In this document: piece by piece, positions 1 through 64,000 of the stretch | Layout of the letters: every line of letters begins with the position of its first letter | How positions within the stretch are numbered: position 1 is the stretch's first letter | NCBI GenBank assembly: GCA_964592785.1 | Contig: CAZQHU010000004.1 | Coordinates: forward strand, 72 to 64,071 | Length of the DNA stretch: 64,000 bases | DNA from: an uncultured Gammaproteobacteria bacterium | Lineage (GTDB): Bacteria > Patescibacteriota > Patescibacteriia > Magasanikbacterales > UBA922 | Direction: 5' to 3' | The notes under the pieces: model-generated | The model's input: the letters and a program-made list of their open reading frames with translations, nothing else | Databases searched by the model: none | What the model was told of the DNA's origin: nothing | Made by a program: the position numbers and the translations under genes

Positions 1-53
1 ACCTACATTGCAAGATCCGCAATCTTGCGTCCTATCCATTGAACGACGGGTGC
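1..53 (-). tRNA. Partial tRNA, 5' two-thirds only, anticodon GCG (Arg); truncated by the window edge
   Basis: Read on the minus strand from position 53: acceptor GCACCCG, U8, D-arm GTTC-AATGGATA-GGAC, anticodon arm CAAGA-TTGCGGA-TCTTG, start of T stem. The acceptor and D-loop (TGGATAG) resemble bacterial tRNA-Arg. Confidence 0.45.
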
Positions 54-78
54 CTAATACACGTGAGCAATTATAATA

Positions 79-108
79 CAAAAAAACAGAATCGTCAAGA
101 CGATCCTG
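79..108 (-). terminator. Intrinsic terminator downstream of the 121..624 CDS
   Basis: Hairpin CAGGATCGTC/GACGATTCTG followed by a T7 run when read on the minus strand. Confidence 0.4.
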
Positions 109-120
109 TTTAATTCAAAA

Positions 121-624
121 TTAATGAATCCGCCAACTACGTCCTATCCTATCCGACAAAGGTTCGTCTTCTTTTTCTGAATGCTCTGGTAAAAATTCAC
201 GCAAACTATGTTTTATTTCAATGGGATTTTGATCAAGCAGTGGAATGCGCAATAATGGTTGCCAAAAACTCTTGGTTTCCAAAAATAGAGTTTTTACCTC
301 AGGAGGATTGTAAATCAAATAAAAACCTTCAAACTCAGAATAAGAGAAAAAACGCGTCCCTACCACAATACCGGTGTTGGTAATCTGAAATAAAACCTTG
401 GCAGGGTTTTGATGATTTTGTAAAAATAAAATAATTGAAAAAAGTACAATGATTACCGCAAACAAAAAATTACCAGTAAAAATGGCATAAAAAACCAAAA
501 ATAAACCAATGATAGCCATAAAAACATACCAGGATTTCCCACGTTCATAATGTTCATATTCTTGAAAACCCCATTCGTGAAGCACCTGCCCCAGATCCAA
601 ATCATCTTTTATAAGCTGCGGCAT
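121..624 (-). CDS. Hypothetical membrane protein (2 predicted TM helices)
   Basis: The ORF track gives 121..678, but its N-terminal 18 codons overlap the tRNA-like repeat. The internal Met (MPQLIKDD) at 624 is the likelier start. Hydrophobic segments are present. Confidence 0.45.
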   Translation of the reverse strand: MPQLIKDDLDLGQVLHEWGFQEYEHYERGKSWYVFMAIIGLFLVFYAIFTGNFLFAVIIVLFSIILFLQNHQNPAKVLFQITNTGIVVGTRFFSYSEFEGFYLIYNPPEVKTLFLETKSFWQPLLRIPLLDQNPIEIKHSLREFLPEHSEKEDEPLSDRIGRSWRIH

Positions 625-660
625 ATAAAAAAATATTAAAAAACAAAAAAGAAAAAGAAG

Positions 661-775
661 AAATATGAGTGGACCCAACTGGATTCGAACCCCGCCCGAC
701 TGGCCTGACGATAGTCAGGCGGGCGGGCAGTGACCTTCTCAATGTGAATGAGACCCCCCGCCTGCCATAGCTTCG
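661..775 (-). pseudogene. Degenerate partial duplicate of the adjacent tRNA-Val gene, carrying a 37-nt palindromic insertion
   Basis: It repeats the anticodon arm, variable loop and start of the T stem (GGTCTCATTCACATTGAGAAGGTCACTG) and the T-loop GGTTCGAATCCAGT of tRNA-Val. The T stem is split by CCCGCCCGCCTGACTATCGTCAGGCCAGTCGGGCGGG, and the acceptor strands do not pair. Confidence 0.5.
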
Positions 776-849
776 TAGCCACTACTGGATTCGAACCAGT
801 GACCTTCTCAATGTGAATGAGACGCTCTAACCAACTGAGCCAAGTGGCC
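776..849 (-). tRNA. tRNA-Val (anticodon CAC)
   Basis: Cloverleaf: GGCCACT, D-arm GCTC-AGTTGGTTA-GAGC, anticodon arm TCTCA-TTCACAT-TGAGA, T-arm ACTGG-TTCGAAT-CCAGT, acceptor 3' strand AGTGGCT, discriminator A. CCA is not encoded. Confidence 0.8.
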
Positions 850-982
850 ACGGCGGATAAGTCCAACCTCAGCCAGAGACTGGTTGGCCTTTTACTAAAA
901 CTGCCTGCCCGTCGAAGCTTTAGCGAAGACGGGAGCCATGGATCCATTATAGCACAAAAAATTATAACAAAAAAGCCCAATT

Positions 983-2473
983 TTGACAAGAGACTTTACA
1001 ATTGCCAAAAACTTAAATTTACATTATAATATGGGCAATATGCAGATTGAACCCATAAATTTTCTAGAAAAAGAAACTGAAAAAATAAAATCACCCAAGC
1101 CACGCTGGCTGGTTTTTTTGGTTATTTTTACTTTAATTTTTGTTGGCGGCTGCATTACCAGAGCTATTGTTGGCGAGTACGCCCCCAATGAACCAGAGGC
1201 CTACGATCCCGCCACCCTCAAACCCAAAAAACCTGAAGGCTTTTTTCAAACTGTTAAATACCTTATTTTTTCCCAAGACAATCAGCTGGCTGGAGCCAAA
1301 GATGATCGGATTAATATTTTATTACTTGGCATGGGCGGAGCCGGACACGAAGGTCCATATCTAACCGATACCATTATTATTGCCAGTATTGAACCTTCTA
1401 CTGGCAAAATCGCCATGATTTCTATTCCTCGTGATTTGGCAGTTTCCATACCCAAACAAGGAATAAAAAAAATAAATAATGCCAATGCCTATGGCGAAGC
1501 CAAAAATCCTGGGCAAGGAGGAGAATTTGCCTCAGAAATTATTAGTGAAACTTTTGATTTAGATATTCATTACTATGTCCGGATTGATTTCAAAGCTTTT
1601 GCAGAGATCATTGATGCTGTTGGCGGAGTGACTGTCGCTGTGGACAGATCATTCACCGACTATACTTACCCAGCAGAAAATTACGAATACCAAACGGTTA
1701 GTTTCAACCAGGGTATTCAAACCATGAATGGCGATACAGCTTTAAAATTTGTACGTTCCCGCCATGGCTCCAATGGCGAAGGTTCGGACTTTGCCCGTGC
1801 CCGCCGCCAACAAAAAGTCCTAGCCGCTCTCAAAGGCAAACTCTTATCATTTTCCACTTTGGCCAATCCTCTTAAAATAAATAATATTTTAAATAGTTTA
1901 GAAAAACATCTCACCACCGACTTACCTTTTGCTGACATTATCACACTCACAAAAATGATGCGTGAACTGCAAACAGATGCTATAATAAACTTAGTGCTTG
2001 ACGATTCTCCCCAGGGTTTCCTCAAATCCACTTTTGGTAGCGATGGTGCTTTCCTTTTGGTGCCAAAGACAGGTGATTTTACCGACATAAATAATACCAT
2101 CAAAAATATTTTTCAAACCGATGAAACTGTCAAGCATTTAGAAACTACTCCTGTACCTGTTCAAACCACTGCTCCACCTTTGCCCACCGCCAATATTGAA
2201 ATTCAAAATGGTACCTGGAGCGCCGGTTTGGCCGCTCGCATGAAAAAAAGATTAGAAGACAAAAACTTCTTAGTTGAAACCATTGGCAACACTGCTGAAC
2301 GTCCACAAAATCAGAGCGGTATTTATAATATTTCTAACAAAAATCTGAGTGATTTACTTACTGCTCTGCAAGAAGAACTTCGTTTGCCAATAAAAGAAAA
2401 ATTACCAATGGGAATCTCTGCCACCACTTCTACTGATATTTTGATTATTTTAGGCGAAGATCTTGCTGAATAA
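983..2473 (+). CDS. LytR-CpsA-Psr (LCP) family cell-envelope polymer transferase
   Basis: N-terminal TM helix plus an LCP core (DDRINILLLGMGG...DTIIIASIEP...ISIPRDL). Start is ambiguous among 983, 1031 and 1040. Confidence 0.8.
   Translation: MTRDFTIAKNLNLHYNMGNMQIEPINFLEKETEKIKSPKPRWLVFLVIFTLIFVGGCITRAIVGEYAPNEPEAYDPATLKPKKPEGFFQTVKYLIFSQDNQLAGAKDDRINILLLGMGGAGHEGPYLTDTIIIASIEPSTGKIAMISIPRDLAVSIPKQGIKKINNANAYGEAKNPGQGGEFASEIISETFDLDIHYYVRIDFKAFAEIIDAVGGVTVAVDRSFTDYTYPAENYEYQTVSFNQGIQTMNGDTALKFVRSRHGSNGEGSDFARARRQQKVLAALKGKLLSFSTLANPLKINNILNSLEKHLTTDLPFADIITLTKMMRELQTDAIINLVLDDSPQGFLKSTFGSDGAFLLVPKTGDFTDINNTIKNIFQTDETVKHLETTPVPVQTTAPPLPTANIEIQNGTWSAGLAARMKKRLEDKNFLVETIGNTAERPQNQSGIYNISNKNLSDLLTALQEELRLPIKEKLPMGISATTSTDILIILGEDLAE
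1002..1030 (+). promoter_or_regulatory. Candidate sigma70-like promoter (TTGCCA-17-TATAAT)
   Basis: Hexamers with 17-nt spacing directly upstream of the LCP gene. This implies a very short or leaderless 5' end. Confidence 0.3.
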
Positions 2474-2496
2474 ACTTAATTATTAAAAATTATAAA

Positions 2497-3891
2497 ATGG
2501 CTACTCCTGCGAAAATTATCACCGATAATTTACCAGTCATTGTTTTGGTGGGTCGTGTTAATGTTGGTAAATCCACTCTTTTCAATCGTTTGATTGAAGA
2601 AAAAAAAGCGCTGGTTTCCGATATCCCAGGCACCACTCGCACTGTCAATGAAGGTCTGATGCTTTGGCGAGGTAAATATTGTAAAATTATTGATACTGGC
2701 GGATTGACTTTTACCGATGAAGTGGTTTTGGAAAAAGAAATAAAAGAACAGACTGAAAAAGCTGTCCGCCAAGCTGATCTGGTTGTCTTTGTGACCGATG
2801 CTCAAGATGGAATATTGCCCCAAGAAAAAGAATTGGCCAAACTAATTCGCCGTACTACTGAAAAACCAATAATTTTCGTAGCCAATAAAACAGATAGCAA
2901 CTTTTTGGAAAAAAATCTTTACCAACCAGAATGGAAAAAACTTGGTCTAGGTGAACCTTTCCCTGTTTCCGCAGCCAACGGCAGAAATCTAGGAGATTTT
3001 TTAGATTTAATTTACAAACATTTAACCAAAATTAAAAAAACTCCCAAGAGAAAAATTACCACTGAAAAAATTATCAATATTTCACTTATTGGCAAGCCCA
3101 ATGTTGGCAAATCTTCTATTTTTAATAAGTTGATTGGAGAAGAAAAAGTGATTGTCTCTCCTCTGCCCCACACTACTCGCGAACCACATGACACTTTGGT
3201 TGATTATCACTATCAAATTGATGGCAAAGAAGAAATTATGAAGATAAATTTCATAGATACAGCCGGTATTCGTCGCAAAACCAAAGTGGAAGGTGGGCTA
3301 GAAGGCCAAGGAGTGATGCGAAGTATCAAAATAGCTGAAGAATCAGAGATAATCCTTTTTGTCATTGATGGCACCGAAACCATTTCCACCCAAGATCGCC
3401 AACTGGGCGGACTTTTGGAAAAAAGGGTAAAAAGCGTGATCATTCTTGTCAACAAATGGGACCTAGCCGAAGACAATAGTGACTCGGCTCGCAATGAAGT
3501 CAAAAAAATGGTTTATAGTTATTTTCCACATCTAGATTTTGCCCCCATACTTTTTGTTAGTGGCAAAAATGGTTATCGAATCCATAATATTTTTCCAGAA
3601 ATTATCAAAGCCCATGAAGCCAGACGCACTGTCATTCCCGAAGATGCCCTACACCAATTTATCAAACACACTATCAAAGAACATTTGCCCAGTCGCGGCA
3701 AAGGCACCAGACACCCAGAAATTTTGGGGTTCAAACAATTGGATATCAATCCACCGGTTTTTGAAATGTACATCAAACCCAAAACTTCCCTTCATGAATC
3801 TTATGTGCGCTTTGTCGAAAGAAGGTTAAGAGAACAATTTGACTTCTACGCTACGCCTATTATAATAAGACTAACTAAACTAAAACGTTAG
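2497..3891 (+). CDS. der: GTPase Der/EngA (two tandem GTP-binding domains)
   Basis: Two P-loops (GRVNVGKST, GKPNVGKSS), two DTAG motifs, NKxD, and a C-terminal KH-like domain. Confidence 0.9.
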   Translation: MATPAKIITDNLPVIVLVGRVNVGKSTLFNRLIEEKKALVSDIPGTTRTVNEGLMLWRGKYCKIIDTGGLTFTDEVVLEKEIKEQTEKAVRQADLVVFVTDAQDGILPQEKELAKLIRRTTEKPIIFVANKTDSNFLEKNLYQPEWKKLGLGEPFPVSAANGRNLGDFLDLIYKHLTKIKKTPKRKITTEKIINISLIGKPNVGKSSIFNKLIGEEKVIVSPLPHTTREPHDTLVDYHYQIDGKEEIMKINFIDTAGIRRKTKVEGGLEGQGVMRSIKIAEESEIILFVIDGTETISTQDRQLGGLLEKRVKSVIILVNKWDLAEDNSDSARNEVKKMVYSYFPHLDFAPILFVSGKNGYRIHNIFPEIIKAHEARRTVIPEDALHQFIKHTIKEHLPSRGKGTRHPEILGFKQLDINPPVFEMYIKPKTSLHESYVRFVERRLREQFDFYATPIIIRLTKLKR

Positions 3892-3895
3892 TTTT

Positions 3896-4444
3896 ATGAA
3901 ACTCATCGTTGGTCTTGGTAACCCCGGTAAAACCTATGCCAAAACCCGTCACAATTTCGGGTTTATTGTGCTTGATGCTCTTCATAAAAAACTCCAAGAA
4001 GAAGGGATCAATAACTGGGAATTATCCAAAAAATTCAATGCCCAAGTTTCAGGACTCACCCTTAACAATGAAAAAATTATTCTGGCCAAACCCATGACTT
4101 TCATGAATAATTCTGGAATTGCGGTTCAACTTTTGGCTCACTTTTACAAAATTACTGCTGGAGATTTGCTAGTTGTTCACGATGATAAAGATCTCAAACT
4201 TGGCGAAATAAAAATTCAAACCGATCGCTCCTCAGCCGGACACAATGGCGTCCAATCAATCATCGATCACCTCGGTACACAAAATTTTACTCGCATTCGC
4301 CTCGGTGTCGCACCTGAGAAAGAAAGTAAGATGAAAGATACTGCCGACTATGTCCTCGGCAAGTTTGGCTTGTTTGAAAAGAAGAAAGTAGATGAAGTGA
4401 TAGAGAAAGCAGTGGAAGAAATAATAAAATTAATCTCCTCTTGA
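3896..4444 (+). CDS. pth: Peptidyl-tRNA hydrolase
   Basis: MKLIVGLGNPG...TRHNxGF signature and typical length. Confidence 0.9.
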   Translation: MKLIVGLGNPGKTYAKTRHNFGFIVLDALHKKLQEEGINNWELSKKFNAQVSGLTLNNEKIILAKPMTFMNNSGIAVQLLAHFYKITAGDLLVVHDDKDLKLGEIKIQTDRSSAGHNGVQSIIDHLGTQNFTRIRLGVAPEKESKMKDTADYVLGKFGLFEKKKVDEVIEKAVEEIIKLISS

Positions 4445-4570
4445 GAGGAGTGTCTCCGACCCGCAGGTCGGAGACGAGGTGTGTTACCGTTGTTTTCAGT
4501 TCTTACCACTGTTACACACCCCACCTCCCCGCTGAATTGGCGGGTCGGCACCCCTCTCAAGAGGGGATTA
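4430..4570. other. GC-rich block of four consecutive hairpins, a candidate structured RNA or complex terminator
   Basis: Hairpins GTCTCCGACC/GGTCGGAGAC, GGTGTGTTAC/GTTACACACC, CCGC-TGAATTG-GCGG and CCCCTCT/AGAGGGG in an AT-rich context. The pth stop codon lies inside the CTCCTCTTGAGAGGAG palindrome. Confidence 0.35.
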
Positions 4571-4579
4571 CAAATATCA

Positions 4580-4607
4580 AAAAATCCGCTGATAAAGCGG
4601 ATTTTAA
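4580..4607. terminator. Bidirectional terminator hairpin between convergent genes
   Basis: AAAAAATCCGCT-GATAA-AGCGGATTTTAAT. Confidence 0.45.
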
Positions 4608-4623
4608 TATGTATTTTATTCTT

Positions 4624-5160
4624 TTACTTTTCAACATTAAATACTGTATTAAGATTTACAACAGGACCCTTTGCAAATGCTTCTAATGACTTCCTTAAAT
4701 ATTCTGCACTTTGTTGAGAATCATAACCAGCCTCAACAGTTCTATCAAAATAAGCAACGAAACGTTCAGGATATCTTTCCACATCAGCCAACTCTTCAAA
4801 AGTCTGTTTCAAAGTACCTCCAAAATTTGTATTATAAAATTCAAGTCTTGTTTTCAAAGTAGCAATTCTTTCTTTCAAACCATCAACAATTTCTTCTAAC
4901 CTTTTTTTATCAAATATTCCATTATCTGTATTTTCTGCTGTTAAAGTTTCTTCTAAACCATGCAAAAAATCTTGTAAACCTACTATTGAATTCTGAACAT
5001 CATATTCTGCCTGATTTCTATCTTCTAACTTTTTTTCTTGGTCATTTGTAGTTTCAGATGCTCTCCAGTCAACATCTCTTTGTCTTGGATCTAAATTATC
5101 TCCTGTACCCATATATTTTAATATAAAAATTAATTCTCCTTTTACTTTGAATATTCCCAT
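4624..5160 (-). CDS. Hypothetical protein
   Basis: Long ORF with protein-like composition. No family recognised. Confidence 0.45.
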   Translation of the reverse strand: MGIFKVKGELIFILKYMGTGDNLDPRQRDVDWRASETTNDQEKKLEDRNQAEYDVQNSIVGLQDFLHGLEETLTAENTDNGIFDKKRLEEIVDGLKERIATLKTRLEFYNTNFGGTLKQTFEELADVERYPERFVAYFDRTVEAGYDSQQSAEYLRKSLEAFAKGPVVNLNTVFNVEK

Positions 5161-5213
5161 TATAACACATTTTTACCCTTTTGTCAATCTAAATTTTGTG
5201 ATAAAATAATCAC

Positions 5214-6293
5214 ATGAAAAAAGAAATTCTCTTCTCCTACTTCCCCAAAAACACTGTCAAACGCTACCAAGAACTGGTGGCGGTTTTTGATAATCTAGAA
5301 AACGCTTGGAATACAAGTATTGAAGACCTAATTAAAATCGGCTGGGAAGAAAAATTGGCACAAGAATTTACTGACTGGAAAAATAAAATTGACGAAGAAA
5401 AAATTGCCAAAGTCTTGCAACAAGAAAATATACATTGCCTCACCAGAGATGATGAAGCTTATCCAGCCAGTCTAAAAGAACTTTATGATCCACCTTTTTG
5501 TCTTTTTGTCCGAGGTAAACTACCAAAAGATGGATTCAATCTGGCAGTGGTCGGAACGCGAAAATATACTACCTATGGCAAACAAGTGACTGAAGAATTG
5601 GTCACTGAACTTACCCAAAATGGTCTAAATATTATTTCTGGCCTAGCTCTGGGGATTGATGGTATCGCTCACGAAACTTGTTTACAAAATAATGGAAAAA
5701 CTGTTGCTATTCTTGGTACAGGAATAAATAATAACCACATCTACCCAAGTATACACAAAAATCTTGCCAATAGAATTATTGAAAACAATGGCGCGCTTAT
5801 TTCTGAATATCCGCCCGGGGCTCTGCCTTCCAAATTTGGTTTTCCCAAAAGAAATAGAATTATTGCCGGGCTTTCGCTTGGTGTCCTCGTCACCGAGGCA
5901 CCCGAAGACTCTGGGGCGCTCATCACCGCTCAAGTAGCCAATGACCTGGGGCGAGAAGTATTTGCTGTTCCTCATGCCCTTACTTCACCCAATGCCACTG
6001 GCACCAATAACTTAATAAAAAACGGCGCCCACCTGATAAACTCTGCCAAAGATATTTTGGAAATTTTAAATTTACAAGAGATCAAACAATTTATCGGCAA
6101 TCGCCAGATTTTACCCGACTCTCCTACTGAGGCCAAACTTCTGGAACATCTCGGTAAAGAACCTCACCATGTGGATGAAATAATCAAACTTACACAACTT
6201 GACAGCCCTACTGTAAATGCTACACTTACTATGATGGAAATGAAGGGAAAGGTGAGAAATCTTGGAGGAATGATGTATATTCTTGGTAAGTGA
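5214..6293 (+). CDS. dprA: DNA processing protein DprA/Smf
   Basis: Rossmann-like DprA core (VVGTRKYTTYG...GLALGIDGIAH...GSLITA-like) and a C-terminal winged-helix region. Confidence 0.85.
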   Translation: MKKEILFSYFPKNTVKRYQELVAVFDNLENAWNTSIEDLIKIGWEEKLAQEFTDWKNKIDEEKIAKVLQQENIHCLTRDDEAYPASLKELYDPPFCLFVRGKLPKDGFNLAVVGTRKYTTYGKQVTEELVTELTQNGLNIISGLALGIDGIAHETCLQNNGKTVAILGTGINNNHIYPSIHKNLANRIIENNGALISEYPPGALPSKFGFPKRNRIIAGLSLGVLVTEAPEDSGALITAQVANDLGREVFAVPHALTSPNATGTNNLIKNGAHLINSAKDILEILNLQEIKQFIGNRQILPDSPTEAKLLEHLGKEPHHVDEIIKLTQLDSPTVNATLTMMEMKGKVRNLGGMMYILGK

Positions 6294-6713
6294 GTAAGTT
6301 TGTAAGTGTATAAGTTTATAAGTATGTCATTAGTAAAAAACTGGACTGATCTCAATGCCTGGAAAAAAGCTCATCAACTAGTAATTGAAATTTATAAAAT
6401 AACAAAAACTTACCCTAAAGATGAACTTTATGCTTTAATTTCACAAATTCGACGTGCCTCTGTATCTGTAGCGGCCAACATAACAGAAGGTTTTCATCGA
6501 GAAACTAAAAAAGATAGATTACATTTTTATACAATGGCTTCAACTTCATTAGAAGAAGTAAAATATCATATAATTCTATCAAAAGACTTAGAATATATAG
6601 ATGTAAACAAAGCAAGAGAAATTTATTCTTTAGCAAATGAAGTTGGTAGACTACTCAGACGTTGGATGCAAACCCAAAAATAACTTACTCACTTACAAAC
6701 TTACATACTTAAT
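6286..6713. mobile_element. Cassette bounded by inverted GTAAGT/ACTTAC repeat arms and carrying a four-helix-bundle gene
   Basis: Left arm TAAGTGAGTAAGTTTGTAAGTGTATAAGTTTATAAGT (6286-6323). Right arm CTTACTCACTTACAAACTTACATACTTAAT (6684-6713). The arms share the 15-mer GTAAGTTTGTAAGTG in inverted orientation. Confidence 0.4.
6306..6683 (+). CDS. Four-helix-bundle protein (23S rRNA intervening-sequence protein / Avd-like family)
   Basis: ELYALISQIRRASVSVAANITEGF motif typical of TIGR02436/PF05635. The ATG at 6324 is more likely the start than the GTG at 6306. Confidence 0.75.
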   Translation: MYKFISMSLVKNWTDLNAWKKAHQLVIEIYKITKTYPKDELYALISQIRRASVSVAANITEGFHRETKKDRLHFYTMASTSLEEVKYHIILSKDLEYIDVNKAREIYSLANEVGRLLRRWMQTQK

Positions 6714-6724
6714 AACTATACCCT

Positions 6725-7402
6725 ATGTCAAAACTAAATATGACTACAAAAAAACTCGTCTTTCTCACCGCCTTCGTTGCAACAGGCTTCACCCTCATGC
6801 AAATCCCCTTCACTCAAATCATTGGTTCCAGTTTGAAATTCAGTTTATTTGATTTCTATGGTCCAATCGCTGGTGCTTTTGTCGGCTCTATCTGGGGACT
6901 GATAACTGTCGGCGTGATGCAATTCGCCAACTGGGCTTGGCACGGTTTCGCTCTGGATGCTTCCACTCTCATCCGCCTTTTGCCAGTCTTATTCTCTGTC
7001 CTTTATTTCGCCCGCAAATCCAGGTGGCTCACCCTTGTTCCGGCTACTGCCATGATTGCTTTTTGGCTTCACCCAGAAGGTCGCCAGGCTTGGTACTATG
7101 CTCTATATTGGTTGATTCCAGTTATTGCTTATTTCTGGCATGAAAAATCCCTGCTTCTCCGTGCTCTCGGCACTACCTTCACTGCCCACGCGGTTGGTAG
7201 CACACTATTCCTCTATGTGTTAAATCTTCCGGCTTCTGTTTGGACCGGTCTTATCCCTGTGGTTTGGAAAGAAAGAATTATTATGGCTTTTGGTATTACT
7301 GTCACTTACATTGCTTTCAACTATCTTCTAAGTTTCTTGGAAAGAAAATATCATATTCAGTTGCCGTTTGTGAAGTTGAACCACAAGTATTCTGTTAAAT
7401 AA
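6725..7402 (+). CDS. Polytopic membrane protein, possibly an ECF-transporter S component
   Basis: About 6 hydrophobic helices and ~220 aa, lying immediately upstream of folC. Family assignment is tentative. Confidence 0.4.
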   Translation: MSKLNMTTKKLVFLTAFVATGFTLMQIPFTQIIGSSLKFSLFDFYGPIAGAFVGSIWGLITVGVMQFANWAWHGFALDASTLIRLLPVLFSVLYFARKSRWLTLVPATAMIAFWLHPEGRQAWYYALYWLIPVIAYFWHEKSLLLRALGTTFTAHAVGSTLFLYVLNLPASVWTGLIPVVWKERIIMAFGITVTYIAFNYLLSFLERKYHIQLPFVKLNHKYSVK

Positions 7403-7424
7403 ACTTTCCACCGGCATTCAGCCG

Positions 7425-8810
7425 GTGGCTCAGTTTATGACACATGCACAAGCCCAAAAATTCATCCTTTCCTGGACCAAACTAGGAAGAAAAGAATACC
7501 TAAAAGACCCCAAAAAATGCGGTGTTTATCTTCAGCGTCTGCAATATTTTCTTGATTTAATTGGCAATCCGGAAAAACAAATCCCTCATTATATCCATGT
7601 CACTGGCACCAGTGGCAAAGGTTCAGTGTGTTTGATGCTAGATTCAATCTTACGTGCGGACAAACGAAAAGTAGGAACCATGACTTCTCCAGAAATTGGA
7701 CCCACTCAAACTCGTTGGCAAATAAACGGCCAAAAAATGACTGATAAAGAACTAGCAGAGATTATTACTAAATTAAAACCAAAGCTGGATCTATATTTAA
7801 AAACTTCACCCTACGATCCTATCTCACATTTTGAACTCATGACTGCCATCGGACTTTATTGGTTCGCGCAAAAAAAAGTAAAGTGGTGTATTTTGGAAGT
7901 AGGACTCGGTGGACGGTATGACTCAACTAATATAATTCCCCATAAAGATATTGCTGTCATTACTAATATCGGACTGGATCATACGGAAATACTAGGAAAA
8001 ACCAAAGCCAAGATTGCTTATGAAAAAGCAGGAATTATTAAGCCGGGATGTAAAGTATTCACCAATGAACAAAATAAAAAACTATTAAAAATATTTGAAA
8101 AAGAAATTACAAAAAACAAAACAAATACTAAACAAATACTCAAATTATCATGCCAAAAAAACTTACAAACTTACAAACTTACAAACTTACAAACTATTTT
8201 TAAATATCAAAACCATACTTACAATTTAAATACACTTGGGGAACATCAAGTTGGCAATGCTATTCTCGCAATTGAAATAACTAAATCACTCAAAATCCCC
8301 TACTCAACTATTAAACGTGGTTTAGAAAAAGTAAAACTACCACTGCGCATGGAGATAATTTCCAAAAATCCGCTGATAATTCTTGATGGCGCCCATAATC
8401 CTGATAAAATGAAAACGACAGTAGAAACAGTGCGTAAGTTAATAAGTATGCAAGTGAGTAAGTATAAAGAAAAATCACACTTACACACCTATACACTTAT
8501 ACACTTACTCACTGGATTTTCTGCTGACAAAGACCTAAAAACAATGTGTCAACAACTAAAAACCCTAAACCCAAAAACAATCGCCATCACCAAATTCACC
8601 TCCCCTTTCAAAAAATCTGCCAAACCAAAAGATATTGAAAAATTGGCTAAAAAATATTTCAAAAATACCAAAATCAAAATTTTTAGCAACCCTCAAACCG
8701 CTTATACCACTACAAAAAATAAACTCAAAAAAAATGATCTATTATTGGTCACTGGTTCACTATATTTGAGTGGTGAAATTCGCGCTAAATTGACAAAAGC
8801 AAAAAAATGA
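7425..8810 (+). CDS. folC: Folylpolyglutamate synthase / dihydrofolate synthase (Mur-ligase family), with two in-frame repeat insertions
   Basis: Motifs HVTGTSGKGS, EVGLGGRYDSTN, ITNIGLDHTEILG and DGAHNP. Start is GTG 7425 or ATG 7437. Confidence 0.75.
   Translation: MAQFMTHAQAQKFILSWTKLGRKEYLKDPKKCGVYLQRLQYFLDLIGNPEKQIPHYIHVTGTSGKGSVCLMLDSILRADKRKVGTMTSPEIGPTQTRWQINGQKMTDKELAEIITKLKPKLDLYLKTSPYDPISHFELMTAIGLYWFAQKKVKWCILEVGLGGRYDSTNIIPHKDIAVITNIGLDHTEILGKTKAKIAYEKAGIIKPGCKVFTNEQNKKLLKIFEKEITKNKTNTKQILKLSCQKNLQTYKLTNLQTIFKYQNHTYNLNTLGEHQVGNAILAIEITKSLKIPYSTIKRGLEKVKLPLRMEIISKNPLIILDGAHNPDKMKTTVETVRKLISMQVSKYKEKSHLHTYTLIHLLTGFSADKDLKTMCQQLKTLNPKTIAITKFTSPFKKSAKPKDIEKLAKKYFKNTKIKIFSNPQTAYTTTKNKLKKNDLLLVTGSLYLSGEIRAKLTKAKK
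8161..8194 (+). repeat. Tandem octamer (ACTTACAA)x4, in-frame within folC
   Basis: Direct reading. It encodes LQTYKLTNLQT. Confidence 0.7.
8430..8514. repeat. Palindromic GTAAGT-type element inserted in-frame in folC
   Basis: Left arm GTGCGTAAGTTAATAAGTATGCAAGTGAGTAAGTATAAAG. Right arm CACTTACACACCTATACACTTATACACTTACTCAC, which is the inverted complement of GTGAGTAAGT(G/A)TATAAG. Confidence 0.5.
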
Positions 8811-11128
8811 AGTACACTCATTTCTATATGAGTAAAACTCTGGTAATTGTAGAATCTCCTACTAAAGCCAAAACTATAAGTAAATTCCTTGGTAAAGACT
8901 ACGCTGTAGAGTCTTCTTTTGGTCATGTTCGCGATCTACCCAAGAGCAAAATGGGCATAGATATAGAAGGTGGTACTTTCTTGCCCCAATATATTGTTTC
9001 CAAAGAAAAACAAAAGCAAGTAGCAACACTAAAAAAAGCTGCCAATAAAAAAGAAATCATCTTCGCTACTGACGAGGACCGCGAAGGTGAGGCTATTTCT
9101 TGGCATTTGGCAAACCTGCTAGATGTTGACCCCAAAAAAGCCAAACGTATAGTCTTTCACGAAATCACCAAAAGTGCTATTGAAGAAGCGTTGTCTAACC
9201 CTCGCTCAATTGATTTAAAATTGGTTGATGCCCAACAAGCCCGCCGTATCTTGGATAGATTGGTTGGCTATGAACTTTCTCCATTACTTTGGAAAAAAGT
9301 CGCTCGCGGACTTTCAGCCGGACGGGTGCAGTCTGTAGCTGTCAGATTGATTGTGGAAAGGGAAAGGGAAAGAATCGCTTTCAATTCAGAAGAATATTGG
9401 AGTCTCGAAGGAATATTTAACAAACAAAATAATCCACAAAATTTCAAAGCCCAACTACAGGCCATTAACGATAAAAAACTTGATAAACTGGATTTAAAAG
9501 ACAAAGAACAGGTTGAAGAAATTTTAAAAAATTTAGAAAAAGCTGAATACCAAATTAGCGATCTCAAGAAGTCAGAGACCAGACGTACTCCCCCACCACC
9601 CTTTACCACTTCTACTCTACAACAAAATGCTAGTAATCGTTTCGGATTTTCTGCCAAACAAACAATGGTTTTGGCACAACAACTTTATGAAGGTGTGGAA
9701 CTTGGTAGTGAAGGTTCCATCGGTCTAATTACCTACATGCGTACTGATTCAGTAAATCTGTCTGCCAAATTTCTTTCCGAAGCCAAAGAATTGATTAACA
9801 AAGAATTTGGTTCAAAATATAATCTAGAAAAACCTCGCTATTACGCCAACAAATCCAAAGGCGCTCAAGAAGCCCATGAAGCTATTCGTCCAGCCGATGT
9901 CTTTCGCACTCCAGAATCAGTAAAAGATTACTTATCACCTCAACAATACAAGCTCTATTCTCTGATTTGGAACCGAGCTGTTGCCACTCAAATGGCCGAA
10001 GCCAGATTAAATAAAACCACAATTGATATTCAAAATTCTTTAAACTCCGAACTCCGAACTCCGAACAATCTCTACACTTTCCGTGCCAATGGCCAAACTA
10101 TGATTTTTGATGGTTGGCTCAAGCTTTTCCCCGGCATGCTCAGTGAAGAAATACTGCCAGAATTAAAAATAAATGATAAATTGGAATGCCAAGAACTAAA
10201 ACCAGAACAACATTTTACCGAACCGCCAGCTCGTTATTCTGATGCTACTTTGGTCAAATCTTTGGAAGAATATGGCATCGGCCGTCCTTCCACCTATGCT
10301 CCGACTATCGCTACTATTGAAGATCGTGGCTACGTAGAACGGGATGAAAACAAAAAATTATTCCCCAAAAAAATCGCTTTTATTGTCAATGATTTATTAG
10401 TGGAACACTTCCCGCAAATTGTTGATTATAAATTCACAGCCCAAATGGAAGAAAATCTTGATGATATTGCCGAAGGCAAAAAAGATTGGCAACCAATCAT
10501 TGCCACTTTTTACTCACCTTTCCATGAATTAATTGAACAAAAAACTACTGCCATATCCAAGTCTGAAACTACTGGTCAACGCGAGCTGGGGCTTGACCCC
10601 AAAACCGGCAAAAAGGTTTCAGTAAGAATTGGACGTTATGGGGCTTTCGCCCAATTAGGCGACAAAGACGATGAAGAAAAACCTAAATTTGCCAAACTTA
10701 AAAAAGGCCAAAATCTGGACACCGTTACACTGGAAGAAATTCTACCACTTTTTGAATTGCCAAAAATCTTGGGAAAAAATGAAAATGGCGAAGAAGTCAC
10801 TGTTGCTATTGGCCGTTTTGGACCCTATGTAAAAATTGGGACTAACAATTTTTCTATCAAAGGCCATGATCCATATGCTATTACTCTAACTGAAGTACTG
10901 GAAATTACCAAAGAACAAGCAGAAAAAAAAGCCAGCGCTGAAATAAAAACTTTTCCTGATTCAGAGATTAAAATTTTAAATGGCAAATACGGACCTTATA
11001 TCACTGACGGAAAAAAGAATGCCAAAATTCCTACTGATAAGGAGCCGGCGGAACTAACTCTATCTGAATGTGAAGAACTAATAAAAAACGCTCCGATGAG
11101 AAAAAAAAGGTTTTACAAGAAAAAATAA
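8807..11128 (+). CDS. topA: DNA topoisomerase I
   Basis: TOPRIM (LVIVESPTKAKTI), the active-site YMRTDS region, and C-terminal Zn-ribbon-like repeats. Confidence 0.9.
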   Translation: MKYTHFYMSKTLVIVESPTKAKTISKFLGKDYAVESSFGHVRDLPKSKMGIDIEGGTFLPQYIVSKEKQKQVATLKKAANKKEIIFATDEDREGEAISWHLANLLDVDPKKAKRIVFHEITKSAIEEALSNPRSIDLKLVDAQQARRILDRLVGYELSPLLWKKVARGLSAGRVQSVAVRLIVERERERIAFNSEEYWSLEGIFNKQNNPQNFKAQLQAINDKKLDKLDLKDKEQVEEILKNLEKAEYQISDLKKSETRRTPPPPFTTSTLQQNASNRFGFSAKQTMVLAQQLYEGVELGSEGSIGLITYMRTDSVNLSAKFLSEAKELINKEFGSKYNLEKPRYYANKSKGAQEAHEAIRPADVFRTPESVKDYLSPQQYKLYSLIWNRAVATQMAEARLNKTTIDIQNSLNSELRTPNNLYTFRANGQTMIFDGWLKLFPGMLSEEILPELKINDKLECQELKPEQHFTEPPARYSDATLVKSLEEYGIGRPSTYAPTIATIEDRGYVERDENKKLFPKKIAFIVNDLLVEHFPQIVDYKFTAQMEENLDDIAEGKKDWQPIIATFYSPFHELIEQKTTAISKSETTGQRELGLDPKTGKKVSVRIGRYGAFAQLGDKDDEEKPKFAKLKKGQNLDTVTLEEILPLFELPKILGKNENGEEVTVAIGRFGPYVKIGTNNFSIKGHDPYAITLTEVLEITKEQAEKKASAEIKTFPDSEIKILNGKYGPYITDGKKNAKIPTDKEPAELTLSECEELIKNAPMRKKRFYKKK

Positions 11129-11144
11129 ACGTCCTCAAAACATT

Positions 11145-11172
11145 AAAATCCCGATTTTATCGGGATTTTAAT
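11145..11172 (+). terminator. Terminator hairpin after topA
   Basis: AAAATCCCGATTTTATCGGGATTTTA. Confidence 0.4.
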
Positions 11173-11330
11173 GTAGCGGCGAGGAGGTAGCCTCAACGCC
11201 AATTGGTGATACTAAGGCTCTCTTACCGCTACAGAATTATTCTAACATAACCTTAACAAAAAGAAAACCCCCGTCTTTTGAACTGGAGTTTTCTTTAGGC
11301 TTTAAAGTTACCTAAACCTTAGTATCACTG
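11173..11330 (+). other. Structured intergenic region upstream of the RSH gene; candidate leader or ncRNA
   Basis: Nested and mutually exclusive stems: GTAGCGG..CCGCTAC, GGTGATACTAAGG..CCTTAGTATCAC, AGAAAAC..GTTTTCT. Confidence 0.25.
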
Positions 11331-11430
11331 GTCTAAGTATAGCAAAAAATATTAACTTTGTCAAGTTTTTTTATGTTTAATTGACTTATCCGCTTGCAAA
11401 AATGGCTAAAATATAGTAAAAATATAATAA

Positions 11431-12927
11431 GTGCTTTTTATGACCAAAAAACCAACTATAGACAATTTACTGAAGAAAATAGAAGAATACGCTCCCCAAG
11501 CCGATTTGAATTTAATCCAGCTTGTTTATGATTTTGCTGAAGAAGCCCACAAAGGTCAACTTCGTAAATCTGGTGAACCCTATATCAACCATCCTTTGGC
11601 GACAGCTCATATTTTGGCTGACATGCGCATTGACCCGGTGATTATCTGCGCTGCGCTTTTGCATGATGTACCAGAGGACACATCTATTACTTTGGAAGAA
11701 ATCAAAAAAAACTTTGGTAGTGAAATTGCTTCTCTGGTTGAAGGTATCACCAAACTTGGTAAATTGAAGTATCGCGGTGTAGAACGTTATATAGAAAATT
11801 TACGAAAAATGTTTATTGCCATGGCCGAAGATATCCGAGTAATGATCCTCAAATTTGCCGATCGTATTCATAATTTACAAACTCTGGATGCTCTACCCCC
11901 TCAAAAACAATATCGAATCGCTTTGGAAAGTTTGGAAATTTACTCAGCCATCGCCAACCGGCTAGGTATGGGTGAAGTAAAAGGCATGTTGGAAGATCTT
12001 TCTTTCAAATACATTTATCCCAAAGAATACGCCGAAACCAAAAAAATTCAAGATGAAAAACTCAAAGACAAAAAACAATTGCTAGAAAAAATACAAAAAA
12101 TGGCTGAGGAAGGGCTAACTGATTCTGGAATTCCAGTTATTTCTCTGCATGGAAGAAGCAAAAGATTATATAGTCTTTATCAAAAATTACAAAGAAAAGA
12201 AAATGACATCACCAAAATCTATGATCTAGTGGCTATTCGCATACTGGTCCCAACTATTGCCGACTGTTATGCTTCGCTCGGTATCCTCCACAAGATTTGG
12301 AAACCGCTCAAAGGACGGATCAAAGACTATATTGCTCAACCCAAACCCAATGGTTATCAATCTCTTCATACCACGGTCTTTGTGGGAGAAGGTGAAGTGG
12401 TGGAATTTCAAATTCGTACCGCTGATATGCACGAAGAAGCAGAATATGGTGCAGCGGCTCACTGGCACTATGATGAGCATGGCTCGCGTTTACCTGCAAA
12501 AGAAATAAAATGGGTCAAAGAATTGGCCAATATTCAACGTGATTTTTTGAGTCGATTGTCTGATTTAGAAGTTATAAAAGTAGATTTTTTGGAAAGTAGA
12601 ATTTTTGTTTTTACGCCTCGTGGTGATGTGATCGATCTCCCCGAAAATGCCACCCCTATAGATTTTGCTTACCACATTCACACTAATATTGGTGATAAGT
12701 GCGGTGGCGCCCTGATCAATGATCAAATGATGAGTCTAGATACCAGTTTAAAAAATGGCGATGTAGTAGAAATCATCACTGACAAAAATCGCAAAGGACC
12801 AAGTCCAGATTGGCTGAAATTTGTGAAAACTCATACTGCCAAAAATCATATAAACAACTACATCAAAAACCAACATCATTCACAAATTTCCAATTGGTTC
12901 AAATACATTAACCCCAAAAAAGAATAA
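11431..12927 (+). CDS. Short RelA/SpoT homologue: (p)ppGpp hydrolase (HD) and synthetase domains plus a TGS domain
   Basis: HD motif HDVPEDT, synthetase motif RIKDYIAQPKPNGYQSLHTTV, and TGS VFTPRGDVIDLP. The ATG at 11440 is the likely start. Confidence 0.85.
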   Translation: MLFMTKKPTIDNLLKKIEEYAPQADLNLIQLVYDFAEEAHKGQLRKSGEPYINHPLATAHILADMRIDPVIICAALLHDVPEDTSITLEEIKKNFGSEIASLVEGITKLGKLKYRGVERYIENLRKMFIAMAEDIRVMILKFADRIHNLQTLDALPPQKQYRIALESLEIYSAIANRLGMGEVKGMLEDLSFKYIYPKEYAETKKIQDEKLKDKKQLLEKIQKMAEEGLTDSGIPVISLHGRSKRLYSLYQKLQRKENDITKIYDLVAIRILVPTIADCYASLGILHKIWKPLKGRIKDYIAQPKPNGYQSLHTTVFVGEGEVVEFQIRTADMHEEAEYGAAAHWHYDEHGSRLPAKEIKWVKELANIQRDFLSRLSDLEVIKVDFLESRIFVFTPRGDVIDLPENATPIDFAYHIHTNIGDKCGGALINDQMMSLDTSLKNGDVVEIITDKNRKGPSPDWLKFVKTHTAKNHINNYIKNQHHSQISNWFKYINPKKE

Positions 12928-12976
12928 AAAAACCAGGTTTTGTAAAAACTCCACCTGGTAAAATAAATTTTTAATA

Positions 12977-13012
12977 AAACCGATAATCCAAACTGGGATA
13001 AATCGGTTTTTT
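12977..13012. terminator. Bidirectional terminator between the RSH gene and parB
   Basis: AACCGAT...ATCGGTT hairpin with T runs on both strands. Confidence 0.5.
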
Positions 13013-13862
13013 AGGTAAGTTCGGACAATAAACGTCGAAACTCTTCACGAGAGTAATATTCAATTTCAATTTTTCCTCTCTCCCCTTTTTGACTAATGAA
13101 GACCTTGGTCCCCAAACGCTCTTCCAAAAGTTTTTCTGCTGCCAAAAGATTGGGGTCACGACGCACAGAACCTTTTAATGAACTTGCTGGCTTACGAGCT
13201 ATATTTTGTGTCAAATCACGAACTGTCATTTTCTCGCCCTGCATACTAGCAAACATTTCCAACTGTTCTTTTTCATTTTTTAAAGACAATAATGCCTTAG
13301 CCTGTCCCACATTTATTTTTCCATCAGCCAAAGCTTTTTGTACCAGCTCTGGCAAATCCAAAAGACGAACCATATTGGCCACCGTCGGCCTCCCCTTACC
13401 CACCTTTTTGGCCACTTCTTCTTGGGTCAAATTGAATTCATCCAAAAGTCTTTGATAAGCAAAAGCTTCTTCAATAGGATTCAAATTTTGTCTTTGGATA
13501 TTCTCAATCAAGGCAATTTCTAATTTTTCCTGTTGAGTGGCACTTCTGACAATCGCCGGGATATTTTCCAAACCAGCTATTTGCGAAGCCCGAAAACGTC
13601 GTTCGCCGACAATCAGTTCATAACCACCTTCAGATCTTTCGGTAACGACTACCGGTTGAATCACCCCATGTTCTTTTATGGAAGCCACTAGATCTTCCAA
13701 TTCTTGATGTGAAAATTCCTGGCGTGGTTGTTCAGGATTGGGAGTAATTTCTGAAAGAGGAATCTGCCAAATTCGGTGGTTATCCAAAATTCCAGTTTCT
13801 TTACGAATTATTTTGCGACTGGTTTGTGGAAGAAGAGAATTTAAACCTTTGCCTAGAGCCAT
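13011..13862 (-). CDS. parB: Chromosome partitioning protein ParB/Spo0J
   Basis: ParB N-terminal box (GERRFRAS), HTH and dimerisation domain. Confidence 0.9.
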   Translation of the reverse strand: MALGKGLNSLLPQTSRKIIRKETGILDNHRIWQIPLSEITPNPEQPRQEFSHQELEDLVASIKEHGVIQPVVVTERSEGGYELIVGERRFRASQIAGLENIPAIVRSATQQEKLEIALIENIQRQNLNPIEEAFAYQRLLDEFNLTQEEVAKKVGKGRPTVANMVRLLDLPELVQKALADGKINVGQAKALLSLKNEKEQLEMFASMQGEKMTVRDLTQNIARKPASSLKGSVRRDPNLLAAEKLLEERLGTKVFISQKGERGKIEIEYYSREEFRRLLSELT

Positions 13863-13863
13863 A

Positions 13864-14637
13864 TTAAAAATTATGATTATGTTTATCTAAAATTTCTTTG
13901 GTCAATCGTTCATAAGCGCTAGCTCCCTTACCTCCCGGTTCATAATGAAAAATTGATTTACCAAAACTAGGAGCCTCGGCCAAACGTACAGTGCGTGGAA
14001 TCACACTGCGAAAAATAGTATCGGGAAAATATTGATAGAGCTCATTCATAATATCTTCAGAAAGTCGAGTACGTTTATCAAACATGGTGATCACTGCTCC
14101 CAAGATTTTTAATTCTGGTTTAACATGAGTTTGAATCAAATTGATAGTTTGTAATAATTGACCCAATCCTTCCAAAGCATAATATTCTGCCTGAACAGGA
14201 ATCAATAATTCATCGGCTGCCACCAAACTATTTACAGTCAAAAGACCAAGAGAGGGAGGACAATCAACCACTACGTAATCATAAGCGTGTTTGATCTCAG
14301 AAAGTAAATCCGAAAGCTGATGTTCACGGCGCTCCACATCCACCAGCTCAATATTGGCCCCGGCCAAATTGGCAGTAGCAGGAGCTACCCGCAAACCTTG
14401 ATGAGCAGTATTCCTTACTACATCATGAAAACGTCTTTGTTTGGCCAAAGCTTCATAAATCCCATATTCTACTTTGTCCCGACCCAAACCAAGACCACTA
14501 GAAGCATTACCCTGTGGATCCATATCCACCAAGAGCACGAACTTGCCCATTTCAGCCAAAAAAGCCGCCAAATTGATCGCTGTGGTGGTCTTACCTACTC
14601 CTCCTTTTTGATTAACAACAGAAATTATTTTTGTCAT
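13864..14637 (-). CDS. parA: Chromosome partitioning ATPase ParA/Soj
   Basis: Deviant Walker A KGGVGKTT. Confidence 0.9.
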   Translation of the reverse strand: MTKIISVVNQKGGVGKTTTAINLAAFLAEMGKFVLLVDMDPQGNASSGLGLGRDKVEYGIYEALAKQRRFHDVVRNTAHQGLRVAPATANLAGANIELVDVERREHQLSDLLSEIKHAYDYVVVDCPPSLGLLTVNSLVAADELLIPVQAEYYALEGLGQLLQTINLIQTHVKPELKILGAVITMFDKRTRLSEDIMNELYQYFPDTIFRSVIPRTVRLAEAPSFGKSIFHYEPGGKGASAYERLTKEILDKHNHNF

Positions 14638-14656
14638 GCAAGTATTATAACAAATA

Positions 14657-14685
14657 TTGACAAAAAAAAGAATATTCTATATAAT
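14657..14685 (+). promoter_or_regulatory. Promoter TTGACA-17-TATAAT for tRNA-Leu
   Basis: Consensus hexamers at 14657-14662 and 14680-14685. The tRNA begins about 16 nt downstream. Confidence 0.5.
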
Positions 14686-14701
14686 ATACCCACTTTTTAA
14701 T

Positions 14702-14786
14702 GCCGCTGTGGTGGAACTGGTAGACACGCACGACTCAAAATCGTGTGCCGTAAGGCATGTCGGTTCAAGTCCGACCAGCGGTACCA
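14702..14786 (+). tRNA. tRNA-Leu (anticodon CAA), type II with long variable arm, CCA encoded
   Basis: GCCGCTG..., anticodon arm ACGAC-TCAAAAT-CGTGT, variable arm GCCGTAAGGCATGTC, T-arm GTCGG-TTCAAGT-CCGAC, acceptor CAGCGGT, then A-CCA. Confidence 0.9.
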
Positions 14787-14843
14787 GAAGCCCTAATTAA
14801 AATCAAAGGGCAATACCATAAAAAATCTCCATTCAGGAGATTT

Positions 14844-15353
14844 TTATTTTGCCAATAACCAACGTAAAGAACTGCCAGCAAACAAAGTAATGCCCGTAAC
14901 TATCAAAGCTGCCAACAAAATTCCTCCAAAAATTGCTGGCCAAGATTTTTTGAAAGGAATATTAAAAACAAAAGCTGCCAAAGATCCTGTCCAAGCTCCA
15001 GTGATTGGCAAAGGAATACCCACAAAAATCACCAAACCTAAGAGTCCCCAACGAGCAAAATTACCTTTAAATTTTTTTTCTGCTCTTTCCAAAAAATGAG
15101 TAAAAATTCTTCCTAAAATTTTCTTTTCAACCAACCAATCGTGTAATTTGGGAATGATTAATAAAATAAAAGTTGGTGGAACTAAATTTCCCAATACTGA
15201 CCAAAAAACCGCCGACATAAGCGGTAGTTTATAAACCTCCAACGCCAAAGGAATCGCTGCTCGCAATTCACCAATCGGCGTCATAGCAATTAAAAAAACA
15301 GAAAGTTCACTGGAGAAATTCATAATTTTATTCTGGCCAAGAATAATTTGCAA
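14844..15353 (-). CDS. Small multidrug-export-like membrane protein (COG2426 family)
   Basis: About 4 TM helices and a GELRAAIPLA motif. Confidence 0.45.
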   Translation of the reverse strand: MQIILGQNKIMNFSSELSVFLIAMTPIGELRAAIPLALEVYKLPLMSAVFWSVLGNLVPPTFILLIIPKLHDWLVEKKILGRIFTHFLERAEKKFKGNFARWGLLGLVIFVGIPLPITGAWTGSLAAFVFNIPFKKSWPAIFGGILLAALIVTGITLFAGSSLRWLLAK

Positions 15354-16341
15354 AAACCCATTCTGCTATCTCTTTGGCTTCAGTAAAACGCGCTTCATGA
15401 GTGCTAGCACCCAAAATTACCAGATTAATTTTATGACCCCACTCATCAGCAACCTGCATGGTAAAATTATAACCCGAAGCTCCAATAAAGCCGGTTTTAC
15501 CCAATACTGATCCAGTAAAATTATTTGGCACCCAACCGAGCAACAACCAATTGGTATTCCAAAGATGATGCTGTTTTTTACGTTCTTTAGAATAAAGATT
15601 CAATTCTTTCAAAGCCAAAGTTTCACGAATTTTGTCATGACGCAGAGCTTCATTCAAAAGTATAACCACATCCGAAGCACTGGCAGAATCTTCACTTTCC
15701 AAACCAGTAGAATCCACAAAATAAGACTGACTCATTCCCAATTCCAAAGCTTTTTGATTCATTCTCTCCACAAAAGCATCTTCCGGCCACCCCAAAGCAT
15801 TACTCAAAGTCAAAATCGCTTTATTGGAAGACCCTACCAAAGCTGCTTGCCAAAGCTCCTCAAAACTATAAGTATCACCAGCGTACATATGAGTATCCAA
15901 AGAATCAGCGCCAATAACAGTGGTAGTAGCTGTCCAATCAGGATTTTTTTCCAAAATTACCAAAGCACTCAAAAGCTTGGTAATACTGGCAATTGGCCTC
16001 ACTGTGTACTCATTTTTACTCAGTAAAAGTGCACCAGTTTTTTGATCTTTGACCAAAATACTCAAAGCACTGAACTTGTCCAAGGACAGCATTTCTCCTT
16101 TAAGCTCAGGGAGTTGAGGTTTAACAACAGTTGGTGGTGGTAAATTTAAATCGCCACCATGTTCATTGGAAAAAACTAAGGGTTGAATAATTCTTTCTTT
16201 TACCAAATCTAACTTGGGTGAAGACCAATCTTTTTGACTGAAAAAAAACATAAACCCTGCTACAAACAACATCAAAATCGCAACTAACGAACGCCATTTA
16301 TTACCCTTATTATTAATGTTACTTTCCAAAAAATTTCCCAT
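15328..16341 (-). CDS. D-alanyl-D-alanine carboxypeptidase (PBP5/6-like serine peptidase)
   Basis: Motifs SxxK (ASITKL), SxN (SSNKA) and KTG (KTGF). Confidence 0.75.
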   Translation of the reverse strand: MGNFLESNINNKGNKWRSLVAILMLFVAGFMFFFSQKDWSSPKLDLVKERIIQPLVFSNEHGGDLNLPPPTVVKPQLPELKGEMLSLDKFSALSILVKDQKTGALLLSKNEYTVRPIASITKLLSALVILEKNPDWTATTTVIGADSLDTHMYAGDTYSFEELWQAALVGSSNKAILTLSNALGWPEDAFVERMNQKALELGMSQSYFVDSTGLESEDSASASDVVILLNEALRHDKIRETLALKELNLYSKERKKQHHLWNTNWLLLGWVPNNFTGSVLGKTGFIGASGYNFTMQVADEWGHKINLVILGASTHEARFTEAKEIAEWVFANYSWPE

Positions 16342-16342
16342 A

Positions 16343-16888
16343 TTAATCTTCTTTATTCTCTAAAGTTTTTTCTATAAATTCATGACTGTGCAACTCCTGA
16401 TAATTGGGTAATTCCTTTGGAGAAACTATACCCAAATGTCGTAAGGCCTCAAAAGATAATGAAAAAGTTGGTAATATTTTATTGATATTTTCTTCGCTTT
16501 CTTCGATCAAACCACGTAATAAAAGATTCCTCAAAATCAAAGCACAATTAACCCCCCGAATTTGTTCCAATTCTGGACGAGTGATTGGCCCACGATAAGC
16601 AATCACCGTCAAAGTTTCCAACTGAGCTTTGGTCAATTCACCACTTGCCTCTTCTTTGATAAATAATTCAACTACCTCAATATTTTCAGGATCTGTTGCC
16701 ATCTGTACTTGATTGTCAATTTGTAAAATTTTCAAACCAGAAGAGGGATTATTATATTTCAAAACCAATTCTCCAATAGCATTTTTCACCTCTTCTTCTT
16801 TTTGTTGCACAGCTTTGGCAATCTCACGATAAGAAAGTGGCTTGGAAGCCACAAACAATATTGATTCAATTTGTGAAACTAAATTCAT
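16343..16888 (-). CDS. scpB: Segregation and condensation protein B
   Basis: Tandem ScpB winged-helix domains (VIAYRGPITRPELEQIRGV). Confidence 0.85.
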   Translation of the reverse strand: MNLVSQIESILFVASKPLSYREIAKAVQQKEEEVKNAIGELVLKYNNPSSGLKILQIDNQVQMATDPENIEVVELFIKEEASGELTKAQLETLTVIAYRGPITRPELEQIRGVNCALILRNLLLRGLIEESEENINKILPTFSLSFEALRHLGIVSPKELPNYQELHSHEFIEKTLENKED

Positions 16889-16912
16889 AGTTACAATATA
16901 ATAACAAAAAAA

Positions 16913-17617
16913 TCAAAATTTTTCCACTTTTATATCTGTAAAAACTTTACTCTGTTTCAAAATTATTTCCCGATTCTTGACCAATTCCAGTAAAGCCAAA
17001 AAAGTAATAATCACTTCTGTACGGTTAGCTGTATTATTTAAAATTTCTGAAAAACTAAAGCTCTTGGTTTTTTTTAATAAACTGGAAATATTTTTTATTT
17101 TCTCTTCCAAAAGCACGGTTTTGTCAATACTGGTTTGAGGTAAGGGTTTGGGAGGTTGTAAACGATGCAATAATTTTCTTAAACTTTCTTCCAAAGCAGT
17201 AAAAGACAAATCTTTGGGAGGAACAAAAGTTTCTGGCCGACGCGGTGGTTCTATTCTAAAAATTGATTTTTTCTGGCTCAACCAACTATGATCCAATTTT
17301 TTGGCTGTCTCTACAAACATTTTATAAAGACGTAGCTGTTCTTCCAAACTCGGACTTTCTTCTTCCTCAGGAGCAAACTGGGGTAAAAGATTTTTTGATT
17401 TCAAAAGTAACAAACGAGCCGCTACTACCAAAAAATCTGCCAATTCCTCAGGATTTTTATTTTCAATTTTTTCCAAATAATTCAAAAACTGTTCAGTGAC
17501 AGCCGAAAGTGAAACCTCACTAATATTTAATTTCTCTTCATCAATTAGAGACAAAAGTAAATCTAGTGGTCCAGAAAATTGTTCCAGTTGAAAATCTTTC
17601 ATGTTTTTAAATGTCAT
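16913..17617 (-). CDS. scpA: Segregation and condensation protein A
   Basis: ScpA N-terminal signature FSGPLDLLLSLIDEEKLNISEVSL. Confidence 0.85.
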   Translation of the reverse strand: MTFKNMKDFQLEQFSGPLDLLLSLIDEEKLNISEVSLSAVTEQFLNYLEKIENKNPEELADFLVVAARLLLLKSKNLLPQFAPEEEESPSLEEQLRLYKMFVETAKKLDHSWLSQKKSIFRIEPPRRPETFVPPKDLSFTALEESLRKLLHRLQPPKPLPQTSIDKTVLLEEKIKNISSLLKKTKSFSFSEILNNTANRTEVIITFLALLELVKNREIILKQSKVFTDIKVEKF

Positions 17618-17700
17618 TCCTGCGAAAGCAGGAATCTAATACTACCAGCGAGACCCCTGCTTCCGCAGGGGTGACACACTACTTTAGTGGCAACTTCGCT
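17613..17700. repeat. GTCATTCC-family short palindromic element; the scpA ATG lies inside its terminal GGAATGACA
   Basis: TGTCATTCCTGCGAAAGCAGGAATC hairpin with GAAA loop, plus a second hairpin CCCCTGC-TTCC-GCAGGGG. Near-identical to the copy at 30641. Confidence 0.5.
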
Positions 17701-18026
17701 TGTCTCTCCTCAAGCAAATTTTGGCTAATCTTAGCTCCTTTTTTTGTTAAACTAATATGTGTTATGAACCATTTGTGGGGTGTTCTCTTGCCATATCCGG
17801 TAAGTAATTCTCGGTCAATCAGATGTTCCAAACTCTTGGTAATAATACTTTCCTGATATTTATCCTGAGCGACTCGCTCCGAGTCAAGCCGAGAGGAGCC
17901 GAAGGATTTATCTTTGGCTGGGTCAAAAACTTTATGATAAAAATTTCGAAATATTTTTCGATCAAGTTTGTTGCCTTTTTGCAAACACTCCAACAAGATA
18001 TACTTTTGGAGCGTGCTTAATTTCAT
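17679..18026 (-). CDS. Hypothetical protein (C-terminus runs into the repeat)
   Basis: ORF only. The true 3' end is uncertain. Confidence 0.35.
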   Translation of the reverse strand: MKLSTLQKYILLECLQKGNKLDRKIFRNFYHKVFDPAKDKSFGSSRLDSERVAQDKYQESIITKSLEHLIDRELLTGYGKRTPHKWFITHISLTKKGAKISQNLLEERQAKLPLK

Positions 18027-18032
18027 ATCAAA

Positions 18033-19463
18033 TTATTTAATATCTGTTTTAATTTTCAATTCTTTTAATTGTCCTTCACTAACTTCGGCAGGGGCTTCCA
18101 TCAGCAAATCTTTGGCATCAGCAGTAAGCGGAAAAGCAATTACTTCACGAATGGTATCTTCACTTTGCAAAATTGATAATAATCGATCAAAACCAGGCGC
18201 CATACCACCATGAGGTGGAACACCATAAGTAAAAGCCTCTAATAAATGATTGAAATCCTGTTTTTGTTTTTCATCAAAACCAATAAGATCAAAAACTTTT
18301 TCCTGAATTCCCCTATCATAAATACGTAAAGCCCCCCCACCCACTTCAATACCATTTAAAACCAAATCATGCTGATATGATTTCACTTTACCGGGATCAG
18401 AATCTAAAAAATGTAAATCCTCATCTTTTGGTCTAGTAAACATGTTGTGAGATGGCGCCCAAGCTCCTTCTGAACCGTGGAAATGGTCTTCGGAGTTTTT
18501 ATCTTTGGCTTGCTCTTGAAACAAAGGAAAATTTACCACAAAAGCAAAAGCTAATTCATCTTTGTCATCCTTATTTTTTCTCAAATCAGGTTTATCTGTA
18601 CCATATTTATCCATCACCTCTTTCCAGTCTAACCTTGGCCATTTATCAAAAGTCATTTTCTTTTCTGGCCACAATTCTCTTATCATTTTTGTAAACATTT
18701 CTTCTACTAACTGCAAAATATCCTCTTGTTCTACAAAACTCATCTCCATATCAACTTGATAAAATTCTCCTGGCGAACGATCAGCCCGGGCATCTTCATC
18801 ACGAAAACAAGGCGCAATTTGAAAATATTTTTCCATACCAGCGACCATGAGCAATTGTTTATATTGCTGTGGAGCTTGTGGTAAAGCAAAAAATTTACCC
18901 GGAAATTTACGAGAAGGTACTAAATAATCTCTAGCTCCTTCTGGTGTAGATTTGGATAGTATGGGAGTATGAATTTCCTTGAAATCCTGACTATGTAAAT
19001 AATTACGTACAAAATTCATCATCTGAGAACGCATTACCAGATTATTTTTCATTCTCTCCGAACGTAAATCCAAATAACGATATTTTAATCGTAACTCTTC
19101 ATTAATTACTTTAGTATCTTTATCAATTTCAAAGGGCGGAGTTTTACATTCATTCAAAACTTTTATTTCTTTCGCCAAAATTTCTACTTTGCCAGTTGGC
19201 ATATCTGGATTTTGTTGTTTTTCACCACGTGCTTGAACCAAACCTCGAATCTCTACCACCCACTCTGGACGAATACGAATAAGTTCGCCTTGTGATGTTT
19301 CATTGATTTCAGCTGGAACGCCCACAACCTGAACAATACCTTTCATGTCGCGTAGATCTAAAAAAGCAATCTTACCCATATTGCGCCTGGCATTCACCCA
19401 ACCCTTGAGTAAAACTTCTTGACCCACCAAATTGGCGGTTTCTATTGAATAGATTCTGTTCAT
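18033..19463 (-). CDS. aspS: Aspartyl-tRNA synthetase, short form lacking the GAD insertion domain
   Basis: N-terminal OB fold and class II motif 2 CFRDEDARADRSPGEFYQVDME (compare E. coli FRDEDLRADRQPEFTQID). 476 aa. Confidence 0.8.
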   Translation of the reverse strand: MNRIYSIETANLVGQEVLLKGWVNARRNMGKIAFLDLRDMKGIVQVVGVPAEINETSQGELIRIRPEWVVEIRGLVQARGEKQQNPDMPTGKVEILAKEIKVLNECKTPPFEIDKDTKVINEELRLKYRYLDLRSERMKNNLVMRSQMMNFVRNYLHSQDFKEIHTPILSKSTPEGARDYLVPSRKFPGKFFALPQAPQQYKQLLMVAGMEKYFQIAPCFRDEDARADRSPGEFYQVDMEMSFVEQEDILQLVEEMFTKMIRELWPEKKMTFDKWPRLDWKEVMDKYGTDKPDLRKNKDDKDELAFAFVVNFPLFQEQAKDKNSEDHFHGSEGAWAPSHNMFTRPKDEDLHFLDSDPGKVKSYQHDLVLNGIEVGGGALRIYDRGIQEKVFDLIGFDEKQKQDFNHLLEAFTYGVPPHGGMAPGFDRLLSILQSEDTIREVIAFPLTADAKDLLMEAPAEVSEGQLKELKIKTDIK

Positions 19464-19524
19464 AAATAAACCTAAAATAAGTTAGAAATATAGTAATATT
19501 TTAGCAAAAATAATTAATTTTGGC

Positions 19525-19572
19525 AATAAAAATGGAAGACCCCCGTCCTGACGTGAAGTCGGAACGAGGGTC
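19525..19572 (-). terminator. Intrinsic terminator for the GC-rich ORF
   Basis: Hairpin AGACCCCCGTCC..GGAACGAGGGTCT followed by TCCATTTTTATT when read on the minus strand. Confidence 0.45.
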
Positions 19573-19634
19573 TATTTTACACCTCCCTTTTGAAAACCAA
19601 ATGATCAGATATCGAACAAATTTTCACTTTCCTA

Positions 19635-20462
19635 TCAACCCAGGGTCACCACCCCCAGAGCCAGACAACCAAGATCGTCTTCGCTCGAGTCATCAAAACG
19701 CCAAATACAATCAAGGCCACCCTGGGCATCACGTCTCAAACTGAAATGCTGAGCATCATCAAACTTGGTACTGGTTCGCACGTACTTACCTTGGAGTGGC
19801 TGTGGTTCGCCAGTAATGAACTCATGGCTCTGGATGACGAGAGTGCCCAGAGACACGCTGCCATGGATAAGCTTGAAGTTCAAACCCAATTTCTGACCAA
19901 CAGTAGCAAGCAGATCTTTCTGCTCCTTCAAGGTTTTCCCGATACTGCCAGGCAACACGAACGGTGCACCAATGATGAGATGTCTGCCTTTTCCACGAAG
20001 CTCATTGGGGAGACTGCCGTGGGCAAACAACCTCATAAGATTCAAGTTATTGTGGCAGGGACCACAATACTTGGATGCCACCTGCACGTTGAACGGTAGA
20101 TGGAATTCCGTATCCACGAAACGTACGATGGGGGTGACCGGTTGTACACCATTGTCCGCGACAAAATCCCGCATGTGGCGCAAGTTCCCAGAAAGCCAGT
20201 TTGGCACACCTGGTAATTCCCCAATATCCAAATCTCTAAGTGGCTTGACAAACATGGACAAAGTCTCACCACGGAATCTACGCTCCACATTCATGGATGC
20301 GACTTGTAAGGCAGTGGGCGAAACGGTGACGAGATTTCTGGCTTGCAGATCACGAGCCACCCCCCAGTTACCCATCAACCAGTCGAACACTCGTTCGGCT
20401 TCCTCTGGTTTCTGCCTATCAATCCTTGCCAATTCATGGAAACTTCTTGGAAACAGTGACAT
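19635..20462 (-). CDS. Hypothetical protein encoded in a GC-rich, compositionally foreign segment
   Basis: Markedly GC-rich. Strong RBS GGAGGAAACCAAG-ATG, unlike native genes. No family recognised. Confidence 0.45.
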   Translation of the reverse strand: MSLFPRSFHELARIDRQKPEEAERVFDWLMGNWGVARDLQARNLVTVSPTALQVASMNVERRFRGETLSMFVKPLRDLDIGELPGVPNWLSGNLRHMRDFVADNGVQPVTPIVRFVDTEFHLPFNVQVASKYCGPCHNNLNLMRLFAHGSLPNELRGKGRHLIIGAPFVLPGSIGKTLKEQKDLLATVGQKLGLNFKLIHGSVSLGTLVIQSHEFITGEPQPLQGKYVRTSTKFDDAQHFSLRRDAQGGLDCIWRFDDSSEDDLGCLALGVVTLG

Positions 20463-20615
20463 CTTGGTTTCCTCCTGCCAACAAGCAATTCATCTTGGCA
20501 AAAAACGCCAGCCCGGCATTTCCCCCCAAAGATGGTAAACTTGTTAGCAAATTGCCGGAGACCTCCCCCGACTTCTTGTCTTAAAATTAACACTTTTTTG
20601 AATTTTTGTCAATAC

Positions 20616-20645
20616 AAAAAAATCGCTTAATTAAGCGATTTTTTT
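20616..20645. terminator. Perfect 30-nt palindrome; bidirectional terminator after rsmB
   Basis: AAAAAAATCGCTTAATTAAGCGATTTTTTT. A candidate promoter TTGACA-17-TAATTT on the minus strand at about 20560-20592 would drive the GC-rich ORF. Confidence 0.5.
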
Positions 20646-20668
20646 AATAATTTCCCAATTTCCTAATT

Positions 20669-21745
20669 CTATAATTTCTTCAATTTCACCACAAAAAATC
20701 CTTCAATCTCCTTTGTCGGCATTATCCGCAAAGCTTTTTTCTGTACATCTTTATTTACTTCTTTATTCTTCCAGTTTTTAACGACTGACAGACGTTTCAT
20801 TTCTCCCAAATCAATATCAAGTAAACTACAATCTGGATTGCGTTCCATAAATTTTGTTATCTGCAATTCATTTTCTTCCGGGGAAAAAGTGCAAGTAGAA
20901 TACACTAGTGTTCCGCCGGGCTTAAGCGCGCTCCAGGCGGCGAGAAGAAGCTGCCACTGTTTATATGCCATTTCTTTTATTTTTTGTTCTTTCCAATAAC
21001 CATAAGTTTTAGAATCACCCTCTATAAATCTCGCTTCGGCACTGCACGGTGCGTCAAGAAGAATTTTATCAAAATATTCTGGGTACTCACGGGTCAAAGC
21101 TGCACCGTGTTCCATGCGGAGGATAAATTGCCAGTCGTCATTCTGAGCGGATCCGCCTATTGGCGGAGGAGTCGAAGAATCCCATTCATCTTCGACGAGA
21201 TCCTTCGACTGTGTCCCTTTGGGACTTTGCTCAGGATGACGGAATACTCCCAACACTTCCATATTGTGTTTCAGTTTGAAAAAACGAATCTTATTATTGT
21301 CATTCGCCACTAATTCCCCTGTTCCGCCCATCAACGCTGCAATTTGCGAAGTTTTACTACCTGGAGCAGCTGTGAGATCCAAAACCTTCTCCCCTGGCTG
21401 AGGATCCAATATCAATGGTGGCACCATACTGGCCAAACTTTGGATATAAATTTTACCTTCTTTGTAAATTTCCAAATCTGTCAATTCACGTTTTGATTTA
21501 TTTTTTAAAATGAAAGCATCTTTGTACCAAAGTACTCGTTCAAATTTAAAACCATTTTGATTTAAAATTTCTATTATATCTTCCTTTTTTGTTTTCAAAG
21601 TATTAATTCTAAAAGTTGTCGGTCGTTCTGTAAAAGTTGATTGTATTTGAATAGATAAAGAAGAACCCACAATTTCAGTGAGTCTTTCTAAAAATCTTTT
21701 GGGAATACCAGATAGTTGTTTTCTATTTTTCTTCATATAGAACAC
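20669..21745 (-). CDS. RNA cytosine-C5 methyltransferase (RsmB/RsmF/NOP2-Sun family) carrying an in-frame element insertion
   Basis: Motif IV DAPCS, motif VI VYSTCT, and the AdoMet-binding DLTAAPGSKT. Confidence 0.8.
   Translation of the reverse strand: MFYMKKNRKQLSGIPKRFLERLTEIVGSSLSIQIQSTFTERPTTFRINTLKTKKEDIIEILNQNGFKFERVLWYKDAFILKNKSKRELTDLEIYKEGKIYIQSLASMVPPLILDPQPGEKVLDLTAAPGSKTSQIAALMGGTGELVANDNNKIRFFKLKHNMEVLGVFRHPEQSPKGTQSKDLVEDEWDSSTPPPIGGSAQNDDWQFILRMEHGAALTREYPEYFDKILLDAPCSAEARFIEGDSKTYGYWKEQKIKEMAYKQWQLLLAAWSALKPGGTLVYSTCTFSPEENELQITKFMERNPDCSLLDIDLGEMKRLSVVKNWKNKEVNKDVQKKALRIMPTKEIEGFFVVKLKKL
21137..21240. mobile_element. GTCATTC-family palindromic element inserted in-frame in the methyltransferase CDS
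   Basis: TIRs GTCATTCTGAGC and GCTCAGGATGAC (11 of 12 positions complementary). Internal CCGCCTATTGGCGG, GATCCTTCGACT and TCAGGATGACG are identical to the intergenic copies at 29233 and 47341. The segment is locally GC-rich and the ORF reads through. Confidence 0.55.
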
Positions 21746-21819
21746 AGATTTAACGAATTTAACGGATACAAACGAATCTGTTAAAATTCGTTCAATCCGT
21801 TTAATTCGTGTTCTATAAT

Positions 21820-23115
21820 TTAAGGCTTCAATCTATTAATCGTCCTAGGAAAGGTAATACACTCACGAATATGCTCCGTACCAGAAATCCAGCGTACTGC
21901 TCGCTCTACACCTATACCAAAACCAGCATGAGGGACTGAACCATATTTACGCAAATCTGTGTACCATTCATAATCTTTTTCACTAAGGCCTTCGTGACGA
22001 ATGCGCTCCATAAGTAAATCAAAATCATCTTCACGCTGACTGCCACCAATCAATTCCCCGGCTCCTTCAATACCAATCAGATCATCATTTAAAACCCGAG
22101 AATTATCCTCTGGATCAATCTTCATATAAAATGGTTTGATACTCTTAGGCCATTTTTCAATAAAAACAGGAACATCACTATCTTTGGTAAGGAGACCCTC
22201 ATCATCATTCCCCAAATCTTCACCATGTTTAATATCACTGCCAAGTTCATTTAATTTTTTAATCGCCTCATCATAAGTATAACGAACAAAAGATTTGTTC
22301 AAAAGTTTTTCCAAAGGTGCCGGATCACGTTCCAAAATCTTAAATTCTTGTTGACAATTATCTAAACACTTCTTAACTATGGCTTTGACCAAACCTTCTT
22401 GCCAACGTAAATTATCCTCATGCCCAGCAAAAGCGGCCTCGGCATCCATCATCCAAAATTCTGTTAAGTGACGTTTGGTGGCTGATTTCTCTGCCCTAAA
22501 TACTGGACCAAAGTCATAACACCGGCCAACACTGGCGATGGCAGCTTCAATATACAGTTGCCCAGACTGAGATAAATAAGCATCCCCTAAATCAAAATAT
22601 GGTACAGGAAAAAGCGTGGTAGTACCTTCACAAGCATTGGGAGTGAAAATTGGTGAGTCAGTACGAATAAAGCCTTCACTATGCAAATATTCATTGATGG
22701 CTGTTTCTACAGTATCGCGAATCCGTAAAATCGCCCACTGTCTTTTGGAACGAAGCCAGAGATGACGATTATCCATAAGAAAATCTGGTCCATGCTCCTT
22801 GTTAGCTATAGGGTAATCAACGGCTAATTGGATAAGATTATAGCTTTTAGCTTGTAGCTCATAGACTCCGTCCTGTTTTGGATGCTTTGAAACAATACCA
22901 GATATTTCAATTGATGATTCCTGAGTAATTTTTTCCACAGACGACCAAACTTCTTCGCTAACTTCTTTTTTACTTACTACACACTGGATAAATCCACTAC
23001 CATCACGAAGTTCCAAAAAAGCAATAGAACCACTGGACCGGCTATTGCTCACCCAACCACGCAAGGTGACCTCCTGATCTACAAACCCAGATAAATCTTT
23101 GATAAATGTTTGCAT
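21820..23115 (-). CDS. asnS: Asparaginyl-tRNA synthetase
   Basis: Class II motif 2 FRAEKSATKRHLTEFWMMDAE, characteristic of AsnRS, plus an N-terminal OB fold. Confidence 0.85.
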   Translation of the reverse strand: MQTFIKDLSGFVDQEVTLRGWVSNSRSSGSIAFLELRDGSGFIQCVVSKKEVSEEVWSSVEKITQESSIEISGIVSKHPKQDGVYELQAKSYNLIQLAVDYPIANKEHGPDFLMDNRHLWLRSKRQWAILRIRDTVETAINEYLHSEGFIRTDSPIFTPNACEGTTTLFPVPYFDLGDAYLSQSGQLYIEAAIASVGRCYDFGPVFRAEKSATKRHLTEFWMMDAEAAFAGHEDNLRWQEGLVKAIVKKCLDNCQQEFKILERDPAPLEKLLNKSFVRYTYDEAIKKLNELGSDIKHGEDLGNDDEGLLTKDSDVPVFIEKWPKSIKPFYMKIDPEDNSRVLNDDLIGIEGAGELIGGSQREDDFDLLMERIRHEGLSEKDYEWYTDLRKYGSVPHAGFGIGVERAVRWISGTEHIRECITFPRTINRLKP

Positions 23116-23119
23116 AAAA

Positions 23120-23215
23120 TTTTGTAATCCTCCCTCTCTTTGGGAAAGAGATTAAAGTGGGTTAATATTAACAATAAATACTAACTCTTCCACCCCTTTG
23201 ATAGACCCTCCAACA
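23120..23215. repeat. Family-C structured repeat; a second copy lies at about 46405-46520
   Basis: Shares TCCCTCC..AAAGAGA..GG hairpins and the motif CCCTTTGATA with the second copy. Confidence 0.3.
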
Positions 23216-23279
23216 AGGTGAAAATTATTTAAATTTTAACAAATTTTGCTTATTTTAGCAAGTTTATAAGAAGTTAAAA

Positions 23280-24254
23280 TTATTTAATAAAAATATTAAA
23301 TAAATAACCAATAATAATAATATTCACTGTGGTAATGGTAAAAAAATAGACCAATAACTTTATTTTCATGACTTTTTTAAGAATTAAAGCTTCTGGCAAA
23401 GATAAGCCAACCACTGCCATCATAAAAGCCAGGGCTGTACCAAGCGGTATACCTTTTTCCACAAGTGATTGCATAATTGGAATAACACCAACCGCGTTGG
23501 CATACATCGGTACCCCCAAAACTGTCGCCAAAGGTACCGCAAAAATATTTTCTGCTGTAATATAATGTTCAAAAAAACCGGCTGGCACAAAACCATGAAT
23601 AGCCGCCCCCACTGCCACACCTAAAAATACATAAAAAATAATTTTTCTAGTTAATTGCCAACCTTCCTTCCAAAATATTTTCAATAAATTTTTCCATGAA
23701 TCTTTTTTGGATTCAAGCTCTAATTTTTTACCCCTAATCTGCCAAACATAATCAGCCACATATTTTTCTAATTTTAATTTACCAATGATAAAACCACCTA
23801 CTACACCGAGAAGAATAGCGGAAATCACATATAAAATAGTTATTTTCCAACCAAATAAACTGACAAACAATACTACCGCTACCTGATTGACCAAGGGCGA
23901 AGTAATGAGAAATGACATTGTCACCCCAAGCGGTATACCAGCCTCCAAAAAACCAATAAAAAGTGGGATAGAAGAACAAGAACAAAAAGGGGTGACCGTG
24001 CCAAAAAATGAGGCAAGAAAATGGTCCATACCATACCAACGACGTGAAGCAAGAAAATCTCGTAATTTTTCCACTGGTAAATAATAACGAATAATGGCCA
24101 TTAAATAATTGACAATTACCAGTAAAATAACAATTTTAAAAAAATCGTAAATAAAATAATGTACTGAATCAGCCAGATGAGTATTTTGAGTCAATCCCAA
24201 AAGACCATAAACCAACCAATCGGAAAATAATTTAATAGGATAAAACATATACAA
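23280..24254 (-). CDS. Permease of the COG0701 (ArsP-like) family
   Basis: Polytopic protein with a TPFCSCSSIPLF motif, paired with the adjacent redox-active disulfide protein. Confidence 0.7.
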   Translation of the reverse strand: MYMFYPIKLFSDWLVYGLLGLTQNTHLADSVHYFIYDFFKIVILLVIVNYLMAIIRYYLPVEKLRDFLASRRWYGMDHFLASFFGTVTPFCSCSSIPLFIGFLEAGIPLGVTMSFLITSPLVNQVAVVLFVSLFGWKITILYVISAILLGVVGGFIIGKLKLEKYVADYVWQIRGKKLELESKKDSWKNLLKIFWKEGWQLTRKIIFYVFLGVAVGAAIHGFVPAGFFEHYITAENIFAVPLATVLGVPMYANAVGVIPIMQSLVEKGIPLGTALAFMMAVVGLSLPEALILKKVMKIKLLVYFFTITTVNIIIIGYLFNIFIK

Positions 24255-24560
24255 TTAACATTGACCTCCACAAGCGCAGCCCCCGGATTTTATCGGACCA
24301 TTTCCAATTTTCGTTTTATCTGATTTTGTTTCAGACAACATTTCTTTAATTTCTTGAACGCTTAAAATTTTTCCATAGCTCACGACTTCTTCATCCACCA
24401 CCAAAGCTGGAAAACCCATAATCCCATAATTCATAATCAAACCAATATCTGTCACTTTTTCAATAATAGCTTGAAATTCAAGCTCTTCCACAGCTTTTTG
24501 GACATTATTTTCCAATCTCTGACAATTGGAACAACCTGAACCCAAAATTTTAATTATCAT
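24255..24560 (-). CDS. Thioredoxin-like redox-active disulfide protein 2 family
   Basis: MIIKILGSGCSNCQRL..., a C-terminal Cys-rich tail, and the conserved pairing with the COG0701 permease. Confidence 0.7.
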   Translation of the reverse strand: MIIKILGSGCSNCQRLENNVQKAVEELEFQAIIEKVTDIGLIMNYGIMGFPALVVDEEVVSYGKILSVQEIKEMLSETKSDKTKIGNGPIKSGGCACGGQC

Positions 24561-24644
24561 AGCATTTAAGGTTTAAAAAAAGCAATTATTATTGAATCTA
24601 ATATATAACAAAGGTCAACTTAAAACAAATGTGGATAATTGGAT

Positions 24645-24826
24645 TGGCTGCCAGGGCAGGATTTGAACCTGCGATATCCTCGTTAACCCGCCTACCAATC
24701 GCCTTGCTCTCCCGGTAGGATTTGAACCTACAACATCTGCATTAACAGTGCAGTGTTCTACCAATTGAACTACAGGAGAGCATGGCGGGCAGGCAGCGAG
24801 GCGTTGTACCACTCAACTACCCGGCA
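24645..24826 (-). tRNA. Outer tRNA-Asn-like gene (anticodon GTT after joining) interrupted in its anticodon loop by about 107 nt that contain a whole tRNA-Asn
   Basis: 5' half 24826-24794: TGCCGGG-TA-GTTG-AGTGGTA-CAAC-G-CCTCG-CTG. 3' half 24685-24645: TTAA-CGAGG-ATATC-GCAGG-TTCAAAT-CCTGC-CCTGGCA-G-CCA. All four stems pair perfectly once the intervening sequence is removed. CCA is encoded. Confidence 0.5.
24707..24779 (-). tRNA. tRNA-Asn (anticodon GTT), nested inside the interrupted tRNA
   Basis: TCTCCTG-TA-GTTC-AATTGGTA-GAAC-A-CTGCA-CTGTTAA-TGCAG-ATGTT-GTAGG-TTCAAAT-CCTAC-CGGGAGA-G. Closely resembles E. coli tRNA-Asn. No CCA encoded. Confidence 0.8.
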
Positions 24827-24989
24827 ATTAAAAAACCCGCTTCTACGGCGGGGTAATTATCTATTATATGAAAAACTACACCTCACCGTTTGAGAGTCAA
24901 CAAATTATTATTGTTATTTAAATGCAGTTTCATACAAAATCATTATAACACATTTAATAAACTATGTCAATATTGGTGTTAATTAGTGT

Positions 24990-25547
24990 TTAAATTAGTG
25001 TTCCCCAATCCCCCACTTTCCTGTCAGTATGATGAATTAAAAATTTATAAATAAAATTATGATCAGGATTTTTATTTATTTCCAAAATATCGTACCCCAA
25101 ACAATGCAGCAATTTGACAACATAATTATCTACTAGCTCAGAGCTAACAGCTGTTAGCTTGTAGCTTTCTAAAATTTTTAGCCATTCCAACGTCAAATCA
25201 AATATACTCTCATCTTTCTCACCTTCATGCAAAACTTTATCAAGTAAACTCATCACATAACCAGCAACTAAACTTTTTTGTAAATCTTGCCTAATGTTTA
25301 CAAAATAATTTATTGACTGGACAGTGCCCAAATGTGATAGTTCTTTGCCAGAAATTATTTCTGCCTCCACTAAAGAAAACGGCTCAAGATGAGCCGAATT
25401 TTTACTAGTTATTTTTTTTACTCCTCGTACCAAAACTTCCAATTTCCCTTTTTCTAGAGTGTACAAAGAAATAATCTGATCATTTTCCCGAAAATCACGA
25501 CGAGAGAGGATAAAAGATTTCATACAATAATTTACATCAAAAACCAA
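24990..25547 (-). CDS. recO: DNA repair protein RecO (short form)
   Basis: N-terminal OB-fold signature (ILSRRDFRENDQIISLYTLEKGKLEVLVRG). 185 aa. Confidence 0.5.
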   Translation of the reverse strand: MVFDVNYCMKSFILSRRDFRENDQIISLYTLEKGKLEVLVRGVKKITSKNSAHLEPFSLVEAEIISGKELSHLGTVQSINYFVNIRQDLQKSLVAGYVMSLLDKVLHEGEKDESIFDLTLEWLKILESYKLTAVSSELVDNYVVKLLHCLGYDILEINKNPDHNFIYKFLIHHTDRKVGDWGTLI

Positions 25548-26890
25548 CTAGCAATACTAAAATAAACCAAGATACCGCCAATATCTGAAATTGAAGCGAT
25601 CAATGGTCCACTGGCAGTAGCAGGATCTTTTTTAAATTTGGTAAGTATAAAAGGTAAAGAAGCACCTATCACACTACCTAAAACAACTATAGAAATCATG
25701 GACAAAGCTACCACCCACACCAACTCTATACCACCTCTAGCAAAGCCCAACAAAGCTACACCCGCACCCATGGTAACACCCAAAAGACCAGAAACCAAAA
25801 CTTCTTTGCCAATCATTTTGAACCAATCACTAACTCTAACATCACCTGTGCCCAAACCACGAATAACCAAAGTAGCTGCCTGAGAACCAGCATTACCACC
25901 GCTACCAATAAGCAGAGGCAAGAAGAATACTAACTTTACCACGTGGCTAATGATATCTTCAAAATGTGCCAAAGCGGCCCCAGAAAAAACATTCATAAAA
26001 ACCAAAATTAAGAGCCACCAGATACGTCTTTTGTAAAGAAAAGTTGCCGGAGCATCCAAAATATTTCCAATATAAACCGAATCACCCACGCGCGAACTCA
26101 AACCAGCAATCTTATGAAAATCCTCAGTCACCTCTTCTTCTTCAATATCCATCAAATCATCGACAGTAACTATACCCAATAAAACATCATCCGAATCAAC
26201 CACTGGTAAAGCCACTCGATTGTATTTTTTAATCAACCTAACAGCATTTTCTTGATCATCAGTAGCCAAAATTTTCTGCAAATGAAAATCACCAATTATT
26301 TCACTTACCTTTTTCCCCGGTTCAGCTAAAATAAGCTTATGCAATTTGATTTCATTAAGTAACTTGCCCTGACTGTCAACAATATAAACAATATCTGCTG
26401 TTTCGCTTTTTTTGGCATTTTTTTTAATATGTTGTAAAGTCTCCTCTACTGTCCATTCTGGTCTAATAGAAATATAATCTGGAGTCATCACTCTACCAAC
26501 ACTATCAGGAGGATAACCCAATAAGTGACGAGTTTCTTTTAAATCTTCTGGGGACAATAAAACAAAAATTCTTTTGGTTACTTCGGCGGGCAATTCTTCG
26601 AAAAGTTCTGTTCTATCATCAGGAGACATGTCTTCCAAAAGCATGGCCGTCTCTTCTTTTGTTAAGGCTTGCAACAAATCATCCTGCTCATCCGGATCTA
26701 GATAAGAAAAAACTTTAGCAGAAAATTTTCTTGGCAAAGAACGAAAAATCAGCGGTCTAAAACTAGAATCAATTTCTTTGAGCAGTTCGGCTGCTTCAGA
26801 AGCATGTAGTAGAGAAATATATTTTTTTATCTGTAACCAACTCTTTTTTTCTATCATTTCCTTCACTTTATCAATAGGATGACGACTCAT
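25532..26890 (-). CDS. mgtE: Magnesium transporter MgtE
   Basis: MgtE N-domain, a CBS pair and a TM domain with GGNAGSQAATLVIRGL. Confidence 0.85.
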   Translation of the reverse strand: MSRHPIDKVKEMIEKKSWLQIKKYISLLHASEAAELLKEIDSSFRPLIFRSLPRKFSAKVFSYLDPDEQDDLLQALTKEETAMLLEDMSPDDRTELFEELPAEVTKRIFVLLSPEDLKETRHLLGYPPDSVGRVMTPDYISIRPEWTVEETLQHIKKNAKKSETADIVYIVDSQGKLLNEIKLHKLILAEPGKKVSEIIGDFHLQKILATDDQENAVRLIKKYNRVALPVVDSDDVLLGIVTVDDLMDIEEEEVTEDFHKIAGLSSRVGDSVYIGNILDAPATFLYKRRIWWLLILVFMNVFSGAALAHFEDIISHVVKLVFFLPLLIGSGGNAGSQAATLVIRGLGTGDVRVSDWFKMIGKEVLVSGLLGVTMGAGVALLGFARGGIELVWVVALSMISIVVLGSVIGASLPFILTKFKKDPATASGPLIASISDIGGILVYFSIASWFLM

Positions 26891-26894
26891 ATAA

Positions 26895-27275
26895 TTATTT
26901 TTTATCTAAATAATTTTGTAAAATAACCATGGCTGCTTTTTCATCACGACTTATAGTACCACCCATCTGATCTGCCAAACGCGAAGTAAATCTCTCATCC
27001 AGTAATTCTGTTTCCACCCCGCATAAGGCCGAGAGCTTTTCAGCAAAAAGTCTCACCCTATCAGTATTATCATTTTCTTCACCTTTGAGACCTAGGGGTA
27101 GCCCGATGATAATCTTATCAATCTTTCTTTCTTCAACAAGTCTTTTTATTTTCTCCCGTTTCAGACGATCATCACTACCGGCAATTTGACCTAAAGGCAA
27201 AACTAAATCCAAACCAGTCTGTGCAAAAGCCAAACCAATTTTCTTTTTACCATAATCAATGGCTAATATATTCAT
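26895..27275 (-). CDS. ruvX: Holliday-junction resolvase-like YqgF/RuvX (pre-16S rRNA nuclease)
   Basis: MNILAIDYGKKKIGLA...KIIIGLPL signature. Confidence 0.85.
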   Translation of the reverse strand: MNILAIDYGKKKIGLAFAQTGLDLVLPLGQIAGSDDRLKREKIKRLVEERKIDKIIIGLPLGLKGEENDNTDRVRLFAEKLSALCGVETELLDERFTSRLADQMGGTISRDEKAAMVILQNYLDKK

Positions 27276-27332
27276 AATAAAAATTCAAAACGCAAAACTC
27301 AAAAATAAAAACTTAATCTAAAAACTTTCCAA

Positions 27333-28172
27333 CTAGTTTTGTGGTTTTAAATTGTTAGTTTTGAACTTTGATGTTTGAGTTTTGAGTTGATTTTCTCCAG
27401 GTCTTCTTGTCACCACTATCGGTTCTCCTTCAGTAATAATCACTGTATGTTCAAAGTGAGCGCATAGAGATTTATCAGCAGTAGAAATACTCCAGCCATC
27501 ATCAGCAGTTATCACTTGGTGACTCCCCAAAGTAAGCATTGGTTCTATAGCAATAACGACCCCTGGACGCAACTCCCATTTTTCCAAATTAGGATCATAG
27601 TAATTGGGGACTCGCGGATCTTCGTGCACTTCATGTCCTACCCCATGGCCTACTAAATCACGCACTATTCCATAATTACCTTTATTTTTTACATATTTTT
27701 CTATAGCCCGACCGATATCAGCCACAGTCTTACCTGCCACACACTGTTCAATACCAACTTCCAAGGCCTCCTGTGTTGTCCAAAGCAATTGTTTTGTCTT
27801 TTTGGGAACATCACCAACAATCACTGTAATGGCAGTGTCTGTGAAATATTGCTCATATTCCATGCCGATATCAATAGTAAAAATATCACCATTTTTAAAA
27901 ACTTTATCCTTAGTGGCTATACCATGAACCAATTCTTCATTAACACAAGCGCAGATGGTAGTGGGAAAAGGCGGATCATGTTTACGACTTTTATAACCCT
28001 TAAAAGCCGGTCGTCCACCAGCCAAACGAATCAATTTTTCAGCCTCCAAATCAATCTCAAAAGCACTTACGCCTGGCTTGGCCATAGACGAAAGTTTTTC
28101 AAGTATCTCTCCAATAATTTTTCCACCAACAATAATTTTTTCAATTTCTTCCTGTTTTTTGATATAAGCCAT
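27333..28172 (-). CDS. map: Methionine aminopeptidase type I
   Basis: Pita-bread fold motifs (FKGYKSR..., DIGMEYEQYFTD, GHGVGHEVHE). The ORF-track start at 28214 is probably too long; the Met at 28172 fits orthologues. Confidence 0.85.
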   Translation of the reverse strand: MAYIKKQEEIEKIIVGGKIIGEILEKLSSMAKPGVSAFEIDLEAEKLIRLAGGRPAFKGYKSRKHDPPFPTTICACVNEELVHGIATKDKVFKNGDIFTIDIGMEYEQYFTDTAITVIVGDVPKKTKQLLWTTQEALEVGIEQCVAGKTVADIGRAIEKYVKNKGNYGIVRDLVGHGVGHEVHEDPRVPNYYDPNLEKWELRPGVVIAIEPMLTLGSHQVITADDGWSISTADKSLCAHFEHTVIITEGEPIVVTRRPGENQLKTQTSKFKTNNLKPQN

Positions 28173-28220
28173 ACATCTACATTTTACAATAAAAAAATGG
28201 CTTTTACAAGCCATTTTTAA

Positions 28221-28877
28221 TTAAAACAACTTTTCGATTTCTTCATCTACTCGATCAATATTTTCTTCACCATCCACACTTGTCAAAAGCCCCAAATCTC
28301 GATAATAATCCAAAATTGGTTTAATAGCCACATTTCCTTGGTCTTGAATACGTTGTTTAATAGTTTCTGGATTGTCGTCTTTTCTAATTATCAATTCTCC
28401 ACCACACTCAGGGCATTTATTTTCAAATTCACTGTCCGGTGAATAAGGAAGAATAAAACCACAAGCTGGACAAATCTTTCTTTTGGTTAGACGATTCCAG
28501 CTAGTTTCATCACTTAATTTAATTTCAATCACTATGACCTCACTGGCCAAATTTTTACTTTCAAAAAATTCCTGATATTTCTTGGCCTGATCAAGATTTC
28601 TAATAGCGCCATCTAAAATGACTCCTTGATTATTATTCAAATATTTTTCTATTTCGGCAAAAGCTAATTTGTAAATTAAACTGTCAGAAACCAACTTACC
28701 AGCTTTCATATCAGCCAACATTTTTTTATCTTCTGGATCAGCAGTAGGATTGGCGTCTAAAGAGCGCAGTAAATCACCTGTAGAAATATGAGCATAGGCA
28801 TGACGTTGGGCCAAAACTCGTGCTTGCGTCCCTTTACCTGAACCAGGAACACCCATGAGAATAATGATTTTTTTCAT
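28221..28877 (-). CDS. adk: Adenylate kinase with a Zn-ribbon lid
   Basis: P-loop GVPGSGKGTQ and lid CPACG...CPECG. Start is at MKKIIILMG rather than the ORF-track 28904. Confidence 0.9.
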   Translation of the reverse strand: MKKIIILMGVPGSGKGTQARVLAQRHAYAHISTGDLLRSLDANPTADPEDKKMLADMKAGKLVSDSLIYKLAFAEIEKYLNNNQGVILDGAIRNLDQAKKYQEFFESKNLASEVIVIEIKLSDETSWNRLTKRKICPACGFILPYSPDSEFENKCPECGGELIIRKDDNPETIKQRIQDQGNVAIKPILDYYRDLGLLTSVDGEENIDRVDEEIEKLF

Positions 28878-28878
28878 A

Positions 28879-29178
28879 TTATTTATTTTTAAAATATTCC
28901 CCAAAAACTTTCATTAAACTTGCCTTGTCTTCGTGACTAATTTTGTAATTATCTTTGAGTTTGGTCAAAACCTGGTAAATTTGTCGAAGAGAAATTTTAC
29001 CATCTCCACGACGCCGAGCCATTATAGCTTGTTCGACTTCAGTCTCATCATTTTTACTTAAACTAATCACATTAGCCGCTGACACCAACTTTTTAATTTC
29101 TCCTTCACTAAACGTTTGTTCGTGATCAGAATATTGACTACCAGCAACAGACCCAAAAATAGTGCTAAATAAACCCAT
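28879..29178 (-). CDS. Hypothetical small protein between secY and adk
   Basis: ORF only. Confidence 0.35.
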   Translation of the reverse strand: MGLFSTIFGSVAGSQYSDHEQTFSEGEIKKLVSAANVISLSKNDETEVEQAIMARRRGDGKISLRQIYQVLTKLKDNYKISHEDKASLMKVFGEYFKNK

Positions 29179-29232
29179 ATTTTTGCTAATTTAAAACAAA
29201 AATATCATATCACTTTTTTATTTTTAAGTCAA

Positions 29233-29362
29233 CAAAAACCGCCTATTGGCGGTTTTATTAATTTCTTAATTTCCTAGTTTTTAAATTTCTTCGTTACTGC
29301 AAAGGGATCCTTCGACTTCATTCGGCTAACGTCTCACTCCGTTCAGGATGACGCTCCCCTCG
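29233..29362. repeat. Family-B palindromic element / composite 3' module directly after the secY stop codon
   Basis: CCGCCTATTGGCGG terminator hairpin, AATTTCTTAATTTCC, GGGATCCTTCGACT, CATTCGGCTAACG, and TCAGGATGACGCTCCCCTCGTC. The same motif order occurs at 47341 and inside rsmB. Confidence 0.5.
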
Positions 29363-30634
29363 TCACATCCGATCATATTCATGCACCTCAATCTGTGCGT
29401 CAATTTGTTTAGCGGTTTCAATAGCTACTGACACCACGATTAACAGCGAAGTACCACCAATTACCAAAGATTGAGTACCAGTGAAAGCACGTAAAATAAG
29501 TGGCAGAATAGCAATAAGACCTAAAAACAAAGCCCCCACAAAAATCAACCGACTCATAGTATGCCCCAAATATTCTTCTGTCTGTTTGCCTGGACGAATG
29601 CCAGGAATAAAACCACCTTGTCTTTGCAAATTTTCGGCAATTTTTTGTGGATGAAAAATAACTGCCGTGTAAAAATAAGTAAAACCAAATACCAAAACAA
29701 AATACAGAACAGCGTAAAATAATTGATTATTAAATAAATCTACCACCCAACGTGATAAAGACCCAATAAATCCAGCTTTATTAACCAAAAACTGGGCAAC
29801 CATAGAAGGAAAAACGATAATGGAAATCGCAAAAATAATCGGAATCACTCCAGCCATATTTACACGTAAGGGTAAATGGGTACTTGAACCACCATACATT
29901 TTATTACCTCTCACTTGTTTGGCATAAGAAACCGGAATATTTCTTTGACCTTCACTAATAACTACCACACCAACTACAGTAACAACGGCGATAAAAATAA
30001 ACAATAAATATGTATATAAATCAGCCGGATTATAATTTATTACAGCTTGTTGAATAGTACTAGGAAGACTAGCAACTATACCAGAAAAAATCAAAAGAGA
30101 AATACCATTGCCAATCTTTTGTTCAGTAATAAGTTCACCAATCCACATCAAAAAAACTGTGCCAGCAGTAATAGTGATCATTATCAAGGTCAACTTGACA
30201 GCTGTAAGATCGGGAATAATTCCATATTGTGACTGGCCCAAAAGTTTTATCATACCAAAAGCTTGCAATAAAGCCAAAGGTACAGTGGCCAAACGGGTAT
30301 ACATGCTAATTTTTTGTTGCCCACTTTCACCCTCTTTGGACAATTCTTCCAAACTGGGAACAATCATGGTCAAAAGCTGAAAAATAATAGAAGCAGTAAT
30401 ATAAGGTGCCACACCTAACATCACTATGGAAAAATTTTCCATAGTACCACCAGAAAAAACATTGAGCAAACCCAAAATTTGATTACTGGAAAGAAATTGT
30501 TTCAAAGCATCGGCATCAATACCCGGAACCGGAATATGTGCCACCAAACGAAAAACAACCAACATCCCCAAAACAAAAAATACTTTATTTCTCAAATCTT
30601 TAATTTTCCAAACTCGAAGAATTTTTTCCCACAT
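29363..30634 (-). CDS. secY: Preprotein translocase SecY
   Basis: 10-TM SecY fold and its position after rplO. Confidence 0.9.
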   Translation of the reverse strand: MWEKILRVWKIKDLRNKVFFVLGMLVVFRLVAHIPVPGIDADALKQFLSSNQILGLLNVFSGGTMENFSIVMLGVAPYITASIIFQLLTMIVPSLEELSKEGESGQQKISMYTRLATVPLALLQAFGMIKLLGQSQYGIIPDLTAVKLTLIMITITAGTVFLMWIGELITEQKIGNGISLLIFSGIVASLPSTIQQAVINYNPADLYTYLLFIFIAVVTVVGVVVISEGQRNIPVSYAKQVRGNKMYGGSSTHLPLRVNMAGVIPIIFAISIIVFPSMVAQFLVNKAGFIGSLSRWVVDLFNNQLFYAVLYFVLVFGFTYFYTAVIFHPQKIAENLQRQGGFIPGIRPGKQTEEYLGHTMSRLIFVGALFLGLIAILPLILRAFTGTQSLVIGGTSLLIVVSVAIETAKQIDAQIEVHEYDRM

Positions 30635-30640
30635 AGCTAT

Positions 30641-30740
30641 TTGTCATTCCCGCGAAAGCAGGAATCTAATTAAATATTTCTGGATCGTTGTCTTGCACCA
30701 CCACTAAAGTCTTAGCAATACACGATCACAGGGATGACAA
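30641..30740. repeat. GTCATTCC-family MITE-like element between rplO and secY
   Basis: TIRs TTGTCATTCCCG and CAGGGATGACAA. Internal GAAA-loop hairpin CATTCCCGCGAAAGCAGGAATC. Its terminus GGAATGACAA lies 9 nt upstream of the secY ATG. Confidence 0.6.
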
Positions 30741-30742
30741 TC

Positions 30743-31186
30743 TTAAAAAGTGATCTTTCCACCAGCTTTCTCAATGGCTTCTATAGATTTCTTGCTAGCT
30801 ACACAACCTTTAATCACTACTTTTTTGGTCAATTCACCGCTTGCCACAATCTTCACCCCATTTTGAGGACGAGAAATAATACCTTTTTTATCCAAAAATA
30901 TAGGAGTAATTTCCTTACCTTCTTCAGCCACACGATTCAAAACTGACAAAGTAACTGTCTCGGCCTTAGGATACATACTCTTGAAACCACGGACTTTGGG
31001 AATTTTTTGTAAATAAGCTTTAAAGCCACGGATTTGAGTGCGTTTTTTACCACCTGATCTGGCTGTTTGACCTTTACCACCGCGTCCAGAGTAAGTACCT
31101 TTACCAGAAGCATTACCGCGACCAAGACGTTTGGATTTTTTTCTAGAACCTAAAGCAGGTTTAATTGTTGCTGGAGTCAATACCAT
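30743..31186 (-). CDS. rplO: 50S ribosomal protein L15
   Basis: Gly/Arg-rich N-terminus and conserved operon position. Confidence 0.9.
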   Translation of the reverse strand: MVLTPATIKPALGSRKKSKRLGRGNASGKGTYSGRGGKGQTARSGGKKRTQIRGFKAYLQKIPKVRGFKSMYPKAETVTLSVLNRVAEEGKEITPIFLDKKGIISRPQNGVKIVASGELTKKVVIKGCVASKKSIEAIEKAGGKITF

Positions 31187-31197
31187 ATTTTTTAAAA

Positions 31198-31788
31198 TTA
31201 TTTCTCTTCTTTCTTATCTATTTTTTTATAAATTTTTTTATCGGTTTTTTCTATCTTTTTTTCTTCTTCTACTTCATTCGTAGTTTCTTTTTTGACCTGA
31301 ACCCTAGGTTTAACTTTAAAAGACTGCAAAGCTGAAAAAGTGGCTTTGATATTGTTCATTTTATTACCACTCTTACCCAACATCTTGGCAGAAGCATTTG
31401 GCACGCCAGCCATTTCCAAAACAGCTCGTATTGAACCACCGGCAATAATACCAGAACCACGTGGAGCTGGCTTTAAAAGTACTTTTGCGGCTTTATACTT
31501 GGCTATTGTTTGATGAGGAATAGTTTCAAAACGAAAAGGGATGTTTATCAAATTTTTCTTAGCTTGATTGACAGCTTTTTCCACTGCCAATTGAACATCC
31601 TTACCTTTGTCTACTCCATAACCAACTCGGCCACGACGATCGCCAATCAAAACTGTAGCTCGAAAACTCAATTGTTTACCACCTTTGGTAACACGAGTCA
31701 CACGAGCCAAATCAATAATTTGTTGGTCAAATTCTGGCTTTTCTTTTTTAAATTGTTCTTTGCCTTTGCCTTTGCCTTTAAATGCCAT
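31198..31788 (-). CDS. rpsE: 30S ribosomal protein S5 with a Lys/Glu-rich C-terminal extension
   Basis: S5 dsRBD-like and C-terminal domain motifs (GRRFRFRALVVVGD-like). Confidence 0.9.
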   Translation of the reverse strand: MAFKGKGKGKEQFKKEKPEFDQQIIDLARVTRVTKGGKQLSFRATVLIGDRRGRVGYGVDKGKDVQLAVEKAVNQAKKNLINIPFRFETIPHQTIAKYKAAKVLLKPAPRGSGIIAGGSIRAVLEMAGVPNASAKMLGKSGNKMNNIKATFSALQSFKVKPRVQVKKETTNEVEEEKKIEKTDKKIYKKIDKKEEK

Positions 31789-31821
31789 ATAATTTATTCA
31801 ATCTTTTTACAAAAATAAAAA

Positions 31822-32190
31822 CTAAAATTGTAAACCAGCTTCGCGAGCACCTTCGGCGACTGCTTGCACGCGACCATGATAACGATAACCAGCACGATCA
31901 AACACTACTTTGGTAATCCCCTTCTCCTTGGCCTGAACGCCCAAAGCTTTTCCCACAGCAAAAGCTGCTGCTGCTTTACCGTTATATTTTTCATTTTTTT
32001 CAGATTTGATATTCACACTGCTCACTCCCACCAAAGTAACCCCTTTTTCATCATCGATCAACTGTGCAAAAACACTCTTCAAGCTACGAAAAACATTAAG
32101 CCTGGGGCAATCAGCTGTACCAAAAACCTGAGCCCTCACTCTAGCGCGACGTCTCTCTCTGGAACTCTCTTTTTTAATAATCTTTTTCAT
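31822..32190 (-). CDS. rplR: 50S ribosomal protein L18
   Basis: Conserved L18 motifs and operon context. Confidence 0.9.
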   Translation of the reverse strand: MKKIIKKESSRERRRARVRAQVFGTADCPRLNVFRSLKSVFAQLIDDEKGVTLVGVSSVNIKSEKNEKYNGKAAAAFAVGKALGVQAKEKGITKVVFDRAGYRYHGRVQAVAEGAREAGLQF

Positions 32191-32220
32191 ATTTTTTAAA
32201 GCTTTTTAAGAAAAATCGGA

Positions 32221-32766
32221 TTAAGAACCGCCTTTTACTGCTTTACCAGCTTTACGACGAATAACTTCTTCCAAATATTTAATTCCTTTGCCTTTATAAG
32301 GTTCTGGTTTTTTAACTTCACGTAATTCGGCCGCGATTTTACCCAAAAGCTCTTTATTCGCCCCCTCTAAAGTAATAAGATTTTTCTCAACACTAGCCTT
32401 GACACCTTCCGGTATTTGAAAAATCACTGGATGTGAATAACCAACTTCCAACTTCAAATCTTTACCTTGCATCGCAACTTTGTAACCAACTCCATTAATT
32501 TCCAATTGTTTTTTGAAACCCTCACTAACTCCGACTGTCATATTTTTCAAATGGGCTCCAAAAGTACCCCAAAGTGATCTTTCTTTTTTGTCTTCTTTAT
32601 TTTTTACATCTACTGTCAAAACACCATCAACCAGTTTAACTTCAACTCGAGAATCCAAAGCTCTCTCCCATTCACCTTTGGGACCTTTCATACGAATGGA
32701 ATCATTTTTTAATTCAACTGTCACTCCTGCTGGCACTTTGATTTGTTGTTTTCCTATTCTAGACAT
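32221..32766 (-). CDS. rplF: 50S ribosomal protein L6
   Basis: Two-domain L6 fold in operon context. Confidence 0.9.
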   Translation of the reverse strand: MSRIGKQQIKVPAGVTVELKNDSIRMKGPKGEWERALDSRVEVKLVDGVLTVDVKNKEDKKERSLWGTFGAHLKNMTVGVSEGFKKQLEINGVGYKVAMQGKDLKLEVGYSHPVIFQIPEGVKASVEKNLITLEGANKELLGKIAAELREVKKPEPYKGKGIKYLEEVIRRKAGKAVKGGS

Positions 32767-32767
32767 A

Positions 32768-33157
32768 TTAGTATACTGAACAAATTATTTCTCCACCAAT
32801 ACCCAATTCTCTGGCTTTTTTATTAGTCATAAGACCTTGAGAAGTGGAAACAATGGCTATACCATAATCGTTTAAAATTTTTGGTAAATCCTTACTGGTG
32901 CAATACTGACGATGACCTGGCTTACTAGCGCGTTCCAAATTACGAATTACTCCTTGACGGCCTTCGTATTTCAAAGTCAAAAGCAATTGGCTAGGTTTGC
33001 CCTCTTGTTCTTCTACCTTGGCTAAATAATTTTCAGCTAACAAAATTTCGGCCACAGCTTTTTTCAATTTTGAAGCAGGCACCATTACTTCCGCTTTCCC
33101 AGCTCGCTGGGCATTGCGGATGCGTGTAAGCATGTCAGCAATAGGATCAGTCATCAT
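32768..33157 (-). CDS. rpsH: 30S ribosomal protein S8
   Basis: MTDPIADMLTRIRNA signature. Confidence 0.9.
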   Translation of the reverse strand: MMTDPIADMLTRIRNAQRAGKAEVMVPASKLKKAVAEILLAENYLAKVEEQEGKPSQLLLTLKYEGRQGVIRNLERASKPGHRQYCTSKDLPKILNDYGIAIVSTSQGLMTNKKARELGIGGEIICSVY

Positions 33158-33204
33158 AAATATTGTTTATTCAATTCAAAAATTTTATTAAATTATTTAT
33201 AAAT

Positions 33205-33390
33205 TTACCAACTAGATTTCCTCACACCCGGTAACTTACCTTGATTGGCCAACTCACGGAAACAAATACGGCAAAGATTGAACTTGCGCATATAGCCATG
33301 CTTACGACCACAGCGCCAACAACGACGCACCTCTCGGGTACTATACTTAGGAACTCTTTTTGATTTTGCAATTTGCGATTCTGTCGCCAT
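33205..33390 (-). CDS. rpsN: 30S ribosomal protein S14 type Z (zinc-binding)
   Basis: 61 aa with CxxC...CxxC (CWRCGRK...CRICFRE). Confidence 0.9.
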
Positions 33391-33394
33391 AAAA

Positions 33395-33940
33395 TTAATC
33401 CTTTTTAAATGGAAAACCTAATTTTTCAAGTAAAGCCAAACCTTCGGCACGATTCTTGGCATTGGTATTGATCACGACCTGTAAACCATGCAACTTATCC
33501 ACGGCGTCACTCTTGATCTCTGGAAAAGCAATGTGTTCTTTAAAACCAATGGAATAATTACCTTGTTTATCAAAACTTTTAGTAGAAATGCCACGAAAAT
33601 CACGCACTCGAGGAAAAGTAATACTAATTAACTTATCCAAAAAATCATACATTCTCTTGCCACGCAAAGTCACTGAAACTCCAATATTCATACCTTCTCT
33701 AATTTTGAAGTTGGAAATAGATTTGCTGGCTTTATTATGTACTACTTTTTGACCACTAATCGCTTGCAAGGTTTCTACTACATTATCTATAAAAGCAGCT
33801 TCTTTTACATGTTTGCCATAACCAACATTCAAAACCACCTTCATCAATTTTGGTACTTGTAAAATACTCCTATAACCAAAATCTTTTTGCAAAGCTGGCA
33901 CTACTTCTTTTTTGTATTTTGTATATAATCTAGATTCCAT
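33395..33940 (-). CDS. rplE: 50S ribosomal protein L5
   Basis: L5 signature in operon context. Confidence 0.9.
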
Positions 33941-33949
33941 AATATTTCA

Positions 33950-34270
33950 TTAATCAATATATTCTCCACTTACCTTGGCTACACGTTTCTTTTCTTTACC
34001 TTCTTGCTTATAACCTACTCTGGTTGGTTTGCCAGACTTAGGATCAAGAAGCATCACTTTACTAACATGCAGAGGAGCTGGTAATTCTATGATCTGACCT
34101 TTTTCTCCTTGACGGCGAGGACGAATATGTTTTTTCAATAAGTTGAGACCTTCAACCACCACATAAATTTTATTATTCTTTTTATTGGTCAAAACCTGAA
34201 TCACCTTGCCTTGTTTGCCTCGGCTTTTTCCAGATAAAACTTTTACTTTGTCACCTGTTTTTATTTTCAT
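33950..34270 (-). CDS. rplX: 50S ribosomal protein L24
   Basis: KOW motif (KIKTGDKVKVLSGK). Confidence 0.9.
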   Translation of the reverse strand: MKIKTGDKVKVLSGKSRGKQGKVIQVLTNKKNNKIYVVVEGLNLLKKHIRPRRQGEKGQIIELPAPLHVSKVMLLDPKSGKPTRVGYKQEGKEKKRVAKVSGEYID

Positions 34271-34271
34271 A

Positions 34272-34643
34272 TTACAAAACTTCAGGAGCTAAGGAAATAA
34301 TTTTTTGAAAACCTTCATTGCGCAACTCTCTGGCCACTGGTCCAAAAATACGAGTGCCTTTGATTTCTTTGGTTTTTTTGTCAACAATCACCGCAGCATT
34401 ATCATCAAAACGAATATAAGTACCATCTGGACGACGCATTTCTTTATGTTGACGCACAATAACCGCATGCACCACTTCACCTTTTTTCACGCCAGCACGA
34501 GGTACAGCTTCTTTGACACTGCAAGTAATAATATCACCAATCCGGGCGTAACGTTTTTTATAACCACCCAAAACACGGATGCACATCAATTTCTTGGCGC
34601 CACTATTGTCTGCTACTTGTAACATGGTGCGATGTTGAATCAT
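34272..34643 (-). CDS. rplN: 50S ribosomal protein L14
   Basis: [17 protein letters not shown] signature. Confidence 0.9.
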
Positions 34644-34648
34644 ATAAT

Positions 34649-34915
34649 TTAAGCTTGTTTTTGTATTTTAACTAAACGCCAACGTTTCATCTTGGACAGA
34701 GGGCGACATTCCTGAAAAATAACTAGATCTCCAATTTTAGCCAAACCTTGTTCATCATGAACAGCATATTTTTTACTCACTGGATATTGTTTTTTATATT
34801 TGGGATGAGTGACTTTTGTCTTTACCAAAACCTGAATGGTCTTCATACCGCTTTTTTTTATCACCTCTCCATTGAACTGGCGATGAATAGAATTTGTTTT
34901 CTTTGTCTCGGCCAT
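34649..34915 (-). CDS. rpsQ: 30S ribosomal protein S17
   Basis: S17 OB fold in operon context. Confidence 0.9.
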
Positions 34916-34921
34916 AAACTA

Positions 34922-35131
34922 TTAATTATCTTTTTTAACTTGGTCTTCTTTTTTTAATTTTAACAAAGTCAAAACCTGCGCTACTGCCAAACGAGTTTTC
35001 TTGATGGCTCGAACATTTTTCAACTGTTTCTCACCAACTTTAAATTTCAATTCGTGCAATTCTTGACGTTTTTCAGCCAAAAGTTCTTGTAATTCTTTGA
35101 TTGATTTGTGTTTTAAATCTGCAAAATCCAT
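34922..35131 (-). CDS. rpmC: 50S ribosomal protein L29
   Basis: Helical L29 in operon context. Confidence 0.85.
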   Translation of the reverse strand: MDFADLKHKSIKELQELLAEKRQELHELKFKVGEKQLKNVRAIKKTRLAVAQVLTLLKLKKEDQVKKDN

Positions 35132-35132
35132 A

Positions 35133-35549
35133 TTAAACTAATTTTTTAGAAAATCTTGTCTTAACTGGTAATTTGTACCCAGCTTCAGTAAGGGCCTGGC
35201 GAGCAGATTCTTCAGTGATGCCATCCATTTCAAACATAACTGTACCTGGTTTAACAGTGATTACATAACGATCAGGAGAACCTTTACCCCCACCCATTGG
35301 CACTTCTGCACCCTTTTTGGTAACTGGACGATCGGGAAAAATTCTAATCCAAACCTTTCCCCCACGACGCACAAATCTGGTAAGCACGCGACGTGCTGCT
35401 TCAATCTGACGAGAAGAAACCCAAGCTGTGCTCAAGGACACCAACCCATAACTACCAAAAGACACTTTGTTGGTACGAGTAGCCACACCTTTTTCTCTAC
35501 GTCTCAATTTATGCCATTTTCTGTGTTTTACTTTTTTCGGTAATAACAT
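35133..35549 (-). CDS. rplP: 50S ribosomal protein L16
   Basis: L16 signature ([13 protein letters not shown]). Confidence 0.9.
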
Positions 35550-35564
35550 ACTATAATTCTCCTA

Positions 35565-36290
35565 TTATTTTTCTTTTCTAATTTCTTTTTTCTTTTCACC
35601 TTCTTTATTTTCTTCAAGATTTTCAGCAAATTTGTCCTTGCGTCCAAAAACTTTGCCATGACAAATCCAAACTTTAATGCCGATCTTGCCATAAATAGTA
35701 TGGGCTTCGCTAAAGGCATAATCCACATCACTACGCAAAGTAATCAATGGCACTGTGCCAGTAGCCAACTTTTCACGGCGAGCAATCTCTACTCCATTTA
35801 GACGACCAGACATCATTACTTTCACTCCTTGAGCGCCAGCTTTCATTACTCTCTCCATAGTCTGTTTCATCACTCGGCGAAAAGGAATACGACGTTCAAT
35901 GTCACCAGCCATGGTATCGGCCACTACTTGAGCAGATAAAGCTGGAGAATGAACTTCTTTTATATTCAATTTTACTCTCAACGACATTTGTAAAAATTTC
36001 TTTTCAATTTCTTTTTTTAAATCTTCCAAACCCTTACCACCACGACCGATCACAAAACCCGGCTTAGCGGCAAAAATATTAACCACCATTTCTTTAGGGC
36101 TGCGCTCAATACTTATTGAATCAATATGAGCTTCTTTCAATTTCTTTGTCAAAAAATCACGAATCTTGTTTTCTTGTTCAGCAAACTTAGCATAGTTATT
36201 TTTGGAAAACCAGCGTGAATCCCAAGTATAAATTACTTGTAAACGGTGAGCTTTTGGATGGACTTTATGACCCATATTAACAATTTTCAA
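35565..36290 (-). CDS. rpsC: 30S ribosomal protein S3
   Basis: KH domain and S3 C-terminal domain. Confidence 0.9.
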   Translation of the reverse strand: MKIVNMGHKVHPKAHRLQVIYTWDSRWFSKNNYAKFAEQENKIRDFLTKKLKEAHIDSISIERSPKEMVVNIFAAKPGFVIGRGGKGLEDLKKEIEKKFLQMSLRVKLNIKEVHSPALSAQVVADTMAGDIERRIPFRRVMKQTMERVMKAGAQGVKVMMSGRLNGVEIARREKLATGTVPLITLRSDVDYAFSEAHTIYGKIGIKVWICHGKVFGRKDKFAENLEENKEGEKKKEIRKEK

Positions 36291-36301
36291 TTTTCAAAAA
36301 T

Positions 36302-36748
36302 TTAATCTTTTAACTTTTCTTCCTTTTTTGAAGTTTTTACTTCTTTTTTAACTTCTTTTTTAACTTCTTTAATTTTTTTATCTTCAGAATTTTTAGATTT
36401 TTTTTCTTGAGCTTCACCTTCCAAAACCAAAGTGATGTGTGAAGTGCGCTTACGAATCGGAGTGGCACGACCCATGGCTTTGGGCATCCAACGATAAAGA
36501 ATCGGACCGCCATCTACCATGATTGATTTGATTCGCAAAGTTCCTTTGTCAATTTTAAAATCATTGATAGCATTGGCAATGGCTGACTGTAATAATTTCA
36601 ATACTGGACGTTTAGCTTCTTTATTCAAAGTCTGTAAGCGCATCAAAGCTTGATCCACTTTCAAACCACGAATAAAATCAGCTACCAATCTCACTTTTCT
36701 CGGAGCCATGCGCAAATGTCTCAATTTTGCTGTTGCTTGTGTTTTCAT
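36302..36748 (-). CDS. rplV: 50S ribosomal protein L22 with a Lys-rich C-terminal tail
   Basis: L22 core followed by a KEVKKEVK repeat tail. Confidence 0.9.
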   Translation of the reverse strand: MKTQATAKLRHLRMAPRKVRLVADFIRGLKVDQALMRLQTLNKEAKRPVLKLLQSAIANAINDFKIDKGTLRIKSIMVDGGPILYRWMPKAMGRATPIRKRTSHITLVLEGEAQEKKSKNSEDKKIKEVKKEVKKEVKTSKKEEKLKD

Positions 36749-36753
36749 AAACT

Positions 36754-37086
36754 TTATGCCTTTTTAGCCGCTGCCGCAGCAGGAGCTGCAGCCGGTGCGG
36801 CACTGGCCTTGGCTTGTTCCTTGGCCATCTTGCCACCATGAACAACAAACTTACGAGTTGGGGCAAATTCTCCCAATTTATGTCCCACCATATTTTCTTC
36901 TACAAAGACTGCCAAAAAATCACGGCCATTGTGCACAGAAAAATTCATTCCCACCATTTCTGGGGTAATCGTAGAGGCGCGAGCCCAAGTTTTGATGGGT
37001 TTGCGATCTCCACTGACTTTGGCTTTAGTGACCTTTTGCATCAATTTTTCATCTACATAAGGTCCTTTTCTCAAACTTCTAGACAT
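36754..37086 (-). CDS. rpsS: 30S ribosomal protein S19 with an Ala/Pro-rich C-terminal tail
   Basis: S19 core ([11 protein letters not shown]). Confidence 0.9.
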
Positions 37087-37100
37087 AAATTATCAAAAAA

Positions 37101-37943
37101 TTAGTTTTTCTTTTTTCTTCTCTGAATAATAAATTTGTTGCTCCATTTACCTGGCTGTCTGGTCTTGACACCCATGGCCTTCTTACCCCATTTGGTCTTA
37201 GGACCACCTTTCAAACCGATTGGTGAATGACCCTCACCACCACCATGTGGGTGATCAACTGGGTTCATATTTTTACCTTTCACTGTCGGACGAATACCGC
37301 GATATCTCATGCGACCAGCTTTACCCCAACGAACCAAATTGTAATATTCATTACCAACAAGACCAATACTGGCAGCACAATTTTTCTTAATCAAACGCAT
37401 TTCTCCAGAAGGTAATTTCAATTGAGCATAGTCTCCTTCAATTACTTGAAGCTGAGCTCCATTACCTGCACCACGCACCATTTGTCCACCTTTACCAGCA
37501 GTCATTTCTACATTATGTACAAATAAACCGATTGGCACATATTCCAATGGCATACGATTGCCAACCTTAGCTTCAATTTTTCCAGAACTAGACATGACTT
37601 TATCACCAACTTTTACACCCTGAGGTGCCAACCAATAAGCCTTTTGACCGCCAACATACTCAACAAGCATCACTCTCGCACCACGATTTGGATCATATTC
37701 AATGGCTTTTACTTCGGCTTCTACATCAAAATTTTGTTGTTTAAAATCAACTAAACGATATAACCTTTTGACCCCACCGCCCTGATGACGAACAGTGATG
37801 TTACCAGTGTTATTTCTTCCTGATTTCTTTTTTAAAACTGTCACCAAACTCTTCTCTGGATAATTCTTGGTAATATCAGAAAAATCCTGAACGCTTGATT
37901 TACGTCTTCCAGGAGTAGTTGGTTTGTAAACTTTAATTCCCAT
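37101..37943 (-). CDS. rplB: 50S ribosomal protein L2
   Basis: L2 signature (GGGQMVRGAGNGA..., HPHGGGEG). Confidence 0.9.
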   Translation of the reverse strand: MGIKVYKPTTPGRRKSSVQDFSDITKNYPEKSLVTVLKKKSGRNNTGNITVRHQGGGVKRLYRLVDFKQQNFDVEAEVKAIEYDPNRGARVMLVEYVGGQKAYWLAPQGVKVGDKVMSSSGKIEAKVGNRMPLEYVPIGLFVHNVEMTAGKGGQMVRGAGNGAQLQVIEGDYAQLKLPSGEMRLIKKNCAASIGLVGNEYYNLVRWGKAGRMRYRGIRPTVKGKNMNPVDHPHGGGEGHSPIGLKGGPKTKWGKKAMGVKTRQPGKWSNKFIIQRRKKKN

Positions 37944-37957
37944 ATTTTCTTAAAAAA

Positions 37958-38428
37958 TTACACACCTTCATGGATATTGATAGACTGTCCCTTTGGCAAA
38001 GTAACCACAGCTTTTTTCCAGTCACTACGTCTACCATAAGAGCGACCCTGACGCACAAACTTACCATTGATATTGATCACCCGCACACGAGTCGGTCTAA
38101 CTTTATAAATCGCTGCAATTGCTTCTTTGATTTGAAATTTATTAGCGTCCTTATCAACTACAAAACTATAAACTCCTCGGCTTTCTTCAGCTGCTGCCTT
38201 TTCACTAACCAAAGGTCTCACCAAAACCTGATAAAGAGAAGACTCTTTTGTTACTGATTTTTTATTATTTTGTTCTTTTTTGATTTCTTTAACAACAGAG
38301 TTGGTTTCTACATTTTCTGTCTTTTCTACTTTTTTATCTGATTGTTTTTTCTTGGATACTAAAGACTTGGCTGTTTGAGGAGCTGTCTGTTCTCTACTAT
38401 CTTTTTTAAATCTGTCTAATAAACCCAT
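37958..38428 (-). CDS. rplW: 50S ribosomal protein L23 with an approximately 60-aa N-terminal extension
   Basis: L23 core at the C-terminus. The N-terminal Lys-rich extension may reflect an over-called start. Confidence 0.8.
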   Translation of the reverse strand: MGLLDRFKKDSREQTAPQTAKSLVSKKKQSDKKVEKTENVETNSVVKEIKKEQNNKKSVTKESSLYQVLVRPLVSEKAAAEESRGVYSFVVDKDANKFQIKEAIAAIYKVRPTRVRVININGKFVRQGRSYGRRSDWKKAVVTLPKGQSINIHEGV

Positions 38429-38432
38429 ACTT

Positions 38433-39062
38433 TTAAGCTAAACGGTTTTCTAAAACTTTTAAAGCCTCTTTGGTAACAATTACATATTCATGATGCAATA
38501 GATCCACCACATTGACATCTTTGGCCATCTGTACGGAAAGCTTAGGAACATTCTTTACGGCACGTAACAAATCTTTTTCTAATTTTTCTGTCAAAATAAT
38601 AGTGGTTTTACCAGCACCTGCCAAGGCCTTGCGAAAATTTACCAAAACTTTAGCTTTGCCATCAAGAGGTAAATTTTCAACTACTAAAAATGAATCGTTA
38701 TTAAACTTATCAGACAAACACATTCTCACTGCCAATTGTTTCATTTTTTGATTGATTTTTTGTAAATAATTGCGATCGGTCTTTGGTCCAAAAACCACAC
38801 CACCGCCTCTCCAAATAGGAGAACGAATAGAACCATGACGAGCCCTACCAGTACCTTTTTGCTTCCAAGGTTTTTTACCGCCACCACGAACTTCACCTTT
38901 GCCTTTGGTATCAGCCCATGGCTCTCTGGCGTTGGCCAAAAGAGCAGTATAGACTTGGTGAATCACAGAGGTGTTGATCTTAACACCAAAAATAATTTCA
39001 GATAATTTTAAAGCTTCCTGTTCTTTACCTTCTAAATTGTAAACTTTAACTTCAAGGGACAT
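38433..39062 (-). CDS. rplD: 50S ribosomal protein L4
   Basis: L4 family in operon context. Confidence 0.9.
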   Translation of the reverse strand: MSLEVKVYNLEGKEQEALKLSEIIFGVKINTSVIHQVYTALLANAREPWADTKGKGEVRGGGKKPWKQKGTGRARHGSIRSPIWRGGGVVFGPKTDRNYLQKINQKMKQLAVRMCLSDKFNNDSFLVVENLPLDGKAKVLVNFRKALAGAGKTTIILTEKLEKDLLRAVKNVPKLSVQMAKDVNVVDLLHHEYVIVTKEALKVLENRLA

Positions 39063-39067
39063 ATTTA

Positions 39068-39874
39068 TTATTTACTATTTTCTTCACTCTCAACTTCTGT
39101 TAAACTCTCAACAGCCGGAACTTCAACTTGAGATTCTTCTGTTTTGGTTTCTTCAGAAACATTTTCAACAGTTTTTACTTCTTCGTTTACTGTTTCTTTT
39201 ACTTCAATTACCGGTTCTTCTGTAGAAATTTTTTCAATCTCAATTTTTCCTTCAGTAGAAATAAGTAATAAACCACCACGTGCTCCTGGAACAGCACCCT
39301 TAATCAATAATTCATTGGTTTCTGGTTTAATAGATACAACTTCTAAATTTTTGACAGTCACTCTGGCATCACCCATATGGCCAGCCATGCGCTGTCCTTT
39401 GAAAACACGCTGTGGGCCAGTCGAACCAATGCCACCAGGCATACGCAAGTTGTCTTTATGACCATGAGAGGCTGGACCACCGGCAAAACCATGACGTTTT
39501 ACTACACCCTGAAAACCTCTACCTTTGGAAGTGCCTACTACCTGCACTTTTTCCCCAGGAGAAAAAACTTTAACTGTAAAAACATCACCGCGTTTTAAAT
39601 CATTATCATTTTTAAAATCACGCACTATTCTCACTGTCAATCCTTCTTTATCTTCCAAACCTTTCAAATGTCCCTGCATAGCTTTATTCAGACGGAAAGA
39701 CTTTTGCTTACCAAAACCAATCTGTACAGATTGTACTTGATCTTTTTCTTTGGTTTTAACTTGTGTAACTACACAAGGACCAGCATTGACAATGGTGACT
39801 GGCACAACTGTACCATCATCCTTGAAAACCTGACTCATGTGTTGTTTCGTTCCAAGTATAAATTTCATAAACAA
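39068..39874 (-). CDS. rplC: 50S ribosomal protein L3 with an acidic C-terminal extension
   Basis: L3 core followed by a Glu-rich tail. Confidence 0.9.
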   Translation of the reverse strand: MFMKFILGTKQHMSQVFKDDGTVVPVTIVNAGPCVVTQVKTKEKDQVQSVQIGFGKQKSFRLNKAMQGHLKGLEDKEGLTVRIVRDFKNDNDLKRGDVFTVKVFSPGEKVQVVGTSKGRGFQGVVKRHGFAGGPASHGHKDNLRMPGGIGSTGPQRVFKGQRMAGHMGDARVTVKNLEVVSIKPETNELLIKGAVPGARGGLLLISTEGKIEIEKISTEEPVIEVKETVNEEVKTVENVSEETKTEESQVEVPAVESLTEVESEENSK

Positions 39875-40050
39875 CCAAATTTTAATTTACTGATATAATT
39901 AATTTAACAAAAAACTAGAAAGAATAACTAATCATTATCTTATCCCGACTTGGTCGGAATGTTTTAAAACTAGTAACTCTTTCCAGCCTTTTACTCTCTT
40001 TTGGAGAGAAATGGCCTTTTTGTAATGGTCCAATTTTGTATGGTGGCCTT

Positions 40051-40079
40051 ATTTTAGCTTAAATCTTATTTTTTGTCAA
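40051..40079 (-). promoter_or_regulatory. Candidate internal promoter TTGACA-17-TAAAAT in the rpsJ-rplC spacer
   Basis: Read on the minus strand: TTGACA-AAAAATAAGATTTAAGC-TAAAAT. Confidence 0.35.
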
Positions 40080-40136
40080 GAGCCAAAAAGGGTATAACTT
40101 CCAAAAATATTTTGGCTAAAAATAGCCAAAAATTAT

Positions 40137-40484
40137 TTATGACATTTTTATTTCCACATCTACTCCAGCTGGTAAATTCAAATTCATCAAAGCATCTATA
40201 GCTCTGGGGGTGGGATTCATAATATCCAACAAACGCTTATGAGTACGCATTTCATATTGCTCAGCAGATGTTTTGTGCACAAAAGTTGAACGGTTCACAC
40301 TGTATTTTCTAATCTCAGTTGGCAGTGGCACTGGACCAACTACTTTAGCATTATTACGTTCAGCAGTTTCCACTATAGTCTTCGTGGCCTTATCAATAAT
40401 CTTGTTATCATAAGCACGAATCTTGATTCTAATCTTTTGACTCACTTCTTCTTTTTTGACTTCTTTGATATCAGTTTTTGTCAT
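40137..40484 (-). CDS. rpsJ: 30S ribosomal protein S10
   Basis: S10 signature (IRIKIRAYD...). Confidence 0.9.
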
Positions 40485-40499
40485 AAATAATAATGAACG

Positions 40500-40536
40500 A
40501 AATAAAGGAGGGCCCAGTGTGTTACCAGACCCTCCT
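40500..40536 (-). terminator. Hairpin with T tract between tuf and rpsJ (attenuator or partial terminator)
   Basis: AGGAGGG-TCTGGTAACACACTGGGC-CCTCCT followed by TTTATT when read on the minus strand. Confidence 0.4.
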
Positions 40537-40543
40537 CATGATT

Positions 40544-41731
40544 TTACTTAATAATCTTGGTTACTGAACCAGCACCAACAGTTCTACCACCTTCACGGAT
40601 AGCAAAACGCATTTTTTCTTCCAAAGCTACTGGAGTAATCAATTTGATGGTCAAATTGACTTGGTCGCCTGGCATCACCATTTCAGTACCAGCTGGCAAA
40701 GTAATATCACCAGTCACATCGGTAGTACGAATATAAAATTGTGGCTTATAACCATTGAAAAATGGTTTATGACGTCCACCTTCCTCTTTGGTCAAAGCGT
40801 AAACTTGAGCTTCAAATTCGGTATGAGGGGTAATAGAACCTGGTTTGGCCAAAACCATACCACGTTCAACATCATCTTTCTTGGTACCACGAAGCAAAAT
40901 ACCAGCATTATCACCAGCTTGACCTTGTTGTAAATTCTTGTTAAACATTTCCACACCAGTAACAGTGGTTTTTTGTGTATCTTTAATACCAACAATTTCA
41001 ACTTCATCACCAACTTTGACAATACCACGTTCAATCCTACCAGTAACCACGGTTCCACGACCTTCAATAGAGAAAACATCTTCTACTGGCATGAGAAAAG
41101 CTTTGTCCAAATCACGAACTGGATCTGGAATATACTCATCCAAAGTCTTCAATAATTCCAAAATTGGTTTGGAAGCAGCTTCATCTTTAGGATTTTCCAA
41201 AGCTTTCAAAGCAGAACCACGAATAATAGGAGTGGTATCACCAGGAAATTCATATTTTTTGAGCAAATCTCTAACTTCAGCTTCTACCAAGTCGATAAGC
41301 TCTGGATCAGAAACTTGATCAACTTTGTTCAAGAAAACCACAATATAAGGCACACCTACCTGACGAGCAAGTAAAATGTGTTCACGAGTTTGAGGCATTG
41401 GACCATCAGCAGCAGAAACGACTAAGATAGAACCATCCATTTGAGCGGCACCGGTAATCATGTTTTTGACATAGTCAGCATGGCCTGGACAATCCACATG
41501 AGCATAGTGGCGTTTTTCTGATTCATACTCCACATGAGCGGTATTGATGGTAATACCACGAGCTTTTTCTTCTGGAGCATTGTCAATTTGATCAACACTC
41601 TTGGTTTGCGCAGTAAATCCGTGCGCACCAGCAACTGCAAGAATAGCAACTGTTAAGGTTGTTTTACCATGATCTACGTGACCAATGGTACCAACATTTA
41701 CGTGTGTTTTGACACGTTGAAATTCTACCAT
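40544..41731 (-). CDS. tuf: Elongation factor Tu
   Basis: [21 protein letters not shown]. Confidence 0.95.
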
Positions 41732-41739
41732 ACGAATTA

Positions 41740-41830
41740 ATCTGCCGCACCGCCCCGAGTGGTCGGGAGGGATTTGTGATCCAGCGGCCTTTACCCTGTA
41801 CCTAAGTTCAGGGTTAAATTTGTTTATTTT
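41740..41830 (-). other. GC-rich structured 5' leader of tuf
   Basis: Hairpin CCCTG-AACTTAGGTA-CAGGG and a GC-rich stem CCCGACCACTCGGGGCGG. Not a tRNA. Confidence 0.3.
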
Positions 41831-41915
41831 TAATAAAAAAAATGACGCTATTTAAGCGCCATGATTATATAATAATTTAAAAAATAAGTCAAGAGGGATA
41901 AATTGGGGACAAATC

Positions 41916-42473
41916 CTAAACCGGCTCTTCATAAAACACTGGCTCGCCATCTGACAAAGGTTCCTCTTTCCAAACTCCAGAATTTTCATGTTCTTGGTAT
42001 GGAACAGCCACTGGTTCTTCATTTTCCCGAACTCCACCTTGAATAGGTAAATCAAAATCCGGTATTTCATCAGTCTCCGCTTCATCTTCAAATTCAGCCG
42101 AAGAATTTTCAGAAAAATTACTATTATAACGATCCCCCAAAACACTGCCAGCACTATGCCACTCGGGTAAATGAGAATCATATTCAGCAAAAGGGTCAAA
42201 AGGTTCTTCATTTTCAAATTCATCCTCCAGCATCATTTCTCTTTCCCATTCTTCATCCATTTCTTTATTGGCTCGCCAAGCGGCAATATCACGATTTATT
42301 TGGTCAATAAGTTGACCACTGGAAAGTGAACGTACATCTTTTTTGCCCAAAACTAACCTTTCATAATCGTCAACGCTCATAATCACCACATCCTGATTTT
42401 CCAAAGGATTGTGAACAATAAGACGATCCCCTGTTTTTTGAGATAATTCTATTAAATGTTCAAGTGATGACAT
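41916..42473 (-). CDS. Hypothetical acidic protein
   Basis: Glu/Asp-rich C-terminal half. A terminator hairpin GGCGCTTAAATAGCGTC plus a T run follows at 41834-41862. Confidence 0.45.
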   Translation of the reverse strand: MSSLEHLIELSQKTGDRLIVHNPLENQDVVIMSVDDYERLVLGKKDVRSLSSGQLIDQINRDIAAWRANKEMDEEWEREMMLEDEFENEEPFDPFAEYDSHLPEWHSAGSVLGDRYNSNFSENSSAEFEDEAETDEIPDFDLPIQGGVRENEEPVAVPYQEHENSGVWKEEPLSDGEPVFYEEPV

Positions 42474-42545
42474 AAAAAATTTAGTTTATTTTGTTATTTG
42501 TGATAGAATTATATAAGTTATATTAAAAACCGTCAAGCGAAAAAT

Positions 42546-43631
42546 ATGGATCTAAATAAGCTCGAGGAAAAACAGATTTCTCTCACAGAATGGCTGGAAA
42601 AAATTGGCTTTAGGAAAACCGAAGAATTTAGAAAAGAAGACAATAAAAAAAGAAAAACTCTAGCTATTCTAAATCGAATAATTGGACTGCCTTTTGATAA
42701 ACCAATAGAATTTTCAGCTACTGAAATAAACAATAATTCATCAGCTTTCCAAAATTTTTTTCAAACACACCAGAATGAGCTTTGTGCTTATCGCTTAATT
42801 CCAAATGAAGAAAACCTACCTAAACTCCGCATGCGTGGTTACACAGTATCAGAAACTCTGGACTGGTTTTTGAGGCAAAATATTGATCCAAACAAATACC
42901 ACGTAGATATCATTCCTCACTCAGAAAATTATGACTGGTCAACAATCTTTGTGGTGAATAAAAATGGCATTTTTGGTGAAATCATTCAAGGAAATCCTTT
43001 CATGCTCACCCAGGGATTTTATGCTAAAAACAAACCTATCACTTTTGCCTTTGATTTTGAAAATTGGCAAATGGATACTGCAAACAGCCAAGCAGAAGAG
43101 CACTTAAAAATGTTAGTAAGAAAAATAAAAGTAGAAAATTTAAATCAACAAAAAGAAATCCAAGAAAAACTTGGTGGTATTTTTTTTCAAAACTACTTGG
43201 CTGGATACTTCGAAACCACCTCTTCTCCACAGTTTGGACTTTGGTTTATAGATTGGAATAAAATTTTGGGAGAAATGTACGGTGATTACCAGATAATACC
43301 AACTGAAAAACCTAACAATGATACTTTACAAGGTACAGTAGCTTACCCAGGCAATATTAGTGGAAAAGTTAAAATCATTAACAACTCAGACACAAAAACG
43401 ATAAACCCAAATGAAATATTGACATGTAACATGACCACTCCTGAACACATACCCTTAATGAAAATTTGTTCTGGAATAATTACCGAACAAGGCGGAATTC
43501 TCTCTCACGCAGCCATTGTAGCACGCGAACTCAAAAAACCTTGTATCGTTGGAGTAGAGAAAGTATTAGAAAAATTGAAAGATGGAGACCTATTAGAAAT
43601 TAAGGATGGAATAATTAAAAAAATTAAATAA
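42546..43631 (+). CDS. Protein with a C-terminal PEP-utilising-enzyme mobile (phosphohistidine) domain
   Basis: C-terminal GGILSHAAIVARELKKPCIVG, as in PEP synthase, PPDK and rifampin phosphotransferase. The N-terminal ~260 aa are unassigned. Confidence 0.6.
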   Translation: MDLNKLEEKQISLTEWLEKIGFRKTEEFRKEDNKKRKTLAILNRIIGLPFDKPIEFSATEINNNSSAFQNFFQTHQNELCAYRLIPNEENLPKLRMRGYTVSETLDWFLRQNIDPNKYHVDIIPHSENYDWSTIFVVNKNGIFGEIIQGNPFMLTQGFYAKNKPITFAFDFENWQMDTANSQAEEHLKMLVRKIKVENLNQQKEIQEKLGGIFFQNYLAGYFETTSSPQFGLWFIDWNKILGEMYGDYQIIPTEKPNNDTLQGTVAYPGNISGKVKIINNSDTKTINPNEILTCNMTTPEHIPLMKICSGIITEQGGILSHAAIVARELKKPCIVGVEKVLEKLKDGDLLEIKDGIIKKIK

Positions 43632-43633
43632 TC

Positions 43634-43659
43634 AAAAAACTCCCTTTTGGGGAGTTTTT
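43634..43659. terminator. Bidirectional terminator
   Basis: AAAAAACTCCCTTTTGGGGAGTTTTT. Confidence 0.5.
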
Positions 43660-43808
43660 AATTTGTTTTCACAGCAAAAATGTGACAAAGAGCTTGTACA
43701 ACGCCATATTCTGATAATCTGATCCTGAGTCACCATTCCAAATCTCTTGCGAGATTGAAATAATGAGGATCACTTAAGTATCACAGTCTTCCGACTGAGT
43801 TACTCCAG

Positions 43809-45341
43809 AAAGGAGGTGATCCATCCCCAGCTTCCGCTAGGGATGCCTTGTTACGACTTCACCCTGATCACTGACCCTGCCTTAGTCCCCATAAGGAGCC
43901 TTTGGGCGTTGCCAGCTTTCGTGGTGTGACGGGCGGTGAGTACAAGACCCGAGAACGTATTCACCGCGCCGTATCTGATGCGCGGTTACTAGCGAATCCA
44001 ACTTCATGAGGACGAATTTCAGCCCTCAATCCGAACTGAGGCTAGCTTTTTGGGATTAGCTCCATCTCGCGATTTAGCAACCCTTTGTACTAGCCATTGT
44101 ATCATGCGTGTAGCCCTGGACGTAAGAGCCATGCTGATTTGACGTCGTCCCCGCCTTCCTCCCGTTTAAACGGGCAGTCTCGTGTGTACATTTAACACAC
44201 AATAGGGGTTGCGCTCGTTACCAGACTTAACTGTACACCTCACGGCACGAGCTGACGGCAACCATGCAGCACCTATCTAACACCTTCGAAAGCGGGCAAT
44301 GTTTCCATCGCCTTGCAGTTAGTAGTTGAGCCCAGGTAAGGTTCGCCGCGTACCGTCGAATTAAACCGCATGATCCTCCGCTTGTGCGGGTCCCCGTCTA
44401 TTCCTTTGAGTTTTAACCTTGCGGCCGTACTCCCCAGGCGGTGTACTTAACGCGTTTGCTTTTTAAAACGGCACTGAGAGGGTCGATACTCCCAATACCT
44501 AGTACACATCGTTTAGGGCGTGGACTACTAGGGTATCTAATCCTATTCGCTACCCACGCTTTGGTCCATGAGTGTCAGGCATGTTATAGCAAGCTGCCTT
44601 CGCCTTTGGTGTTCCTATCGATATCAGCGCTTATTACGACTACACCGATAGTTCCGCTTGCCTCTCCCAGCCTCCAGTCTGATAGTATCAACAGCAGTCC
44701 CGGAGTTAAGCCCCGGGATTTAACCATTGACTTTTCAGACAACCTGCGGACGCTTTACGCCCAATGAATCCGGATAACGTTTGAGGTCTCTGTATTACCG
44801 CTGCTGCTGGCACAGAGTTAGCAACCTCTTATTCCTAGGGTACCGTCACAAATTCGTCCCCTATAAAAGCAGTTTACACCCCGAAGGGCTTCATCCTGCA
44901 CGCGGCGTCGCTCCATCAGACTTTCGTCCATTGTGGAATATTCTTGACTGCAGCCTCCCGTAGGAGTCTGGGCAGTATCTCAGTCCCAGTGAGGCAGGTC
45001 ACGCTCTCACGCCTGCTACCCGTCATAGCCTTGGTGGTCTATTACACCGCCAACTAGCTGATAGGACATAGGCCTTTCTCCAAGTGATAAATCTTTAAAT
45101 GCGAATGACTTTTGTCCCCGCATTGCCATCGGGTATTAATCCACCTTTCGGTGGGCTATCCCCGTCTTGGAGGTAAGTTACCAATGTGTTACTCACCCGT
45201 TTGCCGCTCGTAACCCGTCCAACACTCTACCAACATTTATAAAAAATATTTTTAGAGTGTTGGTCGGGCACGTCGCTCGACTTGCATGCCTTAAACACGC
45301 CGCCAACGTTCATCCTGAGCCAGGATCAAACTCTCAGTAAA
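43809..45341 (-). rRNA. rrs: 16S ribosomal RNA, about 1.53 kb, not linked to a 23S
   Basis: 5' end GAGTTTGATCCTGGCTCAG (rc at 45315-45334). 3' end GGATCACCTCCTTT (rc at 43809-43822). Internal universal segments such as GTGCCAGCAGCCGCGGTAATAC (rc at about 44790) are present. Confidence 0.9.
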
Positions 45342-45823
45342 GAGTTTGAATCCGATCTAACTAAATTAATAGTTAGAGGTTTATGATTCTAATTTGAATA
45401 GACATTGACAATGATCTTTGTCACGTTCTTGTTGTGAATCCTTACTTTTTTTGGATTTGGTTGATCTTGTAATTTTAAATTGTCAAAGTACATCTTTCTT
45501 TTTTAAGAAAGAAAAAAGAGGAACCAAAATTTTGAGTTACTCTTTTTTCTTTCCAGTATCCGGGTTTCACTTCGTTACGCCCGGTAAACCCGTTCTTTTT
45601 CAAAAAGATGGTTTACCCGGCGTAGTCCGCTTTGAGCGGACGAAGTCGGGACTTAGAAAAAGCGTTTGATTGTGAAGGGGTTGTTTAGTTTGCTGGGCAA
45701 TTGTACATTTATTTAAAAGAGTTGTCAAGAGCAAGATATGCACAGGAATGGGGATAAAAAAACAAAATACATAGAAAACGGAATAAAAAAAAACAAAATA
45801 TTTTATTTATCCACACCTTACCC

Positions 45824-45851
45824 TTGAAATCTCTCTTTTTTTTGTTATGAT
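45824..45851 (+). promoter_or_regulatory. Candidate promoter TTGAAA-16-TATGAT for the GC-rich ORF
   Basis: Hexamers upstream of a GTGC/GCAC hairpin and the GGAGG RBS. Confidence 0.3.
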
Positions 45852-45891
45852 ACTATGTCGTGCAAAGTCGCACGCATCAATGGAGGAAACC

Positions 45892-46236
45892 ATGAGCTTG
45901 TCAAGTGAACTTCAAGATGCAAGCAGTGACGCCCAAAGAAAACAGGAAGAAAGAAAGAGACAGGAGCAGAAGAATCACGAAATTCTTGAGCATACAATCA
46001 TGCTCAGAAGAATTGAAGAAATCCAGAGACACATGAAGGTGCGTGCCGACCAAGGATACAGTCATATTGTCGTTGAACTAGAGTACGATTTCCGAGGTTG
46101 TACCGAACGCTTCGGATCCGAAGCGGTAAGGGAACTGGTGAACTGGGCACATGCCCAAGGATTCCAAACCAAGGAAGATTGGTGTAACGGAACCCAATTC
46201 ACTCCAGGGTGTAGAATTCTTTACATCATGTGGTAA
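45892..46236 (+). CDS. Hypothetical protein in a moderately GC-rich foreign-looking segment
   Basis: Strong RBS GGAGGAAACC-ATG. The ORF-track start at 45847 lies upstream of the RBS; 45892 is preferred. Confidence 0.4.
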   Translation: MSLSSELQDASSDAQRKQEERKRQEQKNHEILEHTIMLRRIEEIQRHMKVRADQGYSHIVVELEYDFRGCTERFGSEAVRELVNWAHAQGFQTKEDWCNGTQFTPGCRILYIMW

Positions 46237-46561
46237 ATCCTTCCTAATACTGGTAGGCAATCTACCCTGCGGGCTTCCCAACGCTCTTTTCATTCACACT
46301 CCAGCCCGTCAGAATGTTTGCAAGGTTTGCAACTATTCAAAAATGCTGGGGTGATGAAAAAATAAAAACACCACAATGAAAGTTGGGTGTTTTTTATTAT
46401 TTATTTTTGATGCATTACGTCCCTCCCTTAGTAAAGAGAGGACAGGAGGGATATTGGCCAACATCCCCCTTACTCCCTCTTTGATAAGGGGAAAATATTT
46501 TGTCGCCACTTCTTTATTTCTTCATGATCACCCCGTCTTCGCTAAAGCTACGCCGGATAAA

Positions 46562-47308
46562 CTAGTCATTCTTTCTTTCACGCCATCTTTTAATTTTCGC
46601 ATGATCTCCACTTAATAAGACCGGAGGCACTTTCCACCCACGAAAATCTGCTGGTTTTGTGTACTGCGAATATTCAATTTCAATTTCATTTGATTTTTTG
46701 TTTTCTTGATTTTTTGTTTTCTTGTTAAACGTTTCTTCACTCAAACTCTCTTCATTCCCCAAAACTCCGGGGATCAAACGTGACACAGCTTCAATAATAA
46801 TCAAAGCCCCCAACTCACCCCCAGCCAAAACATAAGGCCCAATCGAAATCTCTTCATCTACCATATAGTCTGTCACTCGCTGATCAACACCTTCATAACG
46901 CCCACAAACAAAAGTTATTTCATCCAACTTGGAAAATTGTTCTGCCATTCGCTGATCAAACTGTTTACCACGAGGACTTAATAAAACTGTCTTTTTGGAC
47001 TTCGGACTACGGACTACAGACTTAAAAATTGCTTTTAATCGTCCCAAACCATTAGTCTGTCGTCTGTAGTCTGTGGTCAAAGCATCGAGCGAAGCGAGCG
47101 CTTTAAATATGGGCTCTGGTTTCATGACCATCCCCGCTCCCCCGCCATACGGTGTATCATCTACAGTTTTGTGATTATCAGTTGTAAAATCACGCAAATT
47201 GACTGGATTAATTTTGATTAAATTATTTTTCTGCGCACGATGAATAATTGTTTCGTCACAGTAGTCGGAAATTATTTTGGGGAAAATGGTGATGACATTA
47301 AATTTCAT
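46562..47308 (-). CDS. trmD: tRNA (guanine37-N1)-methyltransferase TrmD carrying an in-frame palindromic insertion
   Basis: MKFNVITIFP...DDTPYGGGAGMVMKPEP signature. An extra ~25-30 aa lie between PEPIFKALASL and VLLSPRGK. Confidence 0.85.
   Translation of the reverse strand: MKFNVITIFPKIISDYCDETIIHRAQKNNLIKINPVNLRDFTTDNHKTVDDTPYGGGAGMVMKPEPIFKALASLDALTTDYRRQTNGLGRLKAIFKSVVRSPKSKKTVLLSPRGKQFDQRMAEQFSKLDEITFVCGRYEGVDQRVTDYMVDEEISIGPYVLAGGELGALIIIEAVSRLIPGVLGNEESLSEETFNKKTKNQENKKSNEIEIEYSQYTKPADFRGWKVPPVLLSGDHAKIKRWRERKND
46996..47101. mobile_element. Palindromic element inserted in-frame in trmD
   Basis: Inverted repeats GGACTACGGACTACAGAC / GTCTGTAGTCTGTGGTC. CATCGAGCGAAGCGAGCGC resembles the CGAGCGTAGCGAGG core of the GTCATTCC family. 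Confidence 0.5.
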
Positions 47309-47340
47309 AACAAACGTATCTTAACAAAAAATAAACAAAA

Positions 47341-47437
47341 AATCAACCCGCCTCATCGGCGGGTTTTGAATTTCTCAATTTCTTAGTTTCTTTTAAAACC
47401 ACGGGATCCTTCGTTTCACTCAGGATGACGCTACGCG
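47341..47437. repeat. Family-B composite element directly after the fusA stop codon
   Basis: CCCGCCTCATCGGCGGG terminator hairpin, AATTTCTCAATTTCTTAG, GGGATCCTTCGTTTCACTCAGGATGACGCTACGCGTC. Confidence 0.5.
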
Positions 47438-49513
47438 TCACTTCTTCCCTTCAGCAATCTGTGCCTCAATATTTTTTGGCACATCTGCATAATGATCAAA
47501 TTCCATAGCATAAGTAGCCCGGCCCTGTGACATGGAGCGTAAATCTGTAGCATAACCAAACATTTCTGAAAGAGGAACCATGGCGCGCACCACTTTGGCA
47601 GTACCACGCTGAGTCATCTCCAAAATCTGTCCGCGTTTGGAATTAAGATTGCCGATCACATCACCCATGTATTCTTCTGGAGTGGTCACTTCTACTTTCA
47701 TTACTGGTTCCAAAACTACAGGACTAGCTTTTTTGGCAGCCTCTTGAAAGGCCATAATACCAGCCATTTTGAAAGCGATTTCTGAAGAGTCAACTTCATG
47801 GTAAGAACCATCAAAAACAGTCACTTGCAAATCCACCACTGGGAAACCAGCTACCACACCTTTATCAATTGCTTCTTTCACGCCTTTTTGAATGGCTGGA
47901 ATATATTCGCGAGGAATAACACCACCTTTGACTTCATCAATAAATTCAAATCCTTGTCCACGTTCACGAGGTTCAAGTTTGAGATAGCAATGACCATATT
48001 GACCGCGTCCACCAGACTGTTTGATGTATTTACCTTCAGCTTCGGCACTCTGGCGAATAGTCTCTTTATAAGCTACTTGTGGCTTACCAACTTTGGCCTC
48101 CACTTTAAATTCACGCTTCATGCGATCCACAATGATTTCCAAATGCAATTCACCCATACCAGAAATAATAGTCTGTAATGTTTCTTGATCAGTATGAACT
48201 CGAAAAGTCGGATCTTCTTCAGCCAACTTTTGTAAAGCCAAGCTCATCTTCTCAGCATCAGCTTTGGTGTTTGGTTCAATGGCAATATCAATCACTGGTT
48301 CAGGGAAAACAATTTTTTCCAAAAGTACCGGACGATTTTCTGCGCAAAGAGTATCTCCAGTAGTGGTAGATTTAAGTCCTACTGCCGCAGCAATCTCTCC
48401 AGCATAAACTTCATTTACATCTTCTCGATGATTGGCATGAAGTCTAACAATACGACTAATACGTTCTTTTTCTCCATTGGAAGTATTGATTACATAGCTA
48501 CCAGCAGTCAAAACACCGGAATAAACTCGAAAAAAAGCCAACTTTCCCACAAAAGGATCAGTGGCTATTTTGAAAGCCAAAGCAGTAAAAGGAGCACTGT
48601 CATCAGCTTTAACAATTATTTCTTTGGTTTCATCATTAGGATCATGAGCTTTGATATCTGGCACATCCAGAGGTGAAGGTAAGAAGTAAGTGACAGCATC
48701 CAACACCAACTGCACCCCCATATTTTGCAAAGCTGAACCACACATTACAGGGTACATCTCATCTTGCAAAACCAAAGCGCGAATGCCAGACTTTATTTCA
48801 ACTTCAGTAAATTCTCCACCATTTAAATATTTATTCATGAGTTCATCATTAGCTTCAGCCACTTTTTCCAACAATTGAGCCCGATAAGTTTGAGCTCTTT
48901 CCAATTCTTCAGCTGGAATTTCCATTTCCACGATATTTTCACCGCTCTTACCTTCAAATTTATAAGCTTTCATTTTGATAAGATCAATGATCCCGGAAAA
49001 AGAAGATTCAGCCCCGATTGATAATTGAATAGCAAAAGCTTTGGGGGATAATCTTTCTTTAATGGAATTTAAACTCATATAAAAATCCGCACCCATCTTG
49101 TCCATTTTATTGACAAAACAAATTCTTGGCACGCGATATTTATCAGCTTGACGCCAAACTGTTTCAGATTGTGGCTCCACACCTTGGGAACCATCAAAAA
49201 CAGCTACTGCGCCATCGAGTACGCGCAAAGATCTTTCTACTTCCACAGTAAAGTCCACGTGGCCGGGAGTGTCAATAAGATTGATACGATGATCTTTCCA
49301 AAAACAAGTGGTGGCAGCTGAAGTAATAGTGATACCACGTTCTTTTTCTTGTTCCATCCAATCCATTTCAGCGGCTCCTTCATGTACTTCACCAATCTTA
49401 TGTTTCTTACCAGTATAAAAAAGAATACGTTCTGAAACAGTAGTCTTACCGGCATCAATATGAGCGGCAATACCAATGTTCCTGGTTTTGTCTAATGAAT
49501 ATTCACGAGGCAT
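47438..49513 (-). CDS. fusA: Elongation factor G
   Basis: [17 protein letters not shown]. Start at [15 protein letters not shown] (49513) matches orthologues. The upstream ATG at 49525 lies inside the repeat terminus. Confidence 0.9.
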
Positions 49514-49520
49514 AAGTTTA

Positions 49521-49646
49521 TTCATTCCGAGCGTAGCGAGGAATCTTTCTCACCTCGTACATATCGGAGTGTTTAGTTATTGATTTAAAAAAGTTTGTAA
49601 TAGGAAAGATTCCTCACCCTCGCTTGAACTCGGGTTCGGAATGAAC
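49521..49646. repeat. GTCATTCC-family MITE/REP-like element filling the rpsG-fusA spacer
   Basis: TIRs TTCATTCCGAGCGTAGCGAGGAATCTTTC and GAAAGATTCCTCACCCTCGC...CGGAATGAAC, with a central GATTTAAAAAAGTTT. Its terminus CGGAATGAATAAACTT lies immediately 5' of the fusA ATG. Confidence 0.6.
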
Positions 49647-50120
49647 CTACCGACGAGCGAAGTGAGCAAAAGCTTTGTTGGCTTCAGCCATGCGCACCAC
49701 ATCTTCTTTTTTCTTCATCGCGCCACCGGTTCCTGCCAAAACATCCAACATTTCACTAGAAAGTTTTTCAATCATGTTTTGACCTTTACGTTCACGCGCA
49801 GCACCAATAATCCAACGAAAGGCCAAAGCATTTTGACGCTCTGCTGGTACTGGCATTGGCACTTGGTAGTTCGCGCCACCGACACGACGAGAGCGGACTT
49901 CAACTGAAGGCCTGACTGTGTCCATCACTTGTTCAAATAAAACTACAGCATCAGCTTTTTTAACTTCTTGAAGTTTTTCCAAAGCACCATAAACAATTTC
50001 TTGAGCTCGGGTCTTTTTTCCGCTTTCCATGATCATGTTAATAAATTTGGCCAACAAAACACTATTATATTTTGGTTCTGGAGCCAAAACTCTTTTTGGT
50101 ACACTTTTTCCTCTAGGCAT
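49647..50120 (-). CDS. rpsG: 30S ribosomal protein S7
   Basis: MPRGKSVPKRVLAPEPKYNS signature. Confidence 0.9.
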   Translation of the reverse strand: MPRGKSVPKRVLAPEPKYNSVLLAKFINMIMESGKKTRAQEIVYGALEKLQEVKKADAVVLFEQVMDTVRPSVEVRSRRVGGANYQVPMPVPAERQNALAFRWIIGAARERKGQNMIEKLSSEMLDVLAGTGGAMKKKEDVVRMAEANKAFAHFARR

Positions 50121-50128
50121 ATAGTTCG

Positions 50129-50262
50129 TTCATTCCGAGCGTAGCGAGGAATCCTTCTTGCCTCGAACGTAGTCGGAATGTTTATTTTATGATTTAAAAA
50201 AGTTTTAATTTAAGAAAGATTCCTCGTTTAGTCCGTGCGAACGGACTCACTCGGAATGAACC
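50129..50262. repeat. GTCATTCC-family MITE/REP-like element filling the rpsL-rpsG spacer
   Basis: Near-identical to 49521-49646: TTCATTCCGAGCGTAGCGAGGAATCC...GAAAGATTCCTCG...CTCGGAATGAAC. Its terminus lies 9 nt upstream of the rpsG ATG. Confidence 0.6.
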
Positions 50263-50267
50263 TAAAA

Positions 50268-50693
50268 TTATTTACCAGCTTTCGGTCTCTTGGCTCCGTA
50301 GATAGAACGACCTTTACGACGGGCTTCTACACCCTGGGTGTCATAAACACCGCGAACAATATGATAACGAACACCTGGCAAGTCTTTTACACGGCCACCG
50401 CGAATAAGCACAATAGAGTGCTCTTGAAGATTGTGTCCTTCACCAGGAATATAAGCGATTACTTCCAAACCATTGCTAAGTCTAACCTTGGCGACTTTAC
50501 GCAAAGCTGAGTTTGGTTTCTTTGGAGTAGTGGTATAAACCTTGGTACAAACTCCACGTTTAAATGGGCAACCGCGACGCAAAGTGGTCTTGGCGCGATG
50601 CAAACTATCGTAGGTAAATTGCAAAGCCGGTGACTTGGATTTCACTGTCTTTGGATGTCTTCCCTTACGAATGATTTGATTCATTGTAGGCAT
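50268..50693 (-). CDS. rpsL: 30S ribosomal protein S12
   Basis: [12 protein letters not shown]...[11 protein letters not shown] signature. Confidence 0.95.
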
Positions 50694-50699
50694 AAGATT

Positions 50700-50817
50700 T
50701 ATTCATTCCGAACGAAGTGAGGAATCTTTTCCAACACGTACGTTCTTAAATAAAATTAAATAAAATAAAATTATTTTTTCTTAATAAAGATCTCTCACCC
50801 TTTGGGCTCGAGATGAA
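50700..50817. repeat. Degenerate third copy of the GTCATTCC-family element upstream of rpsL
   Basis: TTCATTCCGAACGAAGTGAGGAATC...GATCTCTCACCC...CTCGAGATGAAC. Confidence 0.45.
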
Positions 50818-51009
50818 CAAAAAAACGTCCTTTAAAGACGCTAGAAAAAACTATTTTTTCAAACGTCTGCACCTCTTCGGCGCACATTCACCTTGTCCGC
50901 CATAATAGCGGGGGTTACTACGTTGACCACATTCTACAACAAAGCCAAAAACTTGTCAAGTCCCACCCGCAACGCCTGAGCAAGCTCATGCTTACGATGG
51001 CGGGCCGGC

Positions 51010-51038
51010 TTGACAAAATCCAATAAATGTACTATACT
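51010..51038 (+). promoter_or_regulatory. Candidate promoter TTGACA-17-TATACT for the lipoprotein gene
   Basis: Consensus hexamers with 17-nt spacing about 100 nt upstream of the ATG. Confidence 0.35.
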
Positions 51039-51140
51039 TATCAGTCATTACTGTGTCTGTCTTGGACACGATTGACAATCTAGGCACTGGCAGGAAGCCA
51101 GGCTAGTGAATTCATTTCACGGAAGTGAGGAGGAAACACA

Positions 51141-51653
51141 ATGATCCGCATCATCTTGGCCATGACCATGATCCTGTCCCTGGCCGCCTGCAACGACGAC
51201 ATCAAGGCCGAGCTGGCCCAGACCAAGGCCGATCTGGCTCGGGTCCAGTCGGATCTCAACCAGGTGGTCGAGTACCACCGCCTGACCCAGGCGATCCAGG
51301 AGGAGACCATGCTCCTCCAGGATCTGCGCGAACAGACCCAGACTCTGAACAAGGACCTGGACTCCCTGGCCAATCGCGCCATCCTGGCACGGTCAGCACT
51401 GCCTGCGCAGGCCTACCTCTGTAAGGGCAACCGTTCTTGCGAGGAAGAGACGGCAGCCAAGGCCAAGATCGAGGCTGTGAAGATGAATGAGGAAGTCGAC
51501 ACCCTCAATGCCCGATCCAAGCAACTGGGCGAGGAGACCAGCCTCCACATCACTCGACACAAGCAGGCGGAGACGGCCATGAAGGTCGCACGGGCGGCGC
51601 TCCCACCCGATCTGCAAGAACGCCTCCTCGGAGTAAGGGAGTCTTCCCACTAG
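51141..51653 (+). CDS. Coiled-coil lipoprotein encoded in a strongly GC-rich foreign island
   Basis: Signal peptide with lipobox LSLAAC. Strong RBS GAGGAGGAAACACA-ATG. GC content is far above the background. Overlapping antisense ORFs are artefacts of high GC. Confidence 0.6.
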   Translation: MIRIILAMTMILSLAACNDDIKAELAQTKADLARVQSDLNQVVEYHRLTQAIQEETMLLQDLREQTQTLNKDLDSLANRAILARSALPAQAYLCKGNRSCEEETAAKAKIEAVKMNEEVDTLNARSKQLGEETSLHITRHKQAETAMKVARAALPPDLQERLLGVRESSH

Positions 51654-51772
51654 CTCTTTCGCCGTGACGACATACAGTGTCTCTCTGTACCCCGACCCAG
51701 TCGGGAACGCCAGAGGACCCGTGTCACTCACGGCTCACCCTCTATATTTTTCACGAAGAATATTGAGGATAA

Positions 51773-51804
51773 TAAAAAATTCACCTCATCGGTGAATTTT
51801 TTAT
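51773..51804. terminator. Bidirectional intrinsic terminator
   Basis: AAAAAATTCACC-TCATCG-GTGAATTTTTTATTTC. Confidence 0.55.
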
Positions 51805-51832
51805 TTCTGTGTAATCTGTTATTAATCAGTGT

Positions 51833-52450
51833 TTAAAAATACACTCCCCCACCCGTAAACAAACTAGTAAGGAAATAAATAATCGGCTGAATAAAACGAA
51901 AGCCAAAAAATATAAAAGCTATTAAAATTACAAAACCATATTGTTCCAGCATCATTTTGATCTTATACTGGGAATCGGGTAACAAAGCATAAAGCAACTT
52001 GGAACCATCAAGTGGTGGAATCGGCACAAGATTGAATACTGCCAAAAGCACATTGGCATAAACAATAATATAAAGAAAAACTGTCATGTTGGAAATAGGT
52101 AAATAACGAACCAAGAGCCCAAAAACAAAAGCCAATGTCAAATTACTAAGTGGACCGGCTAGAGCCACCCACACCGGTCCCCATTTTTGATCTTTCAAAT
52201 TGTAAGGATTGTAGGGCACTGGCTTGGCATAGGCAAAAAGAAACCTCCCGGCTGTGAAAAAAAATAACAATAGTGGCATTATGATGGTGCCCCATTTATC
52301 TATATGAGCTCGTGGATCCATGGTCAACCGTCCAGCATAGCGCGCTGTCGGATCACCCAGCATATCTGCCATCCAACCATGAGAATACTCATGAATAATG
52401 GAGGAAGGAATAATAACAACGAGAAAAAATAATAAGGGTAAAAAATCCAT
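51833..52450 (-). CDS. Peptidase M50 (site-2 protease-like) membrane metalloprotease
   Basis: HEYSHG (HExxH) in the first TM helix; polytopic. Confidence 0.7.
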   Translation of the reverse strand: MDFLPLLFFLVVIIPSSIIHEYSHGWMADMLGDPTARYAGRLTMDPRAHIDKWGTIIMPLLLFFFTAGRFLFAYAKPVPYNPYNLKDQKWGPVWVALAGPLSNLTLAFVFGLLVRYLPISNMTVFLYIIVYANVLLAVFNLVPIPPLDGSKLLYALLPDSQYKIKMMLEQYGFVILIAFIFFGFRFIQPIIYFLTSLFTGGGVYF

Positions 52451-52529
52451 AATTAGATTAAAATTGAAAAATTAATAAACTAAAAAATTTTAATTTCTTA
52501 ATTTTCCAATTTCCGAATTTCTCTGTATA

Positions 52530-52558
52530 TTGACAACTTTTTAATTTTAAGTTATAAT
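52530..52558 (+). promoter_or_regulatory. Promoter TTGACA-17-TATAAT for rpmB
   Basis: Consensus hexamers. The ATG lies about 45 nt downstream. Confidence 0.5.
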
Positions 52559-52602
52559 TCAGCCACTTTTTATTATACTATCATACTTAAACAAAAAATA
52601 CT

Positions 52603-52767
52603 ATGTCTAGAATTTGTTCTACCTGTGGCAAAACTGCTATCAAAGCTGCCAACCGCAGTCACTCCAAAGTAAAAACTTTACGTCGTCAAAAACCAAATCT
52701 GCAAAAAGTTGGCGGAAAAATGGTTTGCACACGTTGTATCAAGACCACAGCCAAGAAAAACAAATAA
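52603..52767 (+). CDS. rpmB: 50S ribosomal protein L28 (54 aa). This ORF is below the ORF-track length cut-off
   Basis: MSRICSTCGKTAIKAANRSHSKVKTLRRQKPNLQK matches the bL28 N-terminal signature (MSRVCQVTGK...GNNRSH...RR..PNL). Confidence 0.7.
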   Translation: MSRICSTCGKTAIKAANRSHSKVKTLRRQKPNLQKVGGKMVCTRCIKTTAKKNK

Positions 52768-52772
52768 TCTTA

Positions 52773-52798
52773 AATCCGCCTATTCGGCGGATTTTTTG
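52773..52798 (+). terminator. Intrinsic terminator after rpmB
   Basis: AATCCGCC-TATT-CGGCGGATTTTTTG. Confidence 0.55.
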
Positions 52799-52871
52799 TC
52801 GGGCTAGCGGGACTTGAACCCACGACCTCATGCACCCCATGCATGCGCGCTACCAACTGCGCTATAGCCCG
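52799..52871 (-). tRNA. tRNA-Pro (anticodon GGG)
   Basis: CGGGCTA-TA-GCGC-AGTTGGTA-GCGC-G-CATGC-ATGGGGT-GCATG-AGGTC-GTGGG-TTCAAGT-CCCGC-TAGCCCG-A. Has the C1-G72 pair typical of tRNA-Pro. No CCA encoded. Confidence 0.85.
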
Positions 52872-52950
52872 TCCGACAAATTATAACAGGATAACATAAA
52901 AAATCAAGGTAAATAAACCAACCGCGTCTGACGCGGTGGGTTTTGTATTA

Positions 52951-53214
52951 TCAATTTGCTTCCTCTTTAGGAGGATCTTTAAAAAGAGCATCTAAAGGAT
53001 TTTTACCTTTTACAAAACCACCACCTTTTCTATTTTCAGGGTTAGAAACAGTCATACCTGCTGTTAAGTCAGGTGCTCTATAAACACCCCTGCTGGCATT
53101 ATATTCTTCTGGAGTCAAACGACGACTAGAAGATTTACCACCACCTCTTTGGTGCCCCATTCTTTGATCGACACGATCTGCTGGATTTTCTCCATAACGA
53201 AAAATTTCTCGCAT
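52951..53214 (-). CDS. Hypothetical small basic protein
   Basis: ORF with a terminator hairpin downstream at about 52895-52925. Confidence 0.35.
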   Translation of the reverse strand: MREIFRYGENPADRVDQRMGHQRGGGKSSSRRLTPEEYNASRGVYRAPDLTAGMTVSNPENRKGGGFVKGKNPLDALFKDPPKEEAN

Positions 53215-53225
53215 AAATTTTAAAA

Positions 53226-53738
53226 TTAAGAATTAAATAAAATACTTTTTAAATCATTCACAAATATTCCCCTCAAATTATCAGATAAATTATCCAAGAG
53301 CAATTTGACAAACTTTTTATAATTAACCAATTCTCTCTCACCTCTTTCATTTTTCAATTCTGCATAATAACAACAACTATCCACTACATCAGCTATTTTT
53401 ACTGCCAAAGCGTCATCCCCCACTTCTCGGCATCTGGTAATCATGTCCTCTGCTCTATTCATAGTACCCTCTATATTTTTATTTTTTGAATTTGCCTTCA
53501 CAATAGCCAACACTTTACTGCCAAATCTCTCTTCCAGTTCACTCTCTGTTGTCTCGGACCACTCCAGAGAATCGTGGAGTAAACCAGCATTGACTATATC
53601 ATCCGAAAAACCTTTCTCATACAAATATTTACCTACTCTGTTTACATGTGGCAAAGCCGGCTTATTTGGGCTACACATGTTTGAATTTTTCAAAAAATCT
53701 AGAGTAAATTCAAATTTTTCTTCAAATCGCTTTGGCAT
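53226..53738 (-). CDS. HD-domain phosphohydrolase
   Basis: H...HD motif (HVNRVG...AGLLHDSLE). Confidence 0.55.
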   Translation of the reverse strand: MPKRFEEKFEFTLDFLKNSNMCSPNKPALPHVNRVGKYLYEKGFSDDIVNAGLLHDSLEWSETTESELEERFGSKVLAIVKANSKNKNIEGTMNRAEDMITRCREVGDDALAVKIADVVDSCCYYAELKNERGERELVNYKKFVKLLLDNLSDNLRGIFVNDLKSILFNS

Positions 53739-53774
53739 ATAACTTTATGAACTTTTTACTTTATGGACTTTCAA

Positions 53775-54896
53775 CTACTGTATAAACATCGCGTCGCCAA
53801 AACTGTAAAAACGATATTTTTCTTCCACTGCCTCACTATAACATCTTAACATAAACTGCCGGCCTTCGCCAAAGCTTCGGCCGACAAGCCTATCATCTAC
53901 AAATGCCGACACTAACATTAATAATGTAGACTTGGGTAGATGAAAATTGGTAATCATGGCATCCACCACCTGAAATCTGAAACCGGGCTTAATAAAAATA
54001 TCAATATCACCTTGAAATGCTTCAAATTTCTTATCGGCATATTCTTTTAGACGGACAATTCCTTCCAAAGTTCTCACTGTGGTTGTCCCTACAGCGATCA
54101 CTCTTCTACCCTCGGCTTTGGCATTATTTATTTTCTCAGCATTTTCTTGAGACAATTCCACCCACTCGCTGTGCATAGTGTGGTCCTCTATATTTTCTGA
54201 TTTTATCGGCAAAAAAGTACCAAGCCCAACATGCAGAGTCACTTCAGCAAATTCCACGCCTTTATTTTTTAATTTTTCAATAAGTTCTGGAGTAAAATGA
54301 AAACCAGCAGTCGGTGCTGCCACTGAACCTTCCTGTTTGGCATAAACTGTTTGATAAATCTCCAATTGATCTGGTTCATTTTTTACATATGGTGGTACAG
54401 GAATATGCCCATATTTATTGGCTTTTTCTCTTACCTGCTCGGCATTGTCAGGAAATTGAACCAAAATTGTACCATCATTTTCTTTGACCAGAGCATCACA
54501 ATAAAAATTCGGGGCGAAACGCACTCGCATACCAGCACGCAAATGACGGCCGGGCTTGGCCAATACCCGCCAAACTCCTTGGTTGGGCATTTCGCGAATT
54601 AAAAAAATTTCCAATTTTTTAGATTTTAACAAAGGTTTATCTGGAACGCCATCTTTATTTATATCTTTTTCTATTGGTTCCAATGTCCCTAAAAGTCGAG
54701 CTTTAAAAACTTTGGAATTATTCCAAACCAATAAATCTCCAGACTGGAGATAATCCAAAATATCAAAAAAATGTTTATGTTCTATAGCTTTATTTTTTTT
54801 ATCCACCACCATGAGACGAGAGTGATCACGTGGTTCAACAGGTTTTTGGGCAATAAGTTCTTCGGGTAAATTGTAATCAAAATCAAGAGTCTTCAT
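53775..54896 (-). CDS. queA: S-adenosylmethionine:tRNA ribosyltransferase-isomerase
   Basis: MKTLDFDYNLPEELIAQKP...VGTTTVRTLE signature. Confidence 0.85.
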   Translation of the reverse strand: MKTLDFDYNLPEELIAQKPVEPRDHSRLMVVDKKNKAIEHKHFFDILDYLQSGDLLVWNNSKVFKARLLGTLEPIEKDINKDGVPDKPLLKSKKLEIFLIREMPNQGVWRVLAKPGRHLRAGMRVRFAPNFYCDALVKENDGTILVQFPDNAEQVREKANKYGHIPVPPYVKNEPDQLEIYQTVYAKQEGSVAAPTAGFHFTPELIEKLKNKGVEFAEVTLHVGLGTFLPIKSENIEDHTMHSEWVELSQENAEKINNAKAEGRRVIAVGTTTVRTLEGIVRLKEYADKKFEAFQGDIDIFIKPGFRFQVVDAMITNFHLPKSTLLMLVSAFVDDRLVGRSFGEGRQFMLRCYSEAVEEKYRFYSFGDAMFIQ

Positions 54897-56041
54897 AAAT
54901 ATTTTTGTCTGTTCAAATTATGTTCCTCCAAAGTCTTGGCATAATATACTTTACCATTCTTATCAGTTAGAAAGTACCAATAATTATTTTTTTGGGGATA
55001 AAGCGCAGCTTGAATGGACACTAAAGAAGGATTGCAAATCGGACCCAGAGGAAGACCGGGATATTTATAAGTATTCCAAGGTGAATTGGAGTCTCTATCT
55101 TCGGTAGTAGTAAACACACTACCGGATTTGCCAACTGCGTAGTGGATTGTTGAATCAGCCTGGAGTGCCCAATTGATATGGTAACGTCGCCAAAAAATAT
55201 CAGCTACCATTTTCTTATCTTCTAGACTTCTCACTTCTTGCTCCAAAATACTGGCCATAGTTAAAATTTCAAAAAAACTTCTCCCACTCTTCTCAATATC
55301 ACCCCACATTTCCGAAGTAATTTGTTTTTCTCGCTCCTGCAAAAGTTTATTAATAATATCCGGAACTGAAGAATTTTTGTATATACGATAAGTGTCTGGC
55401 GCTAGATAACCCTCATAACTTACATACCACGGTTTGTTTTGTAAAATTTTTAGATCCAAATCAATCTTTGGCGCGCCTTCTGCCCAAGTTTTATAATTAA
55501 CTGCTGGCAAACCCGCATATTCAGTAATTTCCTCCTGTTGGAATTTACCTAAATTTTCCAAATAAATTGCTATGTCGCGGATTGTCCAACCAGGAATGAT
55601 AGTGATCACTTCTTCACTTAAACCAGGTTGACCCAAAGCTTGGGCTACCCGCGCCAAAGTAATTGGTGCCACCACTTCAAACTCACCGATATTGATTTTT
55701 TTGTCTATTCCAGCCAAAGCCAAGTACTTCTTAAAAAACCAAGCACTACGAATAATATTTTCTTGTTCCAAACGTTTTGCCAAAGCACTCACACTTTCTC
55801 CTTGTTTAACCTCAAACTTCACCGATTCTGCTTTCTGTGTCGAAGCCGTATAAATTTCCGTATACAAAAACCAAAACCCAATTACCAGACAAGTAATTAA
55901 AATAACAAAACTTAATTTAAAAATTTTAAGATTGTTTATAAATTTAGAATTAAAAATTAAAAATTTTATAATTCTCTCTCGCCCACTCCAATCTCTCTGG
56001 TACCCCAATATCCACCCAAGCCCGGTCTGACTCATAAACAT
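54893..56041 (-). CDS. mltG: Endolytic murein transglycosylase MltG/YceG
   Basis: N-terminal TM helix and YceG domain (MASILEQE...ALQADSTIHYA). Start is uncertain; the ORF as called overlaps the upstream gene by about 90 nt. Confidence 0.7.
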   Translation of the reverse strand: MFMSQTGLGWILGYQRDWSGRERIIKFLIFNSKFINNLKIFKLSFVILITCLVIGFWFLYTEIYTASTQKAESVKFEVKQGESVSALAKRLEQENIIRSAWFFKKYLALAGIDKKINIGEFEVVAPITLARVAQALGQPGLSEEVITIIPGWTIRDIAIYLENLGKFQQEEITEYAGLPAVNYKTWAEGAPKIDLDLKILQNKPWYVSYEGYLAPDTYRIYKNSSVPDIINKLLQEREKQITSEMWGDIEKSGRSFFEILTMASILEQEVRSLEDKKMVADIFWRRYHINWALQADSTIHYAVGKSGSVFTTTEDRDSNSPWNTYKYPGLPLGPICNPSLVSIQAALYPQKNNYWYFLTDKNGKVYYAKTLEEHNLNRQKYL

Positions 56042-56663
56042 ACAAGTCTTTCATCTGGGGAAAAACATCATATTCAATGCTAAATTCGGCTGAGGTCGGA
56101 AAATATTTTTCAATCTGCGGATTGAAAATATATACTCCACCATTAATAAACCCTGGTTCTTTTTTACCTTGTTTTTCCAAAAATTTTTCCAAATGATAAT
56201 TTTTATCATATTGTAAAGTTCCATAAACTGAGGCATCTTCTACAAAACTCCCCAAAATCAAACCATCACTTTCCGGTTTCAAATAATGGAGCATTTGTGA
56301 AAAATCCACAGTAGTCAAAACATCACCATTCAGAATAATTGTCGGCTCGATTTTTTTTTCTGTATAAGATAAGCCGTGTTTGATCGCCCCCCCTGTCCCC
56401 AATTTTTTGTCTTCAATAGCGTAAATCAATTCCAAACCGTTCCTCATATTCCCCGCTCGGTCGTACAATTCTTTGGCCAAGTGACCAGCTGCCAAAATAA
56501 CTTTTTCAATGCCAATTTTTTTCAATTTTTCCAATTGCCAATCCAAAACGGTTCGACCGCCAATCTCCAATAAAATTTTAGGAGTAGTCTTGGTGATCTC
56601 ACCCAAACGAGTAGACAAACCCCCACAAAGAATAATCGCGTTCATAATAAATTTATCAGCCAA
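55950..56663 (-). CDS. Sugar-phosphate nucleotidyltransferase
   Basis: MNAIILCGGLSTRLG...TPKILLEIGG signature of the NTP-transferase family. Confidence 0.7.
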   Translation of the reverse strand: MADKFIMNAIILCGGLSTRLGEITKTTPKILLEIGGRTVLDWQLEKLKKIGIEKVILAAGHLAKELYDRAGNMRNGLELIYAIEDKKLGTGGAIKHGLSYTEKKIEPTIILNGDVLTTVDFSQMLHYLKPESDGLILGSFVEDASVYGTLQYDKNYHLEKFLEKQGKKEPGFINGGVYIFNPQIEKYFPTSAEFSIEYDVFPQMKDLYVYESDRAWVDIGVPERLEWARENYKIFNF

Positions 56664-57208
56664 ACATAAACTGGTTGAGTAAAATTACCCAAAAGCCAAG
56701 AAGACACCAAAACAAAAACCAAAGCATACAACATCCCACCGACAACATCTCTAGGGTAATGCACACCAACGTAAATACGCCCCAGAGCGACCAAACTGGC
56801 ACAAATAAAAAAGAAAAAAATCCAAAACCAACCAGCACCGGCTAACACCGCCAAGAGATAAAAAATAAATGACATCATAGTATGATCAGAAGGAAAAGAT
56901 TTGAAAACTTGCAAAGGCCTAATCAATTCTTTTATTTCAGGAAAATCCATCACCGGACGTGGATTTTTGAAAATTAGCGCTCCCAGCCAACTAACGGCCA
57001 AAGCCACTGCCGAAGAAGTGAGAATCAATTTGATAAATAATTTAAATTCTACTGGTGGCAAAACTACCAAACCCCAAGCTAAAACTAAAAAAATTAAAAA
57101 ATAAATAAGATACTGAGCAAAAAAAACCATAACCACATCCAGCCAACGACGAACGCCTGTTTGTTCATTTATTTTCAAAAATAATTTTTGAGACCAAGAC
57201 AATTTCAT
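56642..57208 (-). CDS. PAP2-family lipid phosphatase
   Basis: KxxxxxxRP (NPRP), PSDH (FPSDH), SRxxxxxHxxxD (GRIYVGVHYPRD). Confidence 0.7.
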   Translation of the reverse strand: MKLSWSQKLFLKINEQTGVRRWLDVVMVFFAQYLIYFLIFLVLAWGLVVLPPVEFKLFIKLILTSSAVALAVSWLGALIFKNPRPVMDFPEIKELIRPLQVFKSFPSDHTMMSFIFYLLAVLAGAGWFWIFFFFICASLVALGRIYVGVHYPRDVVGGMLYALVFVLVSSWLLGNFTQPVYVWLINLL

Positions 57209-58176
57209 AAAACTTTTTTTAAAAATTGATAAATTTTATATTGAACCGGCCTAAATATTATATCATAAGCTGGCGGATATTCGTGATAAATACCACCAAA
57301 ACCAGCTTTGAAACGAGTGACACCAGTCCAACGATCATTGACCGCCCAACAAAAATTATGAAAACAAGTATTTTGCCCATTGCCAAATTCTTGACGAGGC
57401 GACACGCCCCAAAAATCATAATAATCACAATTTAATTTTTTAGCCAGTTTGATACCTTCCCATTGTAAAAGATAAGGCGCCATTAAATTTCTAAATTCAT
57501 TACTTGAAGCCCCATGCAAATAAACCGCCGTCTTACCTTGAATCAGCAAAATATTAGAAGCCAAAGCTCGTCCCTGATAATAAGCTGTGAGCTGGTGACA
57601 GATCGACAAGGCCAACATCTTTCGATAATATTTTTTTTCATGACTTTTAAATTTGTCACGCAAAATAGTTTTTTCATTCAATTCCCAAAAAATATCAGAA
57701 TTTTTTTCTGATTTTATTTCTAAACCATTTTTTTCGGCTAAATGAATATTATAGCGAGTTTTTGCGTGCATTCCTGCCAATAAATTTTCCTCTGATTTAT
57801 CCAAAGCCAAAATTAATGTTTGCCGTGGTTGTCTGTTTTTGGTTGTCGTTGATTGATAAAAATTAAATTCCGGTAAAAAATTTACTGGCTCCAAACGTAA
57901 AAATAAATAACCTTGCTGCAAAAAATATTCCAACAATTCTTGAGGTAATTTGCCATCCGGCATTTGCACTCTAGGTAAATATAAATATTTACCAAGGCCT
58001 GGCAAACGATGTTCAAAACCTTGAATAAAATTTTGTCCAAACTCCACTCGGACTGCCTTTCGGCCAAAATCAGATTGAAATTCTCCCCAGTCCCAAGATT
58101 GCAAAAATTCACTTAAATTATGCTCTTTTTGGCATTTTTCCCATTTATCTCTATTTTGGCAAATTTTGATTTCCAT
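57205..58176 (-). CDS. FemAB-family aminoacyl-tRNA-dependent peptidyltransferase (peptidoglycan cross-bridge)
   Basis: C-terminal GVTRFKAGFGG and LHGASS motifs typical of the FemAB/FemX fold. Confidence 0.5.
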   Translation of the reverse strand: MEIKICQNRDKWEKCQKEHNLSEFLQSWDWGEFQSDFGRKAVRVEFGQNFIQGFEHRLPGLGKYLYLPRVQMPDGKLPQELLEYFLQQGYLFLRLEPVNFLPEFNFYQSTTTKNRQPRQTLILALDKSEENLLAGMHAKTRYNIHLAEKNGLEIKSEKNSDIFWELNEKTILRDKFKSHEKKYYRKMLALSICHQLTAYYQGRALASNILLIQGKTAVYLHGASSNEFRNLMAPYLLQWEGIKLAKKLNCDYYDFWGVSPRQEFGNGQNTCFHNFCWAVNDRWTGVTRFKAGFGGIYHEYPPAYDIIFRPVQYKIYQFLKKVL

Positions 58177-58228
58177 GGTCTTATTTTAGCGGAAAAATCT
58201 CAATTTGGCAATTATCCGCCATTGGCTC

Positions 58229-58257
58229 TTGATTTTATTTAATATTTGATGTATAAT
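58229..58257 (+). promoter_or_regulatory. Promoter TTGATT-17-TATAAT for rpmF-nusB-rnc
   Basis: Hexamers with 17-nt spacing. Confidence 0.45.
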
Positions 58258-58325
58258 ATGCCCAGTTTTATTACAGTCTCCAACCATTTGGAAAAGTTTT
58301 AAAATTTAAAATTAAAAATTTAAAA

Positions 58326-58559
58326 TTGACTAATATGGGTCTCCCATCCAAACAAAGAACCAGTCGTTCCAAACGCGAAAGAGCTTCACATTTTGCTCTC
58401 AAAACCAAAACCAGTGGTAAATGTGAAAAATGCGGTTCAACCACCACCCCACATCGTGCTTGCGCCAGCTGTGGTCACTATCGTGGTCGCCAAGTAATAA
58501 AAGTGGAAAAACGCGCCGCTCGCGCCACTCGTCGAAAAAAATTGATTGGCAAAAAATAA
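58326..58559 (+). CDS. rpmF: 50S ribosomal protein L32
   Basis: [14 protein letters not shown]... plus a CxxC...CxxC zinc ribbon. Start is at 58326 or 58335. Confidence 0.8.
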
Positions 58560-58573
58560 TTAGTTTATATATT

Positions 58574-59002
58574 ATGCCCAATCGCCATCTTGCTCGCTGT
58601 ATCGCCATGCAAACACTCTATGAGTGGGACTTTCGTGGTCAACCAACAGCAGTTTTACCAGCAATGATGGAAAATAATTTACAAGAATTTGGCAGCGGTC
58701 TAGATGATGAAAAAAAATACGTAATTGACACAGTAGATGGAGTAGTAAAAAACCAAAAAGCCATTGATGAAATAATCGGTCAATTTGCTTCACACTGGCC
58801 CTTGGAGCAGATCACTATAGTGGACAGAAATATTTTGCGCATTGGAGTTTATGAGCTTAAATTCAGTCAAGAAATACCTGACAAAGTAGCTATCAACGAA
58901 GCTATTGAAGTTGCCAAGACTTACGGTGGCCCAACTTCTGGTAAATTTATCAATGGAGTTCTCGGCGCCATCTATAACAGCATGAATAAAAAAGAGAAAT
59001 AA
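58574..59002 (+). CDS. nusB: Transcription antitermination factor NusB
   Basis: [18 protein letters not shown]... The ORF-track entry 58430.. is in the wrong frame; the correct frame starts at ATG 58574. Confidence 0.85.
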
Positions 59003-59011
59003 TAAAATAAT

Positions 59012-59779
59012 ATGGAAACAGTCCCAGCTTACCAAGAAAAAAAATTTAAAAATTTAGAAAAAATTATCGGAATCAAATTTAACAATCCCAATTACTTGGT
59101 GCAAGCTTTGGTACATAGATCATATTTAAATGAAAACCGAGAATTTCCTTTGGGACACAATGAACGTTTGGAATTCTTGGGAGATGCTGTATTGGAATTG
59201 GTCGTAACAGAATTTCTTTTTCAAAATTACTTAAACCCCGAAGGAGAACTTACTTCTTGGAGAGCAGCTCTGGTAAACGCTATCATGTGTGCCCGAGTAG
59301 CCAAAGAATTAGGTTTTGAAGAATATTTATTCTTAAGTCACGGAGAAAGTAAAGATGCCGGCACCAAAGCTCGAGAATACATTTTGGCTAATGTTTTGGA
59401 AGCGGTTATCGGCGCCATCTATATTGATCAGGGTTGGGAAATAGCTAAACAATTTATTTTACGCTTTGTAGTAACCAAATTACCAGAAGTTTTAGAAAAT
59501 GGACTTTGGATGGATGCCAAATCACGTTTTCAGGAATCAGCTCAAGAGATTATTGGTATAACCCCCAATTACAAGGTATTGGAAGAAGCCGGTCCAGACC
59601 ACGCCAAAGAATTTGTAGTGGGAGTTTATTTAGACAAAGAAAAAATTGCCGAAGGCCGAGGCACCAGTAAACAAGAGGCTCAAACTGATGCTGCAGAAAA
59701 TGCCCTAAAAATTAAAAAATGGAAAGGTCCTCATGTAGAAATAGAAGAAAGAAAATTGGGTGATGAATATTTAGGTTGA
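59012..59779 (+). CDS. rnc: Ribonuclease III
   Basis: ERLEFLGDAVLELVVTEFLF signature and a C-terminal dsRBD. Confidence 0.9.
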   Translation: METVPAYQEKKFKNLEKIIGIKFNNPNYLVQALVHRSYLNENREFPLGHNERLEFLGDAVLELVVTEFLFQNYLNPEGELTSWRAALVNAIMCARVAKELGFEEYLFLSHGESKDAGTKAREYILANVLEAVIGAIYIDQGWEIAKQFILRFVVTKLPEVLENGLWMDAKSRFQESAQEIIGITPNYKVLEEAGPDHAKEFVVGVYLDKEKIAEGRGTSKQEAQTDAAENALKIKKWKGPHVEIEERKLGDEYLG

Positions 59780-59798
59780 AAAATACTTCAAGACACCA

Positions 59799-59875
59799 GC
59801 GCTGCTAGCTCAATTGGTTAGAGCAGGGGCCTCTTAAGCCCAAGGTTCTGGGTTCGATTCCCAGGCGGCGCACCA
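59799..59875 (+). tRNA. tRNA-Lys (anticodon CTT), CCA encoded
   Basis: GCGCTGC-TA-GCTC-AATTGGTTA-GAGC-A-GGGGC-CTCTTAA-GCCCA-AGGTT-CTGGG-TTCGATT-CCCAG-GCGGCGC-A-CCA. Confidence 0.85.
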
Positions 59876-59952
59876 GGCTCCGTTTCACTGCGCCTGGCAA
59901 GCCAGTGACAAACACTACAATTAGCTTGCTCAGTAAAACAAAATAGGATCAA

Positions 59953-60027
59953 GCCTCTGTGGTGTAATGGATAACACAACGGTCTTCGGAACCGTTGATC
60001 CGGGTTCGATTCCTGGCGGAGGCACCA
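59953..60027 (+). tRNA. tRNA-Arg (anticodon TCG), CCA encoded
   Basis: GCCTCTG-TG-GTGT-AATGGATAA-CACA-ACGGT-CTTCGGA-ACCGT-TGATC-CGGGT-TCGATTC-CTGGC-GGAGGC-A-CCA. Confidence 0.85.
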
Positions 60028-60099
60028 TGTAGTGAGCGGTTCTGGGCGACCTAGAGGGTTACCTCTCTAGTACAAGTCGCCAACTGACCGAGACACTTA

Positions 60100-60128
60100 A
60101 AAAGACACCAGTTTTAGGTGTTTTTTTG
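60100..60128 (+). terminator. Intrinsic terminator isolating the tRNA pair from the downstream island
   Basis: AAAAAGACACC-AGTTTTA-GGTGTTTTTTT. Confidence 0.6.
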
Positions 60129-60166
60129 ATTGACTTAGTGGCTCAGTAAAGGTAAACTTAAGGCAT

Positions 60167-62086
60167 ATGTTAGATAATAAACAAGGAGAAATAATTAAAA
60201 AATTATTTGAAGATGCTCAAAAAAATGGGATGCTAAATTATATTTTTTGTTTATTAAGAGTTGGGAGTATTGAAAATGAAATAGAAGATATATTTGTTAC
60301 TATCAACCAATTAAGCAAGAAATTTAATAAGGCCGAATATGGTAAGTTATACAACTTAATAACACTAGAGAAATCTCTCGAACTTTTTGTAAATCTAATA
60401 CGTGGTAAAAAAGACCAAAGGTATGATCCCCATCCTTTCAGATCACTTTATAAGTTGGATGGCCAACAATATAAAAGACCGGACAGATTTGATATGTTGA
60501 ATTTTCTAATAAATATATATAAGGAAGAAAATTTGACTTTATTTTGTGATTTCTTTAATTCTCTTAAACGGGAAACATCTTCTGACAGTGATAATAAACT
60601 CAATATATGTAATTTTATATTAGATTTTAGTGATACATATTTTGAGGAATTAAAAAAGTTTAATCAATATCCAAAGATATATAATATATCAAGTGGTTTT
60701 ACCACCCTTGAATTGCTGACGGGGGGAGATTTTGGTTTAGTCGGTTTTAATTTGCACCATTCAAATGGATCAGTTTCTACTTTTACCAGGGAAAACGGTA
60801 AAGCTCTTTGTCTCAATTTAGACATATCAGAAGAAGTTATACCTTTCGTAGGTGACCTTGGTAAATTACAACCGATGTGGATGTATAATGGTAGACCATT
60901 ATATGAATTTGGTGTTTCTGGTCGTTATAATAAAATTGGTGAGTGGAAACCGCTGGTCTACCCAGGAGAAAGTCAATTAATTTATGACAAAGTTCAAGAA
61001 ATGAGGAATGCTGGAGTTGATGATAAAATTGTGTCCTGCTTCTTCTATATGATGATTACTTGTCATCATTGTATAGAATTTATTGTTACAGGCAATTTTT
61101 CATTGCCAGACGATTACAGCCAGATGAATTTTTCTAGCACAAACAAAGAAAAGGAATTTATAATGCATATAAATAAAATTGAACTACCGGAGGTTGACAA
61201 TTATTCAGCCAACTTAAAAGTATACGATTGCACCATGCAACTACCAGGTATTGATACAGAAGACATAAAAGATGCTTTAATCGCCATAGACACATTTTTA
61301 GCCAGACTTTCTTTTCATTTTTCTGCAAAATATGATTGGTTACTAAAATATAATATTGTTGACAGTGATCCCGGTATGGCTCATATAAAAGATAACGACC
61401 TTATTGATAAATTTTTGAAAAATTTTAATACTAAAAGTTCTTTAATTGCCGACGTTGCCATTCATTGGTATAACAGCGCAAAACAAACAAAGAATGTTTT
61501 TCAAAAATTTTTAAGCTACTGCATTTCAATAGAGTCAATTCTTGTTCCTTACAGTAATAATGAAATTAATTTAAGTACTGTAACACAGGAAAGGCTTGGA
61601 TCCAATTTAATTAATGATAAGTTAGCATGTATACGAAACAAATTTAGTTTATATGAAACAGATCCTGAAAAATTTATTCGTGAGAGTTACTTTGAATGTA
61701 TAGTCGGCTTAAAAAAAAGAATAACTCAGTCATTAAAAACTATATTTGGAGAATCTGATCAGTGTTATATTTTATTCTGTACAAAATCTGACAAATTGGA
61801 TATTTATGATATAAGGAGTGGTTTGGCCCACGGAAATTTGAAGAATTATGAAGAAAAAGATATTGAGATAGTCTCAAAAAGAGTAGGAGACGTAGAATAT
61901 ATTTCTCGCAAACTTATTTATAGAATATTGATAAATGATCAAGAAACCAATGACGAAAACACATACTCCCATTTGAATTTTTCTCTCAGTAGAATGACCA
62001 ATGACCCCAGAACCACAGGTTTGTGCACATCGTTATCTATGATACCCAATAAGGATTGGAAAATTAAACTGGATTGGCTTCTTTAA
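60167..62086 (+). CDS. Hypothetical 639-aa protein in a very AT-rich island (no recognisable domain)
   Basis: Long uninterrupted ORF, distinctly lower GC than neighbours, downstream of two tRNAs and a terminator. No Walker or nuclease motifs found by eye. Confidence 0.5.
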   Translation: MLDNKQGEIIKKLFEDAQKNGMLNYIFCLLRVGSIENEIEDIFVTINQLSKKFNKAEYGKLYNLITLEKSLELFVNLIRGKKDQRYDPHPFRSLYKLDGQQYKRPDRFDMLNFLINIYKEENLTLFCDFFNSLKRETSSDSDNKLNICNFILDFSDTYFEELKKFNQYPKIYNISSGFTTLELLTGGDFGLVGFNLHHSNGSVSTFTRENGKALCLNLDISEEVIPFVGDLGKLQPMWMYNGRPLYEFGVSGRYNKIGEWKPLVYPGESQLIYDKVQEMRNAGVDDKIVSCFFYMMITCHHCIEFIVTGNFSLPDDYSQMNFSSTNKEKEFIMHINKIELPEVDNYSANLKVYDCTMQLPGIDTEDIKDALIAIDTFLARLSFHFSAKYDWLLKYNIVDSDPGMAHIKDNDLIDKFLKNFNTKSSLIADVAIHWYNSAKQTKNVFQKFLSYCISIESILVPYSNNEINLSTVTQERLGSNLINDKLACIRNKFSLYETDPEKFIRESYFECIVGLKKRITQSLKTIFGESDQCYILFCTKSDKLDIYDIRSGLAHGNLKNYEEKDIEIVSKRVGDVEYISRKLIYRILINDQETNDENTYSHLNFSLSRMTNDPRTTGLCTSLSMIPNKDWKIKLDWLL

Positions 62087-62093
62087 GTATATT

Positions 62094-62741
62094 ATGGCAG
62101 ATATTAAAAATAAAATTATCGTGAATAGAGCATCATTTTTATATAAGGATGGTTTATTTATTAATGACTATAATTTAATATATTTTTTAGTTGATAAAAT
62201 TGTTGTGGGTGATAGGAAACACAAAGAATTTTGTACAGAAAAAATATTATCAAAGTTACAAGAAAAAGCATGGCGAAAAAAATATAGTTCTTATAACTTT
62301 ATTTTTTTAATGCAAGAATATTTTATTAATAGCAAAATTCTAGATATAAATTTTATAATGGCCTGCCAAGTTTTAGAAAATATGTATTTTTATACTTTTG
62401 ATGATGATCCAAATTTCGGCACCAAAGTAAAAAATTTCTATAATTTACTTTTTAAATATAAATTTAGAAAAGATTCTAAAAATATCATCCGAATTTTGAG
62501 AAATAATGTAGCACATTCAGGTTTAATTGAAGGAGTGCCAAATAAATTACCGCGTGAATTAAAAGATATCAAAAAAGTAAAGGAGTTTTTGGACAAGGAA
62601 AAGGGTGGATTAAGAGCATTGGCATTTGAAACCACGTATCTTATAGAAAACATTTTTATTCGTATAATTGGTCTTAAGGACGAAGATTTGGGCAGGAATG
62701 GAAGACCACCAGAGCACAGTATCTTTTTTAAAGTAAATTAG
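62094..62741 (+). CDS. Hypothetical 215-aa protein with a HEPN-like Rx4H motif (putative RNase/Abi-like effector)
   Basis: ILRNNVAHSG at residues 134-143 fits the HEPN R-x4-H consensus (Abi_2, Csm6 and Cas13-type RNxxxH). It starts 8 nt after the upstream gene, so co-transcription is likely. Confidence 0.5.
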   Translation: MADIKNKIIVNRASFLYKDGLFINDYNLIYFLVDKIVVGDRKHKEFCTEKILSKLQEKAWRKKYSSYNFIFLMQEYFINSKILDINFIMACQVLENMYFYTFDDDPNFGTKVKNFYNLLFKYKFRKDSKNIIRILRNNVAHSGLIEGVPNKLPRELKDIKKVKEFLDKEKGGLRALAFETTYLIENIFIRIIGLKDEDLGRNGRPPEHSIFFKVN

Positions 62742-62767
62742 AAAGAGAGGCCTAACACCTCTCTTTT
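62742..62767. terminator. Bidirectional terminator
   Basis: AAAGAGAGG-CCTAACA-CCTCTCTTTTAAA. Confidence 0.55.
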
Positions 62768-62779
62768 AAATTCATATTG

Positions 62780-63730
62780 CTAATCCATCGGCCAGTTCTC
62801 TTTAAATGCTTCACTAACTATCGTTGCTTCCTGATCCTTATTCACCCCGTACTTCTGCATCACCTGCCCTCTATAAATATCTGCTAGTCGGTTATATTCA
62901 TCAGTATTCTTTTGGAAATTATTCACATTATCCATTGGGTACTTTTTCTCGGCTTCGTTTCTTGCTTTATCCTCAGCGGCCACAATTTCTTTAAAAAATT
63001 GTCTACGTTGGCTTTCACTTAGACCAAACTTGTCTTCGCTCTTACTTTTTTGTGCTAAATATTCTTCCAGCTTATCTTTAATTTGTATCGTCGTTTTGTA
63101 CCCAGAGCGATTATTGGAACTGGCGATACTGGCATTCACATTACCAAGCTCGCCACCTGGTGCCCAGATTGCACTAGCAACATCATACATGCCATTTATT
63201 GATTCCTTATCCGAATACAGATTTAAAATTATTTCATCAATATCTTTGTCCTTGTTGGTTAAATCAGAAATAATTTTATCTACCGTCGGTTTTACTTGCT
63301 CAACCTTAATTGTTGTTGGCACCACCACCTTGTAAGACATTCTTTTGTTGGTAGGTAACTTTTTTAGTTCAGCAGTAGTGTAATCAGACAAACTTTTATC
63401 GCCCATAGCCTTACGACTCATGTCTTCGGTTTTTACAATCTCATAACTCACAGCACTTGTAGTAGTGTCTATTTTTTCTTCTGGATTGTTTGGCTTATTG
63501 TCCGTATTTTCAACGCTTACAACTTCTTTGTTTTCATCTGGCAGTTTTTCTACTGGCGGAGCGATTGCTACAATCGCTATAAAATCTATCACCCATAAAG
63601 AAATAAATATAATCGAAATTATTCTTCTTGTTGCTTTGTCTCTCAGCAACATTTTATATAGTGTCGGCTTTATCATACCTACTATCCACAAAATAGGTAT
63701 AATTACTAACAACAGAACCAAGATAGTCAT
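62780..63730 (-). CDS. Hypothetical membrane-anchored protein (2 N-terminal TM helices plus a large soluble domain)
   Basis: Hydrophobic N-terminus MTILVLLLVIIPILWIVG... and IISIIFISLWVIDFIAIVAIAPP. Confidence 0.45.
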   Translation of the reverse strand: MTILVLLLVIIPILWIVGMIKPTLYKMLLRDKATRRIISIIFISLWVIDFIAIVAIAPPVEKLPDENKEVVSVENTDNKPNNPEEKIDTTTSAVSYEIVKTEDMSRKAMGDKSLSDYTTAELKKLPTNKRMSYKVVVPTTIKVEQVKPTVDKIISDLTNKDKDIDEIILNLYSDKESINGMYDVASAIWAPGGELGNVNASIASSNNRSGYKTTIQIKDKLEEYLAQKSKSEDKFGLSESQRRQFFKEIVAAEDKARNEAEKKYPMDNVNNFQKNTDEYNRLADIYRGQVMQKYGVNKDQEATIVSEAFKENWPMD

Positions 63731-63757
63731 ATTGTTTGTTAAGTTAATAATTACTTA

Positions 63758-63930
63758 GGCCGAAGAGTTTTTGTATATAACAAAAACGGACGCCCGACCT
63801 GCGAAACAACATTTGGCGTCCGAAGATGCCTCTTGTGTTTTGGTCGGAACGCCCGTTCCAACTCACAAGAAGGCACAAAAACTAGTAAGCTTTTGGTTTG
63901 CTCTTCGGACTATAATAATGTTGTTTCGCA
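63758..63930. other. About 170-bp imperfect multi-arm palindrome at the island boundary
   Basis: GGCCGAAGAG/CTCTTCGGAC, GCGAAACAACATT/AATGTTGTTTCGC (13 bp perfect), GCCTCTTGTG/CACAAGAAGGC, and a central GGAACGCCCGTTCC. Confidence 0.5.
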
Positions 63931-64000
63931 TTAATAATATACTAGATTTTAGCTAAATTGTAAAGAACAACCGAATTTTTAACCCTGTAATATAAGCTCT

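Follow-up and report, generated by a model that had tools for sequence, protein, structure and literature searches.

Nested tRNA-Asn genes in Patescibacteria: a complete tRNA gene inside the anticodon loop of a split one, and its possible origin in a homing-type cassette

How does a complete tRNA gene come to lie inside the anticodon loop of another, and does the interrupted gene still give rise to a tRNA? The locus that raises these questions lies on the minus strand of the window, the 64-kb stretch of Patescibacteria DNA that we analysed; all features of this locus are given on that strand. A complete tRNA-Asn(GTT) with discriminator G73 and no encoded CCA occupies 24707..24779, as the initial annotation had stated; it is called by ARAGORN and matches Rfam RF00005 with 73.7 bits, and we presume this inner gene to be the working tRNA-Asn. 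On either side of it lies one half of a second tRNA-Asn. The 5' half (24794..24826, TGCCGGG-TA-GTTG-AGTGGTA-CAAC-G-CCTCG-CTG) carries the acceptor strand TGCCGGG, the D arm GTTG-AGTGGTA-CAAC, the anticodon-stem strand CCTCG and the loop bases CTG. The 3' half (24645..24686, TTAA-CGAGG-ATATC-GCAGG-TTCAAAT-CCTGC-CCTGGCA-G-CCA) carries TTAA, the stem strand CGAGG, then ATATC, the T arm GCAGG-TTCAAAT-CCTGC, the acceptor strand CCTGGCA, a discriminator G and an encoded CCA; its TTAA starts at 24686, one base away from the 24685 first given.

Joined with the loop CTGTTAA, the two halves do form the textbook cloverleaf that had been claimed for them, with 21 of 21 base pairs (acceptor 7/7 including one G-U, D 4/4, anticodon 5/5, T 5/5), and ARAGORN calls the product tRNA-Asn(gtt) with a score of 119.7 versus 117.8 for the inner gene. 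By our own estimate, made from pairing probabilities and not by simulation, the odds of finding such a four-stem match by chance in 700 nt of flank are about 5e-4 or less. The insert between the halves measures 107 nt, of which 73 nt are the inner tRNA; a split gene and an intact copy of the same gene are both present at the locus. The junction is ambiguous by one G and falls at 33/34 or 34/35, and a joined RNA would read ...CCUCGCU(G) / (G)UUAACGAGG...; other joins yield the GCC anticodon already noticed by the initial annotation, or GCT. Inner and outer genes of the window are only 68 % identical, and the inner gene is closest to inner genes from other lineages (L021, 85 %; L014, 84 %; L numbers denote the related loci). 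The flanking genes encode RecO, MgtE, a thioredoxin-like protein, ArsP and AsnRS. An att duplication mediated by an integrase was considered and rejected: both halves lie within 20 nt of the inner gene and no integrase is found near the locus or among its neighbours.

An insert in an anticodon loop suggests an intron, and we compared this one with the known classes. It is no known intron type. Its 107 nt fall short of the length of a group I intron (about 200 nt or more), a point that the initial annotation had right, and the group I core (P3-P8, RF00028) is not detected in the region. Rfam searches at the gathering threshold and at E <= 10 returned only tRNA matches in the region and neither an intron nor a self-cleaving ribozyme; a gathering-threshold search of eight related loci likewise returned only tRNA. 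A manual search and the predicted folds reveal no bulge-helix-bulge motif at the junctions, where the bulges GUUAA and AUU are both on the 3' strand and the sequence does not allow a 4-bp central helix to form between CCUG and UUAA. The suggestion of archaeal-like tRNA-in-tRNA processing thus finds no support: there is no bulge-helix-bulge and no ribozyme match, and many relatives have outer halves that are truncated, interrupted or missing altogether. No tmRNA is found in the region by ARAGORN -m or Rfam. ARAGORN never called the outer gene, whether the intron range was set to 0-200, widened as far as the 3000-nt default or combined with lowered thresholds, as foreseen for annotation pipelines, and at the 80 % threshold it reported a spurious tRNA-Ser on the opposite strand.

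The ends of the insert match a sequence that is found well beyond the window. Its left end, CCTGCCCGCC (24784..24793), and its right end, GGTAGGCGGG (24687..24696), differ by 1 of 10 and 2 of 10 positions, respectively, from the left and right halves of a 20-bp palindrome, CCTGCCTGCC|GGCAGGCAGG. The full palindrome, CCTGCCTGCCGGCAGGCAGG, is intact within the outer fragments of L001, L169, L170, L171, L172 and L206. At L037 the left insert end is identical to that of the window and the right end is GGCAGGCGGG.

These ends take part in the predicted RNA structure. The 231-nt region folds into a double cloverleaf (-90.5 kcal/mol, z = -4.7 against shuffled sequences) in which a 9-bp helix, CUGCCUGCC/GGUAGGCGG, stacks on the outer anticodon stem. 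Inward of this helix follow 4 bp of CGCC/GGCG, formed between the leader and the trailer spacer CAAGGCGATT (24697..24706) in the folds, and then 3 bp of UGC/GCA, in which the spacer ATGC (24780..24783) pairs with the trailer and lengthens the inner acceptor stem, including C(-1):G73. The CCCGCC/GGCGGG pairing first proposed for the insert ends does exist, although the minimum-energy fold favours a different register. In relatives, too, a leader/trailer helix surrounds the tRNA-Asn, its sequence being unrelated between lineages. The internal mismatches of this clamp helix on the sense strand are 22 G-U versus 3 A-C (p = 1.6e-4), read beside an antisense fold control of limited comparability in which folding adopts other registers, and this helix around the inner tRNA evolves under selection at the RNA level. 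We also considered transposase-type terminal repeats and rejected them: the repeats around the inner tRNA differ in sequence from lineage to lineage and their sense-strand mismatches are G-U, not A-C.

In a scan for tRNA-Asn genes with a second T loop 28-58 nt downstream, 24 genome loci, 111 metagenome loci and 26 viral loci matched. An inner tRNA-Asn enclosed by the 5' and 3' fragments of a second one occurs in Curtissbacteria, Woesebacteria, Magasanikbacteria, Paceibacteria, Saccharibacteria and others; many of the matches outside the Patescibacteria (Chlorobiaceae, Acidobacteria, viral contigs) are of the kind known from the borders of integrase-borne islands and prophages, a partial tRNA copy beside a complete one. 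The nested anatomy recurs across lineages and its outer fragments grade from intact to deleted; the window, L037 and L128 alone have fully foldable ones. The outer gene has lost its 5' loop bases and one stem pair in L118, lacks a complementary 5' acceptor strand in L021, contains a hairpin within the D arm in L076 and has two acceptor mismatches in L092. Its 5' half is non-complementary in L022 and missing in L008, while it is present in the close relative L009; in L128 and L009, both of the Magasanikbacteria type, the outer shell lacks the anticodon loop or its 5' stem strand. The outer acceptor stem is paired 7/7 in the window, L037, L118, L128, L009, L076, L011, L014, L051 and a nested tRNA-Val of the window. 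The CCA is not conserved, the bases after the discriminator G being TTG in L037, CTA in L128 and TTT in L118.

Close relatives of the window add little variation at the site itself: two Logan contigs (L025 and L026, 99.5-99.8 % identical) have no SNP in 24561..24990. In L027-L029 (RecO identity 65-72 %) the interval from RecO to AsnRS contains no tRNA-Asn; for want of a conserved site these relatives offer no uninterrupted allele for comparison.

The nested tRNA-Val is a second instance in the same window, on the minus strand at 670..945. It begins with an outer 5' fragment, GGATCCA-TG-GCTC (945..933), followed by filler with CTGCCTGCCCGTC on the opposite strand, the inner tRNA-Val(CAC) at 849..776, GGCAGGCGGGGG, and an outer 3' copy of tRNA positions 27-53 (754..728). 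A 38-nt GC hairpin then splits the outer T stem ahead of the end piece GTTCGAATCCAGT-TGGGTCC-A (690..670). The nesting and the GC-rich motif are the same as in the tRNA-Asn insert, and this outer tRNA-Val is clearly defunct and cannot be spliced into a tRNA.

In some relatives the insert is more than a tRNA. In L001/L086/L105, L014/L032 and L051/L080 the space from the outer 5' fragment to the inner tRNA is occupied by ORFs of the GIY-YIG family (Pfam PF01541, E about 3e-15). We looked up four homologues of the L001 ORF, present at six loci, and each of them abuts a complete tRNA, which is Asn at L169 and L170, Leu-CAA at L171 and Leu-TAG at L172-174. At each of these six loci fragments of the same tRNA adjoin the complete one, and nuclease and palindrome are associated with nested tRNAs. 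The encoded proteins of about 80 aa, putative nucleases, consist of the catalytic domain alone and lack an obvious DNA-binding domain. L206 combines a GIY-YIG cassette with a group I intron, which sits inside the cassette's inner tRNA. The 5' junction ...CT|insert in L169 and L206 falls at position 33/34, as in the window, and the 3' junction in L169 and L170 is helix|TTAA, compared with CT(G)|...|(G)TTAA in the window; judged by these boundaries, the window shares its insertion site with the nuclease-bearing relatives. A profile search found no GIY-YIG ORF in the insert or in the whole 64-kb window, and the link to the nuclease therefore rests on the relatives.

Does the nesting need a mobile element at all? 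It may have arisen in place, the resident tRNA being duplicated into itself by replication slippage or ectopic repair at a palindromic hairpin, with the GIY-YIG ORFs and palindromes of relatives as unrelated passengers. Consistent with such an origin, the window has no nuclease gene, direct repeats of about 55 nt flank the insert of L172, and the outer and inner genes are almost one allele in L021, L076, L169 and L018; for the first three of these, in-situ duplication or gene conversion fits as well as import. The low identity of the two genes in the window and the closeness of its inner gene to those of other lineages argue against it, as do the outer, disrupted gene of L118, which has the acceptor and T arm of the window's inner type, and the adjacency of all four GIY-YIG homologues that we looked up to a complete tRNA and fragments of the same tRNA. 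We consider an origin in place improbable.

The outer gene of the window has its closest relative in the outer gene of L037, from a much more GC-rich organism. The outer genes of the two loci are 88 % identical and the inner genes 71 %; the junction sequences are identical, both regions adopt the same double cloverleaf, and all nine differences between the outer genes keep pairing, with three fully compensated pairs. A flawless shell (21/21 bp, G73, CCA) with compensated differences does not have the look of a long-dead pseudogene, and it calls either for recent invasions, independent of each other, in which the flanks were co-converted, or for selection that still acts on the outer shell. Relatives of L037 were sought through the neighbouring gene for an MFS protein; both contigs stop at the tRNA locus, and in L167 (MFS protein 87 % identical) no more than a remnant is seen at the homologous site, minihelix-like with an acceptor and a T-arm-like part.

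To judge from these sequences, an intact, compensated outer shell common to the window and one distant relative makes a functional outer RNA possible. The shell could be kept as a working RNA that does not decode, the insertion origin still holding: the acceptor/T-arm minihelix with its stacked helix would provide defined entry points for RNase P and 3'-end processing, by which the unit would be severed both from the attenuator leader and from the downstream mRNA, or it would insulate or stabilise the inner pre-tRNA. The acceptor stem that stays 7/7 in most nested loci even where other parts are lost, the conserved shells of the window and L037, the RNA-level selection on the clamp helix and the minihelix of L167 all fit such a role. 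It is opposed by the missing 5' half of L008 and the non-complementary ones of L021 and L022; moreover the inner tRNA by itself already suits the end-processing enzymes, and gene conversion from the inner copy (L021, L076, L128) could preserve stems without selection. We know of no such processing or insulating role for an outer tRNA shell, and regard this one as rather unlikely, with a chance that is still worth keeping in view.

A stronger claim would be that the outer gene is a true intron-containing tRNA-Asn, its 107-nt insert being excised at the split-palindrome helix before the two halves are ligated; the inner tRNA would be cargo and one transcript would yield two tRNA-Asn. A possible route is a cut by a double-strand RNase followed by ligation, where the 33/34 junction would leave a 2-bp stagger with 3'-OH and 5'-P ends. 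The cloverleaf is perfect, joining restores the Asn identity elements U1-A72, G73 and GUU, and CCA is encoded. The junction CUGCCUGCC.../...GGYAGGCGG-GUUAA is kept in the window and L037, where a 5-nt bulge exposes the anticodon bases, and every substitution between these two outer genes preserves structure. Read at 33/34 (...CU|GCCUG...GGCGG|GUUAA), the 5' exon ends in U and the insert in G, which is not so for the 34/35 reading. Set against this are the want of a bulge-helix-bulge motif or ribozyme match, the shells of L128 and L009 without anticodon loop or 5' stem strand, the truncated ones of L008 and L021, the unconserved CCA of L037, L128 and L118, and the tRNA-Val of the window that no splicing could repair; no bacterial pathway for such tRNA splicing is known to us. 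We therefore hold an intron-containing outer gene to be very improbable, and slimmer still is the chance of its fullest form, a real second tRNA-Asn with a tRNA "intron" that would be cut at U33|G and G|G34 and spread by GIY-YIG/palindrome elements; the inner pre-tRNA would go on to normal maturation and an RNA ligase would join the remaining ends. If true, it would mean a protein-dependent tRNA splicing pathway in bacteria.

Upstream of the outer gene lies a sigma-70-type promoter (24942..24970) with TTGACA at 24970..24965, a 17-nt spacer and TATAAT at 24947..24942. An ATG follows 8 nt past the -10 box and the mRNA is therefore leaderless or nearly so; the layout is repeated in L009, L037, L076 and L021. 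This ATG opens a leader ORF of 16 codons, MKLHLNNNNNLLTLKR (24883..24933), with five consecutive Asn codons, and Asn-run leader ORFs are found at the same place in L009, L037, L076, L118 and L021 (the last read from the sequence). The region behind it (24830..24889) can form, in constrained folds, either a terminator hairpin CCCGC-CGUAGAA-GCGGG followed by six U (24852..24830) or an antiterminator, CGGUGAGGUG.../...UACCCCGCCG (about 24889..24845), which overlaps the leader stop codon. With a ribosome set on the Asn codons the constrained fold gives the antiterminator (-19.0 kcal/mol); with a ribosome on the stop codon it gives the terminator only (-8.4). Rfam reports a sub-threshold Trp_leader match at 24827..24905 (24.8 bits, E = 0.0075). 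A codon-rich ORF and hairpins that exclude each other according to ribosome position are what a leader-peptide transcription attenuator responding to Asn codons would be expected to have, and the folds predict one here. This predicted attenuator stands before a tRNA gene and here also before asnS, which is a regulatory finding separate from the nesting.

Taken together, we consider it probable, though well short of certain, that the locus is the nuclease-less remnant of a homing-type cassette, with a working inner gene and a relic outer one. The resident, outer tRNA-Asn would have sat directly behind the attenuator when a small cassette, inserting as DNA, split its anticodon loop between U33/G34 and U35 and brought with it a complete replacement tRNA-Asn. 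Related cassettes of other Patescibacteria keep a GIY-YIG ORF of about 80 aa ahead of the replacement tRNA, with the nuclease presumably driving their homing-type spread; the copy in the window would descend from a nuclease-bearing one and have lost the ORF, unless it never had one, its ends being the two halves of the widespread 20-bp palindrome. In the transcript the leader/trailer helix would lengthen the acceptor stem and hold the inner tRNA in its own fold, and ordinary tRNA end-processing enzymes would then free it as the working tRNA-Asn. The outer halves would not be rejoined and no spliced outer tRNA would be made; they may be a young relic that has yet to decay. The second reading offered by the initial annotation, in which the arrival of a tRNA copy disrupted the anticodon loop of a tRNA-Asn, comes close to the comparative data; to it have to be added a recurrent family of GIY-YIG/palindrome cassettes that has also hit a tRNA-Val, and a clamp helix under RNA-level selection.

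If this homing-type origin is correct, selfish cassettes of Patescibacteria invade tRNA genes and spare their host by supplying an extra tRNA and not by a self-splicing intron. They would correspond, among tRNA genes, to the fungal mitochondrial elements that carry a "replacement gene end", and would be a third layer of mobile DNA at one anticodon loop, besides group I introns and their HNH genes. They would account for the frequent mis-annotation of tRNA-Asn and for assembly breaks in Patescibacteria, and would mean that an RNA clamp helix evolves to keep a tRNA foldable between near-identical flanks. Neither nested bacterial tRNAs, nor the palindrome, nor such tRNA-replacing selfish cassettes are described in the literature that we searched.

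Several known systems resemble the locus in part. Archaeal intron-containing and split tRNAs are spliced at a bulge-helix-bulge (PMC4090602). They share with the window an anticodon-loop insert with paired ends and halves that fold into a cloverleaf after its removal, whereas the window has no 3-nt bulge / 4-bp helix / 3-nt bulge, its host is a bacterium, its insert is itself a tRNA and its relatives show decay at the DNA level instead of conserved splice signals. Integrase-borne islands and prophages leave one direct repeat of a tRNA 3' end, with the whole element and its integrase in between. Their borders likewise place a partial tRNA copy beside a complete one, but at the locus of the window the complete gene has a half on either side, each within 20 nt, and there is no integrase in the neighbourhood. 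The anticodon loop of tRNA-Asn is a known hot spot for homing elements in Patescibacteria, where group I introns of 230-570 nt at position 35/36 are self-splicing, have a U...G boundary and are missed by annotation tools (PMC13011429). Phylum, gene and loop are the same, and yet the insert of the window has 107 nt (73 of them tRNA), sits at 33/34 or 34/35 and matches no ribozyme; the published intron ends (CTGT|cat.../...gtg|TAA) have no similarity to its ends.

Two systems come closer to the proposed cassette. SegB of phage T4 is a free-standing GIY-YIG endonuclease encoded in a tRNA cluster; it recognises a T-loop motif, has its major site in a tRNA-Asn gene and takes flanking tRNA sequence along as it spreads by repair and co-conversion (PMC2330249). 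A nuclease gene among tRNA genes, with tRNA genes as its target, is paralleled by the GIY-YIG ORFs that abut tRNAs in relatives of the window. SegB, of 221 aa, lies between intact genes in T4, whereas the loci described here are in Patescibacteria, nested in a split copy, with putative nucleases of about 80 aa that comprise the catalytic domain only and no ORF at all in the copy of the window. In fungal mitochondria, endonuclease ORFs insert together with a replacement gene end (Allomyces atp6; Glomus atp6, atp9, cox2 and nad3), so that the gene stays functional while its native end remains downstream as a non-expressed relic (PMC3630166). The logic is that of a replacement tRNA within a split tRNA. 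The fungal cases concern protein-coding genes and replace only the 3' end, whereas the cassette proposed here would supply a whole tRNA with an RNA clamp helix around the copy, and relics are therefore possible on both sides.

A complete tRNA-Asn(GTT) gene lies at 24779..24707 on the minus strand and is the only tRNA-Asn of the region called on that strand by ARAGORN and Rfam (73.7 bits). It is enclosed by a second tRNA-Asn gene, of which the 5' half (24826..24794, minus strand; TGCCGGG-TA-GTTG-AGTGGTA-CAAC-G-CCTCG-CTG) and the 3' half (24686..24645, minus strand; TTAA-CGAGG-ATATC-GCAGG-TTCAAAT-CCTGC-CCTGGCA-G-CCA) are separated by an insert of 107 nt, 73 nt of which are the inner tRNA. When the outer halves are joined with the loop CTGTTAA, 21/21 stem pairs form and ARAGORN returns a tRNA-Asn with a score of 119.7, compared to 117.8 for the inner gene. 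The called inner gene and the score of the joined halves bear out the nesting proposed in the initial annotation; its coordinates for the 5' half are retained, while the 3' half starts one base away from where it had been placed. An intron-option search, also proposed there, misses the outer gene, which the intron mode of ARAGORN does not report in the nested region. Folding of the entire region gives a double cloverleaf (-90.5 kcal/mol, z = -4.7). The unit occupies the intergenic space that separates RecO, upstream, from a thioredoxin-like gene, and is followed on the same strand by an ArsP permease gene and asnS. The window has a G+C content of 38% and the homologues of its RecO carry the names Magasanikbacteria or Patescibacteria.

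One explanation for the intact stems is that the outer halves are truly spliced into a second tRNA-Asn. The likeness to archaeal intron-containing or split tRNAs seen initially does not hold at the junction: in folds of the region the junction helix has no bulge-helix-bulge motif because its bulges (GUUAA, AUU) are all on one strand. Searching Rfam up to E <= 10, tRNA is the sole family matching the nested unit. The group I introns published for tRNA-Asn in Patescibacteria lie at position 35/36 (PMC13011429) and their ends bear no relation to the ends of the window insert. Given the missing motif, the tRNA-only matches, the unrelated group I ends and the length of 107 nt, the insert fits no known kind of intron, and we regard splicing of the outer halves as highly improbable.

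The bases flanking the inner tRNA pair with each other over 8-16 bp in about 22 distinct loci, lengthening the acceptor stem. The sequences of these clamp helices are unrelated from locus to locus, and for most the duplex energy is 3-8 sd below shuffles. On the tRNA-sense strand, internal G-U pairs number 22 versus 3 A-C mismatches (p = 1.6e-4), where neutral decay of DNA inverted repeats would yield both equally often. This excess shows that clamp pairing is under selection in the transcript. No such flank pairing was found for tRNAs Leu, Pro, Lys and Arg of the window, and the flanks of tRNA-Val show a weak 5-bp pairing only (CCGCC/GGCGG). The clamp may let the inner tRNA fold alone amid near-identical half-molecules, or it may be a processing stem.

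Directly upstream of the nested unit, the minus strand carries a candidate attenuator (24970..24830) made of a promoter (TTGACA-17-TATAAT), a near-leaderless leader ORF encoding MKLHLNNNNNLLTLKR up to its stop codon and starting 8 nt past the -10 box, and mutually exclusive antiterminator and terminator hairpins; the terminator, a GC hairpin with a U tract, ends 3 nt ahead of the outer gene. In constrained folds, a ribosome placed on the Asn codons yields the antiterminator (-19.0 kcal/mol), which takes up the 5' arm of the terminator, and a ribosome placed on the stop codon yields the terminator alone (-8.4 kcal/mol). A sub-threshold Rfam match to Trp_leader covers the same stretch. With promoter, Asn leader and alternative hairpins directly ahead of it, the nested tRNA is predicted to be the first product made from an attenuated transcript that senses Asn. 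In the window the attenuator directly precedes tRNA-Asn and also stands before the thioredoxin-like, ArsP and asnS genes. In L009, L037, L076, L118 and L021, five loci from other genomes or contigs, the homologous unit is likewise preceded by a leader ORF with an Asn run. The layout is common to these loci and the downstream genes vary, so the regulated product seems to be the tRNA itself.

To find related loci we scanned for CTGTTAA, a T loop and a second T loop 28-58 nt further on, a spacing too tight for tandem genes. Species-representative genomes gave 24 such loci, metagenomes 111 and viral contigs 26; since two canonical T loops were needed, these counts under-represent variant and strongly decayed cases. 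In many matches outside Patescibacteria a partial 3' copy trails the tRNA, the arrangement one would expect at the borders of integrated elements. The Patescibacteria loci have in addition an upstream 5' fragment of a second tRNA-Asn, at a distance of 10 to ~450 nt. By a strict search just three loci have a complete outer cloverleaf (the window, L037 and L128), and L118 is short by one pair. Elsewhere the outer copy lacks a complementary 5' acceptor strand and carries two D-loop hairpins (L021), or it has a D-arm hairpin (L076), a broken D loop with two acceptor mismatches (L092) or an anticodon stem without its 5' strand (L009). L128 is without any anticodon loop, and in L008 the 5' half is missing, though present in its close relative L009. 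In a relative of L037 (87% identity in an adjacent MFS protein) the homologous site retains only a short acceptor/T-arm-like remnant. Such graded damage probably depicts decay after disruption. Only a single close structural homologue of the window type was found, L037. Two NCBI assemblies related to it (L167 1..180, L168 1..132) end 130-270 nt from the expected nested-unit site; nested tRNA loci may break assemblies.

Two further groups are of a different form. In Myxococcales/Labilithrix loci (L002, L005, L006, L012 and several metagenome loci; 60-66% G+C), tRNA-Asn has a strong leader/trailer helix and is followed by a tRNA-like 3' half, GTTGG-TTCGAAT-CCAAC-GTGGTCC-A, kept across several genomes; no matching 5' half was located. 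The Chlorobiaceae loci (L003, L015, L016, L020, L131) are arrays of tRNA-Asn and 3' copies, where the hairpin TCCCGAC-TTG-TCGGGA replaces the 3' strand of the anticodon stem. Three of them (L003, L015, L131) have GIY-YIG ORFs 200-600 nt downstream, in polarity opposite to the Patescibacteria cassettes.

In L001, L014, L051 and their duplicates a small GIY-YIG-domain ORF separates the outer 5' fragment from the inner tRNA, and GIY-YIG ORFs adjoin tRNA-Asn plus a fragment in Chlorobiaceae and Cloacimonadaceae loci. Four homologues of the L001 protein were looked up, corresponding to six loci, and in 6/6 the ORF abuts a complete tRNA with adjoining fragments of the same tRNA: Asn (L169, L170), Leu-CAA (L171) or Leu-TAG (L172-174). 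The insertion site is shared with the window. At the 5' junction in L169 and L206 the fragment ends with the stem and CT before the insert (position 33/34), and at the 3' junction in L169 and L170 a helix is followed by TTAA.

An exact 20-bp palindrome, CCTGCCTGCCGGCAGGCAGG, is found inside the outer fragments of L001, L169, L170, L171, L172 and L206, mostly within the D loop, with a single T-arm case. The window insert starts with CCTGCCCGCC and finishes with GGTAGGCGGG, and the L037 insert finishes with GGCAGGCGGG; the insert ends are the two palindrome halves, with 1 and 2 mismatches, and the inner tRNA stands between them. Exact copies occur in 35 viral-contig stretches from IMG/VR (L175-L209, L206 among them), in L009 (320..340), in L001 and in L169-L173, on contigs of 38-68% G+C, some with several copies and often with short flanking direct repeats. 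In L199 and L176 the palindrome adds an arm to the variable loop of a tRNA-Met, and ARAGORN calls that tRNA in L199. The palindrome looks like a tiny mobile element preferring tRNA loops.

A second case in the window, at 945..670 (minus strand), involves tRNA-Val. Upstream of the inner tRNA-Val(CAC) (849..776, minus) is an outer 5' fragment, GGATCCA-TG-GCTC (945..933, minus). Past the inner gene follow GGCAGGCGGGGG, a copy of positions 27-53, a 38-nt GC hairpin and GTTCGAATCCAGT-TGGGTCC-A. The insertion is into the D loop, the hairpin interrupts the outer T stem, and the motifs GGCAGGCGGG and CTGCCTGCCCGTC adjoin the unit. The outer acceptor strands keep 7/7 pairs, but the outer copy is unable to make a tRNA. 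Nesting scars in 2/6 tRNA genes of 64 kb point to a DNA-level process that acts on tRNA genes in general. Elsewhere, a 1-kb island (19500..20500; 47-50% G+C against a background of ~35%) carries a 275-aa minus-strand ORF and long overlapping ORFs in other frames, and may be foreign DNA.

We consider it rather probable that the window unit derives from a homing-type cassette carrying a replacement tRNA. The GIY-YIG nuclease would cut tRNA genes within or close to a loop, and the cassette would be copied into the cut gene along with the replacement. The window copy would be a cassette without its nuclease, and no GIY-YIG gene was found in the 64 kb searched. Normal end-processing would free a working inner tRNA, CCA would be added enzymatically and the outer halves would stay unjoined. 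Duplication in situ, with no mobile element, would also give a nested pair lacking a nuclease; with GIY-YIG ORFs abutting complete tRNAs beside fragments of the same tRNA in 6/6 loci, we think it very unlikely.

Alternatively the outer shell may be retained as a processing or stability scaffold. L037 (51% G+C) has the same nested design, its own Asn leader ORF and neighbouring genes unrelated to those of the window, as far as read. The outer genes of the two are 88% identical and mutual nearest relatives, compared to 71% for the inner genes; no difference falls in the D arm or in either junction sequence. None of the 9 differences between the outer genes disrupts the fold: compensation is complete at pairs 2-71, 4-69 and 29-41, and 5-68 is G-C in one gene and G-U in the other. 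Both RNAs adopt the same fold, in which a helix of 9 bp stacks on the anticodon stem and GUUAA bulges out. This likeness fits an outer shell still under selection. It also fits a recent homing, with co-conversion of palindrome arms and flank, into functional genes of two lineages whose relics have not decayed. Considering also the damaged outer copies of other loci, we hold the scaffold to be possible but unlikely. The disrupted outer gene of L118 shares its acceptor stem and T arm with the window inner gene and itself contains another tRNA-Asn, which favours serial invasion.

The searchable literature yielded no account of nested bacterial tRNA genes or of CCTGCCTGCCGGCAGGCAGG. In its working the proposed cassette resembles three known systems. 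T4 SegB is a free-standing GIY-YIG endonuclease of a tRNA cluster that recognises a T-loop motif and cuts best in a tRNA-Asn gene (PMC2330249). In fungal mitochondria, endonuclease ORFs bring a replacement gene end along when they insert, and the native end stays behind as an unexpressed relic (PMC3630166). Group I introns with HNH-type ORFs occupy the same loop of tRNA-Asn in the same phylum, at 35/36 (PMC13011429). In L206 (~490..1150) cassette and intron are stacked as three layers at one tRNA-Asn: an outer 5' half whose D loop holds the palindrome, a GIY-YIG ORF, and an inner tRNA-Asn broken after CTGT (position 35/36) by an apparent group I intron with an HNH-type ORF. Unlike all three systems, the cassette supplies a whole tRNA and leaves relics on both sides, its nuclease has just ~80 aa, and it is linked to a 20-bp palindrome and an RNA clamp.

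Follow-up and report, generated by a model that had tools for sequence, protein, structure and literature searches.

The window, by which we mean the whole 64-kb stretch of DNA that was analysed (38% GC), carries a trmD gene with fusA immediately upstream (Table 1). Its product is a TrmD, a tRNA m1G37 methyltransferase of the SPOUT type, by every mark considered: it matches PF01746 (E=2e-55) and solved TrmD structures in the PDB (E down to 1.7e-64), and the residues of the SPRG, GRYEG and GGE knot loops are all found (S111 P112 R113 G114; G136 R137 Y138 E139 G140; G163 G164 E165). The nearest homologues are TrmDs of Candidatus Magasanikbacteria, in the CPR/Patescibacteria lineage. Over the window, Rfam at the gathering threshold returned the 16S rRNA gene and tRNAs only, with no match within trmD.

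Table 1. Features of the window discussed in the text
Feature	Position (nt)	Strand	Basis	Remarks
trmD, tRNA (guanine37-N1)-methyltransferase	46562-47308	minus	ORF list, Pfam, PDB	248 aa
GC-rich tail CATCGAGCGAAGCGAGCGC	47083-47101	minus	helix end	codons A70-LASLD-A76
Hairpin 5' arm (coding orientation)	47054-47081	minus	inverted repeat, TRF, codon alignment	GACCACA GACTACA GACGACA GACT; GGACTAC-type array
Hairpin loop	47023-47053	minus	protein and DNA alignment	native trmD codons N86-GLGRLKAIF95
Hairpin 3' arm (coding orientation)	46995-47022	minus	inverted repeat, TRF	AAGTCT GTAGTCC GTAGTCC GAAGTCC; GTAGTCC-type array
Second variable TrmD loop (after EETF)	46690-46724	minus	TRF	16-nt tandem repeat x2.2
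16S rRNA gene	43809-45341		Rfam	
23S-rRNA-IVS protein (IVP) gene	6306-6683 (ORF)		Pfam	PF05635 (four-helix bundle), 3.5e-37; also bAvd-like
(GTAAGTNN)n octamer array	6283-6327			supplies dprA stop codon; abuts ATG at 6324
(NNACTTAC)n octamer array	6677-6720			from IVP stop codon to 5 nt short of next gene
folC array	8159-8195			perfect, x4.6
folC hairpin	8435-8515			z = -4.5; ~14 aa added

The palindrome reported within trmD by the initial annotation is present, as an inverted repeat whose 28-nt arms are 79% complementary and 31 nt apart; its best core (47005-47021 / 47062-47078) is 17 nt long and 88% complementary. On the plus strand, TRF finds a tandem array of period 7 in either arm, GGACTAC x3.7 at 46997-47022 and TAGTCTG x3.7 at 47053-47078, with match levels of 89% and 84% in the two arms. 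The feature thus has a 7-nt tandem array in each arm and two close, opposite arrays of complementary units, as heptamer-array hairpins do, but it is not intergenic: it is made of codons 76-105 of the ORF. The 5' arm encodes the third base of A76 and LTTDYRRQT85 and stands, in the codon alignment with orthologues L090, L091 and L092, where the canonical IPFxKxD would be. The 3' arm encodes K96-SVVRSPKS-K105.

The frame, described earlier as open, is indeed uninterrupted through the hairpin. A perfect (GGACTAC)n has no stop codon in any of the three frames and encodes the cyclic peptide GLRTTDY; a perfect (GTAGTCC)n of at least three units has TAG in every frame. In the coding-strand GTAGTCC-type arm of trmD (AAG TCT GTA GTC CGT AGT CCG AAG TCC), the third unit is GAAGTCC instead of GTAGTCC, so that one T-to-A change does away with the TAG and leaves the trmD frame open.

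The case for a repeat rests on the periodicity and on the recurrence of the unit, not on complementarity alone. None of 200 codon shuffles reached the observed 22/28 complementary positions, but the best gave 21, and this is a weak test on its own. The 17-mer, with up to three mismatches, occurs four times in the 64-kb window against 0.01 expected, every time inside the trmD arms, and the coding-strand RNA is predicted to fold at -27.3 kcal/mol (z = -3.34; equalled by 0/200 shuffles). An exact look-up of the window TrmD gave no match; the near-identical P0001 was used instead and led to five Logan contigs. The gene is present in five Logan assemblies that are independent of one another, where it differs at 8 nt, and the 162-nt loop region of L081, the contig printed, is identical to that of the window; both observations speak against an assembly artefact. 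It shows no visible length polymorphism among the Logan assemblies.

As for the protein, residues 76-99 of the window TrmD (24 residues) are unmatched in the alignment with solved structures, and the AlphaFold model gives pLDDT < 50 at residues 83-102, between the helix 64-73 and the strand running into the SPRG loop. In the trefoil knot of TrmD, SPRG forms the first of the AdoMet-binding loops, and the extra segment therefore lies just outside the knot, before the SPRG strand; the structural comparison proposed in the initial annotation places it there. The hairpin-bearing segment is a lineage-specific surface loop N-terminal to that strand, poorly ordered according to the model.

The initial annotation let the palindrome end in a GC-rich tail likened to the core of the repeats of the str operon. 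The tail is where it was reported, but its kinship to that core is weak. Its CTCGCTTCGCTCG is identical to the str-operon core at 12/13 positions, whereas the flanks and stems of the str-operon repeat TTCATTCCGAGCGTAGCGAGGAATC (5-bp stem ATTCC/GGAAT) differ from those in trmD. The tail (CGAGCGAAGCGAGCG) codes for KALASLDA at the end of a conserved helix (consensus KALKSLDA in 44 TrmDs), and its codons are ordinary synonymous variation, with variants in L001, L002 and L009 (GCA CTC AAG TCT CTT in the last). The C-terminal codons FAHFAR of rpsG give a similar motif, with two mismatches to the trmD 15-mer. We doubt the relation to the str core because the stems differ, because relatives have comparable codons and because a similar motif occurs in rpsG; the likeness is probably due to chance, and the tail is probably not part of any element. 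We also considered whether the LASL codons are a replaced tract, given 1, 0, 0 and 1 identical nt in comparison with L090/L092, and rejected this, as distant relatives have similar codons.

An older loop with remodelled flanks

Among the 120 TrmDs closest to that of the window, the stretch from GGGAGM to LLSPRG has the canonical 43 aa in 96-97, with the loop consensus ...SLDAIPFxKxDGLxKxKKIFxGxIKKKKRTI; it is canonical with an unrelated insert of 7-8 aa in 7, and the loop is remodelled in 15-16. The older loop is present, and the hairpin absent, in ~103 of the 120. In the window TrmD the stretch measures 48 aa. For reference we used L090, L091 and L092, the nearest orthologues that lack arms (78-79% protein identity); they have IPFRKDD and SSDIKKKKR where the window has LTTDYRRQTN (+3 aa) and KSVVRSPKSKK (+2 aa). 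The net gain over these close orthologues is therefore 15 nt or 5 aa, and not the 25-30 residues first claimed.

Between the arms lies NGLGRLKAIF, a homologue of DALSKLKKIF, DGVGKVKKIL and the canonical DGLSKVKKIF; 21/30 of its nt are identical to L092. Codon-level divergence from the three reference orthologues piles up in L71-K105, the centre being still homologous. The hairpin arms have taken over both flanks of an older, Magasanikbacteria-specific loop whose centre is native. Of the earlier description, the in-frame palindrome stands, whereas its insertion as one piece of ~100 bp does not; likewise, 24 residues do lack a counterpart in solved TrmDs, but they belong mostly to the lineage-conserved loop.

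Genes close enough for such comparisons had to be taken from contigs encoding homologous proteins, as the genome-contig scan gave, among the matches listed, nine Magasanikbacteria loci, all at no more than 67% identity. A protein search for intermediate forms with the 54-aa loop peptide gave no match. In a rough neighbour-joining tree built on core columns, the remodelled loops are scattered within canonical clades; this nesting indicates that the hairpin state is derived.

Two relatives carry the GGACTAC type of hairpin in the same loop. The TrmD of L086 (P0005) is 77% identical to that of the window, the genes being 76% identical overall. Its 3' arm matches the window at 35/36 nt and its 5' arm is decayed (GACTTCA GCTATCG GCAAACA GACTTCG), yet GACTTCR units face GAAGTCC units and a hairpin fold is still predicted (z = -3.5). 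In L087 (P0045, Magasanikbacteria, 68% identical), the hairpin is cleaner and in another register: (GGACTAC)x4, a 24-nt A-rich loop, then GTAGACC GTAGTCT GTCGACT GTAGTC, with a predicted fold of -45.1 kcal/mol (z = -6.5). The L087 array opens at the conserved D-G-L codons GAC GGA CTA, and the native loop is partly gone. The arm-less orthologues have no significant fold (z = -1.5 for L090, -1.1 for L092).

Repeats of other kinds are found in the loops of further relatives. Pure arrays occupy loop 1 in L003, with (GGCAAAA)x4, and in P0102, with (KSEIRNP)n. In the L087 gene the other variable loop, too, holds a heptamer hairpin (GAATGCA/ATTCAGC, z = -4.6); among relatives the length of this loop 2 varies between 8 and ~45 aa, and hairpin-like peptides are frequent in it. 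The TrmD of this clade thus has two loops that repeatedly take up short-unit repeats.

GGACTAC hairpins elsewhere and known repeat systems

Exact (GGACTAC)3 occurs in at least 120 stretches of the metagenome collection, and 80 loci among the matches listed span 37-72% GC, which indicates that they stem from many lineages; in 2.9 million viral contigs it had no match. At least 32 of the metagenome loci have inverted arrays paired within 150 nt, in the order (GTAGTCC)n, short non-conserved loop, (GGACTAC)n, with the unit variants GGACCAC, TGACTAC and AGACTAC. Among the matches listed, the reverse order was seen in two weak cases only, against 32, and a further 17 arrays, at the ends of contigs, have no partner. 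Genomes of very different kinds thus carry hairpins of a single unit, whose arms follow a strict polarity. The trmD hairpins of the window and of L087 have their arms in the reverse of this common intergenic order.

Ordinary genes flank the metagenome hairpins (pth, rpsF-rpsR, a sugar kinase, a glycosyltransferase). We rejected the idea that intergenic pairs of hairpins bound special gene cassettes, as what lies between them is this same housekeeping set. In L121, a contig of 44% GC, (GGACTAC)x4 lies in frame in a family-2 glycosyltransferase gene with no obvious gain in length. Its GC (0.44 vs 0.51) does not allow L121 to be assigned to the genome of L087/L088.

A search of the window found no second GGACTAC heptamer array, so that repeats related at the DNA level, which the initial annotation suggested looking for, exist in metagenomes and in the same loop of L087 but not as another copy in these 64 kb. 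That annotation had named a conserved, lineage-specific insertion unrelated to other repeats as the finding that would speak against it; the older loop corresponds to this in part, whereas the arms are related to repeats elsewhere.

Bacterial genomes have an excess of heptanucleotide repeats, a fact recognised since the 1990s, and we know of no explanation for their origin and function. Bacteria over-rich in them include cyanobacteria, with their STRR, and Beggiatoaceae, with TAACTGA (PMC4679880). The closest published description of the trmD feature is that of the convergent heptameric SSR pairs of Xanthomonas, (GGGAATC)n, with 70-75 pairs among ~185 arrays (Rehm et al. 2015, PMC4692102). Both consist of 7-nt tandem arrays of few units at variable positions, with two opposite arrays close together and capable of forming a stem-loop. 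Unlike the Xanthomonas pairs, which are described as intergenic, the trmD arrays have the unit GGACTAC, belong to a CPR bacterium and lie in frame in an essential gene around a native coding centre.

Other systems are further removed. Rickettsia palindromic elements, said to have been described by Ogata et al. in 2000, reportedly measure 100-150 bp, share a family consensus and are inserted whole, adding 30-50 aa. As with these elements, palindromic DNA would be tolerated in frame in a surface-exposed segment of TrmD and would not destroy its function. However, the trmD arms are simple heptamer arrays around a native centre, they add 5 aa, and there is neither a consensus element nor a whole one of ~100-150 bp adding 30-50 aa. 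The Rickettsia elements are also mentioned in PMC1779305. REP/BIME elements and bacterial MITEs (reviewed in PMC10969869) are likewise short, dispersed, hairpin-forming repeats, theirs mostly lying between genes; the trmD arms, in contrast, are tandem units with neither the combination of terminal inverted repeats and target-site duplication that marks a MITE nor a family-specific unique sequence, and we saw no link of the trmD hairpin to a RAYT or transposase. With the cassettes of 23S rRNA intervening sequences (IVS) and their IVP proteins (PF05635), the trmD hairpin shares a stem formed by terminal inverted repeats and inverted arrays of 7-8 nt, but 30 nt of trmD, and no IVP ORF, lie between its arms, and RNase III excision as in rRNA would destroy the mRNA. 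Tandem repeats of Borgs make disordered protein regions, their intragenic units being direct and multiples of three (PMC9879509). Both they and the trmD arrays are fast-evolving tandem repeats in ORFs that encode a low-complexity, probably disordered peptide; the trmD arrays, in contrast, are inverted and have a 7-nt unit, with a period of 21 nt or 7 aa.

In the literature we found no description of the GGACTAC unit, of IVP genes with heptamer arms or of in-frame palindromic elements in CPR bacteria. The hairpin class is already known; what is new here is that a heptamer hairpin of a CPR bacterium lies in frame in an essential gene and that its arms surround native sequence.

Explanations for the trmD hairpin

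Our preferred explanation, which we hold with moderate confidence, is that the trmD feature belongs to a widespread class of heptamer-array hairpins, lies in frame and has partly decayed, having been put onto the flanks of an older, disordered loop and tolerated there. The process that makes such hairpins elsewhere would also have placed the arrays on these flanks, by writing or by conversion; candidates are ectopic conversion with other arrays as donors, or slippage together with template switching from arm to arm within a strand. Since three units make 21 nt, the arrays could keep the frame. The TrmD loop would tolerate them, the hairpin would play no role in TrmD catalysis, and the mRNA would contain an imperfect stem of ~25 bp. 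The hairpin is most likely a tolerated passenger and not a 100-bp insertion.

Several points speak against this explanation. Arms around native sequence are predicted by no known insertion mechanism, the 64 kb hold no second GGACTAC array, and the arm order, the reverse of the intergenic one (32 vs 2 among the matches listed), may point to a different origin. Against the passenger reading, the hairpin has been kept across 24% nucleotide divergence, and the compensatory-looking units of L086 could reflect selection for structure.

In this case, heptamer-array hairpins prove able to sit in frame in the gene of an essential, knotted enzyme although the CPR genome is a streamlined one, and such arrays remodel one TrmD surface loop repeatedly across related lineages. 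There is also a warning for annotation: CPR peptides with a 7-aa period, such as GLRTTDY and VVRSP, have their origin in repeat DNA and are not functional motifs.

Alternatively, the arms may have arisen locally, from a heptamer seed by slippage and template switching (quasi-palindrome correction), in which case the shared unit would be a convergence and there would be no dispersed family. Native sequence was replaced by the arms, not added to, as expected from such an origin; the D-G-L codons at which the L087 array starts include GGACTA, loop 1 of other relatives holds quite different units (L003, P0102), and the L086 arms show matched changes. We nevertheless consider a purely local origin unlikely, for GGACTAC and its three variants make hairpins in dozens of unrelated contigs that cover the whole range of GC given above, a GGACTAC array lies in another gene of the low-GC contig L121, and convergence on this unit in two TrmD lineages is improbable unless some factor imposes it.

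Very unlikely, in our judgement, is a functional hairpin, either one that acts in the mRNA on the translation or decay of trmD, as an RNase III site would, or one whose surface peptide is under selection. Its retention in the window and in L086 despite their divergence (z of about -3.4 in both), its strength in L087 and the near-identity of the 3' arms of window and L086 would agree with such a role. However, ~103 of the 120 closest TrmDs do without it, the arms of the window and L087 differ in position, and the segment that they encode has very low confidence in the AlphaFold model (pLDDT < 50). Moreover, in quasi-palindrome mutagenesis, arm-to-arm templated correction can maintain a palindrome in the absence of selection.

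The initial view of a discrete, mobile palindromic element of ~100 bp, RPE- or MITE-like, inserted whole with a gain of 25-30 residues and sharing the str-operon core, now appears highly improbable. It would account for palindromic DNA in frame in an essential gene, for the residues unmatched in solved TrmDs and for the 12/13 identity of CTCGCTTCGCTCG to the str core, and the hairpins in the second TrmD loop of relatives do resemble net insertions of 20-28 aa. The orthologue alignment largely refutes it all the same: the inter-arm sequence is native, with the pattern G-L-x-K/R-L/V-K-x-I-F, the net change is the small one given above, and the tail consists of ordinary codons of a conserved helix. 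Moreover, no target-site duplication was found at the hairpin, the flanks AAAACTGTCTTT and GCATCGAGCGAA sharing no direct repeat, and there is no further copy in the 64-kb window. Chance complementarity or periodicity of a lysine- and serine-rich coding loop, to which the inverted-repeat score lends itself (22 for the ungapped 28 nt, one above the best codon shuffle), is refuted because the GGACTAC unit recurs in L087, in L086 and in metagenome hairpins, and the heptamer period of both arms, the 17-mer counts and the fold (z = -3.3) also leave it next to no probability.

IVS-protein cassettes

The only IVP gene of the window is exactly bracketed by inverted octamer arrays (6283-6720), and the ATG abutted by the first of them is likely its start codon. 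The octamer of this cassette has two further in-frame occurrences in folC, 1.5-1.8 kb beyond it: the perfect array, with which the Thermotoga maritima FPGS aligns without a gap, and the hairpin (Table 1). The window does contain another case of in-frame repeats besides trmD, as the initial annotation had indicated, with short-unit arrays in folC and topA.

Arms of the trmD type also enclose genes of the IVS-protein family, itself enigmatic: in metagenome contig L147, GGACTAC- and GTAGTCC-type arrays stand on either side of an IVP gene. Judging from the sequences, the trmD arms are of the same type as IVP-cassette arms, and the link between the trmD hairpin and the cassettes is an architectural one. 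It is tempting to speculate that the trmD hairpin was left by a repeat-writing or mobile system not yet described, with ORF-less heptamer hairpins and IVP cassettes as the non-autonomous and autonomous forms of one class, a possibility that we put forward tentatively and regard as doubtful. Such a class may extend over CPR bacteria, cyanobacteria, Alphaproteobacteria and soil bacteria, and may be able to lay arms around existing sequence, including loops of essential genes. Should the link between IVP and heptamers be causal, it would provide a common, testable explanation for the IVS-protein family and for heptamer repeats.

We sampled 14 IVP genes from plasmids, of cyanobacteria and one Azospirillum. 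Inverted, purine-rich heptamer arrays at the start codon, with their complements at the stop, are found in ~12 of them; direct arrays occur in one and no arrays in another. Their inverted-repeat scores are 9.5-27.5, compared with a median of 8 in a control of 70 window ORFs, where the top value, the IVP gene itself aside, was 14.

In L127, a unique 22-nt inverted repeat takes the place of the arrays.

The IVP cassette and its counterparts

Two tandem octamer arrays in inverted orientation enclose exactly the gene for a four-helix-bundle protein of the 23S-rRNA-IVS family (IVP), forming a cassette at 6283-6720. It is squeezed between dprA and the next gene, with the dprA stop codon lying inside the first octamer unit. 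Such bracketing by inverted arrays is mostly found also for 14 plasmid-borne IVP genes and for the metagenome contig L147, where the arrays consist of 7-nt units other than the window octamer. At the cyanobacterial plasmid loci L216, L221 and L217, IVP genes with flanking heptamer arrays are located within CRISPR-Cas operons, with cas genes on both sides (Table).

The ACTTAC octamer of the cassette recurs in frame at two sites of a folC-like gene (7425-8810), both located 1.5-1.8 kb beyond the cassette that has the identical unit. In the topoisomerase I-like ORF, the heptamer array yields the peptide LNSELRTPNN.

Features of the window and of plasmid loci (z, RNA fold score relative to shuffled sequences)
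Position or locus	Feature	Location	Remarks
6306-6683	ORF, 23S-rRNA-IVS protein gene (PF05635)		likely start ATG at 6324
6283-6327	octamer array (GTAAGTNN)n	one flank of IVP gene	
6677-6720	octamer array (NNACTTAC)n	other flank of IVP gene	inverted relative to (GTAAGTNN)n
8159-8195	perfect x4.6 octamer array	folC-like gene	gapless alignment to T. maritima FPGS
8435-8515	octamer hairpin	folC-like gene	z = -4.5; adds about 14 aa
10043-10066	perfect (AACTCCG)x3.4 heptamer array	topoisomerase I-like ORF 8807-11128	in frame
46690-46724	perfect 16-nt tandem repeat x2.2, TTGATTTTTTGTTTTC	second variable loop of trmD	
47403-47440	hairpin GGATCCTTCGTTTCACTCAGGATGA	fusA-trmD spacer	
49515-49640, 50123-50262, 50696-50744	spacers holding GATTCCTCGCTACGCTCGGAATGAA hairpin	upstream of rpsL, rpsG, fusA	
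L216, L221	IVP gene with flanking heptamer arrays	between cas6 and cas4	cyanobacterial plasmids
L217	IVP gene with flanking heptamer arrays	between cas10 and cmr3	cyanobacterial plasmid

Arm order and variable loops of trmD

Among the metagenome loci listed for a (GGACTAC)3 match (L093-L172), hairpins with GGACTAC/GTAGTCC arms follow a strict order, (GTAGTCC)n coming first in 32 loci versus 2. This order generates TAG stops in all frames, whichever side is entered. The reverse arrangement is seen in the hairpins of trmD and in the IVP cassette of L147.

In loop 1 of related TrmD proteins (P0002, P0009, P0029, P0033, P0091, P0105 and P0109), a sequence resembling GGATCCTTCGTTTCACTCAGGATGA is found in frame as a 7-8-aa insert, giving the peptides GNPSALLRMN or GNPSTSLRVKK. 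In the second variable loop, the 16-nt repeat codes for part of NKKTKNQENKKSNEIEIEY, a peptide common to the closest relatives.

Intergenic hairpins and AT-rich arrays

A small hairpin, GATTCCTCGCTACGCTCGGAATGAA (5-bp stem, ATTCC/GGAAT), is present in the spacer ahead of each of the genes rpsL, rpsG and fusA and ends a few bases 5' of the start codon; two of these spacers contain an inverted second copy after the stop codon of the upstream gene. Inverted AT-rich arrays of short units are present between genes at 52460-52522, and also at 58291-58341 and 36269-36319. (AAAATTAA)n and (TTAATTTC)n are inverted and directly adjoining, and the members of an AT-rich 51-nt pair, 73% complementary, are 22 kb apart.

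Follow-up and report, generated by a model that had tools for sequence, protein, structure and literature searches.

Palindromic hairpin repeats occupy the spacers of the str operon in a CPR/Patescibacteria genome and are probably selfish insertions

The 64-kb stretch of DNA analyzed here (hereafter, the window) carries the str operon genes rpsL, rpsG and fusA, whose identities are backed by Pfam (Table 1). We found three homologous palindromic elements of 117–134 bp (E1–E3), which make up nearly the whole of the rpsG–fusA and rpsL–rpsG spacers as well as the final 117 bp upstream of rpsL. The initial annotation had described these three regions as filled by such elements, and both the coordinates and a shuffle test agree with this description. 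The start of fusA predicted from its longest open reading frame (ATG 49525) falls within E1 and is not the true start of the gene. No canonical promoter was detected in E1 or E2, and E3 contains only a weak match (9/12). Because no promoter comparable to the sigma-70-type promoter upstream of rpsL lies within E1–E3, transcripts of the str operon probably include the elements. An 871-bp GC-rich segment beside the operon was considered as a source of transposase and rejected: it has no Pfam hit and its ORF is lipoprotein-like.

Table 1. Positions of the palindromic elements, genes and transcription signals in the 64-kb window.
Feature	Position	Strand	Remarks
E1, 126 bp	49521..49646	-	In the 133-nt rpsG–fusA spacer; 7 nt from fusA ATG 49513
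E2, 134 bp	50128..50261	-	In the 147-nt rpsL–rpsG spacer; 6 nt past the rpsL stop, 8 nt to the rpsG ATG
E3, 117 bp, 31% GC, more diverged	50702..50818	-	Between the terminator-like hairpin and rpsL; 8 nt from the rpsL ATG
E4, 98 bp	30642..30739	-	rplO(L15)–secY spacer; 3 nt past the L15 stop, 8 nt to the secY ATG
E5, 67 bp, inverted hairpin doublet	17612..17678	-	Directly past the stop of ORF 17679-18026; upstream of scpA
Solo hairpin GTCATCCTGAGTGAAACGAAGGATC	47405..47429	-	8 nt past the fusA stop
Solo hairpin GTCATCCTGA...GAAGGATC, enlarged loop	29306..29352	-	10 nt past the secY stop
Complete inverted hairpin doublet	21137..21240	-	In frame in RsmB/F-type rRNA m5C methyltransferase ORF 20669-21745
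fusA (EF-G)	47438-49513	-	True start ATG 49513 (MPREYS...)
rpsG (S7)	49647-50120	-	Pfam
rpsL (S12)	50268-50693	-	Pfam
Canonical sigma-70-type promoter, TTGACA-17-TAGAAT	50959-50931	-	Upstream of rpsL
Terminator-like hairpin and T-run	50842-50824	-	~100 nt past the promoter, directly before E3

The 24-nt arm TCATTCCGAGCGTAGCGAGGAATC has exact matches at 49522 and 50130 and a further match with two mismatches at 50703 (0 in 100 shuffles), and all five occurrences of TCATTCCGA lie at the end of an element (0.54 expected). E1 begins immediately past the rpsG stop codon (TAG|GTTCATTCC); its arms are a hairpin with an inserted GC-rich stem-loop (49608-49645) and TTCATTCCGAGCGTAGCGAGGAATC (49521-49545). 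The arms of E2 lie at 50218-50260 and 50129-50153, with a degenerate third copy of the hairpin in the interior, and E3 combines a distal arm (50789-50817) with a compensated stem ATCTC/GAGAT and a proximal arm (50702-50726). In strains L001/L002, the distal loop of E3 differs by a 7-nt indel and three substitutions. E1 and E2, initially annotated as near-identical, are homologous, with 77% identity across their whole length; they do not differ in the start-proximal arm, and conservation is highest over the 3' ~90 nt. RNA folding predicts strong hairpins for the elements (z-scores of -2.4 to -8.2): the fold of E1 reaches -41 kcal/mol (z = -4.2), with the 6 nt nearest the ATG predicted to be unpaired, and that of E2 -53.1 kcal/mol (z = -8.2). 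The distal hairpin of the elements is followed by a T-rich tract and was not called as a terminator. Both E1 and E2 were reproduced exactly by two independent Logan assemblies of the same strain and therefore do not represent an assembly artefact.

Related copies were found elsewhere in the window, for a total of eight, and all of them lie in transcribed regions, with none in about 20 longer promoter-type intergenic regions. The start-proximal hairpin of E4, GTCATTCCCGCGAAAGCAGGAATC (30643-30666), resembles the dRS3 type of Neisseria, and E5 consists of the hairpins GTCATTCCTGCGAAAGCAGGAATC (17613-17636) and GTCACCCCTGCGGAAGCAGGGGTC (on the minus strand). The start codon of scpA had been placed inside an element; this holds for the first in-frame ATG (17617), which lies within GGAATGACA in an arm of E5, whereas the second ATG (17602; MKDFQLEQFSGPLDLLL) leaves a 10-nt gap similar to that of other genes. 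Since the Pfam ScpA model begins only at residue 24, both remain candidate starts. Copies had also been reported past the stop codons of secY and fusA from 29233 and 47341 onwards. Hairpins are indeed present past both stop codons, but the reported positions begin at separate intrinsic terminators (29235-29256 and 47345-47365), which are preceded in both cases by GAAATT-type repeats that follow the hairpin. All units in the window occur singly, without arrays, and about 25 further ribosomal-protein genes of the window lack an element at their starts. Neither Y1_Tnp nor any other transposase was detected in the 30 window ORFs scanned with Pfam.

We further analyzed the structure of the arms. 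The arm unit is a hairpin of the form (G/T)TCAT-N3-GA-[stem-loop]-GA-N3'-ATC, in which the TCAT foot and a tandem G.A/A.G mismatch in the middle of the stem are invariant while the stems co-vary through compensatory changes. The N3 triplets were complementary in 435 of 506 hits to the corresponding regular expression, and 89 of these 435 carried triplets other than TCC. Across 61 distinct 24-mers, 96.3% of the cells were paired, and 52 double-sided stem changes were counted, versus 12 ± 2.6 in shuffles (0/500 reached 52) and at most 6 in slid controls. Of 129 genome copies, 112 have the foot TG|TCAT; in E1–E3 it reads GT|TCAT. E1–E5 and the copy inside the methyltransferase gene are all inverted doublets, and for 48 of the 129 genome hairpins a partner in inverted orientation lies no more than 160 nt away (median spacer, 29 nt; median unit, 82 bp). 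Terminal inverted repeats, small size and the lack of an ORF are features that the elements share with IS-derived MITEs. Wobble pairs were equally frequent on the two strands (4 vs 4), counts that are too small to distinguish a role as RNA from a role as DNA. As a separate observation, the arm resembles the universal 5' end of 16S rRNA (GATCCTGGCTCAGGATGAAC), which fits the hairpin pattern as well; this comparison was made post hoc, and chance alone should yield about 3.5 matches to the loose pattern in each window and ~0.005-0.08 in the 16S gene.

The same hairpin, often in inverted doublets of ~80 bp, was found in Acidobacteriota, Chloroflexota, Proteobacteria, Firmicutes, Bacteroidota, CPR and other groups, and dRS3 of Neisseria conforms to this pattern as well. 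The 23-nt arm was detected at a minimum of 120 loci in GTDB species of many phyla, on at least 120 metagenome contigs and on 28 viral contigs, and copies of the whole 80-130-bp unit recur. When the ORFs lying up to 2.5 kb from 120 genome copies were clustered, no linked gene family recurred and only common families appeared (response regulators, thiolases, SDR and ABC proteins), and no transposase or parent insertion sequence with the same ends was seen near these 120 loci. By inspection, no direct repeats indicative of target-site duplication flank E1–E5 or some 20 doublets from other phyla. Searches of Rfam at the gathering threshold returned nothing at the elements (whole window and 18 loci), and searches of two regions at an E-value threshold returned generic hairpin (miRNA-precursor) matches only. 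A match to Acido-Lenti-1 at locus L117 proved to be unrelated sequence. Literature searches with TCATTCCGAGCG, CGCTCGGAATGA or GTCATTCC together with "palindrom" and "intergenic" retrieved no relevant paper, and neither did the combination of CPR with MITE.

The position of the elements relative to start codons was then considered. The last base of the GGAATGA(A/C) box lies 8 nt from the ATG of rpsL, rpsG and secY and 7 nt from that of fusA. Overall, the outer end of an element was located 7-10 nt upstream of an ATG in 10 cases, representing about seven independent sites (rpsL, rpsG, fusA, secY, scpA, dnaK and glmS). On low-GC contigs, each of the nine hairpin ends with a gene start within 40 nt was 7-10 nt away from it, leaving the range of 11-40 nt empty; the tenth case, at 8 nt, is the rpsL–rpsG copy of the relative L007, which was read by eye. 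This includes contigs other than the window, where the module precedes rpsL, dnaK and glmS at the same 7-10 nt. At GC-rich loci, in contrast, the offsets to gene starts were scattered over 0-40 nt without a peak. The near-fixed gap that had been proposed holds for low-GC contigs, at 7-10 nt instead of the 9-12 nt given initially, and does not extend to GC-rich genomes. On their 5' side, the elements come within 0-6 nt of the stop codon or terminator that precedes them; the 7-10 nt on their 3' side are predicted to be unpaired.

The initial annotation had pointed to weak Shine–Dalgarno (SD) usage and taken the GGAATGA box as a sign of a function in translation initiation. The former is supported: although the 16S rRNA ends in a canonical tail, only 6 of the window's 72 ORF starts have an SD-like motif, and the genes of the window are mostly SD-less with spacers of 1-33 nt. 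The latter is not supported: the box is the terminal inverted repeat of the element, is present at both ends and beside stop codons too, and recurs in the coding-sequence copy and at more than 240 loci of many phyla without relation to start codons. In addition, the spacers of the closest relative are empty and some 25 ribosomal-protein genes of the window do without an element. As a Shine–Dalgarno sequence, GGAATGA was rejected given its weak complementarity, its distance of 12-15 nt from the ATG and its location within a stem. Spacers that were very short to begin with, together with selection for about seven free bases before the ATG, can account for the apparently fixed distance. Two observations count against considering the elements as mere passengers. 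First, the 7-10-nt offsets on low-GC contigs also apply to the solo hairpins preceding dnaK and glmS, which have 14 and 25 nt of spacer left upstream; this is tighter than a simple rule of at least 7 nt would produce, unless those AT-rich stretches upstream are remnants of elements. Moreover, the start-proximal ~45 nt (ACGTWCGWGG..GAAAGATTCCTCGCTACGCTCGGAATGAA) are much better conserved than the distal arm across both paralogues and genomes, which could reflect selection on this part.

The comparison with related genomes reveals that the elements are insertions and that the host genes do not need them. In the closest relative that we found (L003; S7 86% identical), the same genes are separated by empty AT-rich spacers of 19 and 21 nt, and the rpsL–rpsG spacer is likewise empty in L005 (26 nt). 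Homologous elements are present in both spacers of L007, and in another relative (L203) the same spacers are filled with unrelated heptamer repeats. The copy within the methyltransferase gene leads to the same conclusion. This doublet (GTCATCCTGAGC..GTCGAAGGATC, 17 nt, GATTCTTCGAC..GCTCAGAATGAC) codes for about residues 169-204 of the protein, and solved RsmB/F homologues align on both sides of it with ~38 residues fewer in between. The insertion site is empty in the orthologues P0134-P0136 (314-319 aa) and filled with different hairpin-derived peptides in other orthologues.

Several known families of repeats resemble these elements. REP sequences and REPINs are likewise short imperfect hairpins with a fixed 5'-foot tetranucleotide and an obligatory mid-stem mismatch, and binding of the E. 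coli RAYT requires both the 5' GTAG at the foot of the hairpin and the mismatch (PMC3479197). REPINs also form inverted doublets with a short spacer and are non-coding, intercistronic, co-transcribed and devoid of target-site duplications (PMC3479197, PMC3116915, PMC3337134). The differences are that the foot is GTAG/GTGG in REPs and (G/T)TCAT here and that one copy here lies within a gene. REPs flank a cognate single-copy RAYT (Y1/HUH) gene; no RAYT was seen among the 30 ORFs scanned in the 64-kb window, the part of the genome covered here, or among recurrent neighbors of the 120 copies elsewhere. REPs are also lineage-specific and vertically inherited with their RAYT, whereas the present hairpin is near-identical across many phyla, which counts against a REP-like reading. 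In Neisseria, dRS3 is a 20-bp palindrome (ATTCCC-N8-GGGAAT) flanking RS units of 50-150 bp, into which Nf phages integrate, and as of 2007 NIME arrays had not been seen outside this genus (PMC1797815). The outer feet GTCAT...ATC(T/C)A are shared with our hairpins, as is the alternation in GC-content between hairpins and the AT-richer units. The form ATTCC(C)-N8-(G)GGAAT is approached by two window hairpins: positions 30645-30664 match 11 of the 12 specified bases of the dRS3 consensus, and 17616-17635 match 10 of 12 with a compensated change. However, the arms of E1–E3 are 5 bp long (ATTCC-N11-GGAAT or longer instead of N8) with an interior tandem G.A mismatch, and single units of 67-134 bp in a CPR host with ~37% GC replace the arrays of Neisseria.

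Correia (CREE) and ERIC elements likewise have terminal inverted repeats, lie near gene starts or ends and are co-transcribed, and they offer a model for a possible action of E1–E3 at the RNA level. Correia elements differ in duplicating a TA target and in containing IHF and promoter motifs; neither a duplication nor a promoter was found here, and the sequences are unrelated. The inverted repeats of Correia elements are cut by RNase III, ERIC alters mRNA decay, and the RNA hairpins of these elements, as substrates of RNase III or RNase E, change mRNA levels (PMC10969869). The palindromic RPE of Rickettsia likewise reside in a reduced genome, where they lie between genes and have also entered unrelated housekeeping genes in frame (PMC10969869); the in-frame doublet of the RsmB/F-type gene and the variable inserts of its orthologues show the same behavior. 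RPEs are longer (~150 bp vs ~105 bp here), and their families are known from Rickettsia only.

Together, these results suggest that E1–E3 and the related copies of the window are probably selfish palindromic repeats that are non-autonomous and comparable in kind to REP/REPIN, NIME or RPE, inserted and held clear of start codons, which sustains the REP- or MITE-like nature proposed initially. The mobile unit would consist of two inverted hairpins around an AT-rich spacer, inserting into the very short (~7-20 nt), AT-rich and SD-less spacers of highly expressed operons and, in one instance, into a coding sequence at the position of a surface loop. Insertions would persist only where they are harmless, that is, in frame within a gene or with ~7-10 unpaired bases left before the start codon, and those of the str operon would be co-transcribed and fold into strong mRNA hairpins. 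By analogy with REP/RAYT, the elements may spread as single-stranded DNA hairpins that a trans-acting nuclease or transposase recognizes; we infer such a mechanism from the inverted doublets, the lack of target-site duplications and a hairpin with a fixed 5' tetranucleotide foot and an obligatory mismatch in mid-stem.

Alternatively, the elements may be co-opted cis-acting RNA modules whose start-proximal hairpin is kept at -8 and aids downstream expression in an SD-poor lineage. Such a module could be a processing site for RNase III/E/J, a 5' stabilizer yielding monocistronic mRNAs with a short unstructured leader, or a 30S loading platform, and the distal hairpin, followed by a U-rich tract, would either protect the upstream cistron or attenuate it. 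The narrow 7-10-nt offset at about seven independent gene starts (none at 11-40 nt) fits this scenario, as do the conservation of the start-proximal module, the transcribed location of 8/8 window copies, the leader bases predicted to be unpaired and the precedent of RNase III cleavage in Correia and mRNA decay in ERIC elements (PMC10969869). We nevertheless consider it rather unlikely: the closest relative expresses these genes from spacers of 19-21 nt that are empty, L203 has unrelated heptamers in their place, ~25 ribosomal-protein genes of the window lack them, the same hairpins occur past stop codons and within a coding sequence, GC-rich genomes show no relation to start codons and the few wobble pairs present no strand bias.

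It is also conceivable, though quite improbable, that the hairpins are dRS3-like sites bound or crossed over by a site-specific recombinase (IS110/Piv-type or phage), with composites built by repeated recombination as in NIMEs. The association of dRS3 with RS units and phage integration (PMC1797815) is consistent with this idea; the outer GTCAT...ATC(T/C)A feet recur in copies of dRS3 on viral contigs, some of which contain the uptake sequence of Neisseria, the window hairpin 30643-30668 is 1 nt from a common dRS3 variant, and the interior and distal loops are mosaic and variable. Yet the window units are single, they recur as whole 80-130-bp copies, and no recombinase gene was found among the scanned window ORFs or the neighbors of the 120 copies. 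Finally, the location in the leader and spacers of the str operon and the likeness of the arm to the 16S 5' end would fit a ribosomal-protein autoregulatory leader or another curated structured RNA, for instance an S7- or S12-binding rRNA mimic controlling the operon. This appears highly improbable since Rfam gave no such match at either threshold, the module also occurs upstream of secY, scpA, dnaK and glmS and within the methyltransferase gene, and it is missing from the closest relative. More speculatively, and in our view unlikely as a whole, a single cross-phylum superfamily of hairpins including dRS3 of Neisseria may be kept or spread by unrecognized, widely shared machinery (a conserved single-stranded DNA nuclease or recombinase of host or phage, or mimicry of the universal 16S 5' end), with the start-proximal arm having additionally been recruited as a standard mRNA hairpin 7-10 nt before the starts of highly expressed genes in SD-poor CPR.

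Our results indicate that the most conserved operon of a small and tightly packed CPR/Patescibacteria genome carries repeat insertions and that these repeats also enter coding sequence in frame, pointing to selfish DNA that is active and tolerated in these organisms. The repeats explain breaks near rpsG in their assemblies, and in annotations they give rise to spurious short ORFs (with peptides such as RFLASLGMT and EIPRFARNDK) and to "domains" that are in frame. A 23-25-nt structure with compensatory changes, found from Acidobacteriota to Firmicutes, matches the feet of dRS3, a repeat previously regarded as specific to one genus. Should a common enzyme recognize this hairpin, it would represent a very widespread and undescribed system of mobile DNA, and if the -8 position is functional, it would bear on the organization of translation starts in SD-less bacteria.

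The non-coding DNA of the str operon is filled by three homologous palindromic elements (E1, E2 and E3). This confirms the spacer-filling palindromes described in the initial annotation, with several coordinates corrected. The host, whose window has a GC-content of about 37%, was placed by its S7 homologues among Candidatus Magasanikbacteria in the Candidate Phyla Radiation (CPR). E1 and E2 share 77% identity overall and E3 shares 62-64% with either. The arm TCATTCCGAGCGTAGCGAGGAATC (one hairpin of an inverted doublet) is exact in E1 and E2, presents two mismatches in E3 and never occurred in 100 shuffles. End-to-end pairing is predicted to fold each element into a long hairpin (z = -4.2, -8.2 and -2.4 for E1, E2 and E3, respectively), and the final 6-8 nt ahead of the start codon are unpaired in every predicted fold. 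E1 and E2 were reproduced exactly when the same strain was assembled twice independently in Logan, and the contigs of both assemblies stop at E1, as would be expected of a repeat that breaks an assembly. A pattern scan of the window identified eight family members, all of them inside transcribed regions.

Features of the window, with the offset from the last base of GGAATGA(A/C) to the ATG
Feature	Position	Strand	Offset (nt)	Description
fusA	47438-49513	-		str operon gene
rpsG	49647-50120	-		str operon gene
rpsL	50268-50693	-		str operon gene
E1	49521-49646		fusA, 7	126 bp of the 133-nt rpsG-fusA spacer
E2	50128-50261		rpsG, 8	134 bp of the 147-nt rpsL-rpsG spacer
E3	50702-50818		rpsL, 8	117 bp, immediately upstream of rpsL
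E4	30642-30739		secY, 8	rplO/secY spacer
E5	17612-17678		scpA, 10 (second ATG used)	before scpA
Solo hairpin	47405-47429			8 nt past the fusA stop
Solo hairpin	29306-29352			10 nt past the secY stop
Complete inverted doublet	21137-21240			inside the methyltransferase ORF
Methyltransferase ORF	20669-21745			RsmB/F-type rRNA methyltransferase
32-nt inverted repeat	21736-21817			TATAGAACAC..ATTTAACGGAT / ATTCGTT..GTGTTCTATA
Promoter-to-terminator region	50824-50959	-		just upstream of rpsL
Promoter	50959-50931			TTGACA-17-TAGAAT
Terminator-like hairpin	50842-50824			followed by E3
871-bp segment	50964-51834			about 56% GC
170-aa ORF	51141-51653			within the 871-bp segment
GAAATT-type repeats	20640-20668, 29258-29290, 47370-47395, 52480-52525			e.g. 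AGGAAATTAAGAAATTAA
Unrelated GC-rich palindromes	4445-4623, 19464-19634, 51654-51832			intergenic
Small ORF	6306-6683			23S-rRNA-intervening-sequence / bAvd-like four-helix-bundle domain
ACTTACA/TGTAAGT runs	6278-6327, 6677-6720			inverted, bracketing the small ORF
Further ACTTACA/TGTAAGT runs	8147-8205, 8435-8515			1.5-2 kb off

Every arm fits the pattern (G/T)TCAT-N3-GA-[stem-loop]-GA-N3'-ATC. The N3 pairs vary yet remain complementary: the window alone contains TCC/GGA, CCT/AGG, CTC/GAG and CCCC/GGGG. Across all fetched loci, searched with a pattern without pairing requirement, the triplets were complementary in 435 of 506 matches, and 89 of these 435 carried triplets other than TCC, the one that the search patterns selected for. 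The hairpin is 96.3% paired over 61 distinct 24-mers, with 52 cells of double-sided changes relative to 12 ± 2.6 in shuffles (none of 500 reached 52) and at most six once the partner column was slid. The TCAT and ATC feet and the tandem G.A/A.G mismatch were imposed by the search pattern, such that their invariance in the 24-mer alignment is no evidence; their constancy is shown by the unconstrained partner arms.

The exact 23-nt pattern TCATTCCGAGYRNAGCGAGGAAT was found at no fewer than 120 loci of GTDB species genomes. Among the matches listed, its hosts include Acidobacteriota, Chloroflexota, Planctomycetota, Beta-, Gamma- and Deltaproteobacteria, Nitrospirales, Gemmatimonadaceae, Bacteroidota (Hymenobacter), Firmicutes (Ruminococcus, Tissierella), Armatimonadota, Verrucomicrobiota, CPR (Uhr- and Roizmanbacteria) and one Nanoarchaeota bin. 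The usual form is TGTCATTCC-GA-..-GA-GGAATCT, then 20-40 nt and the inverted copy; an inverted partner was present in 48 of 129 hairpins (median unit of 82 bp) among the matches listed, and the ORFs around these copies presented no recurring neighbor gene family. The pattern was also found in 28 viral contigs, and a second hairpin pattern in at least 120 metagenome contigs. No Rfam family matched the elements and sequence-string searches of the literature returned no paper printing the hairpin. The dRS3 repeat of Neisseria, ATTCCC-N8-GGGAAT, flanks RS units of 50-150 bp (PMC1797815). With outer feet (GTCATTCCC-N8-GGGAATC), dRS3 is abundant in viral contigs, where it reads (C/T)CGTCATTCCC..GGGAATC(T/C)A and includes arrays on contigs bearing the Neisseria uptake sequence. 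The window hairpin at 30643-30668 is one base off a dRS3 variant with loop GCGAAAGC. Given these shared feet and this single-base difference, dRS3 appears to be a branch of the TCAT hairpin family.

Orthologous sites differ in the presence of the elements. In the closest relative found (L003; S7 86% identical), the rpsL-rpsG and rpsG-fusA spacers are 19 and 21 nt long, AT-rich and devoid of element and of Shine-Dalgarno (SD) motif, and in L005 (75%) the rpsL-rpsG spacer is empty (26 nt), which shows that neither rpsG nor fusA needs an element to be expressed. In a third relative, L007 (78%), both spacers are occupied by homologous elements and the junction after rpsG (TAG|GTTCAT) is that of the window, and L203 has the module ahead of rpsL and unrelated heptamer repeats in both str spacers. 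The L005 rpsG-fusA spacer (261 nt) is occupied by other GC-rich palindromes (1975-2235), unrelated to the family and like those found in intergenic regions of the window; the str spacers thus seem to be repeated landing sites for several repeat types. Yet another palindrome, distinct from the TCAT family, is the nearly perfect 32-nt inverted repeat filling the 74-nt spacer ahead of the methyltransferase gene.

The doublet within the methyltransferase ORF is in frame and encodes the peptide FRHPEQSPKGTQSKDLVEDEWDSSTPPPIGGSAQNDD. The solved homologues 1ixk and 3m6u match the window protein over residues 13-168 and 220-358 and have only about 13 residues of their own between the two blocks; the insertion of some 38 residues in the window protein therefore coincides exactly with the doublet. 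In Magasanikbacteria orthologues, the site after KHNMEVLGV is empty (314-319 aa) or differently filled, with insert peptides (..ARNDSW, CHCEE.., ..VQNNDW) that are translated hairpins of this kind. Some orthologues have additional inserts at other positions, which suggests that repeats often insert in frame in this lineage. Among these additional inserts are KNSFVIPDYTDTKKHYEPASG in P0137 and SQALLRQGYGG in P0129; P0148 and P0149 present long C-terminal inserts. Such presence or absence from one orthologue to the next, in spacers and inside genes alike, is the pattern that mobile DNA leaves behind.

The initial annotation had proposed REP- or MITE-like repeats at a near-fixed distance from the ATG in an SD-poor organism, and this description was upheld: the 16S tail is canonical, yet only 6 of the window's 72 ORF starts have an SD-like motif. 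Its argument for an expression device fared less well, as the evidence favors tolerated selfish insertions. Beyond the window, the offsets are 9 nt for fusA and 8 nt for rpsG in L007 (the rpsL-rpsG copy was read by eye), 7 for rpsL in L203, 8 for dnaK in L242 and 10 for glmS in L155. No offset of 0-6 or 11-40 nt was found in low-GC loci. In GC-rich loci, an ORF starts within 40 nt of 38 of 334 ends, with evenly spread offsets. The near-constant spacing is thus genuine in this lineage, with about seven independent sites, and we read the 7-10-nt offset as the reflection of a constraint: with fewer than about 7 nt left, the start region would be caught up in a stem. The elements take up nearly all the space that follows the previous stop codon or terminator (5' flanks of 0, 6, 3 and 0 nt in the window), which implies pre-insertion gaps of about 7-15 nt, typical for this genome, whose intra-operon spacers are AT-rich and 1-33 nt long. 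The dnaK and glmS cases, solo hairpins with 14 and 25 nt left upstream, fit the constraint less well, unless the upstream AT-rich DNA is an element remnant. Because of these two cases, and because the start-proximal 45 nt or so are the best-conserved part of the element, we grant some weight to the alternative that this position is kept for a role in expression, although we consider it unlikely.

Downstream of a canonical promoter come about 100 nt, a terminator-like hairpin and then E3; no comparable promoter was found within E1-E3, and the elements are thus probably part of the str transcript. By analogy with REP, Correia and ERIC elements, the hairpins of E1-E3 could serve as mRNA stabilizers or RNase substrates (PMC10969869). 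The structured RNA of about 100 nt between promoter and terminator has no Rfam match and could represent a small RNA absent from the annotation or a str leader of the attenuator type; analogous arrangements occur in L203 (~2790-2960) and L005 (~740-915). Further upstream lies an 871-bp segment missing in two near-identical strains (L001 and L002), in which 51835 directly adjoins 50963. The segment has a promoter of its own (TTGACA-17-TATACT), a strong SD and an ORF that matches no Pfam family and has a lipoprotein-type signal (MIRIILAMTMILSLAAC); it represents either foreign DNA inserted recently or a chimeric assembly. Separately, GAAATT-type heptamer repeats recur just upstream of intrinsic terminators, and AATTG/GAATT heptamer runs adjoin hairpins in L030, L049 and L121, from other phyla, and lie in the L203 str spacers. 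Inverted heptamer runs also bracket a small bAvd-like ORF.

We infer by analogy a REP-like mode of spread. The E. coli RAYT transposase requires a REP hairpin with a base-specific tetranucleotide at its 5' foot and a mid-stem mismatch in a stem that otherwise co-varies (PMC3479197); the same anatomy is found here, and the elements form doublets as REPINs do and lack target-site duplications. However, the foot is TCAT instead of GTAG, the hairpin is near-identical across phyla, unlike REPs, and no RAYT gene was seen among the 30 ORFs scanned in the 64-kb window. The main alternative to REP-like spread is a dRS3-like recombinase site. We also observed that the universal 16S 5' sequence GATCCTGGCTCAGGATGAAC (45309-45327), when read on the opposite strand, conforms to the hairpin pattern (TTCAT-CCT-GA..AGG-ATC) and has exactly the arms of the common GTCATCCTGAG..AGGATC subfamily; 0.005-0.08 chance matches are expected within the 16S gene by a post-hoc estimate, and the resemblance could be due to chance or offer a clue to where the family came from or how it is recognized.

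This kind of element is already known. What is new here is the fixed TCAT foot, the tandem G.A mismatch and the spread across phyla with dRS3 as an apparent member, as well as a behavior similar to Rickettsia palindromic elements in a CPR genome. Together, these features merit a proper census of the hairpin family.
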